This document shows positions 1-64,000 of a DNA stretch of 64,000 nucleotides, piece after piece. A program made the position numbers and the translations under genes. The DNA comes from an uncultured Nitrospiraceae bacterium (GTDB taxonomy: Bacteria > Nitrospirota > Thermodesulfovibrionia > Thermodesulfovibrionales > Dissulfurispiraceae): assembly GCA_963705105.1 (NCBI GenBank), contig CAVPIW010000005.1, positions 224,001 to 288,000 of the forward strand. Reading direction: 5' to 3'. Each line of letters begins with the position of its first letter. Positions within the stretch are counted from its first letter, which is position 1. The notes under the pieces were generated by a model. That model was not told where the DNA came from, ran no database searches, and saw only the letters and a program-made list of their open reading frames with translations.

Positions 1-113
1 GCAGTTACGGTGTCTTTGCCTTCCAGCAACTCACTGCCGGGCGGCTGGGCATATACGATCGACACCAGCAGGAAGAATGTTATGGTGAGCAGCAATCGTA
101 TAGAACGTTTCAT
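1..113 (-). CDS. Cassette 7 gene, secreted protein (5' part only; runs off the window edge)
   Basis: AAAGGAG RBS, then ATG at 113: MKRSIRLLLTITFFLLVSIVYAQPP..., a signal-peptide pattern, directly after the attC crossover at 132. Confidence 0.7.
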   Translation of the reverse strand, partial: MKRSIRLLLTITFFLLVSIVYAQPPGSELLEGKDTVT

Positions 114-125
114 GTTTTCTCCTTT

Positions 126-188
126 CGCTGACGTGGGCTTCAGCGGGAGCCGGCTTTCTTGGCGGTCCGCTGGATGCCCTTGTTAACC
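126..188 (-). other. attC of cassette 6
   Basis: Minus strand GGTTAAC-AAGGG-CATCCAGC...GCTGAAG-CCCAC-GTCAGCG; R'' is complementary to the cassette start GTTAACC at 776-770. Confidence 0.85.
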
Positions 189-490
189 GCGGGTTTCTTC
201 TTTGCTGGCTTCGGATTCAATTTGGAAGACTCCCGAGGCCTGGGAGCGGGAATACCGTAAAGCATGCCTTCGGCACTGATATCTTCATCAATATCGGTCC
301 AATGCACACCATGGCCGTCTCCGATGATCTCCCAGTTTGCCCGCTGTTTCGGCGTAGCCTCCGACAACCTCCATGACCAGGCAAGCGGAACACTGATTGT
401 CCTCCCATCCATAAGATGGGCCGTAATGGAGTCTTCGGTGACGTCTATATCCTTAATTCGCACTTCCTGTATTTGTACCGCAGTGTTCAT
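140..490 (-). CDS. DUF2442-family putative antitoxin
   Basis: L.DGR.ISVPLAW.WRL..AT..QR.NWEI.G.G.GVHW.DIDEDIS..G pattern; overlaps the upstream DUF4160 gene. Confidence 0.85.
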   Translation of the reverse strand: MNTAVQIQEVRIKDIDVTEDSITAHLMDGRTISVPLAWSWRLSEATPKQRANWEIIGDGHGVHWTDIDEDISAEGMLYGIPAPRPRESSKLNPKPAKKKPAVNKGIQRTAKKAGSR

Positions 491-710
491 TCCATGCCTC
501 CGTGATCTTGTCTCTGTTCTTTACGATTATCCCCCGTATAATGTTGAGTTCTTTCGGCGCAAACCCCTGATTCCTCGATAGAGCCACCGGTTGAATCCAG
601 AATTTGCAGACCATCCTTTCTCTCTGAATGTGGACATGCGTTCGTTCATTGCAGTCGAAACTGTAAAAGAAGAATCGGTATGGTCCCGCGATGTTCCTGA
701 CTGTCGGCAT
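453..710 (-). CDS. DUF4160-family putative toxin
   Basis: GPYRFFFYS.D.NE..HVHI......KFWI.PV.L..N.GF...EL pattern; paired with DUF2442. Confidence 0.85.
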   Translation of the reverse strand: MPTVRNIAGPYRFFFYSFDCNERTHVHIQRERMVCKFWIQPVALSRNQGFAPKELNIIRGIIVKNRDKITEAWNEHCGTNTGSAN

Positions 711-726
711 ATCAAGTCTCTCTTAA

Positions 727-755
727 ATTATAGGGGGATACGTGCGATCTGTCCA
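727..755 (-). promoter_or_regulatory. Sigma70-type promoter of the TA cassette
   Basis: TGGACA-N17-TATAAT on the minus strand, 16 nt before the ATG at 710. Confidence 0.75.
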
Positions 756-769
756 TATTTGTTTTGTGG

Positions 770-861
770 GGTTAACGCCGAGTTGAGCGGGGTTCTCATA
801 ATAAGGCCCGCCGGAGGCGGAGCCGGGTTATGGGAACCTTCGCTCGAACGACTTGTTAGCG
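770..861 (-). other. attC of cassette 5
   Basis: CGCTAAC-AAGTC-GTTCGAGC...GCTCAAC-TCGGC-GTTAACC; aadA-like box layout. Confidence 0.9.
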
Positions 862-970
862 CCGCGCGAGTCAGCGCGCGGTGCGGTTTCATCGTCAGAT
901 GAAAAACAAGGAGTAAGAGCGGTACTTTCCGCTCAACTCGGCGTAAGCGTCGCGCGCAGCGCGGCGCTTA
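776..970 (-). mobile_element. Gene-less integron cassette 5 (195 bp)
   Basis: Lies between two crossover points, starts G|TAAGCG, has no credible ORF and is rich in inverted repeats. Confidence 0.75.
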
Positions 971-1065
971 CAGGGGCCGCTGAGCGGCTGCGACGGAGGC
1001 GGGAAGCCCACGAAGTTGTGGGCTGGTAGCTGCAGGAAGCAGTGCGCTCCAGTGGCTTGATGGGC
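965..1065 (-). other. attC of cassette 4 (non-canonical ATC in R'')
   Basis: GCCCATC-AAGCC-ACTGGAGC...GCTCAGC-GGCCCCT-GTAAGCG. Confidence 0.7.
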
Positions 1066-1219
1066 GGCCTCTATCAGAGGACGCACAGCGAGACGCTGGG
1101 GGTGCAAGCACAGCGGCCCCTGATGGGGCGAGGCCTCCTTATTGTCGTTCATAGTCCCTGCCCATTGTATTTGTCGTTATTTATCGTGGGCAGGGACATT
1201 TTAAATATCCTCGCCCCAT
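971..1219 (-). mobile_element. Gene-less integron cassette 4 (249 bp), copy of cassette 1
   Basis: Matches 2090-2338 except for 3 substitutions seen by eye; identity stops exactly at the predicted crossover points. Confidence 0.85.
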
Positions 1220-1304
1220 CGAAATGGCTGAGCCGCAGGGGAAATATAATTAATAAAAAAATACCTACAGTTAATCCCCTGTCGGATCGAGCCAGGTGTT
1301 ATCT
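1214..1304 (-). other. attC of cassette 3
   Basis: AGATAAC-ACCTG-GCTCGATC...GCTCAGC-CATTTC-GATGGGG; R'' is complementary to the cassette start GTTATCT. Confidence 0.8.
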
Positions 1305-1319
1305 TTTGAGTTTTAATTT

Positions 1320-1544
1320 TCATTGTTTGTTTTTATTCTTGTAGCCAAAAAGGACAAGGCCGGCAAGACCGCCTAATATTGCAGAAGCAAATGTGGCCAT
1401 GAACCACCAGCCGTATGGATTCCAGCCTTTAGTTTTGTCCAAGATATAGAACCATACACCAGTAATAATGGTAGCGAGGACCATTCCCGAAATGACGAAG
1501 AGGATAGGATTTCCTTTTTTAGTATTTTGCCCTAAATATTCCAT
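1320..1544 (-). CDS. Cassette 3: small two-TM membrane protein, function unknown
   Basis: 74 aa with two hydrophobic segments; AT-rich; fills the space between two attC sites. Confidence 0.7.
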   Translation of the reverse strand: MEYLGQNTKKGNPILFVISGMVLATIITGVWFYILDKTKGWNPYGWWFMATFASAILGGLAGLVLFGYKNKNKQ

Positions 1545-1563
1545 TTGTCTTATTTAATTTTGA

Positions 1564-1627
1564 AGATAACGCTTGGCATCACCGGGAGCCAGTCTTATCG
1601 GCGATCCGGTGGATGCCGTGGTTATGG
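1564..1627 (-). other. attC of cassette 2
   Basis: CCATAAC-CACGG-CATCCACC...GGTGATG-CCAAGC-GTTATCT; the ORF stop TAA lies inside R''. Confidence 0.9.
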
Positions 1628-2074
1628 GAATTCAAATCCTTCCTTGACACGGATATATCTGAACTTTGTTCCTGTCCCGACGTGCTCAAATAATATCTCT
1701 GAGTCTGTAGATTTCGTGATTAAATATTTGTCGGTAATGTATCGGGACTCCCCAAGATGCCTACCGTTAATATGCGTAGTAACCGTTGTTTTCAAGCTAC
1801 CATCCAAATGCCAGGTACCTGATTCCTCTTGATTCCATGTGGGCTTGCCATTATTGATAATACAAAATCTTACATAAAAGGTTCCGTCTGCCTTTCTCTG
1901 AAAAATTGCTTGGATATCACCATCTATTCCTTCCTGCTCATGAACGCCAAACCAATAGCCGATAAGCCGTTCTTTCTCTGGTCCATCCAATGAGGGTGGG
2001 TGTATCCTACTCGCGCACCCAAAAAATATTGGGATCAGAAGAATCGACCATAAACCTAAATGTTTCCAGTTCAC
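1622..2074 (-). CDS. Cassette 2: putative lipoprotein (150 aa)
   Basis: GAGGA RBS, GTG start just after G|TTATGT; MNWKHLGLWSILLIPIFFGC lipobox-like signal; the track's longer start at 2230 runs through an attC. Confidence 0.75.
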   Translation of the reverse strand: MNWKHLGLWSILLIPIFFGCASRIHPPSLDGPEKERLIGYWFGVHEQEGIDGDIQAIFQRKADGTFYVRFCIINNGKPTWNQEESGTWHLDGSLKTTVTTHINGRHLGESRYITDKYLITKSTDSEILFEHVGTGTKFRYIRVKEGFEFP

Positions 2075-2083
2075 TAATTCCTC

Positions 2084-2184
2084 ACATAACAGGGGCCGCT
2101 GAGCGGCTGCGACGGAGGCGGGAAGCCCACGAAGTTGTGGGCTGGTAGCCGCAGGACGCAGTGCGCTCCAGTGGCTTGATGGGC
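2084..2184 (-). other. attC of cassette 1 (non-canonical ATC in R'')
   Basis: GCCCATC-AAGCC-ACTGGAGC...GCTCAGC-GGCCCCT-GTTATGT. Confidence 0.7.
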
Positions 2185-2338
2185 GGCCTCTATCAGAGGA
2201 CGCACAGCGAGACGCTGGCGGTGCAAGCACAGCGGCCCCTGATGGGGCGAGGCCTCCTTATTGTCGTTCATAGTCCCTGCCCATTGTATTTGTCGTTATT
2301 TATCGTGGGCAGGGACATTTTAAATATCCTCGCCCCAT
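2090..2338 (-). mobile_element. Gene-less integron cassette 1 (249 bp)
   Basis: First unit next to attI, starts G|ATGGGGC; duplicated at 971-1219. Confidence 0.85.
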
Positions 2339-2400
2339 CATTTAATATGACAAACAGGCGAATCATTCATGAAATCACTTTAGCACAAAAAAGGGGAGTT
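2333..2400 (-). other. attI region (crossover G at 2339)
   Basis: AT-rich segment between the intI 5' end and the point where identity between the two cassette copies ends; far boundary is approximate. Confidence 0.65.
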
Positions 2401-2406
2401 CCGCAA
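2377..2406 (-). promoter_or_regulatory. Candidate cassette promoter Pc
   Basis: TTGCGG-N18-TAAAGT with an extended -10 TG, pointing into the array. Confidence 0.35.
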
Positions 2407-2494
2407 AGGATATAAACCCCGCAAATCAATGGGCATTAATTGAAAATATATGGTATATTTTGGTATTAAGAACTATAAATGGTAATGGTGTTAT

Positions 2495-3802
2495 ATGAGC
2501 AATACGGCACAGCATAGCCCGGAACAGCTTCCCGACTTCCAGTCGTTTCTCCGGGAGCGCAAGCTGGCTCCGGACAAGAACATCCCTTATCTGGCCTATT
2601 GGGTGAGCCGTTTTCTCTCCTTTGCGCGGAAGCGCGACATCGACGCCTCAGAATACCGCGAACCGGCCGTCATCGAGTTCCTTGAAGCGCTCCGGTCCGA
2701 CACGCGGGTGCTCGACTGGCAGCCGCGGCAGGCCGAAGACGCGCTGAAGCTCTACTATGTCAATTTTCTCGGCAAGTCGCCGGCGCAGCCGGGCGGTTCT
2801 GCGCAGCCCGATTCCGTGCCGGCTGTGCTGCGGGAGGTCAAGCGCCACCTCAGGCTGCGGCATTACTCCTACAGCACGGAGAGAACGTATCTGCAATGGG
2901 CGGAGCGGTTTTTCTCCTACGCCCTGCATTCCGGACAGAAGGCCATTGCCGATTTGTCTTCAAAGGATGTCAGGGACTTCCTCAGCCACCTGGCCCTGAA
3001 ACAGAGGGTCTCGTCCTCGACGCAGAACCAGGCCTTCAATGCGCTTCTGTTTCTCTTCCGCCATGTCCTGGGCAGGGAAACAGCGGACCTCGGCGGCGCG
3101 GTGAGGGCGAAACGGGGGCCGAAGCTGCCCGTCGTGCTGTCCGTGGAGGAGGTGAAAAGACTCCTCTCGGCCATGAGTGGGACGACGCGGCTCATGGCGG
3201 AGCTGCTGTACGGCGCGGGGCTCCGTCTCATGGAGCTTGCCCGCCTGCGCGTCAAGGACATCGACTTCGATGCGCAGACCATCTTCGTCCGAAGCGGCAA
3301 GGGCGACAAGGACCGGTCGACGGTGCTCCCGGATGCTGTCAGGGATCGTTTGCAGGAGCATCTGCGCCAGGTGAAGGAGGTGCACGAGCGGGACCTCGGC
3401 CTGGGATACGGGGAGGTCCACCTGCCCGACGCCCTCGGCCGGAAGTATCCGAATGCCGGAAAGGAATGGGCCTGGCAGTATGTGTTCCCGTCGGTAAAGC
3501 TGTCCGTCGATCCCCGGACCGGACGGGTGGGGCGGCATCATATGAGCGATACGGCGATCCAGGAAGCGGTGAAGCGTGCTCTCCGAAAGGCGGGCATCGC
3601 AAAGCACGCGTCGGTGCACACGCTCCGCCACAGCTTTGCGACGCACCTGCTGATGGCAGGGGTGAATATCAGGGAGGTGCAGTCACTCCTGGGACACAAG
3701 AACGTGGAGACGACGATGATCTATACGCATGTGCTCAGAGATATGTCTAATGTACCCGCAAGCCCGCTCGATGCGCTGTACATGGATCATCCGGTTCGAT
3801 GA
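2495..3802 (+). CDS. intI: Integron integrase (long form)
   Basis: Tyrosine recombinase motifs YGAGLR, GKGDKDR, HTLRHSFATH, LLGH...TMIYTH; IntI-specific insert LPDALGRKYPNAGKEWAWQYVFPS; adjacent attC array. Confidence 0.97.
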   Translation: MSNTAQHSPEQLPDFQSFLRERKLAPDKNIPYLAYWVSRFLSFARKRDIDASEYREPAVIEFLEALRSDTRVLDWQPRQAEDALKLYYVNFLGKSPAQPGGSAQPDSVPAVLREVKRHLRLRHYSYSTERTYLQWAERFFSYALHSGQKAIADLSSKDVRDFLSHLALKQRVSSSTQNQAFNALLFLFRHVLGRETADLGGAVRAKRGPKLPVVLSVEEVKRLLSAMSGTTRLMAELLYGAGLRLMELARLRVKDIDFDAQTIFVRSGKGDKDRSTVLPDAVRDRLQEHLRQVKEVHERDLGLGYGEVHLPDALGRKYPNAGKEWAWQYVFPSVKLSVDPRTGRVGRHHMSDTAIQEAVKRALRKAGIAKHASVHTLRHSFATHLLMAGVNIREVQSLLGHKNVETTMIYTHVLRDMSNVPASPLDALYMDHPVR

Positions 3803-3849
3803 CAGGGAGGATGGATTCCTGATACACCAATAATTCCCGACTATACAAA

Positions 3850-4069
3850 CAGGAAAAGGCCTATCCTCGCGCCAAGACGCCAAGGCCGCCAAGAACCGCA
3901 AATGCACAAGTGCTTAAAAACTTTCTTAGGATAAAGGTCTTTATCTTTCTTTGCGCTCTTTGCGGCTTTGCGTGAGACTATTCCTGGTTTTCTCTTTTAC
4001 GACCAGGAAAAGACATTCCTCGCGCCAAGACGCCAAGGTCGCCAAGAACCGCAAATGCACAATTGCTTA
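3850..4069. repeat. Family D intergenic repeat (CGCCAAG/CGCAAAG units)
   Basis: ~66-bp direct repeat at 3850-3916 and 4004-4069; the central TTTGCGCTCTTTGCGGCTTTGCGTGAGA recurs at 15524-15551 and inverted at ~19141-19169. Confidence 0.75.
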
Positions 4070-4193
4070 GAATCTGTCCTCGTTTTCGAGGTCTCGCTGC
4101 AGGATATTTTGGACAGGGGTGAACTGAGCGGTTTATTTGGCGAAGAGATCATGCCCTATCCTCATTACCCCGGCAATTGTTTATAATGTCCTT

Positions 4194-4916
4194 ATGCCGG
4201 GATTGAACAATATCGTTCGTATCGGGAATCTCACTCTGGGCAATGCGCCCGTCATCGCCGGCGTCCTGACGGACAGGGACGTGCTGTCCCTGGGCGCCGG
4301 AGACGTAGAAGGCGCCGACCTCCTCGAACTCCGCGTCGACATGTTCGACAATGTTGATGCCGGCCATGTCACCTCCGTCTTCAGGTCTGCGGCGGAAAAA
4401 TTCCGGAAACCCCTTCTTGCGACGGTCAGGGACCCGGCGGAAGGCGGCCGGAAAGACATACCGGACAGACTTTCCCTATACAGTGCCGTCCTTCCCCTCG
4501 CCGACGCAGCCGATGTCGAGATCGCATCGTCGGACCTATTGACCTCGGTGGCGAAACTCTATCAGAACCTGGGCCGCATACTCATCGGGTCGTACCACAA
4601 CTTTGCGGGCAGCCCCGGCGACGCCTTCCTCGAGGAGATCGTCCGACGGGGAAAAGCCCTGGGCGCCGACATCGTCAAGATCGCCCTCACAGCCGGAAGC
4701 AGGGACGACACGGCGCGGCTGATGTCCTTCACGTACCGCCACCGCGAGACACCTGTCATCACGATGTCCATGGGCGATGCCGGTCTGCCCTCCCGGGTCC
4801 TCTCCCCCATCCTCGGGTCACTCGTCACCTACGGGTACATCCGTCAGCCCTCGGCACCCGGTCAACTCTCCGTTACAGAACTACTGGACCTTTTTCAGCG
4901 CCTCAAGGTCCGCTAA
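4194..4916 (+). CDS. aroD: Type I 3-dehydroquinate dehydratase
   Basis: ADLLELRVD, ATVR...EGG, IGSYHNF, GADIVKIA, MSMG..G..SR, SAPGQ motifs. Confidence 0.92.
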   Translation: MPGLNNIVRIGNLTLGNAPVIAGVLTDRDVLSLGAGDVEGADLLELRVDMFDNVDAGHVTSVFRSAAEKFRKPLLATVRDPAEGGRKDIPDRLSLYSAVLPLADAADVEIASSDLLTSVAKLYQNLGRILIGSYHNFAGSPGDAFLEEIVRRGKALGADIVKIALTAGSRDDTARLMSFTYRHRETPVITMSMGDAGLPSRVLSPILGSLVTYGYIRQPSAPGQLSVTELLDLFQRLKVR

Positions 4917-6248
4917 TCGCAGCTCTCCCTCGCGGCCCACAACGACGATAACGACCCGGTCCGGGTGCAGGTATTTCTGCGCCACCCGCCCGATGTCTTC
5001 CTTAGTCACGGCATTGATATAACCGGCGTAGCGCTCCGGGTAATCGTCGCCGAGTTCGTAGAATTTCACGACGGAGAGGAAATCGGCGACTTTTCGGCTC
5101 GTCTCGAGCCTCCTGGGGAAGCTCCCCGTCAGGTACGATTTCGCATCGGCCAGTTCCTGGTCCGTGACGGGCTCGTTTTTCATTCTTGTCATCTGTCTGA
5201 ATATCTCGCCGATCACCGCCCCTGCGGACTCGTTCTTTGTCTGCACCTCCACATCGAACTGACCGGGTTCCTTGTTGCCGGCAAAGGAACTGTATATGGA
5301 ATAGGTGAGCCCCATTTCGTCGCGCACGATCGACGTGAGACGGGAAGCGAACCCGCCTCCCCCCAGTATGTAGTTCATGACCGCCACGGCGTAGTAATCG
5401 GGATCGCTCCTGGCGATGCCCCTGTGTCCCAGGTGGATGTTCGCCTGGGAGATGTCCCTGTTGACGATGACGATCTTCGGTTCTTTCCGTTCCTTATCAG
5501 CGGGCCTGACGGCCTCTGCCTTGATCGGACTCTCCCGCCCTTTCCATGGGGACAGATATCGATCGAGAAGGTCTTTCAGTTCCTCCTGAGTCACGTCTCC
5601 CACGACGGACAGGACCGCATTGTCCGGCCTGTAATGATCCCTGTAAAAGTTAGCGACGTCATCCCTTGTCAGGGTGTCGATGGTCTCGACGGAGCCCTCG
5701 ACGGGCCTTCCGTAGGGATGATCGCCGAAAACCTCCCTGAGGAATGTCTTTTCAGCCACATAGGAGGGCTCATCCTCCATCCGCTTCAGCGAGCCCTTGA
5801 CGAGCTCCCTTTTTCTCTTCAGTTCCTCTTCGGGAAATGCCGGGTTCAGGAGCACATCGGAGAGGACCTCGAACCCCTTCTGCACGTTTTTTTTCAGCAC
5901 CGAGAGGGAGAGGGTCGAATAGTCCTTCGTCGCCGATGCGTCGAGGTCGGCCCCGATGAACTCGATTTCCTGGCTGATCTGAAGGGACGACCGTGTCGAG
6001 GTCCCCTCGGTCATCATGTGAGAGGTCATGGAGGCGACTCCGGCCTTGCCGGGAAGCTCGTCAAGAGGCGACGCCTTGATCAGGAGAGAAACCATGACGA
6101 CGGGGAGGTTGTGCCGCTCGCTGTGATAAACGACGAGGCCGTTCGGGAGGGTCTTGCGCGCGAAATCGAGGGAATACCCTTCGCCGGCCGGGACGAGAAA
6201 AACGATGACCGTGAAGAAAAGCAGGACGATTTTCTGACGGAGACTCAT
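4881..6248 (-). CDS. M16 family peptidase-like subunit (non-catalytic partner)
   Basis: M16 fold motifs, ILGGGGFASRL, no HXXEH; translationally coupled to the active subunit. Confidence 0.88.
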   Translation of the reverse strand: MSLRQKIVLLFFTVIVFLVPAGEGYSLDFARKTLPNGLVVYHSERHNLPVVMVSLLIKASPLDELPGKAGVASMTSHMMTEGTSTRSSLQISQEIEFIGADLDASATKDYSTLSLSVLKKNVQKGFEVLSDVLLNPAFPEEELKRKRELVKGSLKRMEDEPSYVAEKTFLREVFGDHPYGRPVEGSVETIDTLTRDDVANFYRDHYRPDNAVLSVVGDVTQEELKDLLDRYLSPWKGRESPIKAEAVRPADKERKEPKIVIVNRDISQANIHLGHRGIARSDPDYYAVAVMNYILGGGGFASRLTSIVRDEMGLTYSIYSSFAGNKEPGQFDVEVQTKNESAGAVIGEIFRQMTRMKNEPVTDQELADAKSYLTGSFPRRLETSRKVADFLSVVKFYELGDDYPERYAGYINAVTKEDIGRVAQKYLHPDRVVIVVVGREGELRLADLEALKKVQ

Positions 6249-7567
6249 TGCGCACCCCCTTCCTTCTTCACGGGGATGAGTACGGCGACGGTCCTGTTCC
6301 CGGGAGTGAAGTACTTCTTCGCCACCCTCTGGAGATCTCCGGCACTGACGGCCCGAATCCCCCGGAGATAACCTTCCTTGAGACGCCAGTCGCCCATCAT
6401 TTCGAACATGCCCGTGTAGAGCGCCTGCGCGTAGTTGGAGTCCTGGGCGAAAACGAAGGAGGCCTCAGTCTGGTTCTTCGCCTTCTCAACCTCCTGTTCC
6501 GCCGGCGCCTCGGCGATGATCCCGGCCACCTCATCATAAATCGCCTGCTCGACCGCTGCCGCATCTTTACCCGGCGCTGATGTGCCCCCGAGGATGAAGA
6601 GGAAGGGGTCTCTGTGTATGCCGCTGTAGTCTGCGAAGGCGCTGAGGGCTATTCTCTTTTCGTACACGAGGCTCCTGTATAGCCTGGAACTCTTCCCTCC
6701 CGAGAGGACCGTGGACAGCACGTCGAGGGCGTAGCTGTCGTCGTCGGGAATGCTCGGCACATGGTAGGCGATGAGAACATAGGGGAGCTCCGCCTCTTTC
6801 CTCAGAAGGATCCTCTTTTCGCCGCGCTGCTGCGGCTCCTTCGTCCGAACCGCCGCAACGGGATCCGCCGTCCGGCTGATGCCGCCGAAGGCTTTTCTGA
6901 TCCGGGCGAGTATGTCGTCCGGGTCGACGTCTCCTGAAACGACGATGAAAGCGTTCTGCGGCGCATAATGCTTTTTGTAATAGCCGAGGAGGTCGTCGCG
7001 CCCGATGGAAGAGATGTCGGACATCCACCCGATCACGGGACGCCGGTACGGGTGGGCCTTGAGCGCCGTGGCGACGAGTTCCTCATAGAGCAGGTTCTGG
7101 GGATCGTCCTCGTAACGCATGCGGCGCTCCTCCATGACCACATTCCGCTCCGACGCCACGTCCTTTTCGTTCAGGAGAAGGTTCGTCATCCGATCCGCCT
7201 CAAGCTCTATCGAGATGTCGATCCTGTCGGACGCCAAAGTCTGGAAGTACATGGTGTAGTCCTTCGTGGTGAAGGCGTTGTCGGAGCCGCCGTTCCTCTG
7301 GACGATGTTCGAGAAGACCTTCGAGCCGTACCGCGTCGTCCCCTTGAACATCATGTGCTCCAGCAGGTGGCTGATACCTGACTTTCCCTCCGGTTCATCC
7401 CGGGACCCCACGCGGTACCAGACCTGAAAGGTTGCCAGGGGCGCCTTCCGGTCCTGGATGACGAGCACCTTGAGCCCGTTCTCGAGCCGGTACTCCTGCA
7501 CCGCCGCGTCAGGAACGGCGGGAATCAGCAGCAGCAAGATCAAAACGACAAGCAAACGGATCATCAT
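6245..7567 (-). CDS. M16 family zinc peptidase (catalytic subunit, exported)
   Basis: HLLEHMMFKGT, NAFT, ERNVVMEERR; signal peptide. Confidence 0.92.
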   Translation of the reverse strand: MMIRLLVVLILLLLIPAVPDAAVQEYRLENGLKVLVIQDRKAPLATFQVWYRVGSRDEPEGKSGISHLLEHMMFKGTTRYGSKVFSNIVQRNGGSDNAFTTKDYTMYFQTLASDRIDISIELEADRMTNLLLNEKDVASERNVVMEERRMRYEDDPQNLLYEELVATALKAHPYRRPVIGWMSDISSIGRDDLLGYYKKHYAPQNAFIVVSGDVDPDDILARIRKAFGGISRTADPVAAVRTKEPQQRGEKRILLRKEAELPYVLIAYHVPSIPDDDSYALDVLSTVLSGGKSSRLYRSLVYEKRIALSAFADYSGIHRDPFLFILGGTSAPGKDAAAVEQAIYDEVAGIIAEAPAEQEVEKAKNQTEASFVFAQDSNYAQALYTGMFEMMGDWRLKEGYLRGIRAVSAGDLQRVAKKYFTPGNRTVAVLIPVKKEGGAQ

Positions 7568-7612
7568 TACTCCCCTTTCAGGTCAAGAGTCATTAAGTCA
7601 TTACATTGGCGA

Positions 7613-7838
7613 CCAAAATAACGTAACACGAGGACAGGGCATGCTTTCTTCGCAAAATAAACTCCCTTTCCTCATGTGCATGTCTCTGTTACGAAAACCT
7701 TTACCTTCTCCGGCACACTGTGCGGCTCCCGCTGCGGCTTCGCCTTCGACTCCCGCCGCCGCTCACGGTACCCGTGAATTTTGCTTCAGAAACCACACCC
7801 TATCCTCGCTTCCGGGGTCTCACCGCAACTCATTTTGG
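7613..7838. repeat. Family B palindromic intergenic element, copy 1
   Basis: CCAAAA...TTTTGG ends with internal inverted arms; homologous to 18879-19111. Confidence 0.8.
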
Positions 7839-7861
7839 CAACCGCGCTACGAAGACCGGGC

Positions 7862-8029
7862 GGGGAGGCTGATGTGGTGAAAAGCCTTTCCGCTAAGATA
7901 CCTTATTCGTCACCAGACCACACTTTGCCGTGTCGATCGATACCAAATGCCCGTCAGGCAGCAAGCGCTCAACACATCGATATGTCTCATCATCGCATTG
8001 GAAAGGCTTTGAACCATATCTGCCTTCCC
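7862..8029. repeat. Family A ~168-bp palindromic element, copy 1
   Basis: Imperfect ~30-bp terminal inverted repeats GGGAAGGCWGATRTGGT..AAAGCCTTTCC; 4 copies in the window. Confidence 0.85.
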
Positions 8030-8078
8030 CCCCAGCATCTTGACCTTATGAATGAACTCCTTTCACTGACACCGTGCT

Positions 8079-9755
8079 TTACTCCTGATCCCCCAGCAGC
8101 TCCCCCGCGTGTTTCAACGACCCCTCCGTAAACCGTCCGCTCAACATGCGCGCAATCTCCCTCTTCCTGTCCTCGCCGGTGACGACGCTGATCTCCACGG
8201 AGACGCGCTGTTCATCGACGGCCTTGTCGATCTTCAGGTGATGGTCGGCCAGTGCGGCGATCTGGGGAAGGTGGGTGATGCACAACACCTGGTAGCCTCG
8301 GGAGAGCGCCTTGAGCCTGTTGCCCACATGCTGGGCCGTCACCCCGCCGACTCCCGCGTCGACTTCGTCAAAGATAAGGGTCTTGCCTCCGGGAACACCT
8401 TCCCCGGCCGGTGTCCGGCGGGGATCGGCGGTCTCAATGCATTTCATGGCGAGCATGATCCTTGAGAGCTCACCGCCCGAGGCGACCCTGATCAGCGGTT
8501 TCGGCGGCTCTCCCGGATTGGCCGAGAAGAGGAACTCCACATCATCCAGCCCTGTCTCGCCGATAATGTCCTTCGTCGAGATATGGACCTGAAAATCGGC
8601 TTTCTGGAAACCCAGTTCCCGGAGTTCCCTGATCACCATTACCCCGAGCGCATCAGCCCGTTCCCGCCTCCGCCGCGAGACATCGCCGGCGAGGGCTTTC
8701 TGCCTGTCTTCCACGCGACGGAGTTCCTCCTCCCATGTGCCGATCTGTTCATCCACATGGTCGAGCTGGTCACGCTCCTCCGCGGCTCTTGCGCGGAAGG
8801 CAAGGATCGCCGCGTTCGATTCACCGTACTTCTTCTCCAGTCTCCTGAGCAGAGAAAGCCGCTCCTCGATCTCGTCAAGTCTTCCGGGGTCCTCTTCATA
8901 GCGGTCCTTCAGGGAGCGAAGCCCGAGCGAGGCTTCCTCGACGAGAGGCAGGGCCGACTCGGTGATCGCAAGGATCTCCGCCGCCGCAGGGTCGATGGAC
9001 GCCATTTCCCTGATTCTGCCGATGGAGGCTGAGAGCTGACCGAGGCAGGAACTCTCCGCCCCGTAGAGCGACCGGTATGCCGATTCGGCGGCATCCCTGA
9101 GCCTGCCGAGGTTGACGAGGATCGCCCTTTCTTCGACGAGGGCCTCCTTTTCCCCTTCCCTGAGGTCCGCCGCGTCGATCTCGCCGATCTGGAACTCGAG
9201 GAAGTCTCTCTTCTGCGACCGTTCACGGAGGTCTTCACGGGCGGCACTGACCCGTTCCCTCAGTGCGGAGGCCTCACCGTAGAGCGCCCTGAGGGCACTG
9301 ACATCGTCTCCAAGGCCGCTGAACGCGTCAAGGAAGGACAGGTGGCTTTCTCTTTTCAGCAGGCCCTGGTGCTCATGCTGGCCATGAATATCAACGAGGC
9401 TGCTGCCGAGGGCCGAAAGGGTCTGCAGGCTGATGGGAGTATCGTTCGCGTAGGCCCTCCCCTTGCCCTGGGCGGAGATGATCCTCCTGAGGATGATGCC
9501 GTCGCCGTCATCGATGCCGAGAGACTGCAGCGCGATGTGTCCCGTGTTGTCGAAGGACGCCTCGATGTGCATCTCCCTTTCGCCCGAGCGTATCATGCCG
9601 GGAGATGCCCTTTCCCCGAGCATGAGCCCGAGGGCGTCGACGACAACGGACTTGCCGGTCCCCGTTTCGCCTGTGAGAATATTCAGCCCCTCCCTGAACT
9701 GGACGGTCAGGCTATCGATGATCGTGAAGTTCTTGATTCTCAGTTCACGGAGCAT
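8079..9755 (-). CDS. recN: DNA repair protein RecN
   Basis: LTGETGTGKS Walker A, DIHGQHEHQ, ASGGELSRIML, LIFDEVDAGVGG, ITHLPQIA. Confidence 0.96.
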   Translation of the reverse strand: MLRELRIKNFTIIDSLTVQFREGLNILTGETGTGKSVVVDALGLMLGERASPGMIRSGEREMHIEASFDNTGHIALQSLGIDDGDGIILRRIISAQGKGRAYANDTPISLQTLSALGSSLVDIHGQHEHQGLLKRESHLSFLDAFSGLGDDVSALRALYGEASALRERVSAAREDLRERSQKRDFLEFQIGEIDAADLREGEKEALVEERAILVNLGRLRDAAESAYRSLYGAESSCLGQLSASIGRIREMASIDPAAAEILAITESALPLVEEASLGLRSLKDRYEEDPGRLDEIEERLSLLRRLEKKYGESNAAILAFRARAAEERDQLDHVDEQIGTWEEELRRVEDRQKALAGDVSRRRRERADALGVMVIRELRELGFQKADFQVHISTKDIIGETGLDDVEFLFSANPGEPPKPLIRVASGGELSRIMLAMKCIETADPRRTPAGEGVPGGKTLIFDEVDAGVGGVTAQHVGNRLKALSRGYQVLCITHLPQIAALADHHLKIDKAVDEQRVSVEISVVTGEDRKREIARMLSGRFTEGSLKHAGELLGDQE

Positions 9756-9793
9756 GGCAGGAATGAACGTATCGGCAGGGTTTACCTCACAGT

Positions 9794-10126
9794 TGCATGA
9801 AAAGGCGGGACAAAGTGCCTCAAAGCCTTGCTGATAGCGACATTGATCATTTCATTCCATATGCTGTTCCGCCGGGAAGGCAGATATGGTTCAACGCCTT
9901 TCCAATGCGATGATGAGACATCTCAAGATGTTCAGCGCCTGTTGCCTGACAGAATTTTGGCATCAATAGACACGGCAAAGTGTGGTCTGGTGATGAATAA
10001 GGTATCTTAGCGGAAAGGCTTTTCACCACATCAGCCTTCCCTTCGCGTGTGTTTATCATCTGGATCCTGTTTGTTGTCTACCGTCTACTGTCTAATTTTT
10101 CGTGGCATCTTCGCCCCGCCTTTCCG
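9794..10126. repeat. Composite repeat: family C arms enclosing family A copy 2 (9874-10041)
   Basis: GAAAAGGCGGGACAAAG on the left, CTTCGCCCCGCCTTTCC on the right, family A between them. Confidence 0.8.
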
Positions 10127-10153
10127 GAAGGCCTGTGCAACGATGAGGTTCGG

Positions 10154-11413
10154 TCAGTGCGAACTTGAGTCGAGGAGCCCCTTGAACTCCCCCTGGTCCA
10201 GAGGACCGTAGACGGCGACGCTCATCTTCCCCGCGTTCACCAGGCGGTGGACGAGGTCCCGCATCTGCTCCATGCTCACGGCGTCGATCCCACGCATGAT
10301 CTCCTTCTGGGAGAAATAGCGGCCGTAATATATCTCCTGGCGGGCGATGCTCTGCATCCTGTTGCTCGTCGACTCGAGACCGAGAATGATGTTGCCCTTC
10401 AGCTGGTCCTTCGCCCTCTTCAGCTCTTCATCCGTCATGGTGTCAGCGAGGCCCCTCATTTCCCTGACGATCATTTCGATGACCGTTTTCGCCCTCTTCT
10501 TTCCCGTGCCGGCATATACGGTCCAATACCCCGTATCGACATAGGAAGAAACGAAGGAGTAGATCGAATAGGCATAGCCCTTTTTCTCCCGTATCTCCTG
10601 GAAGAGGCGGGAACTGACACTTGACCCGAGAATGCAGTTGAGGAGCGCAAGGCAGTACCTCTCCTCGCTTGCGTGAGGGAGGCCCTCGACACCGCAGCAG
10701 AAGTGGATTTCCGACAGGTCCTTGGGATAGACGGCGACCTGGCTGACGAAGGACGGCGGCGTGAGAGTCCTCGGCTCCGAGCCCCTGCGGAGATCTCCCA
10801 GGTGATGGTTGAGTATCCGGACGATCTCTTCAGGATCGAAGTTGCCGGCGCAGCCGATGACGGTGTCCGCCGTGCCGTAATATTTCCTGACATGTCCGAC
10901 CAGGTCGTCGCGGGTGAGCGTCCTTACCGTCTCCCGCCTGCCGAGAACGGACTGGCCGAGACCTGAATCGCCCCAGATGGTTTTATTGAAGAGGTCATGG
11001 ATGTAATCATCGGGCGTATCCTCGACGAGTTTGATCTCTTCCTTGATGACGCCCTTTTCCTTTTCGACCTCTTCTTCGGCGAGGGTGGAGTGAAGAAAGA
11101 TATCGGCGAGCAGCTCGACACCCTTGGCGACATACTCGTCGAGGACTTTGACATAAAAGGCGGTATTCTCCCGTGATGTGAAGGCGTTCAGATCGCCGCC
11201 GAGGGAATCGATCGCAAAGGCGATGTCCGTGGCGCTCCGTTTTTTCGTCCCCTTGAAAAACATGTGCTCAAGGAAATGGGACGTGCCGTTCTTTTCGGAG
11301 GGTTCGTTGCGGGAGCCGACCTTGACCCATATCCCGACAATGGCGGAGCGGAAGTTCTTCAACTGCTCCATCACGATGGGAATGCCGTTGTCGAGATGGC
11401 GCTTCGTGAACAT
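10154..11413 (-). CDS. Cytoplasmic M16 zinc protease (pnp-linked type)
   Basis: HFLEHMFFKGT, SSRLFQEIRE; directly downstream of pnp. Confidence 0.92.
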   Translation of the reverse strand: MFTKRHLDNGIPIVMEQLKNFRSAIVGIWVKVGSRNEPSEKNGTSHFLEHMFFKGTKKRSATDIAFAIDSLGGDLNAFTSRENTAFYVKVLDEYVAKGVELLADIFLHSTLAEEEVEKEKGVIKEEIKLVEDTPDDYIHDLFNKTIWGDSGLGQSVLGRRETVRTLTRDDLVGHVRKYYGTADTVIGCAGNFDPEEIVRILNHHLGDLRRGSEPRTLTPPSFVSQVAVYPKDLSEIHFCCGVEGLPHASEERYCLALLNCILGSSVSSRLFQEIREKKGYAYSIYSFVSSYVDTGYWTVYAGTGKKRAKTVIEMIVREMRGLADTMTDEELKRAKDQLKGNIILGLESTSNRMQSIARQEIYYGRYFSQKEIMRGIDAVSMEQMRDLVHRLVNAGKMSVAVYGPLDQGEFKGLLDSSSH

Positions 11414-11475
11414 GGATAGCGGGTCTCCTTCCCCTTACGGTGTGATATGCAGGCTGTAGGAAGAGGTTCCCCGGG

Positions 11476-13605
11476 TTACTGGTCCTGGCGTTTTCCCTTG
11501 CCCTCTTTGAGGGCCTCTTTCCTGCTCAGTCTCATCTTGCCCTGATTGTCGATCTCGAGGACCTTGACGACCACTTCGTCCCCGAGGTTGATCTCGTCCG
11601 TCACCTTGGCGATCCTCCTGTCGGCGATCTGAGAGATGTGCAGCAGACCCTCGACGCCGGGGATGATCTCGACGAAAGCGCCGAAATCCATGATCCTCTT
11701 CACCTTGCCCGTGTAGAGCTTGCCCACTTCCGCCTCGGCGACGATGCCGCTGATGATATCCATGGCCTTCTTCGCCGATTCTTCGTCCGGCGATGCGATG
11801 TTGATGAGACCGGAGTCGTCGATGTCGATCTTCACGCCCGTCTGGTCGATGATGCCGCGGATTACCTTACCGCCCGTCCCGATGACGTCCCTGATCTTTT
11901 CCTGCCTGATCTGCATGACGAAGATCCTCGGCGCGTGGGGGGAGAGCTGCGTGCGCGGCGCCGCGAGCACCTCATTCATCTTGTCGATAATGAAGAGCCT
12001 GCCTTTCCGGGCCTGCTCGAGGGCGTCCTTCATGATCCCGTGCGTGACCCCTCCGATCTTCACATCCATCTGGAATGCCGTGATGCCGTCCCTCGTCCCG
12101 GCGACCTTGAAGTCCATATCTCCGAGGTGGTCCTCGAGACCGAGGATGTCAGTAAGAACGACGACACGTTCGCCCTCCTTGATGAGTCCCATGGCGATGC
12201 CGGCAACAGGTTTCTGGATGGGAACGCCGCCGTCCATGAGCGAAAGGGTGGCGCCGCAGACCGTGGCCATCGATGAAGAACCGTTCGACTCGAGGATGTC
12301 CGAAACGATCCTGATCGTATAGGGAAAAGCCTCTTTCGAGGGAATGACATACTTGATCGCCCGCTCCGCCAGCGATCCGTGACCGATCTCGCGGCGTCCG
12401 GGCGAACGGAGCGGCTTCACCTCGCCGACGCTGAAGGGCGGAAAGTTGTAATGGAGCATGAAGGTCTTATACATCTCACCTTCAAGCGCGTCGATCTTCT
12501 GTTCGTCCTCCGACGTACCGAGGGTCGTGACGACGAGGGCCTGCGTCTCACCCCTGATGAAAAGGGCCGATCCGTGGACGCGGGGAAGAATGCTCACCAT
12601 GCCGGAAATGTGCCGGATCTCGTCGAACCTTCGTCCGTCCGCCCTGATCCCTTCTTCGAGAATCATCGTCCGCACGATCTCTTTCTCGAAATCTTCGGCC
12701 ATGGTGACGACTTCCCTCGTCAAGTCCTTGTTGGCGTCCTGGTAGTACTGTTCCCGCTTTTCGGGAACGTTGAGATGAGCGACGACATCCTTGAGGATGG
12801 CCGTGATCGCGTCCTGGCGCTGTTGTTTTCCGGGGATCCTGATGGCATCGTGAAGGCGTTCCCGGATGAAGGCCCTTACCTCATCCCTCAACTCGGTCCT
12901 TTCGACGGGCGGCTCGACAACCCTCTTCGGCCTGCCCGCGAGATCCCGAAGTTCCCGCTGGGCGGCCACAATCCGCTTGATCTCCTCATGGGCACGGGAG
13001 ATCGCTTCGAGAAGGACGTCCTCCGTCGTTTCGCCGCCGCCGCCTTCCACCATGATGACGGCTTCATCCGTCCCGGCGACAACGAGATTGAGATCGATCT
13101 GCTCCACCTGTGAAAGGTCGGGATTGATGATCAGTTCCCCGTCGAGACGTCCGATCCTGACGGCGCCGACAGGTCCGTCAAAGGGAATGTCGGAGATGTG
13201 AATCGCCGCAGACATCCCGATAATGCCGAGGATATCGGAAATATTCTCCGTCCCGTAGGAGAGGACCGAGACGATGCCCTGGGTCTCGCAGTAGAATCCT
13301 TTCGGAAAGAGCGGCCTCATGGGCCGGTCGATAAGGCGGGAGGTGAGCACCTCCTTTTCGGACGGTCTTCCTTCCCTCTTAAAAAAACCGCCGGGGATTT
13401 TTCCGGCGGCATAGGTCTTTTCCTGGTAATCGATCGTCAAGGGAAAGAAGTCAAGCCCTTCCTTCGCTTTCTTGGACGCCACGGCCGTCGCCAGCACAAC
13501 GGTATCCCCATACGTCAGCACGACAGCCCCGTCGGACTGCCTCGCCATTCTGCCGGTCTCTATGAGCAGGCGTTTTCCATCAATCTCAATCTCTGCACTC
13601 GTCAT
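11476..13605 (-). CDS. pnp: Polyribonucleotide nucleotidyltransferase
   Basis: FFPLTIDY, GKIPGGFFKREG, RREIGHG, LESNGSSSMA, GDMDFKVAG; KH and S1 domains. Confidence 0.99.
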   Translation of the reverse strand: MTSAEIEIDGKRLLIETGRMARQSDGAVVLTYGDTVVLATAVASKKAKEGLDFFPLTIDYQEKTYAAGKIPGGFFKREGRPSEKEVLTSRLIDRPMRPLFPKGFYCETQGIVSVLSYGTENISDILGIIGMSAAIHISDIPFDGPVGAVRIGRLDGELIINPDLSQVEQIDLNLVVAGTDEAVIMVEGGGGETTEDVLLEAISRAHEEIKRIVAAQRELRDLAGRPKRVVEPPVERTELRDEVRAFIRERLHDAIRIPGKQQRQDAITAILKDVVAHLNVPEKREQYYQDANKDLTREVVTMAEDFEKEIVRTMILEEGIRADGRRFDEIRHISGMVSILPRVHGSALFIRGETQALVVTTLGTSEDEQKIDALEGEMYKTFMLHYNFPPFSVGEVKPLRSPGRREIGHGSLAERAIKYVIPSKEAFPYTIRIVSDILESNGSSSMATVCGATLSLMDGGVPIQKPVAGIAMGLIKEGERVVVLTDILGLEDHLGDMDFKVAGTRDGITAFQMDVKIGGVTHGIMKDALEQARKGRLFIIDKMNEVLAAPRTQLSPHAPRIFVMQIRQEKIRDVIGTGGKVIRGIIDQTGVKIDIDDSGLINIASPDEESAKKAMDIISGIVAEAEVGKLYTGKVKRIMDFGAFVEIIPGVEGLLHISQIADRRIAKVTDEINLGDEVVVKVLEIDNQGKMRLSRKEALKEGKGKRQDQ

Positions 13606-13672
13606 GAACGTCTCTTCCCCTTCTGTATTATTGGATGTGTGGTACCTGGTCGGGTACTTGCCGTGAAGGCGG

Positions 13673-13942
13673 CTATTTTCTGAGTCCGAGGCGCTCGATG
13701 ATCTTTTCGTAGCGGGACTTGTCCGATGTCCTGAGATACAGGAGGAGCTTCTTCCTCATCGCGACGAGCTTGAGCAGCCCTCTCCTTGAATGGTGGTCCT
13801 TTTTATGGGTTTTGAAATGATCGGTCAGGTAATTGATCCTCTCCGTCAGAAGAGCGATCTGCACTTCAGGAGAACCTGTATCCTTTTCATGAATCTTGTA
13901 TGATTCGATAATTTCCCTTTTCTTGTCCGTAATGAGAGCCAT
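13673..13942 (-). CDS. rpsO: 30S ribosomal protein S15
   Basis: [16 protein letters not shown]...[12 protein letters not shown]; upstream of pnp. Confidence 0.99.
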
Positions 13943-14081
13943 CCATGCACCACCTTTCTGCGTAATAACCGGTCATTCCGGCGTGAAGCACTGTCAATGA
14001 AACGCTAAAATCATTGTCTTTCAGAATATTAGGTTAGCATATGTCCCGAAGCCCTGTAAAGGTTCCCCGGCGGGACCATCC

Positions 14082-14095
14082 TTGATCTAAGTCAA
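14082..14095. promoter_or_regulatory. CRP/FNR-family (FNR/Dnr/HcpR-like) box
   Basis: TTGAT-CTAA-GTCAA, one mismatch from TTGAT-N4-ATCAA, upstream of the HPP gene. Confidence 0.6.
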
Positions 14096-14183
14096 TGACG
14101 CCGGTCACGCGCAGCAGGCATACTTGAACATGTACGCTGACCCATGCTTCGCAGACGGTCGGCATTCCGGAGGTGAAGAGAAC

Positions 14184-14726
14184 ATGATCGGGACGTACTT
14201 CGAAAAAATGAAAGGCGGCGCCAAGGTCCCTCCCGGCCTGCCCCTTCCGGAAGTGCTCTGGTCATGGCTCGGCGCCTTCACCGGCATCGGACTCTGCGGT
14301 TATCTCTCGGCGCTGTATTTCGAGCCGCGAGACCTGACGCTCATAATCGGCTCCTTCGGCGCCTCGGCGGTCCTCATTTACGGCGCCGTCAGGAGTCCTT
14401 TCGCCCAGCCGAGAAACCTCATCGGCGGCCATGTCATCTCGGCTCTCATCGGTGTGGCCTGCTTCAAACTTTTCGGTGAAACGCCGTGGATCGCCTCGGC
14501 CTTTGCCGTCTCCTTGGCCATTGCTGCCATGCTCGTGACGAAGACGGTTCACCCGCCCGGCGGCGCCACGGCCCTCATAGCAGTCGTCGGGGGCAGGAAG
14601 ATTCAGGACCTCGGTTTTCTCTATGCCTTCATCCCCGCAGGCGCCGGCGCCCTCGTTCTCCTGATCATGGCGCTTCTCGTGAACAACCTCTCGAAAAACC
14701 GGAGATACCCGGACTACTGGATATAG
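14184..14726 (+). CDS. HPP family membrane protein
   Basis: SFGASAVLIYG...SPFAQPRNLIGGH and HPPGGATAL motifs; GGAGG before ATG 14184. Confidence 0.92.
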   Translation: MIGTYFEKMKGGAKVPPGLPLPEVLWSWLGAFTGIGLCGYLSALYFEPRDLTLIIGSFGASAVLIYGAVRSPFAQPRNLIGGHVISALIGVACFKLFGETPWIASAFAVSLAIAAMLVTKTVHPPGGATALIAVVGGRKIQDLGFLYAFIPAGAGALVLLIMALLVNNLSKNRRYPDYWI

Positions 14727-14759
14727 TTGCATATAAAGTCACCAAAAGGAGGAATCATC

Positions 14760-15077
14760 ATGGCAGACGTGCTCGATCTGAAAAAGCTCATCACCTTTCA
14801 TCCCGACAAAATCTACAGGGAGATGCTCTCGGACAAACCGGAGATGCGCATCGCCCTCATGTGCCTCAAGGCGGGTCAGAAGCTCGATCCTCACAAGGCG
14901 CCGCTGAGGCTCCTCATGTACTGCGTCGGGGGGAAAGGCACCTTCACCGTGGGAGACGAGAAAATCGAGGCCGACGAAAAGACGTGCATCCTCTGCGATC
15001 CAATGGTACCTCACGGCTTCGCAGCGGACAGGGGGGACAACCTCGTCGTCATGGCCGTCGTGACGCCCGTCGAATAA
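14760..15077 (+). CDS. Cupin domain protein
   Basis: L.AGQ.L.PH...G.G.FTVG...P.VPHG pattern; AAGGAGG RBS. Confidence 0.8.
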   Translation: MADVLDLKKLITFHPDKIYREMLSDKPEMRIALMCLKAGQKLDPHKAPLRLLMYCVGGKGTFTVGDEKIEADEKTCILCDPMVPHGFAADRGDNLVVMAVVTPVE

Positions 15078-15136
15078 TCGCATCATTCACTCCGACCTCT
15101 CCCCCTCCTCGCCCCAGAGGAGGGGAAACCTTATCG

Positions 15137-15468
15137 TTGCATGAAAAGGCGGGGCGAAGCGCTCTGAAAAACAGTGTCGGTGTCAGTGTGAGTGTCGGTG
15201 TCACTACCGCTGCCTCAGGGAAGGCAGATATGGTTCAAAGCCTTTCCAATGCGATGATGAGACACCTCAAGATGTTCAGCGCCTGTTGCCTGACGGGCTT
15301 TTTGCATCAATAGACACGGCAAAGTGTGGTCCGGTGATGAATAAGGTATCTTAGCGGAAAGGCTTTTCACCACATCAGCCTTCCCTTCGCGCGTGTTTGT
15401 CATCTGGATCCTGTTTGTTGTCTACCGTCTGCTGTCTAATTTTTCGTGGCATCTTCGCCCCGCCTTTG
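15137..15468. repeat. Composite repeat: family C arms enclosing family A copy 3 (15218-15385)
   Basis: Same layout and nearly the same right flank as 9794-10126; includes GTGTCR hexamer repeats. Confidence 0.8.
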
Positions 15469-15673
15469 CAGGTAACGATAAGGGGAACTCACCCGGAAAG
15501 GCGTATGCAATGACAATGTCTGTTTTGCGCTCTTTGCGGCTTTGCGTGAGATAATATGTCGTATTGAAGCGACGCATCGCGGGGCCGCCCTTGAATCGCC
15601 CTCTTTGTGTACGGTATCATGATGTTTGTTCCATAGCCGTTTTTCAGGTCCACATATACAGGGAGCACATCCA

Positions 15674-17083
15674 TTGAGCGAAAACATCAGGGTGCGATTT
15701 GCGCCGAGCCCCACCGGCCACCTCCACATCGGCGGCGCCCGGACGGCCCTCTTCAACTGGCTTTTTGCGCGTCATCACGGCGGCATCTTCATCCTGAGGA
15801 TCGAGGACACCGACCGGAGCCGTTCGACGGAAGAATTCATCGATGCCATCATCGACGGCATGGGGTGGCTGAAACTCGACTGGGACGAGGGCCCATTCCG
15901 CCAGACGGACCGTTTTGACGTTTACAGGAATTATGCCAACCGCCTGCTCGATGAGGGCAGGGCCTACCGGTGTTACTGCTCTCCCGAGGAACTCGAGCGA
16001 AGAAGGCAGGAAGCCCTTGCGCAGGGACGGACGCCGAAGTACGACGGAAGGTGCAGGGATCTCTCCGCTCCTGTTGCGGGCGTGGAGCCGGCCGTGCGCT
16101 TCAGAATGCCGCAGGAGGGCAGCACCGTCATAGACGACCTGATCAAGGGACCCATCGAGTTCGACAACAATCAGCTTGAAGACCTCGTGATCATGCGATC
16201 CGACGGCACACCGACCTACAATTTCGTGGTCGTCGTCGACGACATCGACATGCGGATCACCCACATCATCAGGGGCGACGACCACCTGAACAACACCCCC
16301 AAGCAGATCCACATCTACCGGGCCTTCGGCTGGGAGCCCCCTCGGTTCGGGCACCTGCCGATGATCCTCGGCGCCGACAAGGCAAGGCTCAGCAAGCGCC
16401 ACGGCGCGACCTCCGTCATGGCCTACCGCGACATGGGGTACCTGCCCGAGGCCCTCGTCAACTATCTCGTGCGCCTCGGATGGTCCTTCGGAGACCAGGA
16501 GGTTTTCACGAAGGAGGAGCTGATCCGCCACTTCTCACTCGACAGCGTCGGCAAGTCGGCGGCGGTCTTCAACCCCGAGAAGCTCCTCTGGCTAAACGGG
16601 CAGTACATGATCGCGACTGACGAAAACATCCTCGCATCGCTTGTCATGCCTTTCCTCGTGCAGGAGGGTATCGTCAGCGAGGGACAGACCATGGATATGC
16701 CCTGGCTCGCGGCGGCTGTCCGTACCCTGCGGGAGCGGTGCAAGACCCTTGTTGAGCTCGCCCGGTCCCTGCGGTATTACGTCCTGGACCATGTCGACAT
16801 AGATCCGAAAGCGAGGGAAAAGTTCCTCAAGCCCGATCAGGTAAAGCTGCTGTCGGAGCTGACGGGGCCGATCGCGGGACTGGCCGAGTTCACGGCTGAC
16901 GAGCTGGGAAAGGTCTTCCAGACTTTTACGGAAGAGCGGGGCCTCAAGCTCGGCGCCGTGGCCCAGCCGATGCGCGTCGCCATCACAGGAGGAACGGCGA
17001 GCCCCGGGATCTTCGAAGTCATGGAGATCGTCGGAAAAGAGAAGGTACTGAAGAGAATCGCACGGGTTACGGAGGAGAAATGA
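15674..17083 (+). CDS. gltX: Glutamate--tRNA ligase
   Basis: RVRFAPSPTG.LHIGG, LRIEDTD, IIRGDDH, RLSKRHG; TTG start after GGGAG. Confidence 0.98.
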   Translation: MSENIRVRFAPSPTGHLHIGGARTALFNWLFARHHGGIFILRIEDTDRSRSTEEFIDAIIDGMGWLKLDWDEGPFRQTDRFDVYRNYANRLLDEGRAYRCYCSPEELERRRQEALAQGRTPKYDGRCRDLSAPVAGVEPAVRFRMPQEGSTVIDDLIKGPIEFDNNQLEDLVIMRSDGTPTYNFVVVVDDIDMRITHIIRGDDHLNNTPKQIHIYRAFGWEPPRFGHLPMILGADKARLSKRHGATSVMAYRDMGYLPEALVNYLVRLGWSFGDQEVFTKEELIRHFSLDSVGKSAAVFNPEKLLWLNGQYMIATDENILASLVMPFLVQEGIVSEGQTMDMPWLAAAVRTLRERCKTLVELARSLRYYVLDHVDIDPKAREKFLKPDQVKLLSELTGPIAGLAEFTADELGKVFQTFTEERGLKLGAVAQPMRVAITGGTASPGIFEVMEIVGKEKVLKRIARVTEEK

Positions 17084-17250
17084 CGGGGATCAGCAAAGAG
17101 CTTCTCGAAATATTGGCCTGTCCGAAATGCAAGGGCGACGTTCACATGAACGAGGCGGGAGACGGCTTGACATGCCCTGCCTGCGGGCTCCTCTACCCCA
17201 TTCGTGACGGCTTTCCCGTCATGCTCGTCGAAGAGGCGATCAGGCTTTAA
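17080..17250 (+). CDS. Trm112-family small protein (56 aa; not in the ORF track)
   Basis: MTGISKELLEILACPKCKG...L.CPACGLLYPIRDGFPVMLVEEA; ATGA overlap with gltX. Confidence 0.9.
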   Translation: MTGISKELLEILACPKCKGDVHMNEAGDGLTCPACGLLYPIRDGFPVMLVEEAIRL

Positions 17251-17267
17251 CTTTACGTATACGCGAA

Positions 17268-17441
17268 TGAAAGGCGGGGTGTATGCGCCGAAGACCTTGC
17301 TGCGGCGACACCTGTATCGAGACGAAAGACGAATTACAGGCAAATGGTCGATGACATAAAGAGTGGATTCCTGAAAAACGAAGCTGACGATGCGTATCGT
17401 CGCCTTCAGCAAGGCTTTGAGGCGTTTCGCCCCGCCTTTCC
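17268..17441. repeat. Family C palindromic element
   Basis: GAAAGGCGGGG.GTATGCGCC...GGCGTTTCGCCCCGCCTTTC; homologs at 42285-42454 and 56895-57188. Confidence 0.8.
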
Positions 17442-17464
17442 ATTCAACTGAAAGGGAAATCATA

Positions 17465-18853
17465 GTGGAGAGACAGCTCATACGGTCCGTTCTCGCCGAC
17501 GGGGTCATCGGAAATCCCGTGACGGTCTGCGGCTGGATCCGTTCGAAGCGCGAGTCCAGGGCCTTTGCCTTTATCGCCCTCAGCGACGGGTCTTCGCAGG
17601 AGACACTGCAGCTCGTTGTGCCGGGTGATGCCGATGCTTTCCGGGAGCTTCCCCGCTGCTCGACCGGCGCCGCCATCAGGGCGAGGGGCACCCTGAAGGC
17701 ATCGCCCGGCAAGGGACAGCGCGTCGAGGTGGAGGTCTCGGAGATCGAGGTCTTTGGTGGCGCCGACCCCGCAACCTATCCCCTCCAGAAGAAGGGGCAT
17801 ACCCTCGACTTCCTGAGGGAGCTCGGTCATTTGCGTCCGAGGACGAACACCTTCGGCGCCGTCTTCAGGATGCGGAACATCCTCGCCCGGGCCGTCCACG
17901 CCTTTTTCCAGGACAGGGGCTTTCTCTGGGTCCACACCCCGATCATCACGGCGAGCGACTGCGAGGGCGCCGGAGAGCTCTTCACGGTGACGAGCCTGGA
18001 TTTCGCGGGCCTTCCCAGAAACGAGAGCGGGGCCGTCGATTTCGGCGGGGACTTTTTCGGCAGGAGGGCCTTCCTCACTGTGAGCGGGCAACTCGAAGCG
18101 GAGTTCCTCGCCATGGCCCTCGGCAACGTCTACACCTTCGGCCCGACCTTCCGGGCGGAAAACTCGAACACGACGCGCCACCTCTCCGAGTTCTGGATGG
18201 TCGAGCCGGAGATGGCCTTCGCCGGTCTTGCCGAGGACATGAAACTCGCCGAGGACTTTCTCCGCTTCCTCTTCAGGACGGCCGTCGAGCAGGGAGGCGG
18301 AGAGATCTCTTTCTTCGCTTCTCATTATAAAAACATGAGCGTTGAAGAACTGGGCGCACTCGCCGAATCGCACTTCGCCCATATGACGTACACGGAGGCG
18401 ATCAGGGAACTGGAGCGGTCGAAGGAGCAATTCGAATTCCCCGTCCGGTGGGGGCTCGATCTCCAGTCCGAGCATGAGCGGTATCTGACGGACCACGTGG
18501 TGAAGGGGCCTGTCATCGTGACGGACTATCCGAAAGAGATCAAGGCGTTCTACATGAGAATGAACGATGACGGCAGGACTGTCGCGGCCATGGACGTACT
18601 CATGCCGAAGATCGGCGAGATCATCGGCGGAAGTCAGCGCGAGGAACGGCTCGATGTCCTCGAGGAGCGCATCGCCCAGCTCGGCATCCCCGGTGAGGGT
18701 CTGCAGTGGTACCTTGACCTCAGGCGCTTCGGCTCTGCGCCTCACGCGGGATTCGGCCTCGGCTTCGAGCGCCTCGTCCAGTACGTCACGGGGATGGGGA
18801 ACATACGCGACGTCATCCCCTGCCCCCGGGCGCCGCGCCTTATCGGCTTTTAA
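17465..18853 (+). CDS. asnS: Asparagine--tRNA ligase
   Basis: HLRPRTNTFGAVFR, SDCEGAGELF, LTVSGQL, FRAENSNT.RHL.EFWM, GEIIGGSQRE, GFGLGFER. Confidence 0.97.
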   Translation: MERQLIRSVLADGVIGNPVTVCGWIRSKRESRAFAFIALSDGSSQETLQLVVPGDADAFRELPRCSTGAAIRARGTLKASPGKGQRVEVEVSEIEVFGGADPATYPLQKKGHTLDFLRELGHLRPRTNTFGAVFRMRNILARAVHAFFQDRGFLWVHTPIITASDCEGAGELFTVTSLDFAGLPRNESGAVDFGGDFFGRRAFLTVSGQLEAEFLAMALGNVYTFGPTFRAENSNTTRHLSEFWMVEPEMAFAGLAEDMKLAEDFLRFLFRTAVEQGGGEISFFASHYKNMSVEELGALAESHFAHMTYTEAIRELERSKEQFEFPVRWGLDLQSEHERYLTDHVVKGPVIVTDYPKEIKAFYMRMNDDGRTVAAMDVLMPKIGEIIGGSQREERLDVLEERIAQLGIPGEGLQWYLDLRRFGSAPHAGFGLGFERLVQYVTGMGNIRDVIPCPRAPRLIGF

Positions 18854-18878
18854 ATCGACTCTGAAACTTTATGATCGC

Positions 18879-19111
18879 TGTCCAAAATAATGTTGACACG
18901 AGGATAGGGCATGCTTTCTTCGCAAAATAAACTACCTCTCCTCAAGTTCATAGCTTGCGATGAAGACAAATGTTCGCACAAATACACTGTGCGGCTCCCG
19001 CTGCGGCTTCCGCCTTCGACTCCCGCCGCCGTTCACATTACCCGTGAATTTTGCTTCAGAAACCACACCCCATCCTCGTCTTCAAGGTCTTGCTGTAAAC
19101 TGTTTTGGACA
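18879..19111. repeat. Family B palindromic element, copy 2
   Basis: TGTCCAAAA...TTTTGGACA ends; homologous to 7613-7838. Confidence 0.8.
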
Positions 19112-19402
19112 CGAGTTTTATTTCCAAGTATGAAATCATATCTCACGCAAAGTCGCAATGCGCGCAAAGAGAGAAGCATTCGCCGCCACTTTTCGGGCCG
19201 TTCGGGGAACGGCCCCTACAATGAAACGGCAGTCCATTCAAACAATGGATCCGGCGACTGTTGGCGTAATGCTTTAATGACCGACTGTCGACTCTGACGA
19301 CGGATGATCAATGACTCAATGACTTAATGACTTTTACGGTGGTATCTTCGCCTCGCTTTTGTCATGCAACTGTGAGGTTATTATTTTTTTTGAGGAGGAG
19401 AC

Positions 19403-20620
19403 GTGTCTGAGAAAATACGCGTAAAGAACCCCATCGTCGAGATGGACGGCGACGAGATGACGCGGATCATCTGGTTTATGATAAAGGAAAAACTGATCCT
19501 GCCTTTCATCGATGTCGATCTGCGGTACTACGACCTCGGCGTCAAACACCGCGACGAGACGGACGACAGGGTGACCGTCGAAGCGGCCCAGGCGATCAGG
19601 GACATCGGCATCGGCGTGAAGTGCGCCACGATTACGCCCAACGCCGCGCGGGTGAAGGAATACAACCTCAAGCAGCAGTGGAAGAGCCCGAACGGCACGA
19701 TCAGGTCGATCCTCGACGGGACGGTCTTCCGCAAGCCCATCATCGTGAAGAATGTCCCGCCCGTCGTGAAGTCCTGGAAGCTGCCGATCATCATAGGCCG
19801 TCATGCCTACGGTGATATCTACAGAAACACGGAACTCCTCATCGAGGGACCCGGCACCGCGGAGCTTGTCTTCACCCCCGCTGACGGCGGGCCGAAAAAA
19901 ACTCTCACGATCCACGACTTCAAAAGCCGCGGCGTCATCATGGGCATGCACAACACGGAGCCTTCCATCAGGAGCTTCGCGCGGTCCTGCATCAATTACG
20001 CGGTCAGTGAAAAGGTCGACATCTGGTTCGGCGCCAAGGACACGATTTCAAAACAATACCATGGATTCTTCCGCGACGTCTTCGCCGAGGAGATCGAGAG
20101 GTCGAAAGACATGATTGGGAAAGCCGGCATCCAGTACCGTTATCTCCTCATTGACGACGCCGTCGCACAGGTCATCAAATCACAGGGCGGCATGCTCTGG
20201 GCCTGCATGAACTACGACGGCGACGTCATGTCCGACATGGTGGCGACCGGCTTCGGGAGCCTCGGTCTTATGACGTCGGTCCTCGTCTCGCCTGACGGCA
20301 AGTACGAGTATGAGGCGGCCCACGGAACGGTGACGCGCCACTACTACGAGCACATCAAGGGGAATCCCACGTCGACGAACTCCATCGCCTCCATATTCGC
20401 CTGGACGGGCGCCCTCGCGAAACGAGGAGAGCTTGACGGAACGCCGGGCGTCGTCTCCTTCGCGAAGACGCTGGAGAAGGTCATCATCGAGACCGTCGAA
20501 GGCGGCATCATGACAAAGGACCTCATGCTCATCGCCGACCCGCCCGTGTCAAAGTACTCCCTCACCGGCGAGTTCATCGACACCGTGGCGGAAAAGCTGA
20601 AGGCAGCAATCGCCGGCTGA
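19403..20620 (+). CDS. icd: NADP-dependent isocitrate dehydrogenase (eukaryote-like type II)
   Basis: [46 protein letters not shown]. Confidence 0.97.
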
Positions 20621-20744
20621 GCTAGGGGTTATCTCCCTCCTTACCGAATTTTACATACAGTGTCAAGGCCGATCATTTTTGTTCCCAATTCGCCGAACTA
20701 AAATGTCCGCTTTTCATCGATAACAAACCTGCGACTGCCGCACG

Positions 20745-21539
20745 TTACGCCTCCGACTCGACTGTATCCGTCGTTATCACCTCCTTGGCCCTCGTGTGAT
20801 CCCCGAAGAAACCCGCCCTGCGTTTCTCCTTGAGCCTGTAGCTTTCGCCCTTGATGTTGAGCACTGTCGCGTGATGCAGCAACCGGTCGAGGATGGCAGT
20901 GGCCAGCACCTGATCGCTGAATATCTCGCCCCAGTCCACAAAGCTCTTGTTGGAGGTGATGATCAGGCTCGCCTTCTCATACCTCCTTGTCAGGAGCCGG
21001 AAGAAGAGCCCTGCCTCCTCCCGGTTCATCGGCAGATATCCCATCTCGTCGATGATCAGAACCTTGGGGTACAGCAGCAGTTGCAGCTGCTTGTCCACGC
21101 GGCTCTCCACCTGTGCCCTCTTGAGGCGGCTGATGAGGGTCTCCAGGGTGAGGAAGTGGACTTTATGGCCCGCCTCCACCGCCTTGATCCCAAGGGCGAT
21201 CGCCAAATGGGTCTTTCCTACCCCGGGAGGTCCAAGCAGGATCACGTTTTCGGCCCTCTCCACAAACCCCAGGCCCGAAAGCTCCCGGATCACCTTCCGG
21301 TCTATGCTCGGCTGAAAGCTCAGATCGAACTGCTCAAGGGTCTTCACCCAGGGAAACCGTGCAAGGGAAAGCCTCGCCTCGGTCCCCCGCTGATGCCGCC
21401 CCTGCCATTCTGTCTGCAGTGCCTCCGTAAGAAACTCACGATACCCCAGATCGCGCTTTGATGCCTGCTCGCAAAGGGTATCGAGTCCAGAGGCCAGGTG
21501 CTCCATCTTCATCTTCTCAAGAAGCCCTACGAGTTGCAT
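20745..21539 (-). CDS. istB: IS21 helper ATPase
   Basis: GPPGVGKTHLA, LIIDEMGYLP, AILDRLLHH, GESYRLK. Confidence 0.96.
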   Translation of the reverse strand: MQLVGLLEKMKMEHLASGLDTLCEQASKRDLGYREFLTEALQTEWQGRHQRGTEARLSLARFPWVKTLEQFDLSFQPSIDRKVIRELSGLGFVERAENVILLGPPGVGKTHLAIALGIKAVEAGHKVHFLTLETLISRLKRAQVESRVDKQLQLLLYPKVLIIDEMGYLPMNREEAGLFFRLLTRRYEKASLIITSNKSFVDWGEIFSDQVLATAILDRLLHHATVLNIKGESYRLKEKRRAGFFGDHTRAKEVITTDTVESEA

Positions 21540-22717
21540 GCTACCACCTCCTCGTAGACGGAGAGCTCTCTGTGCTCCACCCAAAGCGTCTGTCTCCAGA
21601 GCCCTTCGTGGTGCGAGGGCACGGTCACCCATCCATCCCGCGCAGGCCTAAGCCGGTGCTCAGCCACTTTCTGATCCCCCGCATAGACGCTCAGCCCGCC
21701 CTCAAGACTCAGTCGAATCTGCACCATCGTGCCGCAAAGGCTGCCGGGGACGCTGTAGCGATTGCCTCTGACCTCAATATAGCTGTCCCAGCTTACCGTG
21801 CGGTACTCCTGGTAGGAGGTGTCGTATCTGACAGCCGGCAGGCAACTCAGGTGCGGCGCTTCACGTGCAAAGCGCTCCCTCACGATCTCCTTCAGTGTGC
21901 TATGCACCCTCGGGTCTGCCTCTTCTGTCAGCCACTTCTGGGCAAGCTGGTTCAGATGCTCAAAGCTGTCAAACCGGCGGTACCTCTGGAAAAAGTTATG
22001 CTTGATATAGCCGACCATCCGTTCGTCCTTGCCCTTTGTCCTTGCCCGGCTGGGGCGGCATGCCCTCGGTGTAAACCCATAATGTCCTGCCAAGTCCAGA
22101 AACCGGCTGTTGAAGACCACCCGTCCACCGTGCCGGTGCGAGATGACCGCCGTCTTCTGGTTGTCAACCAGCACCTCCGATGTCGTTCCCCCAAAATACT
22201 CAAAACTCCTGATGAGACCCTCATAGGTGTGCTCGGCATCCTGGCTGTCGGTGCCCCAAAAGTGAAACCGCCGGCAATATCCAAGCTCGTTGACGATGAA
22301 GTACACCTTCGTCGGCTCCTCCCCGATGGTCGTCATGATCTCGCCCCAGTCGCTCTGCAGTTGCCGCCCCGGCGGTGTTTCAAACCGCACGGTCACCCGG
22401 CTGGCCCGCAGCACTCTCTTGGGTCGTATGTAGTCGCGCAATATGCAGATCTTCCCCTCGTAACCCGCCTCCTGTATCTCCCGAAGCGCCACCATTGCGT
22501 TCCACACCCCTTCCTGCAGCAGCCTGTCTACTATCGGCTTGTACGGGTCCAGCTTGCTCTTGCGCGCTCCAGGTCTCTTTCCCGAGGGCGGCCCCCCTCT
22601 CTCTATCGCCCGGCTGATCGTCTTGGGATGCACCCCAAGCTCCGCGGCGATGTCCTTGATATAGACGCCCTTGTCCCTTTGTGTGGTAATATCCATCCAG
22701 TCCTCCTTGTTGAGCAT
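21527..22717 (-). CDS. istA: IS21 transposase
   Basis: N-terminal HTH, RFETPPG.QLQ.DWG, DNQKTAV, TKGKDER. Confidence 0.96.
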   Translation of the reverse strand: MLNKEDWMDITTQRDKGVYIKDIAAELGVHPKTISRAIERGGPPSGKRPGARKSKLDPYKPIVDRLLQEGVWNAMVALREIQEAGYEGKICILRDYIRPKRVLRASRVTVRFETPPGRQLQSDWGEIMTTIGEEPTKVYFIVNELGYCRRFHFWGTDSQDAEHTYEGLIRSFEYFGGTTSEVLVDNQKTAVISHRHGGRVVFNSRFLDLAGHYGFTPRACRPSRARTKGKDERMVGYIKHNFFQRYRRFDSFEHLNQLAQKWLTEEADPRVHSTLKEIVRERFAREAPHLSCLPAVRYDTSYQEYRTVSWDSYIEVRGNRYSVPGSLCGTMVQIRLSLEGGLSVYAGDQKVAEHRLRPARDGWVTVPSHHEGLWRQTLWVEHRELSVYEEVVACNS

Positions 22718-22810
22718 CCGGCACCTCCTTCGCAGAAGGTACCTTACCATGCCCGGCTTGGAGGACATCTTAGTCCGGCGTTTTGTGGACTATATCATTC
22801 GGCGCTGACA

Positions 22811-23135
22811 ACAGGGAGGGGATCACGATCATGTTGAGCGCCGTGGAGCTCAACAGCCCGCCGAGGATGACGACTGCCAGGGGCGACAGTATCTCGTTGC
22901 CCGGCTTGTCCGCGGCGAAAGCGAACGGGACGAGCGCGAGTCCTGCAGCAAGTGCGGTCATGATCACGGGCCTCAGCCTGAACGCAACGGCTCCGCCCGA
23001 TGATTTCCAGCCGCCGCAGTTTCCGTCCGGCAGGTGTTCTCCGGCATGGCAGTGGCAGAAGGGGAAAAGCGCCATGACGAGAAAGAACAGGAAAAATGTT
23101 CCGCAAATCATCCGCCGCGGGTTAAATATAATCAT
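22811..23135 (-). pseudogene. Remnant C-terminus of a CusA/CzcA-type RND pump, fused to an unrelated short N-terminus and split by IS21
   Basis: RLRPVIMTAL..LALVP......GNEILSPLAVVILGGLLSST.LN.IVIP; the tail YVKFGKEGDNP* continues at 20656-20622 across the IS. Confidence 0.8.
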
Positions 23136-23187
23136 ATCTTATGATTGCATAAATCCTTCTCGATAAAACTCTCGCAATAGCCGTGGC

Positions 23188-23358
23188 TCAATATTCCTTT
23201 ATCTTGTCGGCCGGGACTGAAACCGCAGCACCATCGCGCCACACAACAATGGGGTCTCCGCTTTTTTTATGGTCGGCGATAACTCCTGCCACAGCTTCTT
23301 TCAATGCCGCTTCCGCCTTGCTTATGATTGACATATTCTCCTTACTGTCTTCACTCAT
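23188..23358 (-). CDS. Small partner protein of the ATPase (56 aa; not in the ORF track)
   Basis: MSEDSKENMSIISKAEAALKEAVAGVIADHKKSGDPIVVWRDG...; ATGA overlap with the ATPase stop. Confidence 0.7.
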   Translation of the reverse strand: MSEDSKENMSIISKAEAALKEAVAGVIADHKKSGDPIVVWRDGAAVSVPADKIKEY

Positions 23359-23942
23359 GCTCCCTCCGCATATCGCTTAACCTGTTCAAAAAGTCCTGTG
23401 TTTCTTATGGAAAGCCTTTCATTTTCATAAAAAGCGATTATATCGGGCGAATCGGTCGAATTGTCGAAAATTATCCATGTGTCGGCAAGCGCAAGATAAT
23501 GTTTGAACAGATTGAACAACCCTCTGTAATATCTACGACGGATTGTAGGCTCAGGTACATCGTGCCCGCCACGTTTAACACGCTGATTTACCCTCATAAT
23601 GCCAATCTCCGGGCTGCGAAGCCAGAGGAACAGGAGAACTATCCTATATCCGTCCGCCTTTATGGCATTCAGCTTCTTTATGTAACTCAAGCCCGAAAGT
23701 GTCGTCTCAAAAGCAAAGTCCACTTTCTGTCTGGAGAAATTATGAATCTGCTCAAGCATGAGTCTCCCCGCCCTTATTGAGGCCAACTCAGGAGAAAAGG
23801 GAGACAAGCCGGCAGCAATCATGTCAGCATTGACAAAGTTCAGGCAATGAGCGTACTCAGGCAGAAACTTGCCGACAAAGGTCGTCTTGCCCGCTCCATT
23901 TGGGCCTGCAATGATATACAGATTTGGTCGTTCACTGTCCAT
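23355..23942 (-). CDS. Zeta-toxin-like / AAA_33 P-loop ATPase
   Basis: IIAGPNGAGKTT, FVNAD.IA.GLSPF, FETTLSG, RV..RV..GGH.VP. Confidence 0.88.
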   Translation of the reverse strand: MDSERPNLYIIAGPNGAGKTTFVGKFLPEYAHCLNFVNADMIAAGLSPFSPELASIRAGRLMLEQIHNFSRQKVDFAFETTLSGLSYIKKLNAIKADGYRIVLLFLWLRSPEIGIMRVNQRVKRGGHDVPEPTIRRRYYRGLFNLFKHYLALADTWIIFDNSTDSPDIIAFYENERLSIRNTGLFEQVKRYAEGA

Positions 23943-23950
23943 TTAAGAAC

Positions 23951-25459
23951 CTCAAGTTTCGCAGATAGAAAACGGTCATGAAATGGCGTCTTATAAGGGA
24001 ATGAACAGAAAAAACTAAAAAGAACATCCCCAAACCTTGTACAATATTGTCGCGAAACATACAAAGACGAGGAGGGGATGTTCTATGAGCATTGTACCAC
24101 AAAACGAAGATGTTCAGAATTATACACGTGCATTTCTCCAGACCCATCGTATTGCCAGGATTCTGAAAATGTCCAATTTCAGCAAAGAGCGGGGTATCCC
24201 CTGCGTGGCACTGTTTCGCTTCATCTTTTTGTTGGTATTCACCGGGAAGAATCTGTATCGAACACTGCAGATGACAACGACAGAGGGGAATCCCGGCAAA
24301 GATGCCGTGTATCGGTTCTTGAACTCGGCTCGCTATAACTGGAGAAAGTTTCTGTTGCTGCTGAGCGCATCGATCATCAAAGACCGGGTCGCAACATTGA
24401 CCTCTGCGGAGAGGATCAAGGTGCTCATCATCGATGATTCCCTGTTCAGCCGGAACAGGAGCAACGTGGTGGAACTTCTGGCACGGGTGTACGATCACTG
24501 TGAGCAGAAATACCGCCGGGGATTCCGGATGCTGACGGTGGGCTGGTCTGACGGGGTGAGTTTTCTGCCTGTGGCGTTTTCTTTGCTGAGTTCCGTCAAA
24601 CAGGACAATCGACTCTGTGCAATGAACGAAGAGATCGACAAACGGACCAACGGGTACAAGAGGCGGGCGGAAAGCATCAAGAAGGCGACTGAGACGATGT
24701 TTGATCTGCTCAAACAGGTCAAGACGTCCGGGATTGACGCGCAGTATGTGTTGTTTGACCGGTGGTTTTCGAGTCCTTCGGTGATCATGAACGTCCTCAA
24801 GGAGAAGTTTCATTGCATTTGCATGCTCAAAGATACCAAAGTCTCGTATGGGTATAGAGACAGCAAAATGACGTTGAGCAAATTGTATGCGTCTGTGCGG
24901 AAGAAGAGGGGCCGGGCGAAGGTTCTGGCATCCGTCATTGTCAGGCTCGGCGTTGATGAGGAAGGAAAGGTCGTCGAGGCGAAGATCGTGTTTGTGCGGG
25001 ACCGCAGGAGCAGGAAGTGGCTTGCCGTCTTGTCGACGGATACGGCCATGAGTGACGAGGACATCATCACTACCTATGCGAGGCGGTGGGACATCGAGGT
25101 ATTTTTCAAAATGGCGAAATCGCATCTGAAGCTTGCCAGGGAGTTCATGGGACGCAGTTATGACGCGATGATGGCTCATACGACGATCGTGTGCTGCCGA
25201 TACATCATGCTGGCGCTGGAGAAGCGGGAAAGTGAGGACCCTCGGACAATCGGGATGCTTTTTTACGTTCATTGTGATGAACTGCAGGGACTCGGATTTA
25301 TCGAGGCGATGCTGATTGTCATAGAGGTCTTGAAGGATCACTTGAGTCGATTTCTTTCACTCACCCCACGGAGACTGGAGCAGTTTATGGCCAACTTTAT
25401 GGGGGCTCTGCCTTTATTTCTCAAGGCTCCGCTCCAGATTTCTATGTGCGAAAGTTGAG
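23951..25459 (+). mobile_element. IS4-like DDE insertion sequence
   Basis: 21-bp inverted repeats CTCAAGTTTCGCAGATAGAAA / CTCAACTTTCGCACATAGAAA; 7-bp target duplication TAAGAAC (23944-23950, 25460-25466). Confidence 0.9.
24085..25458 (+). CDS. DDE transposase (IS4 superfamily)
   Basis: LIIDDS, VLFDRWF, Y..RW.IE.FFK signature. Confidence 0.9.
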   Translation: MSIVPQNEDVQNYTRAFLQTHRIARILKMSNFSKERGIPCVALFRFIFLLVFTGKNLYRTLQMTTTEGNPGKDAVYRFLNSARYNWRKFLLLLSASIIKDRVATLTSAERIKVLIIDDSLFSRNRSNVVELLARVYDHCEQKYRRGFRMLTVGWSDGVSFLPVAFSLLSSVKQDNRLCAMNEEIDKRTNGYKRRAESIKKATETMFDLLKQVKTSGIDAQYVLFDRWFSSPSVIMNVLKEKFHCICMLKDTKVSYGYRDSKMTLSKLYASVRKKRGRAKVLASVIVRLGVDEEGKVVEAKIVFVRDRRSRKWLAVLSTDTAMSDEDIITTYARRWDIEVFFKMAKSHLKLAREFMGRSYDAMMAHTTIVCCRYIMLALEKRESEDPRTIGMLFYVHCDELQGLGFIEAMLIVIEVLKDHLSRFLSLTPRRLEQFMANFMGALPLFLKAPLQISMCES

Positions 25460-25466
25460 TAAGAAC

Positions 25467-25612
25467 AACTCCTCAAAAGAATCTGCTCCACTCTTTCACC
25501 TGCTGTAGTTTATCGAGGACGAGTTCTACGGTGACACGGGTTCCTATAATTGCAGGCTTGCCTATCATGACAGGTGGGTTGGATACTCTGAATTCTGGGT
25601 TTGACTTTGCAT
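25467..25612 (-). pseudogene. DUF433-family antitoxin remnant (frameshifted)
   Basis: SNPPVMIGKPAIIGTRVTVELVLDKL followed, in another frame, by AGERVEQIL. Confidence 0.7.
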
Positions 25613-25642
25613 GTAATCACCTCACGGTATGTTCATTGCGTG

Positions 25643-25733
25643 GCCCAACATCGAGTTGAGAGGGATATAATAATGATGCCCGCCCGAGGCGGCGCGGGAT
25701 TAGGGGTACCTTCGCTCGAAAGACTTGACTCCA
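25643..25733 (-). other. Degenerate solo attC
   Basis: Collinear similarity to the attC at 770-861 (AAC..CGAGTTGAG...GCCCGCC.GAGGCGG...ACCTTCGCTCGAA.GACTTG); R' GTTGGGC intact, R'' eroded. Confidence 0.75.
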
Positions 25734-25820
25734 AACTCAAATGTCAAACCCCACGTCGAACAAGTCAACGACTTCCTTAATACGGCCATACGCGCCTGAA
25801 CCGCACTGTCCACAGTGCAA

Positions 25821-26750
25821 TCAATCAAAGGACTTGTATATCTGCGTGTAATGGTAGCTAAGGCTATCTTCACGCAGCTTGTGCTTTAATGACTTCAACT
25901 TTGTGCCTTTTCCAGATTTCCAATGCTCAACTATTAACGATTTCGGATTCAAAGCAATTACCCCAAGATCTAGCATCGCATGATGCTGCGGGCAAACAAC
26001 TAAGATATTTGATTTGCCATCTTTGCCATTGTGAGGCGCACCAACAGGCCTCAAATGATGAGTTTCCGCATATCGTTTTCCATTTGGCAGCTCGATGGTT
26101 TCGCCGCAGATTTGACATTCGTAACGATACTGCTCCTTAAGTTGTTTGACGACGTTACCGTCTCGAACTATTCTCTGAGTGAACAGATCTTTCCTCAAGG
26201 GAGACGTCATTTCATCATATGAATCAATCACCGCCTCTCCAGCTTTGCCAAAAGTACTCGTTGTGGAACCCAAGAAGACCATAATATCTCTTTTCTGTTC
26301 TGGATTGAAATCGACCATTAATGAAATCAGTGTATCAAATCCATCAGGAGTAATACCAAGAACCGATCCCCGATTGACTCTTACGAATTCGATAGCACGA
26401 TCTGCATTCTTCGATTCCCTAATTGCAGCGTATGGAACGGGTCGGTTGAGTCTAACTCTTGGGCTTGGTTTTAGGTCAAATGTATTATAATTGCAGCCAT
26501 CAGGCGATTGATATCCATTGGACATCAAATAACCGAGACCAATCACACCTTCCTTCGCCTGGTACGCAACTGCAATATCGCCTCTACGCATCTTCTTAAT
26601 ACGAGCAAAGGACACTGGAGACTTAATCCATTCCTCTCCACCCCATTCAAATTTCTTAGGGTCAGTGTAATCCTTTAAAATATCGTCCCAATGCCACTCG
26701 ATGCTTGCCGTAACCCACCAGTATTGAATGTTGCCCAAAGCACCTGCCAT
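25821..26750 (-). CDS. HNH endonuclease with a putative N-terminal EVE/PUA-like domain
   Basis: C-terminal CQICG...YAETHH.RP.G..H.G.D...N..V.CP.HH..LD; N-terminal YWW...W...W...MRRGD...YQ...GVIG.G. Confidence 0.75.
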   Translation of the reverse strand: MAGALGNIQYWWVTASIEWHWDDILKDYTDPKKFEWGGEEWIKSPVSFARIKKMRRGDIAVAYQAKEGVIGLGYLMSNGYQSPDGCNYNTFDLKPSPRVRLNRPVPYAAIRESKNADRAIEFVRVNRGSVLGITPDGFDTLISLMVDFNPEQKRDIMVFLGSTTSTFGKAGEAVIDSYDEMTSPLRKDLFTQRIVRDGNVVKQLKEQYRYECQICGETIELPNGKRYAETHHLRPVGAPHNGKDGKSNILVVCPQHHAMLDLGVIALNPKSLIVEHWKSGKGTKLKSLKHKLREDSLSYHYTQIYKSFD

Positions 26751-26793
26751 AGTCTACACTCCGCTCTTTATTTTCTGTGGCATATTGTCTCGA

Positions 26794-27138
26794 CTAGCAG
26801 TTTGTCCTGCTTGCCTCTTGGATCCCCCCCGAGAAGCCTTGAGCATCATCGGAAAACAAGAAGTTGCCCTGTTTATCATACATATTGACGGTCCCATAAA
26901 ATAGTTCTCTAGTCTTGCAGTTAATCCTTACCTTTATCGTTGCATAACCCTTTTCCTTATTGATTAAGGTCATAACCTCATAAAGGTTGTGACTAACTTT
27001 ATTTACACTCCTCTTATCGTATGAATAGCCATCATCATATTCAATCCAAGTCGGTTTGCTATATGTTGGAGAACTCCAAAGTGCTATGATAGCCATAAAT
27101 AATGTAATAGCAGAATATTTGATAATGACCTTTGTCAT
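26794..27138 (-). CDS. Hypothetical secreted protein
   Basis: AAGGAG RBS, signal peptide, AT-rich. Confidence 0.6.
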   Translation of the reverse strand: MTKVIIKYSAITLFMAIIALWSSPTYSKPTWIEYDDGYSYDKRSVNKVSHNLYEVMTLINKEKGYATIKVRINCKTRELFYGTVNMYDKQGNFLFSDDAQGFSGGIQEASRTNC

Positions 27139-27252
27139 GCTCTTCTCCTTCCAGATATCCTTAATAGCTCGTTCTTTTTCGATATACAATTGTTATTATC
27201 AGTATAATTTAATGACTTATATGCCTTATCACATCGTTAGTGCAAATAGTTT

Positions 27253-27594
27253 TTAATAAGTTTTACTGTCAGCAATTGCCATAAATTTTCGACCATCTCT
27301 CAAAGTACAAACAAAACATAATTCCTTTTTATTTCCACCTTTAAGTACGCCCGCAAGCCCCGCCGCTAAAGCAACTGGTGCAGCTATGACCCCGCCAAGA
27401 ACAGCACCTGTTATTCCCCAGCCAGCACTTCCCAATATTTTCTTTTTATTCTCTTCCGTCAGTAACTCAATATTTTCAATTTGATCTTTTAAATCAAAGC
27501 TCTTTCCCCAGCCCCAGACTAAATTGGCCTGTCCCAAAAAGGTTGATAATGATGCATTTTGTGGGAAGTCGCCAGCTATTATTTTAAAAGACAT
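27253..27594 (-). CDS. Hypothetical protein with a glycine-zipper segment
   Basis: GGAGG RBS; GSAGWG..GAVLGG.....AAGLAG; possible premature stop near the C-terminus. Confidence 0.65.
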   Translation of the reverse strand: MSFKIIAGDFPQNASLSTFLGQANLVWGWGKSFDLKDQIENIELLTEENKKKILGSAGWGITGAVLGGVIAAPVALAAGLAGVLKGGNKKELCFVCTLRDGRKFMAIADSKTY

Positions 27595-27846
27595 GGTCTT
27601 CTCCCTCCCCTTTTAACAGCGTTAGCGAGATGTCTGCTTTATGGCAGTCACTGCCTCCTCATGAGTACATAACAAGGCAACGGCTGCCCTTCGTCACATG
27701 ATACCCCAAAAAAGGGTAGCCGTCAATGGCAAGGACAATTACCTGACGAACACTGGTGTTACAACAGGCAACAGGGAACTCTGGTTTCATGAGCAACGAT
27801 TGCTATAGGGATATCGTATCCTTCTATCAGTTTCTGTCGGCCAACG

Positions 27847-28040
27847 TCAGTCCGTTTCGGGGTCTCTCTCCTCATACAAGATGTCAGGGCATATATCCCA
27901 TACACCAGCCCACTGGATGCTGCCGAGAAACGGCCTCACACGCTTGAATGCCCGTGGGTCTCTCAGTTCTCGAAAAATCCCCTTATCGAGATGCGGATAG
28001 ATGTCAAATCGCATTGCCTCACCGTTCATTAATATGATAG
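27847..28040 (-). pseudogene. DUF2442-like fragment
   Basis: NGE..RFD..P.LDKGIFREL.D...F..V.P..GSIQW....DICPD.LYE without a convincing N-terminus. Confidence 0.6.
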
Positions 28041-28246
28041 AGAAATAGATCGGCATTTGCCTGAACTGTCGACACTCTGTGGTGCATCGTTGCGTACTAT
28101 GGATCAATTGTGAAGACGGTCTGCTTCTTAATGGTCAGCTCCCAGTCTGCCAAAAGATAGCATTTAGTGACAGCATAACGGATAAATGGCGTGAGTCATG
28201 CAAGGATGACAAGTTTTGGCGGCGTATCGGGGCTAAAACGTCTGTC

Positions 28247-29032
28247 TCATCTTCTCTTCTCGCGGTTACAGAATTTCCATCTCATTAATCCTAACCCTAA
28301 CAATCCTGCACTAAAAAGGAGAATAGTCGATGGTTCAGGAACTGCGGTTGAATTCAAGGTGACTTTAACATTGTCAATGCCAAATCCTTCGTCAAGCCAA
28401 TAATCCCACGGCTGTAAGCCAGCGCCATATAGATGAATTCTGAACGTAAGATCTTCGGCATTGTGAGGAAAGGTGAAACTCAGATTGTATTCTGAGTCGC
28501 CATACCAGTAAGAGCCGTTGCTTCCAGGCCCACCGGCTAAATACCCAAGAACATCCGTACTGGCGGATCCTGTGCCCGCCTGGTAATCTCCCGTGCCATA
28601 TGTTCCTGGATAAGCCTGTCTGTTGTAAGGCCCTGTATTGCTGAAAGTCGTCTCCATAAGAATGGGACCGTCGTCAACACTAAATTGCCAAATGTCAGGA
28701 CCGCAACAATAGTTGCTGTTTCCATCCCATGTGCTAACGACATAAAGAGAAAACGATACCGTTGCGTCGACATGTTGTGGTAAAGCGGCGAGGGTAAGTG
28801 TTACATCAAAAGGCGCACCCGTTGGGCCTGGTGTTCCCATCATCCCGAGAAACCTTTCCCCATTTGGCGCCACCTCAGTCTGATTGAATGACCACTCATT
28901 ACCAATGACCCCAAGAGAAAAATCCTCGGAATAGAAGGTCAACGTATTAGCCCTACTATTATTCGGGTTGAACAAGACTACAACAACCACAAAAGTTAAT
29001 ATGATGATGATCGTTGCTCTTAGCGCTCTCAT
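28247..29032 (-). CDS. PEP-CTERM exosortase substrate protein
   Basis: Signal peptide; C-terminal VPEPSTILLFSAGLLGLGL plus basic tail; AAGGAGG RBS. Confidence 0.92.
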   Translation of the reverse strand: MRALRATIIIILTFVVVVVLFNPNNSRANTLTFYSEDFSLGVIGNEWSFNQTEVAPNGERFLGMMGTPGPTGAPFDVTLTLAALPQHVDATVSFSLYVVSTWDGNSNYCCGPDIWQFSVDDGPILMETTFSNTGPYNRQAYPGTYGTGDYQAGTGSASTDVLGYLAGGPGSNGSYWYGDSEYNLSFTFPHNAEDLTFRIHLYGAGLQPWDYWLDEGFGIDNVKVTLNSTAVPEPSTILLFSAGLLGLGLMRWKFCNREKRR

Positions 29033-29152
29033 ACTTTTTCATCCCTCCTTTACAATAAAATTTGAGTCCGAAAGGGCTTACCTTCATGCAACCCGATATC
29101 TTTCTCTTCTGTATGCCTGAAAAGAACGACTATCGAAGGGTAACGTCTATAA

Positions 29153-31103
29153 CCCATCTTCTACAGTAGCAAGAAAATAACTTTCTTATAACAAGGGGAT
29201 ATGAGGGCGCAAGAAGGGCGTGGCACTAGGAATCCCCTTGTCAGCTTCACGCTCACTGTCATGACGTCTCCATGTCCAATGCAGTCTGATTCAGTATCCT
29301 GACTGTCGGCGGCACAGCCACGCCCGCCGCCTGAAACGCCTTGCCGGCTTGTCCCTTGAGGTCGCTCCGGAGAAGGACCTCCTTCGTACCGGTCCGGATC
29401 GTCACTTCTTCGACCCTCTCCAGGTCACGGATCACATCAGCCCATTCCGCCTGCCACCCCTTCCTTTCCATCCGCCCCTGCAGTTCCTTGATCAGCACCA
29501 ATGCAAGGAAACTGCAGAACACATGCCCCCGGATCGTCTCGTCACACTTGTGGTAGATGGGCTGCGTGCTGAGGATGCTCTTCATGCTCCGGAAGATCTG
29601 CTCCACCATCCACAGCTGCTTGTACTGCAGCGCCACCTCCCGCGCCGGCAGTGTCGTGTTCGTCCTGAGGACCCACTTGCCGTCATACCGTCCCTCCGCC
29701 TTGATCTTGTCCTCATCGATCCCGAACCTCTGCCCCGTCGCCTTGAGGTACTTCCGGTACCCCTTGTTGCCCACCAATGTCTTGTGTCCCTGCTGCAGTT
29801 TGTCCCGCAGGGAGGCAACGATACTCTGCCGGTCAAGAGCGTCTTTCTTGGCCTGATCCTCGTTGTAACAGACGACGTACCGTCTGTCGTCAACACGCAC
29901 GTCCTTGACTTTCAGCGGTGAGGGCGCTTTGCTGTCCGCACCCTTGGGATACACTTCCTCATACCTGCCCGCCCGGCTGAGCACCTCCTGGGTGACCTCT
30001 TTCTGTCTCCTCATCCGGGCGCCCAGGATGTACGGGACCTCCCCCGTCTGCAACTCCTTGACCGTCGCCGCGCTGATCATCCCCCGGTCCGCCACGACAC
30101 AGACCCGCTGGATCCCAAACCGCTTGCGTAATCTCTCGGTGACGGGAAGAAGGCTCTTGACGTCCGTCGTGTTGCCCGGCCACAACTCACAGCACAACGG
30201 CCGACCCGCGCTGTCGATGATCACACCCACCACCATCTGCAGAAGGTCAGGCCGGTGGTCCTTGCTGTTGCCCAACTGCCCGATCTCCTCTCCCCCATTT
30301 CCTTCAAAATAGATGCTCGTGGTGTCAAAAAACACCAGGGTGAGATCTGTAAACAGGTCCCTCCGGCGCTCAAAGATCCCTTCTTCGATCAGGTCCTTCG
30401 TGCACCGGCAGGCAAAGGGTGTCGCCCCTTCCTGGTCGTCCTCCGGCAACTCCTCCCCTAACCATGCCATCGCCCGGTACAGGTGGTGCAGCTCGATCCC
30501 CTCCGCCGCCTCAATCCGGTAGTCGTCCTTCCACTTGTCCGCCGCCCTGTCAGAGCCCGATGCGCTGAGCCGGTGCAGCACCGTCAGATAGATCGCCCTC
30601 TCCACGGCAAACTGATACTTCCTCTGCGACAGCACGCGGGTGATCACGTCCGGGATGCCGAGTTCCTTCCATAGTCGGCCAAACACCAGAGGCAGTCCGA
30701 TCTTTTGCTGTCCCACAGACGGAACCTCTCCCTTGTCATAGGCATCAAGCAGGGCAAGCTTTTCTGAAAACCGCGCCCCCGAGCGTACGAGGCTGTCCAA
30801 AGCTCCCGATTCCCGGAGTTTATCGACACGCCCCAGGGTGGCGATGACTTTCTGGCGGACCTTGCCGTTTTCCCATCGGCTTTCAACGATCTGCAGATAG
30901 GAGCGGGGGCCGGATGGTTTGATTCTGATGAACATGACATTAATATTATACCCATTCTAATCCCTATTGGCAAGCTTATAATGGCTATGACGTGGCACTA
31001 TGTTTTGAGCTTCTTTCCAATTCCTCTCCTCATATCACCCTGTTTCTCATAGATTCTTATGTCTGATTCGGAGCGCTTTTCGGGTCCAACTGTAGAAGAT
31101 GGG
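29153..31103 (-). mobile_element. IS1634-family insertion sequence
   Basis: Perfect 15-bp inverted repeats CCCATCTTCTACAGT; TATAA duplicated (29148-29152, 31104-31108). Confidence 0.92.
29259..30935 (-). CDS. IS1634 transposase
   Basis: MFIR.K......YLQIVES, FFDTTSIYFEG, G.SKDHRPDL.Q, VADRGM, YK.LW.VE..FR..K. Confidence 0.93.
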   Translation of the reverse strand: MFIRIKPSGPRSYLQIVESRWENGKVRQKVIATLGRVDKLRESGALDSLVRSGARFSEKLALLDAYDKGEVPSVGQQKIGLPLVFGRLWKELGIPDVITRVLSQRKYQFAVERAIYLTVLHRLSASGSDRAADKWKDDYRIEAAEGIELHHLYRAMAWLGEELPEDDQEGATPFACRCTKDLIEEGIFERRRDLFTDLTLVFFDTTSIYFEGNGGEEIGQLGNSKDHRPDLLQMVVGVIIDSAGRPLCCELWPGNTTDVKSLLPVTERLRKRFGIQRVCVVADRGMISAATVKELQTGEVPYILGARMRRQKEVTQEVLSRAGRYEEVYPKGADSKAPSPLKVKDVRVDDRRYVVCYNEDQAKKDALDRQSIVASLRDKLQQGHKTLVGNKGYRKYLKATGQRFGIDEDKIKAEGRYDGKWVLRTNTTLPAREVALQYKQLWMVEQIFRSMKSILSTQPIYHKCDETIRGHVFCSFLALVLIKELQGRMERKGWQAEWADVIRDLERVEEVTIRTGTKEVLLRSDLKGQAGKAFQAAGVAVPPTVRILNQTALDMETS

Positions 31104-31544
31104 TATAACGATAAACGCCCTGGAACGGTACTCAATAGACCTATCCAATGCATTAAATCGCAATATTTATGCCTGTCATTTAACTTATTGATATTCAAAA
31201 AAGTCGCGCGCATGTCAGGGGAAAGTGTAAAGACCACCGACAGGCCACCTTGAAGATATGATCTGCTCATATTGCCGTTTGAAGACCTCTCTCTCCGTTA
31301 TTGTTGCAGGAAGTGTAAGATTAACCGACAAATTAATGCCATCGAGCCGTATCAGGCAAGTTAGATGCATGAGTTGATTTCGTGATCGCTCATTATCTGT
31401 GAAATTGCTTTTTTTTAATAACTTCGGGGTTTGCGGGCCACGATTGGCATAGGGATACATCCTTTGATCAGTTCCTTTCTTTCCACGTCACTCATCAAGG
31501 CAGGATTTTCATTATGGATAGGACACCCGAAAAATTGAATTATA

Positions 31545-31630
31545 AAGCCATTCACGCTGCGTACAAGTGTCAGGGCACAGATACTGTCCGCCAGCCCACC
31601 GTATTCTGCCGAGAAACGGGCCGGCATCAC
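31545..31630 (-). pseudogene. Second DUF2442-like C-terminal fragment
   Basis: GPFLGRIRWAGGQYLCPDT parallels RPFLGSIQWAGVWDICPDI at ~27870-27940. Confidence 0.5.
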
Positions 31631-31638
31631 GTCTACGA

Positions 31639-32964
31639 TCAACCTTCCAGCCTCGAGGCAAGATCTGACGGTGGTGAAAACACAAACTTCCGGCCTTCTT
31701 TGCGCATATCAAGAAGCCCCATATCCCGCAGGCCCAGCAAGTCCGTTCGGGCCGTCTGGTAGGTGATGCCATGCACAATGGCGTGGGCTTCGATTGTAAA
31801 TATCCCGTCAGGCTTTTCAAGAGCGCTTGTCAGAAGCGTCCGCTGCCTCATATTCAGAGCGGGGTATTTCGCCGCAAAGCGGAATGCGCTCTTCTTCTCC
31901 CGCTGTTTTCGATCGAGATACTCGTTCAGTTTCTCTATCGCGCGGTGAATGGCCCTGAGATTATAGTAGATGAAGTACGTGACGTCGTTGTCGTCAATCT
32001 CGGAATACAGAAACGATCTGTAGTACTGGGCTCTCGCATTGAGAATAGCCGTGGAGATCGACAGGTACTCGAATAGCCAATAGCGATGCTTGAGCGCGTA
32101 CCAATAGAGCAATGCCCGAGCCGTTCGCCCGTTGCCGTCCATGAAGGGATGAACATAGGCGAGCCAGAAATGCAGAATAATGCCCTTGACGACGGGGTTG
32201 ACGAATGCGTCCTCGCCATTGGTGTTCGCAAAGTCGCACATGCTTGCCATGAGTTCGGGCACATCGCCGGCCTTTGGAGGAATATGGAGCACCGTCCGCC
32301 CGTCAATGTCAGCCACGTGTATCTCCTCATCACCAGGGGACCTGAATCGACCCGCCCATGAAGAGTCATCCAGTGTATTGATGGTCATTGCGGCATGAAT
32401 CTCCTGTATCAGTCCGATCGTGAGGGGTTCCCTGAGCCGCTTCTTCAGGAGCTGCATCGACAGATAGTTGTTATAGATCATCTGCTCGGATCGGTCTCGC
32501 GGCCGTCTGCCTGTCTGCAGCATTTCTTTCGCTATGACACGCGTTGTCGCCGCTCCCTCGATCCGGCTGGATGATATCGCTTCATCGACGAGGGACCCTA
32601 TCATGTATCTCTTCTTTTCGTCCCCGTGGACTGAGGGGTCATCAACGAGGATAGATCCGCCTGCCTGCCGGTCTATGAAATCAAGCTCCCGGAGCACGCA
32701 ATCGGGAAGCCAATACACGAAATTGTGTCCCGATGGGTCAGCCAGGGGAAGGGACCTGTGCTGAACGAGCCGGGAAAGCTTTACCATGCCCCACGCCGTC
32801 TCGGGGTCAGCGCCTTCCGGCAGAGGCTGGTATTTCAACTGGTCCCAGTACATATAGTCGCTGTTTGCCTTTCTGACGAGGTCCATCATCTTATATGCCA
32901 ATGCACCCGCAATTGGCTTTTTCAGCGTTTCCTCCCAGCGGGGCGCCTTCTCCGGTTTTTTCAA
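31639..32964 (-). CDS. Fic family protein with C-terminal HTH
   Basis: Canonical HPFMDGNGRTAR; inhibitory-helix-like SSRIEG; C-terminal YQTARTDL. Confidence 0.93.
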   Translation of the reverse strand: MKKPEKAPRWEETLKKPIAGALAYKMMDLVRKANSDYMYWDQLKYQPLPEGADPETAWGMVKLSRLVQHRSLPLADPSGHNFVYWLPDCVLRELDFIDRQAGGSILVDDPSVHGDEKKRYMIGSLVDEAISSSRIEGAATTRVIAKEMLQTGRRPRDRSEQMIYNNYLSMQLLKKRLREPLTIGLIQEIHAAMTINTLDDSSWAGRFRSPGDEEIHVADIDGRTVLHIPPKAGDVPELMASMCDFANTNGEDAFVNPVVKGIILHFWLAYVHPFMDGNGRTARALLYWYALKHRYWLFEYLSISTAILNARAQYYRSFLYSEIDDNDVTYFIYYNLRAIHRAIEKLNEYLDRKQREKKSAFRFAAKYPALNMRQRTLLTSALEKPDGIFTIEAHAIVHGITYQTARTDLLGLRDMGLLDMRKEGRKFVFSPPSDLASRLEG

Positions 32965-33181
32965 TGAACCTCCAAATACTAATTTGACATTAATTAGTAC
33001 ATAATTAGGAACAGAACAGGTAATTTAATATAAATACTAATTTATTTTACTTTAGTAATTTACCCTTGTCAAGGATATTATTATTCAAACAACTCGGGCT
33101 TTTACGGGGTCGTCAAGGTTTAGGTATAATACGATTGCTTCGATAACAGTATAGAGAACGCAAGGCAGCGGAGGCGAGATC

Positions 33182-33514
33182 ATGGAAATCGATGTGCAGA
33201 TGGGAGGAGACTCCCTTTCGATACCTGTTGACAATCCGTACCGTATCGATATGAACGCCCTTACGAGACAGATCGAGGACTTTGCCGCCATACGGGGGAC
33301 GAGCGTAACCGGCCTCGACATCAGGGGACTCCTGCCGCGCATGGTCAAGGGAGTTGCGGGATGCGAGAACGGCTGCCCGGCCAACGCACTGAGTCTGGTC
33401 CGGGAAGGGTTCGGGAATTTCGAGCTTGCCTACGTGGAGGGGGGAATCCTGAAGGCACAGGCGCCCATGGAAAACGGACGGGCCCTCTCCATCAAGATCT
33501 TTCCCGATTTCTGA
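33182..33514 (+). CDS. Conserved hypothetical protein (GCE.GCP motif)
   Basis: GGAGG RBS; host-like codon usage. Confidence 0.7.
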   Translation: MEIDVQMGGDSLSIPVDNPYRIDMNALTRQIEDFAAIRGTSVTGLDIRGLLPRMVKGVAGCENGCPANALSLVREGFGNFELAYVEGGILKAQAPMENGRALSIKIFPDF

Positions 33515-35221
<1,707 letters not shown>

Positions 35222-35366
35222 AATGCTTCCCCTGTGTGTTTATTCGGTTTTGCTATCAAAGTATTTTAGCATAGACCTGATCGATGCATAAGCCCCGGAA
35301 AAATCATTAAGCCACGAGTCATTAGGCGGTAGTCGACAGTCGGAACCAGACGACAAAGGCACCGAC

Positions 35367-35534
35367 GGAAAGGCTGATGTGGCGAAAAGCCTTTCCTCTA
35401 GGATGCCTTGTTCATCTCCGGACCACCCTTCGCCGTGTCGATCGATACCGGAAGCCCGTCAGGCAACAGAGGCCGAACACCTTGAGATGTCTCATCATCG
35501 CCTTGGAAAGACTTTGAACCATTTCTGCCTACCC
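35367..35534. repeat. Family A element, copy 4 (diverged)
   Basis: Collinear with 7862-8029. Confidence 0.8.
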
Positions 35535-35626
35535 GGCGGGGAGCAACGTTCAAGGGGAGAGAGTTAACTTGCACAGCTGCCGGTCGGGTGACTGTTTTTC
35601 GCACAGATGTGGTAAAATAAAAAATT

Positions 35627-35710
35627 GCCGAAGTGGCGGAATTGGCAGACGCGCTAGGTTCAGGGTCTAGTGGTCGAGAGGCCGTGCGGGTTCGACTCCC
35701 GCCTTCGGCA
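35627..35710 (+). tRNA. tRNA-Leu(CAG)
   Basis: GCCGAAG/CTTCGGC acceptor stem, anticodon loop TT-CAG-GG, long variable arm, GGTTCGACT T-loop; no encoded CCA. Confidence 0.96.
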
Positions 35711-35742
35711 TTTTTTTATGCCTCACGGGCATGCTACCGCCT

Positions 35743-35931
35743 TCAGGCGACGACCGCACCCTGCGAGAAGATGCACCTGTCCGTGACGACTCCCTGCTCT
35801 CCCTCGATTTCGAAGCTGTAATCCTCCACGACTTTCGCCTCTTTCAAACGGTCGAGGATCTCCTTCAGAAGCCAATGGGCATCGGACGGGTCCGTGCCGG
35901 TGAAGTTCAGCTCTACTTTAGCCTTCATCAA
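35743..35931 (-). CDS. Small hypothetical protein
   Basis: Overlaps the purB end; GGAGG RBS; host-like codons. Confidence 0.6.
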   Translation of the reverse strand: MMKAKVELNFTGTDPSDAHWLLKEILDRLKEAKVVEDYSFEIEGEQGVVTDRCIFSQGAVVA

Positions 35932-37222
35932 ACACCCTCCTGAACAAAAAGTCCACGTGTCTCAGGTAAAAATCCAGGTTGAAGATATTCCCGATCTCGT
36001 CCCCGCTCAGGACCGCCGTGACGGCCCCATCGCCGCTAAGGAGCTCCCTGAAGGGCTTTCCCTCCCGCCAGCTCCGCATCGCGTTGCGCTGCACGATGTC
36101 ATAGGCCTCTTCCCTCGTCATCCCTTTGCCGACGAGGGCGAGAAGCACCCGCTGGGAGTTGTAGAGTCCGAAGCTCCGCTGCATGTTCGCCTCCATTCTC
36201 TCCGGGTAGACCTGGAGGTCCCTGAGGGTGCAGGTGAGCCTGTTCAGCATATAGTCGACCAGGATCGTGCTGTCGGGAATGATCACCCTCTCGACGGATG
36301 AATGGGAGATGTCCCGCTCATGCCAGAGGGCGATATTTTCAATGGCCGGGATGACGTTCGCCCTGACCACGCGGGCAAGGCCGGAGAGGTTCTCGCATCC
36401 CACGGGATTCCTCTTGTGGGGCATCGCCGACGACCCCTTTTGGCCTGCCGTAAAAGGCTCCTCGGCCTCGAGGACCTCCGTTCGCTGGAGGTGCCTGATC
36501 TCGACGGCGATCTTCTCCACAGAGGCGGCGACGAGGGCGAGGGCTGCGAGGTACTCCGCATGACGGTCCCGCTGTATAACCTGTGTTGCGATCGATTCGG
36601 GCCTGAGGCCGAGGCGCGAGCAGACTTTTTCCTCCAACTCTGGAGGCATGTTCGAAAAGGTGCCGACGGCGCCGGAGATCTTGCCGACGCTGATCACGTC
36701 CCGGGCCTGCTCCATGCGGCGGAGACTCCGCTTCGCATCCTCGTACCAGAGCGCGAATTTGAGCCCGAAGGTCATCGGTTCGGCATGAACGCCGTGACTC
36801 CTGCCCATGCAGGGTGTGGCCTTGTATGCGTAGGCATTCTCTTTCAGCACGGACATCAGCTCCCTAATGTCGCCGGAGATGATGTCCGCCGCCTCCTTCA
36901 TGAGGAGGGTCAGGGCCGTGTCCGTCACGTCCGAGGACGTCATTCCCAGGTGGATGAACCGCGACTCAGGGCCGACGAACTCCGCCACGGAGGTGAGGAA
37001 GGCGATCACGTCGTGTTTGACGGTCCGCTCGATCTCGTCGATCCTGGCAATGTCGAACCGGGCCTTCTCCTTTATGATCCTCACCGCCTCGTGAGGAATC
37101 TCTCCCAGTTCCTCCCATCCCTCGCAGACGGCAATCTCTACATCGAGCCACTTCCGGAACCTGTTCTCCGGCTCCCAGATCCTGCCCATCTCCTTTCGTG
37201 TGTATCGCGATATCATCGACAT
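35918..37222 (-). CDS. purB: Adenylosuccinate lyase
   Basis: [40 protein letters not shown]. Confidence 0.98.
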
Positions 37223-37311
37223 CCTCCCATATCTGTGTCGGGTTCTATATTAGCAGGTTTCGGGGGCACATGAGAACAGGCATTCTTAAACTTATCGCTG
37301 CAACGGGACAT

Positions 37312-37390
37312 CCGGAAAGGCGGGGCGAAGATGCCGTAGAACAGTACACAGCAGACAGGAATCAGACGACAAAGGCACGACGGGAATCCA
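37312..37390. repeat. Family C single arm plus linker, no family A insert
   Basis: CCGGAAAGGCGGGGCGAAGATGCC... is the reverse complement of the right flank of the composite at 10042-10126. Confidence 0.65.
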
Positions 37391-37396
37391 CACATG

Positions 37397-38344
37397 CTAC
37401 AGGGTGCCGAGTGCCCTGTAGAGACCTGTAACGACCTCTGCCATTTTGCCGTAATCGAGAGTGTCGGCGGTATCGCCCGGCCCATGGTAGTTCGGATTGC
37501 GGTAGAAGGCCGTGTCGGTGACCATGAAGGCCCGATACCCGAATTTCCAGAAGCTCCGGTGGTCGGAGAAATCGACTCCCGGGATGATCGACGGCGAACT
37601 CAGCGATTCCACGGGCATCGTAGAGGTCTCCCGGAAGGCGCGCTGCATCCTTTTCGTGAAGGGCAGTGACGAGATGTTCCCCACGAAAGCGATGAAATTC
37701 CCCCGTGTCGGATAGAAGAGCCTGAAAAACGGCAGCGGGAAATACTGGGATCCCTCTTCGCCGGAATAGAAGCCGAGCATCTCGAGGGCGATCATCCCGT
37801 ATACCTTTGCGCCCTCCTCTCTGAGGCTCTTCGCGTAGACATGGCTGCCCATCCGGCTCGTCATGAAGACCGGCGGCTCCTCAAGGGTGAAGGCAACGAA
37901 CCGCACAGTCCGACTCATCGGCCTCTCCGATGTCATCCTCGCCAGCTCGATGAGGCCCGCCATGGCGCTCGCATTGTCGTCTGCGCCGGGTGTCCCGATG
38001 ACCGTGTCGTAGTGAGCGCCCACGACGACAATGCCGTCATCATCCGCCCCCGTGCCCTTCACCTCGCCGATGATGTTGTAGTATGTGTTGTCCTTGTATA
38101 CGAAGGCCTGCCGGCTGACGACGCAACGGGCCGAACGGAGGGAATCTTCGATGAACTGCGCCGCCCGGTTGAGCTTTTCAACGTCGCGGAAACTCCGCTG
38201 GCCGATCTCCTCAGCGAGGAACCGCACCGTCATTCTGAGACGCGCTTCCATATCTTTCCTTTCGTCAGCTTGCGACAAGCCCGGTGAAAACGCCGCCATG
38301 CAGAGGACTGTGAGAACCGTCCAAGATATGGCAGCCCTGATCAT
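37397..38344 (-). CDS. M28 family peptidase
   Basis: VGAHYD, PGADDNAS, F.LEEPP, LEMLG, SDH.SFW, YH...DT. Confidence 0.9.
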   Translation of the reverse strand: MIRAAISWTVLTVLCMAAFSPGLSQADERKDMEARLRMTVRFLAEEIGQRSFRDVEKLNRAAQFIEDSLRSARCVVSRQAFVYKDNTYYNIIGEVKGTGADDDGIVVVGAHYDTVIGTPGADDNASAMAGLIELARMTSERPMSRTVRFVAFTLEEPPVFMTSRMGSHVYAKSLREEGAKVYGMIALEMLGFYSGEEGSQYFPLPFFRLFYPTRGNFIAFVGNISSLPFTKRMQRAFRETSTMPVESLSSPSIIPGVDFSDHRSFWKFGYRAFMVTDTAFYRNPNYHGPGDTADTLDYGKMAEVVTGLYRALGTL

Positions 38345-38492
38345 AATTATCCCACATCACTGGTGTCCATAATAATCTGACATGACGATGAGTATGCCCG
38401 TAAACATTGTTTCAAAAACCAAACCCGCTCCTCGTTTGCAAGGTGTCGCTGCAAGCTTATGACGCAGGTGACCTCACATATTTATTGTACCC

Positions 38493-39710
38493 CTATCGGG
38501 AATGAACCTGCTGCTCTCTGCGCTGAGAGGAGTCCCGGCAAAGTGTAAAGAGTGAGACAAAGGCCGCCCCGATCGACAGCAGGCAGATGGCAACAACGCC
38601 GTGCCAACCCCGGCTGTGCCAGAGCAGTCCCGGGACGATCGCCCCGGCGCCGCCTCCGGTGTAATAGAAAAAGAGATAGAGCGATGACGCGGACCCCTTC
38701 CCTTCCCGTGCAAGGTCACCGACGAGGGCGCTCGCTGCGGGCTGGCTGATGAAGAGCCCAGCGCAGAGGAGAAACAGGCCGCCGATAATGACCCCGAGGT
38801 GGGGCAGAAAAGTCAGAAGCATGCCCCCTGAAGCAGTGATCAATCCCGCGCATATGACGGGCGTCCTCCCGTAGCGGCTCGACAGGGAACCCGCCACGGG
38901 CGAAACGACTCCGGCGATGTAGATGCTGAAAAGGAGACCCAGAGACGTCGTCGAGAGGCTGTAGGGAGGAGCGCTGAGGTGGAATGTGACATACGTAAAG
39001 GCGCCGGTGAACGTGAAAAAGAGCATGAAGGCGATGGTGAACACGCCGAGAAGGCGCCGGCTTCCCAAATGCCTGAAAAGACCCGCAAGTGACTCCAGCA
39101 CGCCTCCCCTCCCCCTGAACCTCGACGAGGGAGGCAAATACCGGACCATGAGGATGCCGCCGGCAAGATTGAGGACGCTGAAAATGAGGAATGCCGTCCG
39201 CCATCCCAGTTGCCCTGAGAGCACGCCGCCGAAGACCCTGCCGAAGAAACCCGCCGCTATCATGGAACTGACGTATATCCCCATTCCCCTGCCCACGAGG
39301 GAAGGCGGGAACTCCTCCGCTATGTAGGCCATGGCAATCGCAGCGATCCCCGCGACAAAGAGACCCTGAAGGGACCGGAAAAAGAGGAATGCCTGGAAAT
39401 CTGTCGCAAAAGCGATGAGCGCCGTCGGCACGGTGAGGAGGAAACCGGAAAGGACCATAACCGGCTTGCGGCCGACGATATCCGAGAGGGGCCCGCAGAT
39501 GAGCAGCCCGCAGGAGAGGGAAAAAATGGTGAAGGACACGGCGAGGCTTGCGACAGGAGGGCTCACCGTGAATTCGGCGCCCAGGAGCGGCAGGATCGGT
39601 TGCGCGATATAGATGTCCGAGATCACGGCCACGGTGCCGAACCACAGGGTCCGGAGCGCCCTCCGGTAGGACGCGGCATCAGCGGGTTTGCTCTGGAGAG
39701 CCTGTTTCAT
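38493..39710 (-). CDS. MFS transporter (YnfM-like)
   Basis: Y.AQPILP, GPLSD.VGRK, AYIAEEF...G.GMG.Y; about 12 hydrophobic segments. Confidence 0.9.
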   Translation of the reverse strand: MKQALQSKPADAASYRRALRTLWFGTVAVISDIYIAQPILPLLGAEFTVSPPVASLAVSFTIFSLSCGLLICGPLSDIVGRKPVMVLSGFLLTVPTALIAFATDFQAFLFFRSLQGLFVAGIAAIAMAYIAEEFPPSLVGRGMGIYVSSMIAAGFFGRVFGGVLSGQLGWRTAFLIFSVLNLAGGILMVRYLPPSSRFRGRGGVLESLAGLFRHLGSRRLLGVFTIAFMLFFTFTGAFTYVTFHLSAPPYSLSTTSLGLLFSIYIAGVVSPVAGSLSSRYGRTPVICAGLITASGGMLLTFLPHLGVIIGGLFLLCAGLFISQPAASALVGDLAREGKGSASSLYLFFYYTGGGAGAIVPGLLWHSRGWHGVVAICLLSIGAAFVSLFTLCRDSSQRREQQVHSR

Positions 39711-39790
39711 GCCCCTTTCCTCATTCCGGTGTGCTCTGTCCTCTGTCCTTCCTGTCGCCATCCCCACCGCTGTTGATGTAAAATAACCCC

Positions 39791-40333
39791 ATGAGCATGA
39801 GACACCTGAAAATCCTCATCATGGTATTATTCACATTTCTCATCTTCCTTTCATCCACTGCCGCTGCCCAGGAGTCGAAATACCGAATCACGGAAGTGCA
39901 CGACGGGGATACCGTGAGCATACGTGTCAAGGCTTACGCGGGCATTCCGCTCAAGATTGAGCGTGCGCGACTGATCGGCATCGACGCGCCGGAGTTGAAA
40001 CAGGAGCCCTGGGGCCGGAAGGCGCACCGCCATCTCAAGAAGCTCATCAGTCAGAGCGACTGGGTCACGACAGTCGAATTCGATGTCGAGCAGAGAGACA
40101 AGCACGGGCGGCTCCTCGTCTATCTCCGCGGCAGGGACGGGAACCTGATCAACGAGCGCATGGTGGCAGAAGGTTACGCCGTGCTCTTTACCGTCCCGCC
40201 GAACGTGAAGCACGCCGATCTCTTCCTGGAGGCCGAGAGGAAGGCCCGGTCGCAGAAACGGGGCATCTGGGGCGAGAAGGGTTTGCAGGAGATGCCGTCC
40301 GAGTGGCGGCGTGCTCATCCGCGTTCCGACTGA
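39791..40333 (+). CDS. Thermonuclease (SNase-like) family protein
   Basis: V.DGDT, RLIGIDAPE, D.HGRLLVY, PPNVK...AE..AR...RGIW; signal peptide. Confidence 0.92.
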   Translation: MSMRHLKILIMVLFTFLIFLSSTAAAQESKYRITEVHDGDTVSIRVKAYAGIPLKIERARLIGIDAPELKQEPWGRKAHRHLKKLISQSDWVTTVEFDVEQRDKHGRLLVYLRGRDGNLINERMVAEGYAVLFTVPPNVKHADLFLEAERKARSQKRGIWGEKGLQEMPSEWRRAHPRSD

Positions 40334-40351
40334 GATTCCCCTGGTGGATAT

Positions 40352-41364
40352 GTGGGGTCAGACTTGCAAATTGCTTTTGGCTCTCTGAAACTTCAGAATC
40401 TTAATAACTTCCGACATCTGCTCTTTAACGTCTTCAGCTTCCATGAGATATCTTGTGATCACCGCAGGATCTCTTTTCAGGTATCCGGCTATCTCTTTGC
40501 CGCGATACCCATACTCCTTCGCCATCTGACTGAAGAGCCTCCTCGCCGCCATAACTTCAGCCCCCTTGCCTTTCTCTCTCATCGTAGCAAGGTTAATCCC
40601 ACGGACGTGTTCTATTCCCTGGACGATCTCCCGTAATGTATATTCTTTTGGTCTCTTTGTCATCGTGAGTTGGAGTTTGTATTTCTCTTTCACTTCCTCT
40701 GCAAAGCTCTCATCGCCGAGTATCCTCTGGTCTACGGTCCGGTAGACATCATCTTTGCTCACTGCACTACCTTCCTCCATAAAGGCCTGATAAAGTCGCC
40801 GCGCCCCGCCTGTTTCCTCTGAAAACATCCGCAGCACCCGATCCGTATCAACCAGCCCCGCACTGTCCGCCTTGGTGATGTAAAATTTGTGGCTGCTCCA
40901 CGAATATACGCCCGGATGCTTCACGAGTCGCGCTCTGACAGGATTCCGGTGGATGTACTTAAGCAGGGTCAGCAGATATTCGTCTCTGTCACAGAGAATC
41001 GCTTTGTATCTGCCCTGAAAGAGGTGACCGACCTTGTTATATTTCCAGTTGAAGTATTGCGTGTATCTCTGGTTGACCCCCTGAAGGATCTTCGACAGGC
41101 CTGTCTGCCTTGTCTCAATAAGAAGGTGGACATGGTTGCGCATCAAAACATAAGCGTACAGCAGAAAGTTGTATCGACTTTTATAGTCGGCGATGATGTT
41201 GAGGTATTTTTCATAGTCGCCGTCATCTCTGAAGATGCGCTGTTTTTGATTGCCGCGCGTGATGACGTGATAAAAGGCTCCTTCAAATTCGATGCGAGGC
41301 TTCCGCGCCATTAATTATATTAGCAATGTTTTAATGCTTAATGCAATTTGCAAGTCTGACCCCA
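40352..41364 (-). mobile_element. HUH-transposase unit bounded by perfect 22-bp inverted repeats
   Basis: TGGGGTCAGACTTGCAAATTGC at 40352-40373 and its exact reverse complement at 41343-41364. Confidence 0.75.
40358..41311 (-). CDS. REP-associated tyrosine transposase-like (Y1/HUH) protein with C-terminal HTH
   Basis: YHVITRGN, YVLM.NHVHLL (HUH), GHLFQGRY, YIH.NPVRA, Y.WSS. Confidence 0.9.
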   Translation of the reverse strand: MARKPRIEFEGAFYHVITRGNQKQRIFRDDGDYEKYLNIIADYKSRYNFLLYAYVLMRNHVHLLIETRQTGLSKILQGVNQRYTQYFNWKYNKVGHLFQGRYKAILCDRDEYLLTLLKYIHRNPVRARLVKHPGVYSWSSHKFYITKADSAGLVDTDRVLRMFSEETGGARRLYQAFMEEGSAVSKDDVYRTVDQRILGDESFAEEVKEKYKLQLTMTKRPKEYTLREIVQGIEHVRGINLATMREKGKGAEVMAARRLFSQMAKEYGYRGKEIAGYLKRDPAVITRYLMEAEDVKEQMSEVIKILKFQRAKSNLQV

Positions 41365-42279
41365 TCTTCCGATTCTCCTGATCTCCGGTTCGAGGATGAT
41401 ACCGAAGGCTTGATGCACTTTCCGGGAGACGGCGTCCATGAGGCGGAGGAAATCTGCGGCCGTGCCGCCGCCGGTGTTGATGAAGAAATTCGCATGGACG
41501 GTGCTGACGGAGATGCCACCTGCTGTCATGCCCTTGCACCCTGCCTCGTCGATGAGTTTTCCCGCCGAAAGGCCGGGGGGGTTCCTGAACACGCACCCCG
41601 CGGAGCGCTGCCAGACGGGCTGTCCCGCTTTCTTTTCCTTCATAAAGGACCGGAACCTCTTTTGAATCTCGACGGGATCGTCCCTTTTCAACGCCAGCTC
41701 CGCGCTCACGATAACGGCGCCATCCGGCAGTGCCGTTTTCCGGTAGGCGAACATCATTTCTTCAGCTTTCACGTTCCTCAACACGCCGTCAGGCATAAGA
41801 ACCGAACAGGAGAGGAAGACGTCCCTCATTTCATAGCCGAAAGACCCCGCATTGCCGGCGACGGCGCCGCCGACGGAGCCGGGTATGCCAGCCAGGCCTT
41901 CCATACCGGAAAAACCCGCCCGAATTGCGGAGACGATGAAGGCCTGAAGCGCCATGCCGGACTGGACGCAGGCGATCCCGTTGCAGGAAAGGGAGCACGT
42001 CTTCATGGCTGCGGTGAGAATGACAGCGCCCTCAATACCCCCGTCATGAACGAGGACATTTGTCCCCCTGCCGAGGACCGTGTACGGGATCTGTTTGTCT
42101 CTCAGGATAGCGATGACTTCAACAAGAGACTGCTCGTCAGGGGACAGGAGCATGTCGGCGGGACCGCCGATGCCGAGGGATGTATGCCGGGCCATCGGTT
42201 CGGAAAACGTCAGCCCGATCCTCCGGGACAGGCAGAATGCCTCTATCCCGGACTCGTCATGGCGCATCATTGCATGCAC
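41338..42279 (-). CDS. murB: UDP-N-acetylmuramate dehydrogenase
   Basis: HTS.GIGGPA, G.GTNVL, GIPGSVGGA..NAG, SAGCVFRNP, HANFFIN, LEPE; start codon uncertain. Confidence 0.95.
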   Translation of the reverse strand: MHAMMRHDESGIEAFCLSRRIGLTFSEPMARHTSLGIGGPADMLLSPDEQSLVEVIAILRDKQIPYTVLGRGTNVLVHDGGIEGAVILTAAMKTCSLSCNGIACVQSGMALQAFIVSAIRAGFSGMEGLAGIPGSVGGAVAGNAGSFGYEMRDVFLSCSVLMPDGVLRNVKAEEMMFAYRKTALPDGAVIVSAELALKRDDPVEIQKRFRSFMKEKKAGQPVWQRSAGCVFRNPPGLSAGKLIDEAGCKGMTAGGISVSTVHANFFINTGGGTAADFLRLMDAVSRKVHQAFGIILEPEIRRIGRWGQTCKLH

Positions 42280-42284
42280 CCTCC

Positions 42285-42454
42285 GGAAAGGCGGGGCGTA
42301 TGCGCCGAAAAACCTCGGTGCTGCGAAACCTTTGCCTTCCCATAAAGACTGTTTCAGGCGACGGTCATTGCCACAAAGGATGGAATCCCTAAGCCCGATT
42401 TAGAATAATCACTCTCGCTATCGGCGAGGCTTTGAGGCGCCTTGCCCCGCCTTT
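42285..42454. repeat. Family C element between murC and murB
   Basis: GGAAAGGCGGGGCGTATGCGCC...GGCGCCTTGCCCCGCCTTTTC. Confidence 0.8.
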
Positions 42455-42474
42455 TCATGCTTCTGCGCGATAGT

Positions 42475-43890
42475 CTATGCCCGGAGCGCCGTCTCCGGGG
42501 TGCGGAGTTCCCTCAGGAGCTCCTCGCCGATGGCGTAGACATTCCCCGCTCCAAGGGTCATGAGGACATCGCCGGGCTTCAGGTCCGAGAGAAGCCGCCC
42601 GATGATATCTCTCTTGTCTCTCACGTGGATCGCGTTTTTGAGGCCCCTGGCCTTCATGACGCCGAGGAGCCGTCCTGAATCGATGCCCTCGATGGGCCGC
42701 TCACCGGCGGGATAGATGTCCATGAGATAGAGGACATCGATGTCGCCGAAGCTCTCCGCGAATTCCTCGAGATGGTCCCGCGTCCTTGTGTAGCGGTGGG
42801 GCTGAAACAGGACGGAGAGCTTCCTGTCGGGGAAGCACTCCCGGGCAGCTTTCAGCGTCGCCCTGACCTCGGCCGGGTGGTGGCCGTAGTCGTCATAGAC
42901 CCTGATCCCCCGGGCCTCCCCCTTCAGCTCGAACCGCCTCTGGATGCCGCTGAAGCCCCTCATGGCATCGGCAATGGCCGGCAGAGGGATCTGCACCTCC
43001 CGGGCCGCCGCGATCGCCGCGAGCCCGTTCAGCACGTTGTGCACACCCGGCACGGGGATGGAGAATGTGCCGAGCGGCTCGCCGCGGAACAGGGCGTCGA
43101 AGACCATCATGGTGCCCGACCGCCTGATATCCCTGGCGCAAAAGTCGGCCGATTCCGAGAACCCGTACGTCAGGACCCTCCGCTCGACAAAGGGAAGCAC
43201 CTCCCTGACGTGTTCGTTTTCGAGGCAGACGATGGAGACGCCGTAGAAGGGCACCTTGTTCATGAATGTGATGAAGGCCCGCTTGAGGTTCTCCATGTCC
43301 CGGAAGAATTCCATGTGCTCCCTGTCGATGTTCGTGATGACGGCGATCACCGGGTTCAGCTTCAGGAAGGACCCGTCGCTCTCATCGGCCTCGGCGACGA
43401 GGAAATCTCCCTGCCCCAGCTTCGCGTTGCTGCCGATTGCCTTGAGCTTCCCGCCGATCACGACGGTCGGGTCCTTGCCCCCCTCGGCGAGGATCGTCGC
43501 GATGAGAGAGGTCGTCGTCGTTTTGCCGTGCGCACCGGCGACGAGGACGCCGTATTTCAACCTTCCCAGTTCCGCGAGCATCTCCGCCCGCGGTATCACC
43601 GGGATCGAACGGCGCCTGGCCTCGACAACCTCGGGGTTCGTCTGCGGCACCGCAGAGGATATGACGACGACATGGGCATGACCCACGTGGGCGCGGTCGT
43701 GTCCGATGGAGATCCTGATTCCCATCGCCGCAAGCCTTCTTGTCGTCTCCGATTCCTTCACGTCCGACCCCGTCACCTCATAGCCGAGGTTGCGCAGGAC
43801 CTCGGCTATGCCGCTCATGCCGACGCCGCCGATGCCCACAAAATGAATGATCCTGTATGTGTTGAACAACCTTTTCCCCCTGTGTTTCAA
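42475..43890 (-). CDS. murC: UDP-N-acetylmuramate--L-alanine ligase
   Basis: HFVGIGGVGMSGIA, GAHGKTTTTS, EADESDGSF, DDYGHHP, FQPHRYTRT. Confidence 0.98.
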   Translation of the reverse strand: MKHRGKRLFNTYRIIHFVGIGGVGMSGIAEVLRNLGYEVTGSDVKESETTRRLAAMGIRISIGHDRAHVGHAHVVVISSAVPQTNPEVVEARRRSIPVIPRAEMLAELGRLKYGVLVAGAHGKTTTTSLIATILAEGGKDPTVVIGGKLKAIGSNAKLGQGDFLVAEADESDGSFLKLNPVIAVITNIDREHMEFFRDMENLKRAFITFMNKVPFYGVSIVCLENEHVREVLPFVERRVLTYGFSESADFCARDIRRSGTMMVFDALFRGEPLGTFSIPVPGVHNVLNGLAAIAAAREVQIPLPAIADAMRGFSGIQRRFELKGEARGIRVYDDYGHHPAEVRATLKAARECFPDRKLSVLFQPHRYTRTRDHLEEFAESFGDIDVLYLMDIYPAGERPIEGIDSGRLLGVMKARGLKNAIHVRDKRDIIGRLLSDLKPGDVLMTLGAGNVYAIGEELLRELRTPETALRA

Positions 43891-43914
43891 ATCTGACCGC
43901 CCTGCCGGCGGTCT

Positions 43915-45021
43915 TTACGTCTTCCTTCTCGTCTTCACCAGGCTGACGGCGATCTTCACGATCCTCTCCGCAGCATCCACCCTTCCGCAGGCCCTGGCCG
44001 CCCTCTGCATCTCCTCCCGGAGTCCCCTGTCCTGATAAATCCCGCGGATCTCCCGGGCCAGGACCTTCCCGTCGAGGTCCTTCTGGAGAATGAGCCGCGC
44101 CGCACCCATGTCCTGGAGCTTTCTCGCGTTGAACTCCTGGTGATGCGCCGCCGCAAAGGGATAGGGAACGAGGATCGACGCTTTCCCGACGGCCGTGATC
44201 TCGGCGAGGGCCGTTGCGCCGGACCTGCTGACGACGAGATCGGCCAGCGTGTATGCCTCGGCCATCTGATAGATGAACGGGACGACGATGCCCTGAAACG
44301 AGAGCCTGCGGTATGATTCGGTCACCACTTTATGGTCACGCTCGCCCGTCTGATGCAGGAACTGTATATTTTGCCTCAGGTCGACGAGGTATTGCAACGC
44401 CTCGGCCATGCATTCATTGATGCGCTGTGCGCCTGAGCTTCCCCCGATGATGAGGACCGTGAACTTCTCCCTGTCCAGGGGAAAGAGCCCATAGGCCGCC
44501 TCGATGTCTCTCCGCAGCAGACCGCGCCTGACAGGGTTGCCTGTGAGAAACGTCTTTTCATCGGGGAAAAAAGAGATGCTCTCCTGGTAGGTGACGGCGA
44601 CGGCATCGGCCCACCGGCCGAGAAACCGGTTCGCCAGCCCGGGAACGGCGTTCTGTTCGATGATCATGCAGGGGATGCCCAGCGCATGGGCCGCAAGCAC
44701 CGTCCCGACCGACGCGTACCCGCCCACGCCGATCACGATGTCCGGTTCGAGGGATTTCAGGATGCGGCGTGCGTCAGAGAGGGAGAGAAGAAAGAGCAGG
44801 ATCGCCCGGGCTTTCCTGACGAATGACTTGCCGACGATTCCCTCGGCCCGGACACGGTGAAAGGCATAGCCCTCCCGGGGGACGATGCGCGCCTCGATGC
44901 CGTGGTCCGTGCCGACAAAGACGACGCTGCCGGCGCCCCCCGTCGCCCGGAACTCTTCAGCGACGGCGATGCCCGGAAAGAGGTGTCCTCCCGTGCCACC
45001 GCCGGCGATGACAACCTTCAC
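43915..45021 (-). CDS. murG: MurG glycosyltransferase
   Basis: GGGTGGHLFP, GGYAS, EQNA.PGLAN, GNPVR, RSGA. Confidence 0.98.
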   Translation of the reverse strand: MKVVIAGGGTGGHLFPGIAVAEEFRATGGAGSVVFVGTDHGIEARIVPREGYAFHRVRAEGIVGKSFVRKARAILLFLLSLSDARRILKSLEPDIVIGVGGYASVGTVLAAHALGIPCMIIEQNAVPGLANRFLGRWADAVAVTYQESISFFPDEKTFLTGNPVRRGLLRRDIEAAYGLFPLDREKFTVLIIGGSSGAQRINECMAEALQYLVDLRQNIQFLHQTGERDHKVVTESYRRLSFQGIVVPFIYQMAEAYTLADLVVSRSGATALAEITAVGKASILVPYPFAAAHHQEFNARKLQDMGAARLILQKDLDGKVLAREIRGIYQDRGLREEMQRAARACGRVDAAERIVKIAVSLVKTRRKT

Positions 45022-46310
45022 CTGTCGTCCTCAGGGTGATCCTTTCCTGCCGGCGTGCTCCTCCGGTACCGGCTGTAGCCGAACCCCCTGTCCCACCGCA
45101 GGGGGGACGTCGCCGGGATCTGCCCCATTGCCGGAGCGGGAGTGTTGTCGCCCGCCCCCTTTCCGATGGCATCCGCCCCCAACGCTTCTCCCACCGTTGC
45201 CGTGCGGCGAGAAACGTTGAGAAGGAGGCCTATGGCCGTCATGCTGACGATGAGCGACGAGCCTCCGTAGCTTATAAAGGGCAGGGGCAGTCCCTTTGTG
45301 GGGACCATTCCCGTGACGACGGCGAAGTTGATGGCTGCCTGGAGGGCGATCATGATTGAGATCCCGAAGGCGAGGTAGTAGGCAAAGAGGTCGTTGGGGT
45401 CTTTGGCCCCCCGGGCGATGGCGACGCCCCGCAGGAAGAGGAAGAGGAAAAGGATCACCACGGCGATGGCGCCGATGAGGCCGACCTCTTCGCCGATGAT
45501 CGAAAAGATGAAGTCCGTGTGCGCCTCCGGCAGAAAGGCGAGTTTCTGTTTGCCCTCACCGAGGCCGATGCCGGCCACTCCTCCGCTGCCGAGAGCGATG
45601 TAGGACTGGATGAGCTGAAACCCGCTCCCCTGCGGATCGGCCCAGGGATCGAGAAAGGCCAGGATCCGTTTCAGCCTGTACGGCTTCATTGCAAGCATGA
45701 CAACGACGGGCAGTGCAGCCCCTGAAAGGCACAGGAGATATCGCATCCTCGTCCCCGCGAGAAACAGCAGGAACATGGTGATGATCCCGAGGCTCATGAC
45801 GGCCCCGAAATCGGGCTGCTTGATGAAGATGCCCTGAAAGACGACCATCACGCCGATGGGGATGACAAAGGAAGCGACGGAGTCCTTCCTGAAATGTTCG
45901 CTGCTCGCATACCAGGCGAGAAAAAGGACAACGGAGAGCTTCACCAGCTCCGAGGGCTGGAAGGCCGACGGCCAGAGCCTCAGCCAGCGCCTCGCCCCGC
46001 CCGCCCTGACGCCCAGAGGTGTAAACACGAGCAGGACGCCGATCAGCGAGATGACGAGCAGTGGGATGACGAGTTTTTTAATGGTTTCCAGGGGGAGTCT
46101 CGACGCGGCGATGAGGGCTAAGAGACCGAGAATCGCCGTGAAGACCTGCTTCTTCACATAATGGAACTGGCTCAGCGTTGACTGTTTACCCGCCTGTTTT
46201 TCCATGACGTCGGGGCTTATGACGGACGTCGAGCTGTACACACCTGTCAGCCCGATGAGAATGAGCAGGGAAACGACAACGAGGATGGAGCGGTCGTAAA
46301 AAGCAGTCAT
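45018..46310 (-). CDS. ftsW: Cell division protein FtsW
   Basis: GARRW, FQPSELVK, QPDFG, LPEAHTDFIF, PTKGLPLPFISYGGSS. Confidence 0.97.
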   Translation of the reverse strand: MTAFYDRSILVVVSLLILIGLTGVYSSTSVISPDVMEKQAGKQSTLSQFHYVKKQVFTAILGLLALIAASRLPLETIKKLVIPLLVISLIGVLLVFTPLGVRAGGARRWLRLWPSAFQPSELVKLSVVLFLAWYASSEHFRKDSVASFVIPIGVMVVFQGIFIKQPDFGAVMSLGIITMFLLFLAGTRMRYLLCLSGAALPVVVMLAMKPYRLKRILAFLDPWADPQGSGFQLIQSYIALGSGGVAGIGLGEGKQKLAFLPEAHTDFIFSIIGEEVGLIGAIAVVILFLFLFLRGVAIARGAKDPNDLFAYYLAFGISIMIALQAAINFAVVTGMVPTKGLPLPFISYGGSSLIVSMTAIGLLLNVSRRTATVGEALGADAIGKGAGDNTPAPAMGQIPATSPLRWDRGFGYSRYRRSTPAGKDHPEDDR

Positions 46311-47737
46311 AGTGCCAGCACCGCCTCCTTGAACTGCCTTCCCCGGTCTTCGAAATCCCTGAACATGTCGAAACTCGCGCAGGCCGGAGACAGGAGCACC
46401 ACATCACCGCTGACGGCAAGGTCTCGGGCCTTCCTGACGGCCGACACCAGCGTCCCTTCCCGGTGCGTCGCCGTGTCGTCGCCGACGGCCTTTTCGATCT
46501 TCCCTGCCGCCTCGCCGATAAGAATGAGAGCCTTCACTCGTTCTTTCACCAGCGGCCCCAGGACCGGGAAGTCGCCGTCCTTGTCCCTCCCGCCGGCGAT
46601 GAGGATGACAGGGCGGTCGAAGCTTTCGAGTGACTTGACGACGGCGCCCACATTCGTGCCCTTCGAGTCGTTGATGTAGGTGACGCCGCCCACCTCCCTC
46701 ACGAACTCGAGCCGGTGCTCGAGGCCGGGAAAGCGCTGCAGGACGTCCGTCACGGCCTTTCCGCTGCAGCCGAAGAGCAGCGCCGTCAATGACGCGGCCA
46801 TGGCGTTTTCGATGTTGTGCACCCCCTTGATGACGAAGGTGGTCGGGTCGAGGGTGAACCCTGACGGCAGTTGCGCGGCGCAGCGAAGGGGGAGGTCGAA
46901 CCGGATGATCCCGTCTTCGTAAAACGCTCCCTTTACCGCTCCTTTTCTGCTGAAGAAGTAGCGTTCGGGACCTTTTTGCGCACCGAGGCCCGCGCGGTCC
47001 ATCCGGGAGAGGACGTCCGGTGTCACCGCGTCGTCCGCATTGAGAACGGCGAAATCGTCGCCTCTTTGGTTGAGGAAAACGCGGCACTTGGCATCGGTGT
47101 ATGCGGAAAGGGATGGGTACCTGTCCATATGGTCCGGCGTGACATTCAGGAGAGCGGCCCCACGGGGCCTGAAAGTCTGAATCGTCTCGAGCTGGAAACT
47201 GGAGAGCTCGACGACGACGGCAGACCGGCCCTGTCTCTCTTTGCCCGCCTTCTCCGCGCCGGTCCTGATCATCTCGTCCGTTAGTGCCGTGCCGATGTTG
47301 CCGCCCAGGAGTGCGGGAAATCCGCTCTCCTTCACCATCTCATAAAGCAGCATCGTCGTCGTCGATTTCCCGTTCGTCCCCGTGACGGCCAGAAACTCCA
47401 TCCCGGCGTCGCGGTCCGTCATGACCCGGTAGGCGAGCTCCAGCTCACCGATGATCGGGATGCCTTTGTCGGCGGCCTTTTGCAGCGGCGCGATCGTCAG
47501 GGGGACGCCGGGACTGACGACGATGAGGTCAGCCGTTTCAAACAGGGCGGGAGGATGACCGCCCATTTCCCGGCGGATGCCCCGGGGAAGCCTGCCGAGG
47601 ACATCCCCCAACTCCTCCGGGCCTTTCCGGTCCGTCACGGTCACATCGGCGCCGAGTCCGTGAAGGAGCGTCGCCGCACCGGCCCCGCTGCGGGCGAGGC
47701 CGACGACTGTCACCCGTTTTCCCCTGAAATCGATCAT
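46307..47737 (-). CDS. murD: MurD ligase
   Basis: GLARSG, VTGTNGKSTT, ELSSFQL, INDSKGTN, LLSPACASFD. Confidence 0.98.
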   Translation of the reverse strand: MIDFRGKRVTVVGLARSGAGAATLLHGLGADVTVTDRKGPEELGDVLGRLPRGIRREMGGHPPALFETADLIVVSPGVPLTIAPLQKAADKGIPIIGELELAYRVMTDRDAGMEFLAVTGTNGKSTTTMLLYEMVKESGFPALLGGNIGTALTDEMIRTGAEKAGKERQGRSAVVVELSSFQLETIQTFRPRGAALLNVTPDHMDRYPSLSAYTDAKCRVFLNQRGDDFAVLNADDAVTPDVLSRMDRAGLGAQKGPERYFFSRKGAVKGAFYEDGIIRFDLPLRCAAQLPSGFTLDPTTFVIKGVHNIENAMAASLTALLFGCSGKAVTDVLQRFPGLEHRLEFVREVGGVTYINDSKGTNVGAVVKSLESFDRPVILIAGGRDKDGDFPVLGPLVKERVKALILIGEAAGKIEKAVGDDTATHREGTLVSAVRKARDLAVSGDVVLLSPACASFDMFRDFEDRGRQFKEAVLAL

Positions 47738-47761
47738 GATCCCGACAGCACCGGCGGGGAA

Positions 47762-48898
47762 TTAAGAGTTATCCGGAACGGACCCGTTCCGGGCCTGCAG
47801 TTGCCGAGATTTGGGCTGCTTCGTCCCTGATTTCTTCGTCGCGGCCTTTTTGGAGGTCGTTCCTCCCTTCGTTTTCGCCTTGACGGTCGTCTTCTTCCGA
47901 TCCGCCGCGGCGACGCTTGTCTTCTTGCCACGTGACTTTTCGGCCTTGCTCACTTTCCTGTCCGCCTTCGCCGGCGCGTAGGAGGCCAGCACGAAGGGTC
48001 TCTCGGAGGTATCCTTCACATAGATGACGGGCCTGGCCCTCTCGGTAACGACGTCATAGCCCTTGGCGAGTAGGTCCGTCGACTCTTCCCAGAGGCCTTC
48101 CCGGGCCGCCTCACCGAGGACGGCCGTTATGAGCATCGACTCTCCCCTTTGGGCGGCGCAGACGAAGCAGTGCCGCGCCGCCTTTGTGTATCCCGTCTTG
48201 CCGCCCACCACGTCGTCATCCGTCCAGAGGAGGTTGTTGGTGTTCTTGACGAAGAGCCCCCTGCCTCCCTGGGTATAGACTTTTTTGGTCCGCGTGCTGA
48301 CGATCTCCCTGATGAGCGGGTACGTGAGCGCCTCCTTCATGACCTTTGTGAGATCGAAGGCCGTTATATGCTGCCCCGGACCGGGAAGTCCCGAGGCATT
48401 GATGAACCGGGTGTTGTGGGCGCCGATGCGCTGGACCTTTTCGTTCATCAGCGTTGCAAAGGCGTCCTCCGATCCGGCAACGGCTTCAGCGAGGACCACT
48501 GTCGCCCCGTTGACGGACCTCATGAGTGCGAGATGAAGGAGGTTCCTGACGCTGATGCGCTCGTTCTGCCTGAGATGAGGCGCAACGGACGGCACGTCGG
48601 CGGCATTGGCGCTGACGGTGACGACGGAATCGGGATGGATCCTGTCGAGAACGACCATTGCCGTGACGAGTTTTGTCGTACTCGCGGGGGGCAGCTTGAG
48701 GTGAGGGTTCTTCGCGTAGAGTATCCGTTCGGAGCCCGCGTCGATAACAACGGCGGCGGCCGCCGAAATCTCCTCGGCCGGCGCGGCGGCGGGCAATGAC
48801 AGCGCTGGCATGACGAGGAGGATGAGGGTGAGCGCAAGGATGGGCCATTTGCCGTCCTTAAAGAGGAATCTCCCGTGCCTGTTCCGGATATGCTTCAT
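47762..48898 (-). CDS. D-alanyl-D-alanine carboxypeptidase (S11) with Lys-rich tail
   Basis: PASTTK (SxxK), SVN, F.NASGL, KTGYT. Confidence 0.92.
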   Translation of the reverse strand: MKHIRNRHGRFLFKDGKWPILALTLILLVMPALSLPAAAPAEEISAAAAVVIDAGSERILYAKNPHLKLPPASTTKLVTAMVVLDRIHPDSVVTVSANAADVPSVAPHLRQNERISVRNLLHLALMRSVNGATVVLAEAVAGSEDAFATLMNEKVQRIGAHNTRFINASGLPGPGQHITAFDLTKVMKEALTYPLIREIVSTRTKKVYTQGGRGLFVKNTNNLLWTDDDVVGGKTGYTKAARHCFVCAAQRGESMLITAVLGEAAREGLWEESTDLLAKGYDVVTERARPVIYVKDTSERPFVLASYAPAKADRKVSKAEKSRGKKTSVAAADRKKTTVKAKTKGGTTSKKAATKKSGTKQPKSRQLQARNGSVPDNS

Positions 48899-48902
48899 CG
48901 TT

Positions 48903-49985
48903 TCACCTCAATTTTAATGTTGCAAGACTGAATAAGGCAAGGATAATACCGACGATCCAGAACCGCAGGACGACCTTGGGCTCCGGCCAGCCTTTGAGCT
49001 CGAAGTGGTGGTGGATCGGCGCCATCTTGAAGATCCTCCGGCCTGTCAGCCTGTAGGAGGCGACCTGCATGACGACGGAAACGGTCTCGATGACGAAGAT
49101 GCCGCCGACTATGGCGAGGACGATCTCGTGCTTCGTGATCACCGCGAGTGTCCCGAGGGCGCCCCCGATCCCGAGGGATCCCACATCGCCCATGAAGATC
49201 TCGGCCGGATGGGCGTTATACCAGAGGAACCCGAGGGACGCGCCGAATAGGGCGCCGCAGAAGACCGTCAGCTCCCCGATCCCCGGCAGGTACAGCACCT
49301 GAAGGTAGCGGGCGAACTGCGCGTGTCCCGACAGGTACACGAGGGCCCCGTTGGCGAGGGTGGCGATGGCGACGAGACCGATGGCGAGGCCGTCGATCCC
49401 ATCGGTGAGATTGACGGCATTCGATGACCCCACCATGACGAACATCGAAAAAGGCACGTAGAGCATGCCGAAGTCGAAGAGCCACTTCTTGAAAAACGGC
49501 ACACTCAGAACCGTTGTGTACGGGTCGTGGGGGTTCGCATACAGAAATGTGCCTATGGCGAGGGCAAGGGCCACCTGTCCTCCGAATTTGTAACGTCCTT
49601 TCAATCCTTTCGGGTTTTTCTTGATCATCTTGAGGTAGTCGTCGACAAAGCCGATGGCGCCGAACCCGAGGAGGGCCGTCATGACGACGCAGATGTAAAC
49701 ATTCCGGAAATCCCCCCACATCGCCATCGACACAACGATCGATGCGAGAATGATGATGCCGCCCATGGTCGGAGTGCCCGACTTGGCATGGTGGGTGCTG
49801 GGGCCGTCATCCCTGATCTGCTGGATCATGCTGATCTGCTTGAGCCACCTGATCAGGGGAGGGGCGATGATGAACGTGACGATCAGCGCCGTAAAGGAGG
49901 CAAGGGCCGACCGGAACGTGATGTACCGGAAGACGTTGAACGGAGAGTAGTATTCATGCAAACCGTAGAGCGCCTCGTAGAGCAT
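48903..49985 (-). CDS. mraY: Phospho-MurNAc-pentapeptide transferase
   Basis: K.GTPTMGG, DDYLK, SNAVNLTDGIDGL, FMGDVGS, APIHHHFE. Confidence 0.98.
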   Translation of the reverse strand: MLYEALYGLHEYYSPFNVFRYITFRSALASFTALIVTFIIAPPLIRWLKQISMIQQIRDDGPSTHHAKSGTPTMGGIIILASIVVSMAMWGDFRNVYICVVMTALLGFGAIGFVDDYLKMIKKNPKGLKGRYKFGGQVALALAIGTFLYANPHDPYTTVLSVPFFKKWLFDFGMLYVPFSMFVMVGSSNAVNLTDGIDGLAIGLVAIATLANGALVYLSGHAQFARYLQVLYLPGIGELTVFCGALFGASLGFLWYNAHPAEIFMGDVGSLGIGGALGTLAVITKHEIVLAIVGGIFVIETVSVVMQVASYRLTGRRIFKMAPIHHHFELKGWPEPKVVLRFWIVGIILALFSLATLKLR

Positions 49986-49989
49986 GGCG

Positions 49990-51393
49990 TTAGTCCCCGA
50001 CCCCGAGTTCGGTCAGCACCCGTTCCATCCGCATACCCCGCGATCCCTTGATGAAGACGATGTCTCCGCTTCCGGCGCATTTCCTGAGCTCCGACGCCGC
50101 CTCCTCGGGGCTCGCCAATGCGACCGCCTTTCCGCTGTATCCCGACACGGCCGCCTGCATACGGGCGCCCACACCGATGAAGAGGTCCAGGGGAAGCCCC
50201 GACAACCACTCCCCCAGCCGCCGGTGCTCGGACTCGCTCTGCTCTCCCAGCTCGAACATGTCTCCCAGGACCGCATAGGCATGGCGGTAGGGGCGGGAAC
50301 GGTGCTGATCTCCCGCAGAGATGAACCGGGCGAATTCGGCAAGGGACGACCTCATGGAGGAAGGGTTTGCGTTGTAGACATCGCTGATGAATGTCACACT
50401 GCCCTGCCTCTTAATGACGAAACGCATGTTCACTCCCCTGAAGGACCCGATGCCCTCCCTGATCTGATCGGCCGCACTGCCCAGTGAACGGGCCGTCGCG
50501 GCAGCAGCGAGACAGTTGAGCACATTAAACTGTCCCGGCAGGGGGGAGCATATATCGACCGTACCACCGTCGAAACAGAGCGTGAAGGCCGACCCTTCCA
50601 GCGATATGGAGAGGTTCCTTGCCGTCACAGCCGCATCAGCACTTTCAACGCCGTAGGTGACAAGTTCTCCACTGTAGGATGCCCTGACGCCTTCCATGAG
50701 GAATGCGTCATCGGCATTCACGATCAGGCGCTTCACATAGGGCAGGATCTCGAGTTCGGCCCGCCTCACCCCTTCGATGCTGCCGAAGCCCTCAAGGTGT
50801 TCATACCCGATATTTGTGATCACCGCCGTGTCGGGCGATGCGATCCTGCACAGCTCATCCACGTCGCCCGGTCTGTTCGTGCCCATTTCGAGGACCATCG
50901 CGCCCGTGTTCTCTTCAAGTCCGGTCATGCAGAGGGGCATGCCGATGGCGTTGTTCAGGTTTCCCGATGTCTTCAGGACTTTCATCCCACTGCCGAGAAT
51001 CGAGGCGATGAGCTCCTTCGTCGTCGTTTTGCCGTTGCTCCCGATGACACCGATGACAGGCCCCCGGCATTTCGTCCGCGCCGAACGGGCCATATCATGA
51101 AGGGCCTTCAGCGTGTCGGCGACGAGCAGGACCGTCTTTCCCTGCCATCTTCCGCGACCGCCGTCATCAACGAAGGCATCGGGCCCCGGCAGACGGCTCA
51201 CGATGGCCCCGCCGCCGGTCTTCAAGGCCTGTGCGAAGAATTCGTGTCCGTCGAAGCGCTCGCCTTTCAGCGCGAGAAAGAGCTCGCCGGGACGGATCGT
51301 CCGGGAATCGATGGACAGGGCTGTAAAGGTCTCCTCCCCGCGGGAGATGATCTGTGCGCCCGTCGCGTCTATGATCTCTTCAAACTGCAGCAT
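49990..51393 (-). CDS. murF: MurF ligase
   Basis: GSNGKTTTKE, GNLNN.IG.P, D.YNANP.SM, KGSRGMRME. Confidence 0.96.
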   Translation of the reverse strand: MLQFEEIIDATGAQIISRGEETFTALSIDSRTIRPGELFLALKGERFDGHEFFAQALKTGGGAIVSRLPGPDAFVDDGGRGRWQGKTVLLVADTLKALHDMARSARTKCRGPVIGVIGSNGKTTTKELIASILGSGMKVLKTSGNLNNAIGMPLCMTGLEENTGAMVLEMGTNRPGDVDELCRIASPDTAVITNIGYEHLEGFGSIEGVRRAELEILPYVKRLIVNADDAFLMEGVRASYSGELVTYGVESADAAVTARNLSISLEGSAFTLCFDGGTVDICSPLPGQFNVLNCLAAAATARSLGSAADQIREGIGSFRGVNMRFVIKRQGSVTFISDVYNANPSSMRSSLAEFARFISAGDQHRSRPYRHAYAVLGDMFELGEQSESEHRRLGEWLSGLPLDLFIGVGARMQAAVSGYSGKAVALASPEEAASELRKCAGSGDIVFIKGSRGMRMERVLTELGVGD

Positions 51394-53041
51394 TCCCCTG
51401 TCCTGTCCTGTCTCCCGGCGGGCTCTTGCGCCCGCCTCTTCGCTTCACAGCCGCTTGTATGGCTTCCCTGTCGCTGAAGTGCGTCCGTACCCCCCTGACT
51501 TCCTGGTAGTCCTCGTGCCCTTTGCCGGCGACGAGCACGATGTCGCCCCTATCCGCCATCACAACGGCAAGAGCAATCGCCGTTTCCCGGTCCGGTATCA
51601 CCACATGTCGGTCACCTTGCATGCCCTGTTCAATGTCGGCGATGATCGCGCCGGGGTCCTCGAATCTCGGGTTGTCGGACGTGACGATGACGAAGTCGCT
51701 CAGTTCCGCGGCGATTTTCCCCATGACCGGCCTTTTGCCCCGGTCCCTGTCTCCTCCGCACCCGAAAACGGTAATGATCCGTCCGGGCTCTTTCCGGCGG
51801 ACCGGGCTGTGACCGTCCCCGTTTTCAAGGAGTTGACGGGCCGTTGTGATGAGGCGTTCGAGGGCATCGCCCGTGTGCGCATAATCGACGACAGCCAGGA
51901 ACTCCTGTCCCGCATCGACCTTCTCGAACCTGCCGTCTACGGCCCCAGCCGATGATATCCCGTCGCGGACAACCTCGGGAGGTATGCCGAGACAATATGA
52001 GGCGGCGATGGCGGCAAGCATGTTGTAGACGTTCGTCCTGCCGACGAGCGACGAGGCGACGGTCCATGGCCCCTTGACGCCGCTGCCGGGAGCGTCTCCC
52101 GGCGCACTCAGGCCGGCCGGGACGCATCTTCCTTCCCGGTCCCTGACGTCTATCCTGAAGGAGGTCCCGCTGACGCCCGTCTTCATCTCCGAGGCGGTCA
52201 GTCCTGCCTCCTTGCTTGTAATCCCATAGGTCAGGACGGAGACGTCCCTTCTCACATCCCTCAGCTTCGCCGCCAGGCGTCGTCCGTACGGATCGTCCAC
52301 GTTGACAACAGCGCACCCTCCCTCATCGAGCAGTTCCGTGAAAAGCCTTTCTTTGGCGGTGAAATACTCTTCCATCGTCCCATGAAAGTCCAGGTGGTCC
52401 CTTGTCAGGTTCGTAAAGACCGCTGCGGAGAACCTTGTGCAGTCGGCCCTCCGCTGGGCGAGGCCGTGTGAGGACACCTCGGCGACGACGTGCGAGCACC
52501 CCGCATCTGCCATGCTCCTTAAGAGTCTCTGGAAATCGGAGGCTTCGGGCGTCGTGTGAGGGGCATCGAAGGCCTCCCGGCCGATCAGGTACCGGATCGT
52601 GCCGATCAGCCCGGCCTTCTTCCCCCACCTCTCGATGACGGATTTCAGGAGATAGGACGTCGTCGTCTTTCCGTTTGTGCCCGTAATCCCCGCAACCGTC
52701 AGTGCGTCAGACGGCCTCCCGTAAAAAAGACTCGAAAAGGACGCGAGGGCTTCACGCGTGTCCGGCGCCTCGATCCATGTCACGCCGGCAGCCGATGACA
52801 TGATGTCCGCAAGGTCCCCTGCCCCTTTTTCAAAGGCAATCGCCGCGGCCCCCCTGCCGACGGCGTCGCCGATGTAGGCGTGACCGTCGCTCCTCTCACC
52901 CCGTATGGCCACGAAGAGGTCCCCGCGGCGCACTTGCCTCGAGTCATAGGTGACGCTGCTGACCGTCCCGTCACCGTCGCCTCTGACAAGACGGGCGCTT
53001 CCGATGATGTCCCTGATCTTCACTGAGCCGCTGTGTGACAC
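51380..53041 (-). CDS. murE: MurE ligase (meso-DAP type)
   Basis: TGTNGKTT, TNLTRDHLDFH, DYAHT, GCGGDRD, DNPR, AGKGHE. Confidence 0.97.
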   Translation of the reverse strand: MSHSGSVKIRDIIGSARLVRGDGDGTVSSVTYDSRQVRRGDLFVAIRGERSDGHAYIGDAVGRGAAAIAFEKGAGDLADIMSSAAGVTWIEAPDTREALASFSSLFYGRPSDALTVAGITGTNGKTTTSYLLKSVIERWGKKAGLIGTIRYLIGREAFDAPHTTPEASDFQRLLRSMADAGCSHVVAEVSSHGLAQRRADCTRFSAAVFTNLTRDHLDFHGTMEEYFTAKERLFTELLDEGGCAVVNVDDPYGRRLAAKLRDVRRDVSVLTYGITSKEAGLTASEMKTGVSGTSFRIDVRDREGRCVPAGLSAPGDAPGSGVKGPWTVASSLVGRTNVYNMLAAIAASYCLGIPPEVVRDGISSAGAVDGRFEKVDAGQEFLAVVDYAHTGDALERLITTARQLLENGDGHSPVRRKEPGRIITVFGCGGDRDRGKRPVMGKIAAELSDFVIVTSDNPRFEDPGAIIADIEQGMQGDRHVVIPDRETAIALAVVMADRGDIVLVAGKGHEDYQEVRGVRTHFSDREAIQAAVKRRGGRKSPPGDRTGQGNAAV

Positions 53042-53164
53042 GGCAGGACGGGGCGCCTCAAGGTGTCATTGAATGGGACGATGACAGGTCTAATCGGTTC
53101 TCCTCGATTGCATTTTCCGCGCATAGCACAATCCCCTGAAGCGGCGGCCCGGTGATCGGAGCGC

Positions 53165-54868
53165 TTATTTTGAAGAGACCAGGTGGAGACCCTTTTCCTG
53201 GGAATCGTCCCTCGGAATCCTCAGGTATGAGAGCGCTTCATTCGCGATGTCCCTGAAGACAGGCGCTGCAACGACACCGCCGTAAATCTGTCCCCTCGGC
53301 TCATTGATGACGATGATCATCGCGATCCGGGGGTCTCCGGCGGGTACGAAACCGACGAAAGAGCTGATAAAGCGGTCCCTCGAATAACGTTTCGTCACGG
53401 GGTCCATTTTCTGCGCCGTGCCCGTCTTGCCCGCCACCTCGTTTCCGTTGACGGCGGCCTGCGTCGCCGTGCCCCCGTCTATGGTCACGGTCTTAAGAAT
53501 GTCCTTGAATATGTTCGCATTTTTTTCTGAGATGACCCTCATCGACTCGGGCGCAGCTTCGTAGAGGAGCTTTCCGTCAGGGGAGAAGACCTCTGCCACC
53601 ACATGGGGTTTGACGAGGAAGCCGCCGTTGGCAATCACGGAATAGGCGCGCAGCACCTGGAGGGGTGTCACGGCGATCTCCTGGCCGATCGAGATGGCGC
53701 CGATGGACATGCCCGACCATTTTTCGGGTGTTCGCACCCAGCCGCTGACTTCGCCCATCAGGTCGATGCCCGTCTTCTCTCCGAAACCGTACTTCTTGAT
53801 GTATTCATACACCTTCTCCTTGCCCAGGAGCAGGCCTATCTTGATCGAACCGACGTTCGACGATTTCTGGATGACCTCCTTGAAGGTCAGTACGCCGTGC
53901 CTGTGGGCGTCTTTGATCTTCCTGCCGCCCACCTCGACGTTTCCGGCGCTGCAATCGAACTTCATATCCGGTTTGACGACGCGCTCCTCCAGCGCCGCCG
54001 TGCCGACGATTATTTTAAAGGTTGATCCCGGCTCATAGCAATCCGTGATCCCCCGGTTCCTCCGCTGCGCCGCCTTGACGCTGCCGGGCTCATTGGCGTC
54101 GTAGGTGGGCCTGCTCGCCATCGCCAGGATCTCGCCGGAGTAGGGGTCCATCATGATGGCCGTGGCGGAATCGGCCTTCCAATGTTCGACGGCGGCATCG
54201 AGTTTCTTTTCGAGGATGAACTGCAGCCCCTCGTCGATGGTCAGAACGACGTTGTTGCCGCGGATCTCCTTTCTCGTGCCTTCGGACAGCTCGTTGCCCT
54301 TCGCGTCCCGCCCGACGTACGTCTCTTCGGCCTTGGCGTTCAGATAGCGGTCGTACTGCCTCTCCACTCCCTCCAGTCCCGCGCCGTCGATGTTGACGTG
54401 GCCGATGATGTGGGAGGCGAGGTTGCCCTTGGGATAAAACCGTTTCGCATCGGGGCTGAGATAAATCCCCCTGAGGTGCATGTTTTTGATCGTCTCCGTC
54501 GATTCGCGGCTCACTTTCCGTTCAACCCAGTTGAAATGCTTGCCCTTGGAAAGCTTCGCCAGGATGAGAGAAGGCTTCTCGTTCAGCTCCCGGGCAAGGA
54601 CCCGGGCAAGCTTCTCCCTGTCCTTTTCCCCGATCTCGGCGGGATTGCAGAAGATCGACTCGGCCTCCAGGTTGATCGCAAGCTCCCTGCCCCTGCGGTC
54701 ATAGATGAGGCCGCGCCGCACAGGGATGGTCTCCTTCTTGAGCTGCTGTCCCCTCGCCTTTGCGAGAAAGGTCTCGTGGCTGAGCAGCATGATGTCGACG
54801 AGCCTGACGGAGACGGCGGCGAAGCAGAACAGGACGAAGCCGACGACGATATATGCTCGTCTGTCCAT
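53165..54868 (-). CDS. ftsI: Septal transpeptidase PBP3
   Basis: EPGSTFK, SSN, KTGTAQ; position in the dcw cluster. Confidence 0.93.
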   Translation of the reverse strand: MDRRAYIVVGFVLFCFAAVSVRLVDIMLLSHETFLAKARGQQLKKETIPVRRGLIYDRRGRELAINLEAESIFCNPAEIGEKDREKLARVLARELNEKPSLILAKLSKGKHFNWVERKVSRESTETIKNMHLRGIYLSPDAKRFYPKGNLASHIIGHVNIDGAGLEGVERQYDRYLNAKAEETYVGRDAKGNELSEGTRKEIRGNNVVLTIDEGLQFILEKKLDAAVEHWKADSATAIMMDPYSGEILAMASRPTYDANEPGSVKAAQRRNRGITDCYEPGSTFKIIVGTAALEERVVKPDMKFDCSAGNVEVGGRKIKDAHRHGVLTFKEVIQKSSNVGSIKIGLLLGKEKVYEYIKKYGFGEKTGIDLMGEVSGWVRTPEKWSGMSIGAISIGQEIAVTPLQVLRAYSVIANGGFLVKPHVVAEVFSPDGKLLYEAAPESMRVISEKNANIFKDILKTVTIDGGTATQAAVNGNEVAGKTGTAQKMDPVTKRYSRDRFISSFVGFVPAGDPRIAMIIVINEPRGQIYGGVVAAPVFRDIANEALSYLRIPRDDSQEKGLHLVSSK

Positions 54869-54870
54869 CG

Positions 54871-55245
54871 TCAGTCACGCTTGGGCACAGACGCCACGAC
54901 GTTCGGGGCAGACTTCCTCGAAGCGAGGTACGACGCCCTGTAGATGTCGGCATCCTTTGTCTTCTGCACGTAGACGACCTTCGTGCGGTCCGGGAAGGAA
55001 AAGCCCGACGTTGCCGTCGTCTTCTCGACGCGGTTCACCGACAGCAGTTTTGCAGACTTTGCGGCAAGGAGCTTCCGCTCTGTCATAAGGTCCTGCTTCT
55101 TTTTTTCGAGCTTGTTGATGCTGTATTCGAGGGTCACAATGCCCGATTTAAGCGAAACGGTTGCGAAGAAGGCGCCCACAAGGAGAACACAACACAGCAT
55201 CTTCAGCAGCCGGATACGTCCGTTCTTTTTCTTTTTCTGTTTCAT
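54871..55245 (-). CDS. ftsL: FtsL-like protein
   Basis: Basic N-terminus, one TM, coiled coil; between rsmH and ftsI. Confidence 0.75.
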   Translation of the reverse strand: MKQKKKKNGRIRLLKMLCCVLLVGAFFATVSLKSGIVTLEYSINKLEKKKQDLMTERKLLAAKSAKLLSVNRVEKTTATSGFSFPDRTKVVYVQKTKDADIYRASYLASRKSAPNVVASVPKRD

Positions 55246-56135
55246 ATCCGCTCTGCTCCCCTCAGTTTTGCGCTCCGTGACGAAGGGTTCATACGCGTCT
55301 CCCGGAGTGTGGGCTTAACCGTTTTCTTTGTCAGTATCCGGACCGTCCCGTCTCTTTCCTGCGCCCGCATGAACCGTTTCACGATCCTGTCTTCGAGGGA
55401 GTGGTACGAGATGACGCAGAGCCTGCCGCCGGGCTTCAGGACCGCCACCGATGCATCAAGGCCTCGGCGGAGTTCCCCAAGTTCGTCGTTCACCTCGATC
55501 CTGAGCGCCTGGAAGGTCTTCGTCGCCGGGTGTATCCTTCCTCTCCTCGGAACGGCCCTTGCGACGATGTCCGCCAGGTCCGAGCAGGTGTCGATCGGCC
55601 CTTTCCGTCGACCGTTGACAATGGCCCCGGCGATCCTGCGGGCCTGATGCTCCTCTCCGTATTCCACAAGGATCCTCTCGATGTCGGATTCGGCAGCGGT
55701 ATTGACCACATCCCAGGCCGTGACGGGTCCCGATGTATCCATGCGCATGTCCAGCCTTTCATGGGAAGCAAAGCTGAAACCCCTCGTTCTGTCTCTCATC
55801 TGGAGCATGGAAACGCCGAGATCGAGGAGGACTCCATCCACCGCCCCGATAGAATATTCCTGAAGGATGTTGCGGACCATCGAAAATGTGCCTTTCCTGA
55901 GAATGACCCGTCCGTTTCCCAGCCTTACCCCCGCATACCGAAGGGCTTCCTCGTCCCTGTCTATCCCGACCAGCCTTCCCCCGGCGCCGAGCCGTGACAC
56001 GATTTCCGCCGCGTGGCCTCCCAGGCCGACCGTACCATCCACATAGATCCCCCCCTCCCTGACCGAGAGGAGAGACATCGCTTCTTCCAGGAGCACCGGG
56101 ACATGAACCGCTTCCGGCATCTCCGCGGGTTTCAT
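55242..56135 (-). CDS. rsmH: 16S rRNA m4C1402 methyltransferase
   Basis: HVPVLL.E, DGTVGLGGH, DLGVS..Q, HPATKTFQALRI, NP.SRSAKLR. Confidence 0.97.
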   Translation of the reverse strand: MKPAEMPEAVHVPVLLEEAMSLLSVREGGIYVDGTVGLGGHAAEIVSRLGAGGRLVGIDRDEEALRYAGVRLGNGRVILRKGTFSMVRNILQEYSIGAVDGVLLDLGVSMLQMRDRTRGFSFASHERLDMRMDTSGPVTAWDVVNTAAESDIERILVEYGEEHQARRIAGAIVNGRRKGPIDTCSDLADIVARAVPRRGRIHPATKTFQALRIEVNDELGELRRGLDASVAVLKPGGRLCVISYHSLEDRIVKRFMRAQERDGTVRILTKKTVKPTLRETRMNPSSRSAKLRGAERI

Positions 56136-56143
56136 CGTATTGA

Positions 56144-56611
56144 TCAGAGACCGAGCTGAGCGAGACCGGCCTCTATTGCCTTGGTGTCGACTTTGCTCGG
56201 ATCCATGGCGGACTCCCACAGGGATTTGTCCCAAACCTCGATTCTGTTGACGAGTCCGAGGACAACGATTTCGCTCTTTATTTCAGCGTCCTCCCTGAGA
56301 GACGCCGGTATAAGCACCCTGCCCTGCCTGTCGATCTCACACTCAACGGCAGACGCGACGACGCGTCTCATGAAAAACTTGATGGTGGGTTCGTTCGGCG
56401 CTTTTTTCTTCACTTCTTCAAGGAGTAAACGCCATTCCTCGACGGGAAAGATCTGTATGCACTTGTCGACGGCGGCGATTGTGATATATAGTGTAGGTGA
56501 GTTGTAGGTGCGGACTATGACATCGCGGAGGGCTGCAGGTATCATGACCCGTCCTTTGGGATCGAGGGTGAAATAGTACTTGCCGGTCAAGAAGGCCAAG
56601 ATTCCCTCCAC
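56144..56611 (-). CDS. mraZ: Transcriptional regulator MraZ
   Basis: Two D.KGR/D.QGR..IP motifs; EVWD. Confidence 0.95.
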   Translation of the reverse strand: MEGILAFLTGKYYFTLDPKGRVMIPAALRDVIVRTYNSPTLYITIAAVDKCIQIFPVEEWRLLLEEVKKKAPNEPTIKFFMRRVVASAVECEIDRQGRVLIPASLREDAEIKSEIVVLGLVNRIEVWDKSLWESAMDPSKVDTKAIEAGLAQLGL

Positions 56612-56642
56612 AATTTACCAATCTCTACCACTTCATACCACA
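56607..56642 (-). promoter_or_regulatory. MraZ-binding direct repeats
   Basis: GTGGT, GTGGT, TTGGT, GTGGA at ~10-bp spacing at the mraZ start. Confidence 0.65.
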
Positions 56643-56894
56643 ATGATAGGGATTTTAAGGGGGCATTGTCAAGCAAAAAATGCTTCTGAATCCACTTTTT
56701 TTCAGCTATTTATCGATCACCACATGATGTGGTGCCGGCCCTCTGATTTCCACAAGATATAGGGGAAAACAGCGGCGTGTTCACCGATGACCCTCATCGT
56801 CGCATAGGCCGACCCAAACGGCGGGGTAAAGGCGCCGAAAAGTCTTGGTGCTAAGACACCTTATCAATCGACATTAAAGTGCAATACACTCCCG

Positions 56895-57188
56895 GGAAAG
56901 GCGGGGCTGGGGTGTATGCGCCGAAAACCTTGATGCGGCGACCCCTGTATCGTGACAGAAGACGAGGCATACGCCGATGTCAGGAGAATTGGACATCTTT
57001 TCCGACACTGACACTCACACTGACACTGTTTTCAGAGTGCTTCGCCCCGCCGTTTCATGCAACAGAAAGGCAGACAGACCACCGTTTAAGGGGAATGAGC
57101 AACCACGAAAAGATGTAATCGATGAGAACCGACGCTGAAATAATCAATATCGCATTAGCAGGACGTTGAGGCGCTTTGCCCCGCCTTT
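56895..57188. repeat. Expanded/nested family C element
   Basis: GAAAGGCGGGG left arm; right arms at ~57040-57056 and ~57170-57188; ACACTG hexamers inside. Confidence 0.7.
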
Positions 57189-58339
57189 TTATGGAAATAC
57201 ATGATGAACTGAACCGTCTCAGGGAGGGGCATCTCTTCAGGTCCATCCGGGACAGGGAACCCTGTCAGAATGGGGCGGGACTCGCCAGGATCGTCATCGG
57301 AGGCACGACGTACATCAATTTTTCCTCCAATGATTACCTCGGTCTTGGCGCGTCTCCTGCAGTCTGCAACAGCGCAAAAAAAGCCATCGATCTTTTCGGG
57401 TTCGGCAGCGGCGCATCGAGGCTCCTGTCAGGCGGGACGTCGCTGCACCGGGATCTGGAAGGATTGATTGCCCGGCTCAAGGGGACGAAAAGCGCCGTCG
57501 TCATGAACTCGGGCTACACGGCGAACCTCGCCGTCATTCCGGCCTTCGCAAGGGAAGGCGATGTGATTTTCAGCGATGAATTGAACCATGCGAGCATCGT
57601 CGACGGCTGCAGGCTCTCCCGGGCGCGGACCCTCATTTACCGTCATCGCGATGCCGCGCACCTTGCGGAATTGCTGGAGAGGGAGAAAAGTGGGAGAAAA
57701 ATCGTCGTTACCGACACCGTCTTCAGCATGGACGGCGACATCGCCCCCCTGGCGGACCTCCATGGTCTGTGCCGGGACCACGGCGCGGTCCTTTATATTG
57801 ACGACGCGCACGGCACGGGCGTTCTCGGAAAAGGCCGGGGAGGCCTTGCCCACTGCGGTCTCGCGCCCGATGACGGAGTGATCCAGATGGGCACCTGTTC
57901 AAAAGCCCTTGGATCATGCGGCGCCTTCGTCGCCGCGACGGCCGATATTGTCGACTGGCTGATCAATACGGCCCGGGGGCTTATCTTCTCCACCGCCCTG
58001 CCGGCCTGTGCAGCGGCGGCATCCATCGCGGCTCTTCAGGTCATGCAGGGCGACGGCTCATATGTCGACCGGTTGTGGCGCAACAGGGAAAGGCTCTACC
58101 AGGGCATCCGGGCTCTCGGTATCGACACGGGCAGGAGCGAGACGCCTATCATCCCTCTCATCGTGGGAGATCTCGACAGGACAATGAGGCTTTCAGAGCA
58201 TCTGCGGCATCATCGCCAGTACGCGCCGGTCATCCGGCCTCCCACCGTCAGAGATCCCAGGATCCGGGTGACCGTCACAGCCGCGCACACCGACGAGGAC
58301 ATCGACACATTCCTCCACATTCTCTCAATAGGCCTCTGA
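57176..58339 (+). CDS. bioF: 8-amino-7-oxononanoate synthase
   Basis: FSSNDYLGL, GASRL, SD.LNHASI.DG, FSMDGD, DDAHG, GT.SKALG, IRPPTV; true start may be ATG 57191. Confidence 0.93.
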   Translation: MPRLFMEIHDELNRLREGHLFRSIRDREPCQNGAGLARIVIGGTTYINFSSNDYLGLGASPAVCNSAKKAIDLFGFGSGASRLLSGGTSLHRDLEGLIARLKGTKSAVVMNSGYTANLAVIPAFAREGDVIFSDELNHASIVDGCRLSRARTLIYRHRDAAHLAELLEREKSGRKIVVTDTVFSMDGDIAPLADLHGLCRDHGAVLYIDDAHGTGVLGKGRGGLAHCGLAPDDGVIQMGTCSKALGSCGAFVAATADIVDWLINTARGLIFSTALPACAAAASIAALQVMQGDGSYVDRLWRNRERLYQGIRALGIDTGRSETPIIPLIVGDLDRTMRLSEHLRHHRQYAPVIRPPTVRDPRIRVTVTAAHTDEDIDTFLHILSIGL

Positions 58340-58342
58340 GCG

Positions 58343-59497
58343 CTACTGCACTTCGAGGAAGGCGCACTTGAGATAGGCCGTCTCCGGGACGGAGAGCAGT
58401 ATGGGATGGTCCCTGGACTGGTGGCGGTACTCCAGGAGCCTGACACGCCTGCCGGCAAGGCGTGAGGCCCTGTGGAGCATGTCGAGAAAAACCGCCCTGT
58501 CGACGTGATGAGAACACGACGATGTGGCAAGAAATCCGCCGGGCCTGACGATCTTCAATGCCCGCGAGTTGATGTCCAGATACCCCCTGAGGGCCTCCCT
58601 GAGATTGGCGGCGCTCTTCGCAAAGGCCGGGGGATCGAGAACGACGACATCGTACTCATCTCCCTTTGCCTCGCCGAGATAATGAAAAACGTCGTCCTTT
58701 CTGAATGCGATGCGCGAATCGAGGCCGTTCAGCCGTGCGTTTCTCTGCGCCTGTGATAAAGCGGCCTCCGACTCGTCGATCCCGGTCATGACGACGCCCC
58801 TCTGCGCGAGGTGGAGCGCCCAGGTCCCGGAATAGCAGAAGAGGTCGAGGCCCTTTCCGCCCCTTACATAACGGCTCAGGGCGATCCTGTTTTCCCTCTG
58901 GTCGAGGAAGAAGCCCGTCTTCTGCCCTGACAGGGGATCGACCTCTATCGTGAGAGATCCTTCAGTCACCCGGGGAAGGGGTTCGGGATTGCCCGCCAGG
59001 ACCTTCGTCTCCAGGGGAAGCCCTTCGAGGGTCCTGCTTCTGGATGTATTCCTGAGGACCATGCAGCGGGGCCTGAACATGTCATCGAGGACCCCGGCAA
59101 TCGTCTCCCCGAGCCTCTCGATGCCGAGGGTCAGGAACTGTGCGACGAGGACGTCGTCGAACTTGTCGACGATGAGCCCCGGCAGGTAATCCCCCTCGCT
59201 GAACAGCACCCGGAAGGACCGCTGGTCCTCCAGGAAACTCTGCCGGTACCGGAGCGCATCGCCGATGCGGTCCCTGAAGAATGATGCATCGATCGTCTCT
59301 TTCCGCCTCGTCAGCAGCCTGACGGCGATGAGGGACCGGGGATTGATATAGCCGATGCCGAGGAAAGCCGTCCTGTCATGGACTTCGACGAGCGACCCCG
59401 GCTCGAAGCGCCTGGGGCTTTCCGTCAGTTCATTTGAAAAGACCCAGAGGTGTCCGTCGAGTATCCTTTTTGAGCGTTTCAGAAATACTTTTTCCAC
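58343..59497 (-). CDS. RlmI-like SAM-dependent rRNA methyltransferase
   Basis: GHLWVFSNE PUA domain, SEGD.LPGLIVD, GQKTGFFLDQRENR, LDPPAF, PET.YLK. Confidence 0.9.
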   Translation of the reverse strand: MEKVFLKRSKRILDGHLWVFSNELTESPRRFEPGSLVEVHDRTAFLGIGYINPRSLIAVRLLTRRKETIDASFFRDRIGDALRYRQSFLEDQRSFRVLFSEGDYLPGLIVDKFDDVLVAQFLTLGIERLGETIAGVLDDMFRPRCMVLRNTSRSRTLEGLPLETKVLAGNPEPLPRVTEGSLTIEVDPLSGQKTGFFLDQRENRIALSRYVRGGKGLDLFCYSGTWALHLAQRGVVMTGIDESEAALSQAQRNARLNGLDSRIAFRKDDVFHYLGEAKGDEYDVVVLDPPAFAKSAANLREALRGYLDINSRALKIVRPGGFLATSSCSHHVDRAVFLDMLHRASRLAGRRVRLLEYRHQSRDHPILLSVPETAYLKCAFLEVQ

Positions 59498-59633
59498 GAG
59501 GCTATTATACCGCACCTTTTCACAAACCCGTACGGGGTCGCCTGCCACTGCCCTCTCACTGACACTCCCACTGTGACTCACACTTTTTTCTATTGCTTCT
59601 GCTCCCTTATTTCTGGTATAAAAATATATAGAA

Positions 59634-59820
59634 ATTAGGTGAGCCTACCCTGTTTGTGATTAGGGCGGAAATGTTGATCCCTCAAATTAGATTTTTGGGA
59701 GCTGATGTTTGGTACGCGGTGTGCAGGTCTTCCATAGAGAAGAAAGCCTAAGGTACCTTCTGGGCACCCACCTGTCGACACAGGGATCTGATTACTGCCT
59801 ACACGGCAGGGTGGGCCTGA
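59634..59820 (+). ncRNA. ssrS: 6S RNA
   Basis: Closing stem GCCTACCCTG/CAGGGTGGGC; GGGAGC...GCGGTGTGC...GCACCCACCTG core; sigma70-like promoter upstream; next to rny; ends approximate. Confidence 0.8.
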
Positions 59821-60115
59821 CGACCGGATAGATGCAATACGCGCATAGAATAGAAGAGCAGAGGACGCTGGAGATGAAAAGGGGAATAGAAGGACTGAGG
59901 GTTGTCAATGGACCGCCCCGTTTTTCTTCTGTCGTCGTCTGTGACATTCCGATCGCTGTCCACATCCAATCGCAAAGGCCCATGTGATTCGTTCGTAAGC
60001 CTTTGACTGTATTGTCCTATTCGCCGTCGTCACGAGTGTAATCCCGTAACCGGCCTTCCCGACGGGCATCGCCGCCGGTTACGCCACGCGTTCCACAGTG
60101 AGGAGGGGTTCCCCC

Positions 60116-61681
60116 ATGGAGAGTACAGTCATTCTTATTCTGATTGTCCTCGTCGCCATCTGTGTTGCAGCTTTCGCCTACCTGATCATGCAGAGAAATC
60201 TCTTGAAGACCCAGCGGGAGACCCTCGAGCGCGAGCGGGTCCAGCTCATTGAAGAGGCGAAAAGAGAAGCCGAAGCGACACGGAAAGAAGCTGCGTTGGC
60301 TGCGAAGGACCTTGCATACCAGACGAAGGCCGAAGCGGAGCGGGAGATCAGGGAAAAAACGAGGGAGCTGAATCAGCTCGACCGCAGAATTCGGCAGAAG
60401 GAGGAGCAGCTGGAAAAGCGCTTCGACCAGATGGAGCGGAAGGAACAGGAATTTCACCGGAGGGACAAGGAATACCACAGCCGGGAAAAAGGGCTCGTGG
60501 ACAAGGAAGATTATTACAAGCAGCTCATCGACAGGCAGACGCAGGTGCTCGAAGAACTGTCGGGCATCAGGAAAGAGGATGCGCGGCAGGAACTGTTCCG
60601 GAGGATCGAGGAAGAATCGAAATTCGAGGCCATCAGGCTCGCCAAGCAGATCGAGGACGAGGCCCGTGAAAATGCTGAAAAGAAGGCCAAGGAGGTCATC
60701 AGCAGCGCCATACAGCGGTATGCGAGCGATTATGTGGCGGACGCAACCGTCTCCGCCGTGAGCCTTCCCAACGACGAAATGAAAGGCCGGATCATCGGCA
60801 GGGAGGGTCGGAACATCCGGGCCTTCGAGGCCGCCACGGGCGTTGACCTGATCGTCGACGACACGCCGGAACTCGTCACCCTTTCGGCACACGACCCGGT
60901 CAGGAGGGAAGTGGCTCGCATATCTTTGGAGCGGCTCATCTCCGACGGCAGGATCCACCCGACGAGAATCGAGGAGGTCGTCGACAAGACAAAGAAGGAA
61001 GTGGACCTCACGATCCGAGAAGAGGGGGAGAAAGCGGTCTTCGACCTCGGGCTCACGGGGATCAATTCGGAGCTTACGAAGACGATCGGCCGGCTCAAGT
61101 ACCGGTCTTCATACGGTCAGAACGTGCTCCAGCATTCCAAGGAGGTGGCCTACCTCGCCGGCATGATGGCAGGCGAGATGGGGGTGGACATCAAGCTCGC
61201 AAAGCGTGCGGGCCTTCTGCATGACATCGGCAAGGCCGTCGATCACGAAATCGAGGGGTCCCACCAGGAGATCGGGGCGATGCTCGGCAAGAGATACGGA
61301 GAAAATGAAAAGGTGCTCAACGCGATCCTGGCCCACCACGGCGAGGTCGACCCGGTCTGTGTCGAGTCAGCCCTCGTGGCTGCGGCGGACGCCCTGTCAG
61401 CGGCGAGGCCCGGCGTCCGGCGGGAGAGCATCGAGAACTACCTGAAGAGACTTGAAAAGCTCGAAGACCTTGCCATGTCCTTCAGCGGCGTCGACAAATG
61501 TTACGCTATCCAGGCGGGCCGTGAGATCAGGCTCATCGTGAAGCCCGAGGAAGTGACCGATGACATGTGCGCCATGGTGTCACGGGATCTGGCGCGGAAA
61601 ATCGAGACCGACATGACCTATCCGGGACAGATCAAGGTGACGGTCATCCGTGAATCGCGGTATATCGACTATGCCAAGTAG
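60116..61681 (+). CDS. rny: Ribonuclease Y
   Basis: N-terminal TM, coiled coil, KH ([13 protein letters not shown]), HD (LLHDIGK), SAARPG.R. Confidence 0.98.
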
Positions 61682-61698
61682 ACCCGGTCGCTGAGCCG

Positions 61699-62481
61699 AT
61701 GAGGGTCCTTTTTCTCGGCGACATCGTCGGCAAGTCCGGGCGCGACACCGTCCGGGCCCTGCTGCCGAACCTCGTGACCCGGTACAAGACCGACCTGGTC
61801 GTCGCGAACGGGGAGAACGCCGCCGGCGGATTCGGCATTACCGAGAAGACCGCCACAGAGTTGTTCTCCCTGGGCATCCAGATCATTACGACGGGCAATC
61901 ATGTGTGGGACAAGAAGGAGGCGATCCCTTACATCGCCAAGGAAGCACGGCTGCTCAGGCCGATCAATTATCCCACCGACACGCCCGGGTCAGGCAGCAT
62001 CGTCCTCACCGTTGCCGGCGGTGTCGGTGTCGCCATCGTCAACATCTCGGGCAGGGTCTTCATGAACACCCTCGAGTGCCCCTTCCGGGCGGCAAAGAGG
62101 GAGCTGGACCGGATCAGGGACGCGGCGCCGGTGATCATCATCGACTTCCATGCCGAGGCGACGTCCGAGAAGATCGCCTTTGCCCATTACCTGGACGGAC
62201 AAGCGAGCGCCATCATCGGCACCCACACCCATGTCCAGACGGCCGATGAGAGGATACTGCCCGGAGGGACGGCCTATATCACGGACGTCGGTATGACAGG
62301 CCCGTACCACTCCGTCATCGGCATCGAGGTCGGTCAGATCATCGAACGGTTCCTGACCCTCATGCCCCGCAAGTACGACGTTGCCGGGGGCAAGGGCATT
62401 CTTTCCGCCGTCGTCGTCGAGATCGACGACAAAAGCGGAAAAGCCAGGGCCATCCAGCGATTGCAGGTAACCCACCCTTAG
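61699..62481 (+). CDS. YmdB-like metallophosphoesterase (TIGR00282)
   Basis: GDIVG..GR, NGENAAGG, TGNH.WD, DFHAEATSEK, GTHTHVQT, TDVGMTGP. Confidence 0.95.
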   Translation: MRVLFLGDIVGKSGRDTVRALLPNLVTRYKTDLVVANGENAAGGFGITEKTATELFSLGIQIITTGNHVWDKKEAIPYIAKEARLLRPINYPTDTPGSGSIVLTVAGGVGVAIVNISGRVFMNTLECPFRAAKRELDRIRDAAPVIIIDFHAEATSEKIAFAHYLDGQASAIIGTHTHVQTADERILPGGTAYITDVGMTGPYHSVIGIEVGQIIERFLTLMPRKYDVAGGKGILSAVVVEIDDKSGKARAIQRLQVTHP

Positions 62482-62505
62482 CCCGGAAACCATCAGGAGG
62501 CTATC

Positions 62506-62925
62506 ATGCTGCAGGCAAAACTACACTGGATCAATGGACTCCAGTATGTCGGTGAGTCGGGGTCAGGACACGCCATCGTCCTCGACGCCGATGAGGAAGT
62601 GGGAGGCAGGAACACGGGCATGCGGCCCGCCGAGCTGCTTCTCGTCGGCATCGGGAGCTGTTCGGGCATGGATATAGCGTCGATCCTCCAGAAAAAGAGG
62701 CAGGATGTGACGGACATCGAGATCAACGTGAAAGGCCAGAAGGCCGAGACCCACCCCAAGAAGTTCACCGATATCGAGGTCGAATTTGTCGTCACAGGGA
62801 GGAATCTCTCAGAAGAGGCCGTCCGGAAGGCCGTCGAGGCGTCGATGGAGAAATACTGCTCCGTCAAGGCGACCCTCGAAGGGACGGCAAAGATCAGCTA
62901 CAGCTCCCGGGTGATCAACGTCTGA
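62506..62925 (+). CDS. OsmC family protein
   Basis: G.RP.ELLL.G...C..MD and S.EKYCSV. Confidence 0.9.
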   Translation: MLQAKLHWINGLQYVGESGSGHAIVLDADEEVGGRNTGMRPAELLLVGIGSCSGMDIASILQKKRQDVTDIEINVKGQKAETHPKKFTDIEVEFVVTGRNLSEEAVRKAVEASMEKYCSVKATLEGTAKISYSSRVINV

Positions 62926-63979
62926 GAGGCATTGCGCCTCCGTAGCGGTAATAGGCGGCGCAGCTCCCCTCGGTGCTCACCATGCAGGCGCCGACGGGTT
63001 TTTCGGGCCTGCAGGACTTCCCGAAGAGCGGGCATTCCGGCGGTATTTTGATCCCTCTCAGCACGAGGCCGCAGAGACAGCCCTTCGGTTCCCGGGCGGC
63101 GGCGACGTCGACGGGAATGACATGAACCGCCTCGCGGGACAGCCAGCGCTCCCTGAGCCGCAGGCCGCTTCCCGGTATCACGCCGATCCCCCTCCACGTG
63201 CTGTCTGTCCTTTCGAAATACTTATCCATAAATGCCAGAGCCTTCCTGTTCCCCTCCCTCGTCACGGCGATCCGGTATTGGATTTCAATGTCCGCCTTCC
63301 CGTCGGCGATCTGCCCGAGTGCGAGGGCGATGCCCGAGAGGATATCCTCCGCTGAAAACCCCGTGACGACGCCGGGCCGTCCGAATCTCTCAGCGATGAA
63401 CTCATAGGGCTCCGTGCCGATGATGGTGCTCACGTGACCCGGCAGGAGGAAACCGTCGATCCGGACGTCCCCGCTCTGGAGGAGCGCCTCAAGGGCGGGG
63501 GGCACGAGTTTGTGCACAGACAGGAGCAGGAAGTTCTCCACACCCCGGCGCTCCGCCTCGTCGACAGTGGCAGCGACGGAAGGGACCGTCGTCTCGAATC
63601 CGGCGGAAAAGAAGACGACCTTTCGTCCTGGTTCCTTCGCTGCCATATCAAGACAATCAAGAGGAGAATAAACGATCCGCACATCGGCGCCTTCCGCCTT
63701 GGCCTCCGACAGAGATACCTTCGACCCCGGCACGCGCATCATATCGCCGAAGGTGGCAAGGATGACCCCCTCCGACCGGGCGATGGCAACGGCCCGGTCC
63801 ACATCGGCGATGGAGGTGACGCAGACGGGGCAGCCCGGACCGCTGAGCAGCCTCAAACCCCCGGGCAAAAGGCTCCTGATGCCGAACCTGAAGATGGCGA
63901 CGGTATGGGTGCCGCACACCTCCATGAGGTTGACGGGTCTGCCGATGCGCTTGAACAGTTTATTGATGAGGTCGATCAT
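62915..63979 (-). CDS. hypD: Hydrogenase maturation protein HypD
   Basis: MEVCGTH, GPGCPVC, GFETT, PGHV, C-terminal Cys cluster GACMVS.EG.C. Confidence 0.97.
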   Translation of the reverse strand: MIDLINKLFKRIGRPVNLMEVCGTHTVAIFRFGIRSLLPGGLRLLSGPGCPVCVTSIADVDRAVAIARSEGVILATFGDMMRVPGSKVSLSEAKAEGADVRIVYSPLDCLDMAAKEPGRKVVFFSAGFETTVPSVAATVDEAERRGVENFLLLSVHKLVPPALEALLQSGDVRIDGFLLPGHVSTIIGTEPYEFIAERFGRPGVVTGFSAEDILSGIALALGQIADGKADIEIQYRIAVTREGNRKALAFMDKYFERTDSTWRGIGVIPGSGLRLRERWLSREAVHVIPVDVAAAREPKGCLCGLVLRGIKIPPECPLFGKSCRPEKPVGACMVSTEGSCAAYYRYGGAMPLRR

Positions 63980-64000
63980 GGGGCGGGCGTGATCCTGCAG

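What the first reader, a model, noticed from the sequence alone, without database searches (positions are those of the whole stretch)
776..2338. Gene-less integron cassettes that carry a perfect antisense copy of their own excision junction
Seen: two gene-less cassette types with no obvious shared body sequence share one design. Circularising cassette 1 (2090-2338) joins 2328-2338 to 2090-2101, giving CCTCGCCCCAT|CAGGGGCCGCTG. Its exact 23-bp reverse complement lies inside the cassette at 2230-2252 (1111-1133 in cassette 4). Circularising cassette 5 (776-970) joins 965-970 to 776-790, giving CGCTTA|CGCCGAGTTGAGCGG. Its exact 21-bp reverse complement lies at 929-949. The full match exists only in the excised circle, which independently supports the crossover positions. 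Known: IntI recombines attC as a folded single strand and needs the imperfect L/R hairpin with extrahelical bases. Inference: the internal copy could compete for the L'/R' arm and act as a conformational switch on re-integration, supply a second oppositely oriented site, or be a scar of fold-back synthesis during cassette formation. I do not recall this design being described, but I could not search for it.
Basis: partly seen in the sequence, partly recalled or inferred. Interest (0 to 1): 0.88.

Follow-up and report, generated by a model that had tools for sequence, protein, structure and literature searches.

The report
Self-pairing gene-less integron cassettes
These small gene-less units of a bacterial gene-shuffling array carry a built-in antisense copy of their own recombination site, so their single strand folds into a rod that already looks like the cut-out circle, and they appear to multiply in the array like tiny parasites.

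Summary
Confirmed: 23- and 21-nt perfect antisense junction copies (shuffles reach at most 15 nt). Each element is a gene-less integron cassette: start hairpin, an inverted truncated copy of its own attC ('anti-attC'), then a canonical attC. The design is widespread: 45 copies, 32 types; the antisense spacer plus crossover base is exact in 26 of 32 (permutation mean 1.3, maximum 7). It occurs in 13 of 120 integrase loci of this class, mostly first after attI (11/59 vs 4/92, p=0.01; conservative count p=0.10), often in identical multiple copies, and often without the G|TT crossover. The rod fold beats the canonical attC fold in 32 of 32 circles (median 21.7 kcal/mol); 27 of 32 carry DNA mini-hairpin caps on the strand IntI uses. 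Best reading (0.4): a selfish, highly mobile empty cassette whose fold pre-builds the excision junction. Rivals: self-lock (0.25), fold-back scar (0.15). No flipped copies, so the second site seems unused. Nothing was tested at the bench. I found no description in nine paper searches; this scan earlier noted tiny multi-copy gene-less cassettes on other DNA.

The parts
2495..3802 (+). Integron integrase IntI, 435 aa, with N-terminal extension
   Evidence: TIGR02249 430.8 bits, cut-off 265; PF00589, PF13495
2339..2360 (-). attI region; crossover G at 2339 (approximate left border)
   Evidence: Position 157 nt before intI; same place and similar AT-rich end at the second integron of the genome and in relatives
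2090..2338 (-). Cassette 1: gene-less anti-attC cassette, first after attI; starts G|AT
   Evidence: four full copies in the genome with four different downstream neighbours
2273..2316 (.). Inner 11-bp hairpin of the cassette-1 start arm, conserved in the family
2230..2252 (-). Perfect 23-nt antisense copy of the circle junction (R''-like box 2241-2247, anti-spacer 2234-2240, anti-L' 2227-2233 with one mismatch at its centre)
2198..2226 (-). Imperfect antisense copy of the left arm (R''-spacer-L'') of the cassette's own attC; borders approximate
   Evidence: Pairs with about 2161-2189 in the bottom-strand fold
2090..2184 (-). Canonical attC of cassette 1 (R'' 2178-2184, L'' 2165-2172, L' 2098-2104, terminal G 2090)
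1570..2089 (-). Cassette 2, ordinary gene cassette (ORF without Pfam or NCBIfam hit), attC 1570-1627
1220..1569 (-). Cassette 3, ordinary gene cassette (74-aa ORF 1320-1544); a 98% copy lies in the second integron
971..1219 (-). Cassette 4: second copy of cassette 1 (3 substitutions); antisense copy 1111-1133; attC 971-1065
776..970 (-). Cassette 5: gene-less anti-attC cassette of the short type; starts G|TA
944..970 (+). Start hairpin of cassette 5, capped on the bottom (+) strand by a GCGNAGC-type DNA mini-hairpin
   Evidence: motif from PMC13037366
929..949 (-). Perfect 21-nt antisense copy of the cassette-5 circle junction
901..949 (+). Inverted mini-attC: R''-like 901-907 ending AAC, 5-nt spacer, L''-like 913-920, 10-nt stem-loop, L' 931-937, spacer 938-942, R' 943-949
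   Evidence: Read from the sequence; homologous arms
776..861 (-). Canonical attC of cassette 5 (R'' 855-861, L'' 842-849, L' 782-788, terminal G 776)
132..775 (-). Cassette 6, two-gene cassette (DUF4160 + DUF2442) with own promoter-like site 727-755; next neighbour, not part of the design

Best explanation
These are selfish, highly mobile empty integron cassettes. Shown from sequence: each is start hairpin + inverted truncated copy of its own attC + second hairpin + canonical attC, and both the antisense pairing and the canonical L''/L' pairing are kept across diverged members. Computed: the bottom strand prefers a rod fold in which the two ends of the cassette stack into the duplex that the excised circle will have. 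Inferred, untested: behind another attC, the cassette loops out as this rod while the upstream R'' pairs with the next cassette's start, giving a ready-made four-way junction that IntI resolves by its usual single bottom-strand exchange; the released circle is an almost fully paired, mini-hairpin-capped rod that lasts; the canonical attC, a local fold that can form first, is what recombines with attI. Repeated copy-and-paste return to attI gives the multiple copies and the first-position bias. Origin (inferred): an empty cassette inserted upside down (top-strand recombination) in front of a copy of itself, then loss of the long loop of the inverted copy.
For: Identical or near-identical copies with different neighbours on both sides: 4 full + 1 truncated in this genome where the ordinary cassettes checked have 1-2, 3 in L188, 4 in G114 and 3 in G455; 0 of 86 later units had a duplicate of 150 nt or more in the same locus (the 126-nt L188 copies fall under that length limit). 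First position 11 of 59 vs later 4 of 92, 6 of 28 vs 4 of 85 in loci with two or more units. Crossover letters are free: 20 of 32 types depart from G|TT (15 non-TT starts, 6 terminal A, one both) against 138 of 141 GTT after ordinary attC (that scan favours GTT); the start pairs 6/6 with the antisense box in 26 of 32 types but with the canonical R'' in only 11 of 32. In a pre-folded four-way junction each crossover base keeps its own partner, so no G|TT match is needed (inference). Four-way fold costs less than two canonical folds in 18 of 18 resolved contexts (medians 7.6 vs 22.5 kcal/mol). GCGN(N)AGC caps on the bottom strand in 27 of 32 types, top strand 3 of 32; 10 of 11 vs 2 of 11 in the integrase-anchored sample. 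In G114 L', L'' and the anti-L' all changed together. 16 of 17 matches to the second hairpin carry the antisense arm; one is a plain monomer.
Against: No recombination was measured. With IntI1, a site lacking extrahelical bases and with a paired spacer recombined drastically less on both strands with attI1 (PMC2727003, passages), so the rod itself should be a poor partner for attI. The canonical fold is 8-29 kcal/mol uphill in the circle, far below the lowest natural folding probabilities reported (1e-5 to 1e-7; PMC5371416, passages); re-insertion then needs kinetics or IntI capture that I did not model. The four-way fold is itself 4-18 kcal/mol above the ensemble and is not the minimum-energy fold. 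The first-position bias falls to p=0.10 when all 95 loci of 900 nt or more are counted, kin are not independent, and short units are easier to see on broken contigs. Cassette 1 has no mini-hairpin cap. Mismatched, chimeric and deleted derivatives exist (L002, L073, L075, L080, L086, L098, C12).
Confidence: 0.4

Rival explanations
1. Self-lock or trap: the antisense arm hides the cassette's attC, so that once in the array (above all at attI, where excision is inefficient anyway) it is rarely cut out, slows shuffling of the next cassette, and weakens attI by leaving a non-GTT core. It persists by stickiness, possibly to the host's benefit.
For: Canonical fold disfavoured in 32 of 32 circles and by 8-25 kcal/mol in 18 linear contexts; scrambling the copy cuts the median penalty from 21.7 to 4.4 kcal/mol. 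The rod duplex matches the weakly recombining mutant of PMC2727003. First-position bias; an independent contig has cassette 1 first with a different second cassette.
Against: Every extra copy needs the attC to work twice, and identical copies sit both first and deeper in one array (window, L188, L050/L051, G114). 21 of 45 copies are not behind an attI-like end, so attI is not plugged or the element enters attC sites. Copies have different downstream neighbours, so they do not ride along with a fixed partner.
Confidence: 0.25
2. Neutral scar: an inverted duplication or fold-back synthesis made the copy, and template switching keeps re-copying one arm onto the other; the pairing has no function.
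For: The anatomy fits an inverted dimer of an empty cassette; plain monomers exist (L013, L308). L028 holds a perfect 31-bp palindrome whose second half copies the arm of the upstream neighbour's attC, as a fresh fold-back would. Even the terminal G-to-A change is mirrored, as copying would do. Reciprocal chimeras L063/L073 persist.
Against: The copy follows the cassette's own distant arm, not the adjacent upstream arm that a chromosomal fold-back would copy (by eye and at most 9 of 14 identity of the upstream end to the own arm). A mismatch inside the start hairpin persists in 4 of 13 types, three of them with different exactly matched spacers. The two-site form dominates monomers (16 of 17; no monomer among 120 loci) although palindromes are lost by deletion (C12, L080, L086). 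Mini-hairpin caps are strand-biased.
Confidence: 0.15
3. Host regulatory spacer: the cassette is kept first because it supplies a promoter, a terminator or a small RNA that tunes expression of the array or of the integrase.
For: ORF-less cassettes with promoters or regulatory RNAs are described (PMC8876359, passages; PMC11014356 title and one passage). First-position bias. One metatranscriptome contig covers 774-940 (not shown to be RNA).
Against: No sigma-70-like site inside cassettes 1, 4 or 5 (2 sites in 700-2520, both outside; shuffles 2.7). The 121-132-nt members are nearly all hairpin. Co-variation sits in IntI boxes and spacers, and the caps are a motif more stable in DNA than RNA. This does not explain why the copy tracks the crossover.
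Confidence: 0.08
4. Second, oppositely oriented attC that lets the cassette insert either way round or invert array segments.
For: 901-949 (+) has all attC boxes and spacings; the homologous arm in L051 was called as an attC on the opposite strand. Loss of extrahelical bases lets both strands recombine (PMC5027507, parts 3-4 read).
Against: 0 of 45 copies have their own right arm upstream of the start, which a flipped or permuted insertion would leave; none of 17 matches anchored on the other half is flipped (by eye); no joints in four runs (contigs only).
Confidence: 0.07

Closest known systems
Gene-less (ORF-less) integron cassettes of Vibrionaceae, Treponema and Xanthomonas (PMC11014356, PMC6557892 listing only, review PMC8876359)
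   Same: No gene, one canonical attC at the 3' end, place in an integron array next to an IntI.
   Different: The described ones are read as promoter or small-RNA carriers; in the passages I saw none has an inverted copy of its own attC, a rod fold, or relaxed crossover letters. No promoter-like site here.
attC sites and their engineered mutants (PMC2727003 mut13, mut20, mut21; PMC5027507)
   Same: The main site has R'', 5-6-nt spacer, 8-nt L'', variable loop, L', 5-8-nt spacer and R'; the bottom strand has the lower ensemble energy in 31 of 32 types.
   Different: The dominant fold pairs the spacer fully and has no extrahelical base, a natural version of the poorly recombining mutant; the AAC triplet described as conserved among all sites is replaced in many members.
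attG secondary sites (bioRxiv 10.1101/2022.09.11.507474)
   Same: GAT is an accepted crossover (GWT consensus), as at the start of cassettes 1 and 4.
   Different: attG sites are scattered genomic targets, not cassette-borne; GTA, GAA and A|TT seen here are outside GWT.
Group IIC-attC introns and IS1111-attC elements (first: search listing PMC3001079; second: recalled)
   Same: Parasites of integron arrays that base their targeting on attC structure.
   Different: They encode a reverse transcriptase or transposase and interrupt an attC; these units encode nothing, end exactly at IntI crossovers and carry their own attC.
MITEs and other non-autonomous elements; viroid rods (recalled, as analogies)
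   Same: Small, gene-less, multi-copy, dependent on a host enzyme; rod-like circular single strand.
   Different: Moved by a site-specific integrase as single-stranded DNA; no evidence of replication of the circle.

Membership tests
Integron | IntI integrase of the integron family next to the array | tested here: met
   TIGR02249 430.8 bits over cut-off 265
Integron | attI between intI and the first cassette | tested here: inconclusive
   Placed by position and likeness to relatives; activity not testable
Integron gene cassette | Ends in an attC with R''/L''/L'/R' boxes at canonical spacing | tested here: met
   main R'' ends AAC or ATC in 32 of 32 types (a condition of the box-calling script)
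Integron gene cassette | Moves as a unit between crossover points | tested here: met
   Same unit with different neighbours on both sides; inferred from sequence, circles not seen
Integron gene cassette | Crossover at G|TT (AAC triplet on the bottom strand) | tested here: not met
   Cassettes 1/4 start G|AT, cassette 5 G|TA; 12 of 32 types are G|TT at both ends. GAT is a tolerated variant
Integron gene cassette | Recombinogenic attC fold is accessible | tested here: not met
   At computed equilibrium it is 8-29 kcal/mol uphill; kinetics and IntI binding not modelled
Gene-less cassette | No protein-coding gene | tested here: met
   Longest complete ORF inside a type 0-64 codons, not conserved in length; these short frames were not searched against protein families
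Promoter-carrying gene-less cassette | Internal promoter | tested here: inconclusive
   No sigma-70-like site inside; other promoter types not covered
Group IIC-attC intron or IS1111-attC element | Encodes its own reverse transcriptase or transposase | tested here: not met
   121-331 nt, no long ORF
Known structured RNA family | Match to an Rfam model | tested here: not met
   4 weak matches in 1-4200, none in the elements, none near gathering score
Selfish mobile element | Spreads without benefit to the host | not testable with these tools
   Needs fitness and recombination assays

The most novel reading that the evidence does not exclude
A class of gene-free DNA parasites of integrons: 120-330-nt units whose single strand folds into its own recombination intermediate, so that IntI only has to resolve a pre-built four-way junction, releasing a viroid-like, mini-hairpin-capped DNA rod that persists (and, since such caps mark some phage and plasmid priming sites, might even be copied) and re-enters at attI. 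It would be recombination guided by antisense pairing inside the substrate, free of the G|TT rule.
Probability: 0.3. Interest if true: 0.9.

Novelty: new variant of a known kind. Interest (0 to 1): 0.76.

Why it matters
Integron cassettes are thought to need an imperfect attC hairpin with an unpaired spacer, extrahelical bases and an AAC crossover. Here a natural, widespread family keeps a competing perfect fold, drops the crossover rule, and still spreads, taking the first array position in 11 of 59 scored integrase loci of this class. It gives a direct test of how IntI handles pre-formed junctions and non-canonical crossovers, of whether integrons have selfish passengers, and of how new cassettes can arise by upside-down insertion. 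An antisense arm that switches an attC on or off would also be a simple control part for synthetic integrons.

Tried and rejected
Misassembly: rejected. Chance: rejected (0 detector hits on reversed loci; note that the loosest detector gave 15 non-array hits in the 4.2-Mb genome, mostly simple repeats). The copy being only the ordinary R'' box: rejected, a separate canonical R''-L'' arm lies downstream of it. Dead attC riding with the next cassette: rejected, neighbours differ. Absolute plug of attI: rejected, 21 of 45 copies lie deeper. Rfam: nothing. Plasmid collection: no match for either cassette. Viral contigs: 0 for the short-type pattern. 40 integrase loci from the phylum of a Bradyrhizobium record: 0 elements with 194 attC calls; 40 from the phylum of a Syntrophaceae record: 2 loci, one being the seed genome; a third detector row there (L234) is a chance match. 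First attC finder was too weak and was replaced. attI weight matrix was reliable only for a minority of loci, so positions were scored by order of units and by eye. Constrained circular folding failed and was redone on rotated circles. Homology between the long and short types was not shown. Sequencing runs held only contigs, so circles, inversions and transcription could not be seen; the RNA-run contig over 774-940 is no evidence of expression. No protein fold or complex jobs were run: the elements encode nothing.
Full report
1. Observation. The region is the start of an integron: IntI at 2495-3802 (+) with the array on the minus strand. Cassettes 1 and 4 differ at three bases. The match places the crossover within 1-2 nt. 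Contigs of independent runs cover cassette 1 whole at attI with another second cassette, and cassette 5 joined to an attI-like end, so this is not a local misassembly; these runs are contigs, so circles and inversions could not be seen.

2. Anatomy. Read on the array strand each element is: a start that pairs with an internal R''-like box (closing a hairpin), then the antisense of its own terminal spacer and L' box, a short loop, an imperfect antisense of its own L'', first spacer and R'', a second hairpin, and finally a canonical attC. The middle part is thus an inverted attC without the long loop; in cassette 5 it reads as a complete 49-nt attC on the + strand at 901-949. The whole circle folds as a branched rod (z about -10 against shuffles).

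3. Copies and relatives. The genome holds four full copies of cassette 1 in two arrays and a truncated copy first in a second integron, cut just after the antisense copy. DNA searches of 401 genomes of the phylum found relatives of both types. A pattern scan of genome contigs gave 29 loci, 19 of them members by eye, with record titles in Nitrospirota (Thermodesulfovibrionales), Syntrophaceae, Holophagae and Deltaproteobacteria; a scan of metagenomes gave 38 loci, 23 members by eye. For a sample not chosen by element sequence I took integrase hits in 301 genomes of the class (116 genomes with a hit, 150 places listed) and fetched 120 of them. Detectors that need only two abutting stems found the design in 13 of 120 loci, 15 copies (0 hits on reversed loci); one more gene-less unit with a shorter antisense part, L201, was left out. 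Outside the class: 2 of 40 loci (one the seed genome) in the phylum of a Syntrophaceae record and 0 of 40 in the phylum of a Bradyrhizobium record (40 of 88 and 40 of 76 listed places fetched); no match in plasmids or viral contigs.

4. Co-variation. I delimited 45 copies, 32 non-redundant types, 121-331 nt. Left out: 14 loci set aside as duplicates of others, one opposite-strand reading, and members that are cut by a contig end, interrupted, deleted or too mismatched to pass the detector (among them L002, L012, L029, L041, L049, L057, L070, L073-L075, L079, L080, L085, L086, L089, L091, L098, L099), so the exact-match rate is conditional on detection. The antisense spacer plus terminal base is exact in 26 of 32 types, over 25 different spacer-plus-base sequences; permuting partners gives 1.3 on average, 7 at most in 20,000. 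On an alignment of 11 short-type members 96% of cells pair, 10 of 25 pairs change on both sides, against 31-44% paired for slid controls (the structure came from one of these sequences). The start pairs fully with the antisense box in 26 of 32 types, with the canonical R'' in 11 of 32. In G114 the L' box changed and both its canonical partner and its antisense partner changed with it: both folds are kept.

5. Unusual crossovers. Only 12 of 32 types are G|TT at both ends; others start AT, AA, TA or end in A, and the antisense box follows each change while the main R'' stays AAC or ATC. After ordinary attC calls the triplet was GTT in 138 of 141 (the scan favours GTT). PMC5027507 (parts 1, 3, 4 of 7 read) calls AAC the only stretch conserved among all sites, for micro-homology; the attG preprint (passages) allows GWT.

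6. Folding (ViennaRNA, DNA parameters, equilibrium only). In the circle the antisense fold is favoured over the canonical fold in 32 of 32 types; median penalty 21.7 kcal/mol, 4.4 after scrambling the copy (five scrambles per type). In 18 of 21 deeper copies whose upstream attC could be resolved, a four-way fold (upstream R'' paired to the next cassette's start, element looped out as a rod) costs a median 7.6 kcal/mol against 22.5 for two canonical attC folds; it is not the minimum-energy fold. Start hairpins of 18 of 19 short types close with a C-GNA-G loop on the bottom strand (11 of these were found with a pattern that fixes the loop, 7 of 8 in the integrase-anchored sample), and GCGN(N)AGC occurs on the bottom strand in 27 of 32 types, top 3 of 32, ordinary attC 12 of 141 (ordinary sites are shorter). 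PMC13037366 (abstract and passages) describes this motif as an unusually stable, nuclease-resistant DNA hairpin that binds SSB poorly, weaker as RNA. The structure therefore most likely acts as single-stranded DNA on the strand IntI recombines.

7. Position and copy number. In the 120 loci the element is the first unit in 11 of 59 and a later unit in 4 of 92 (Fisher p=0.0097); 6 of 28 vs 4 of 85 in loci with two or more units (p=0.014); 11 of 95 vs 4 of 92 if every locus of 900 nt or more is counted (p=0.10). Kin are not independent. Identical copies sit first and deeper in the same array (window, L188, L050/L051, G114). Copy-and-paste return to attI is known, and duplicates occur in 5% of multi-cassette integrons of INTEGRALL (PMC8024014, passages). 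No copy is flipped or permuted.

8. Mechanism. Steps shown: anatomy, co-variation, spread, position bias, computed folds. Steps inferred: which fold IntI uses and when. I favour (0.4) a selfish cassette whose rod fold pre-builds the excision junction and protects the circle, with the canonical attC used for entry at attI; this alone explains why crossover letters drift and the antisense box follows them. The main difficulty is that a duplex without extrahelical bases and with a paired spacer recombines very poorly with attI1 (PMC2727003, passages) and that low folding probability usually lowers excision (PMC5371416, passages); this is the case for the lock reading (0.25). IntI1 can recombine fully double-stranded sites and resolve junctions (PMC4792948, passages), which makes the four-way idea possible but does not show it. 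A neutral scar kept up by template switching (0.15) is not excluded: L028 shows a fresh-looking 31-bp palindrome copied from a neighbour's attC. Regulatory spacer 0.08, second working site 0.07. The likely origin, upside-down insertion of an empty cassette before its own copy, follows from top-strand recombination (PMC5027507) and from plain monomers at attI (L013, L308).

9. Known or new. It is an integron cassette and a gene-less one; two textbook features (G|TT crossover, accessible canonical fold) were tested and not met. Nine paper searches and reading in ten papers (named above, plus passages of PMC8876359, one passage of PMC11014356 and the abstract of PMC12901181) showed no description of an inverted self-copy of attC inside gene-less cassettes. 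Subscription journals are mostly outside the library and I read no supplements; cassette lists in supplements of integron surveys may hold these sequences unremarked. IS1111-attC, MITE and viroid comparisons are recalled, not searched. Two unchecked notes of this scan report tiny multi-copy gene-less cassettes on other DNA, one with an ATT crossover; they may be the same family and are not independent support.

10. Verdict. Real, non-random, conserved and apparently undescribed: a new variant of a known kind, with an open and directly testable mechanism. Interest 0.76; most novel reading 0.3 likely, 0.9 if true.

Noticed in passing
G000:C12:170013-170122 (second integron of the genome): First unit after attI is cassette 1 cut just after the antisense copy and joined to a gene cassette starting GTT; fits deletion between two 11-of-13 near-direct repeats or IntI use of the internal site.
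   Followed up: partly
G000:C15:870-889: A copy of cassette 1 is inserted a few bases after the R''-like box of a reversed-gene cassette whose attC is otherwise missing; the end looks attI-like but no integrase is adjacent.
   Followed up: no
G000:C15:2871 and L057: Two element copies lack the first base after the crossover G, both in types with a non-TT start; possibly slippage at strand exchange.
   Followed up: no
L028:59-125 (G270:C54): Perfect 31-bp palindrome with 5-nt loop: a hairpin unit whose antisense arm copies the upstream neighbour's attC rather than a downstream one.
   Followed up: partly
L063 and L073 (same metagenome prefix): Reciprocal chimeras: each has the antisense spacer of one subtype and the terminal spacer of the other.
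   Followed up: no
L201, seventh unit (348 nt): Gene-less cassette with 16-bp end pairing and a short antisense copy of spacer and part of L'; a separate variant of the design.
   Followed up: no
window 132-775 and G000:C15:4042-4685: Two-gene cassette (DUF4160 + DUF2442, toxin-antitoxin-like by recall) with its own promoter-like site; it is followed by the same next gene through a non-canonical G|TC junction in both arrays.
   Followed up: no
window 2495-2830: IntI has an N-terminal extension of about 110 residues before the TIGR02249 match; most integrases of this class have 410-550-aa frames. Whether the elements track this integrase type was not tested (L242 sits beside a 334-aa frame).
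   Followed up: no
window 3855-3925 and 4008-4078: Two 71-nt direct repeats (87% alike) just after intI, each with short internal repeats; MITE- or REP-like, unexplained.
   Followed up: no
L040, L042, L089, L308: Element copies interrupted by other palindromic repeats or an IS-like insert; in L040 and L042 the end pairing stays exact.
   Followed up: no
G000:C5:249652-249727: Lone relative of the cassette-5 attC (82%) about 25 kb from the array, its R'' replaced; a similar lone attC lies at C12:148631-148668.
   Followed up: no
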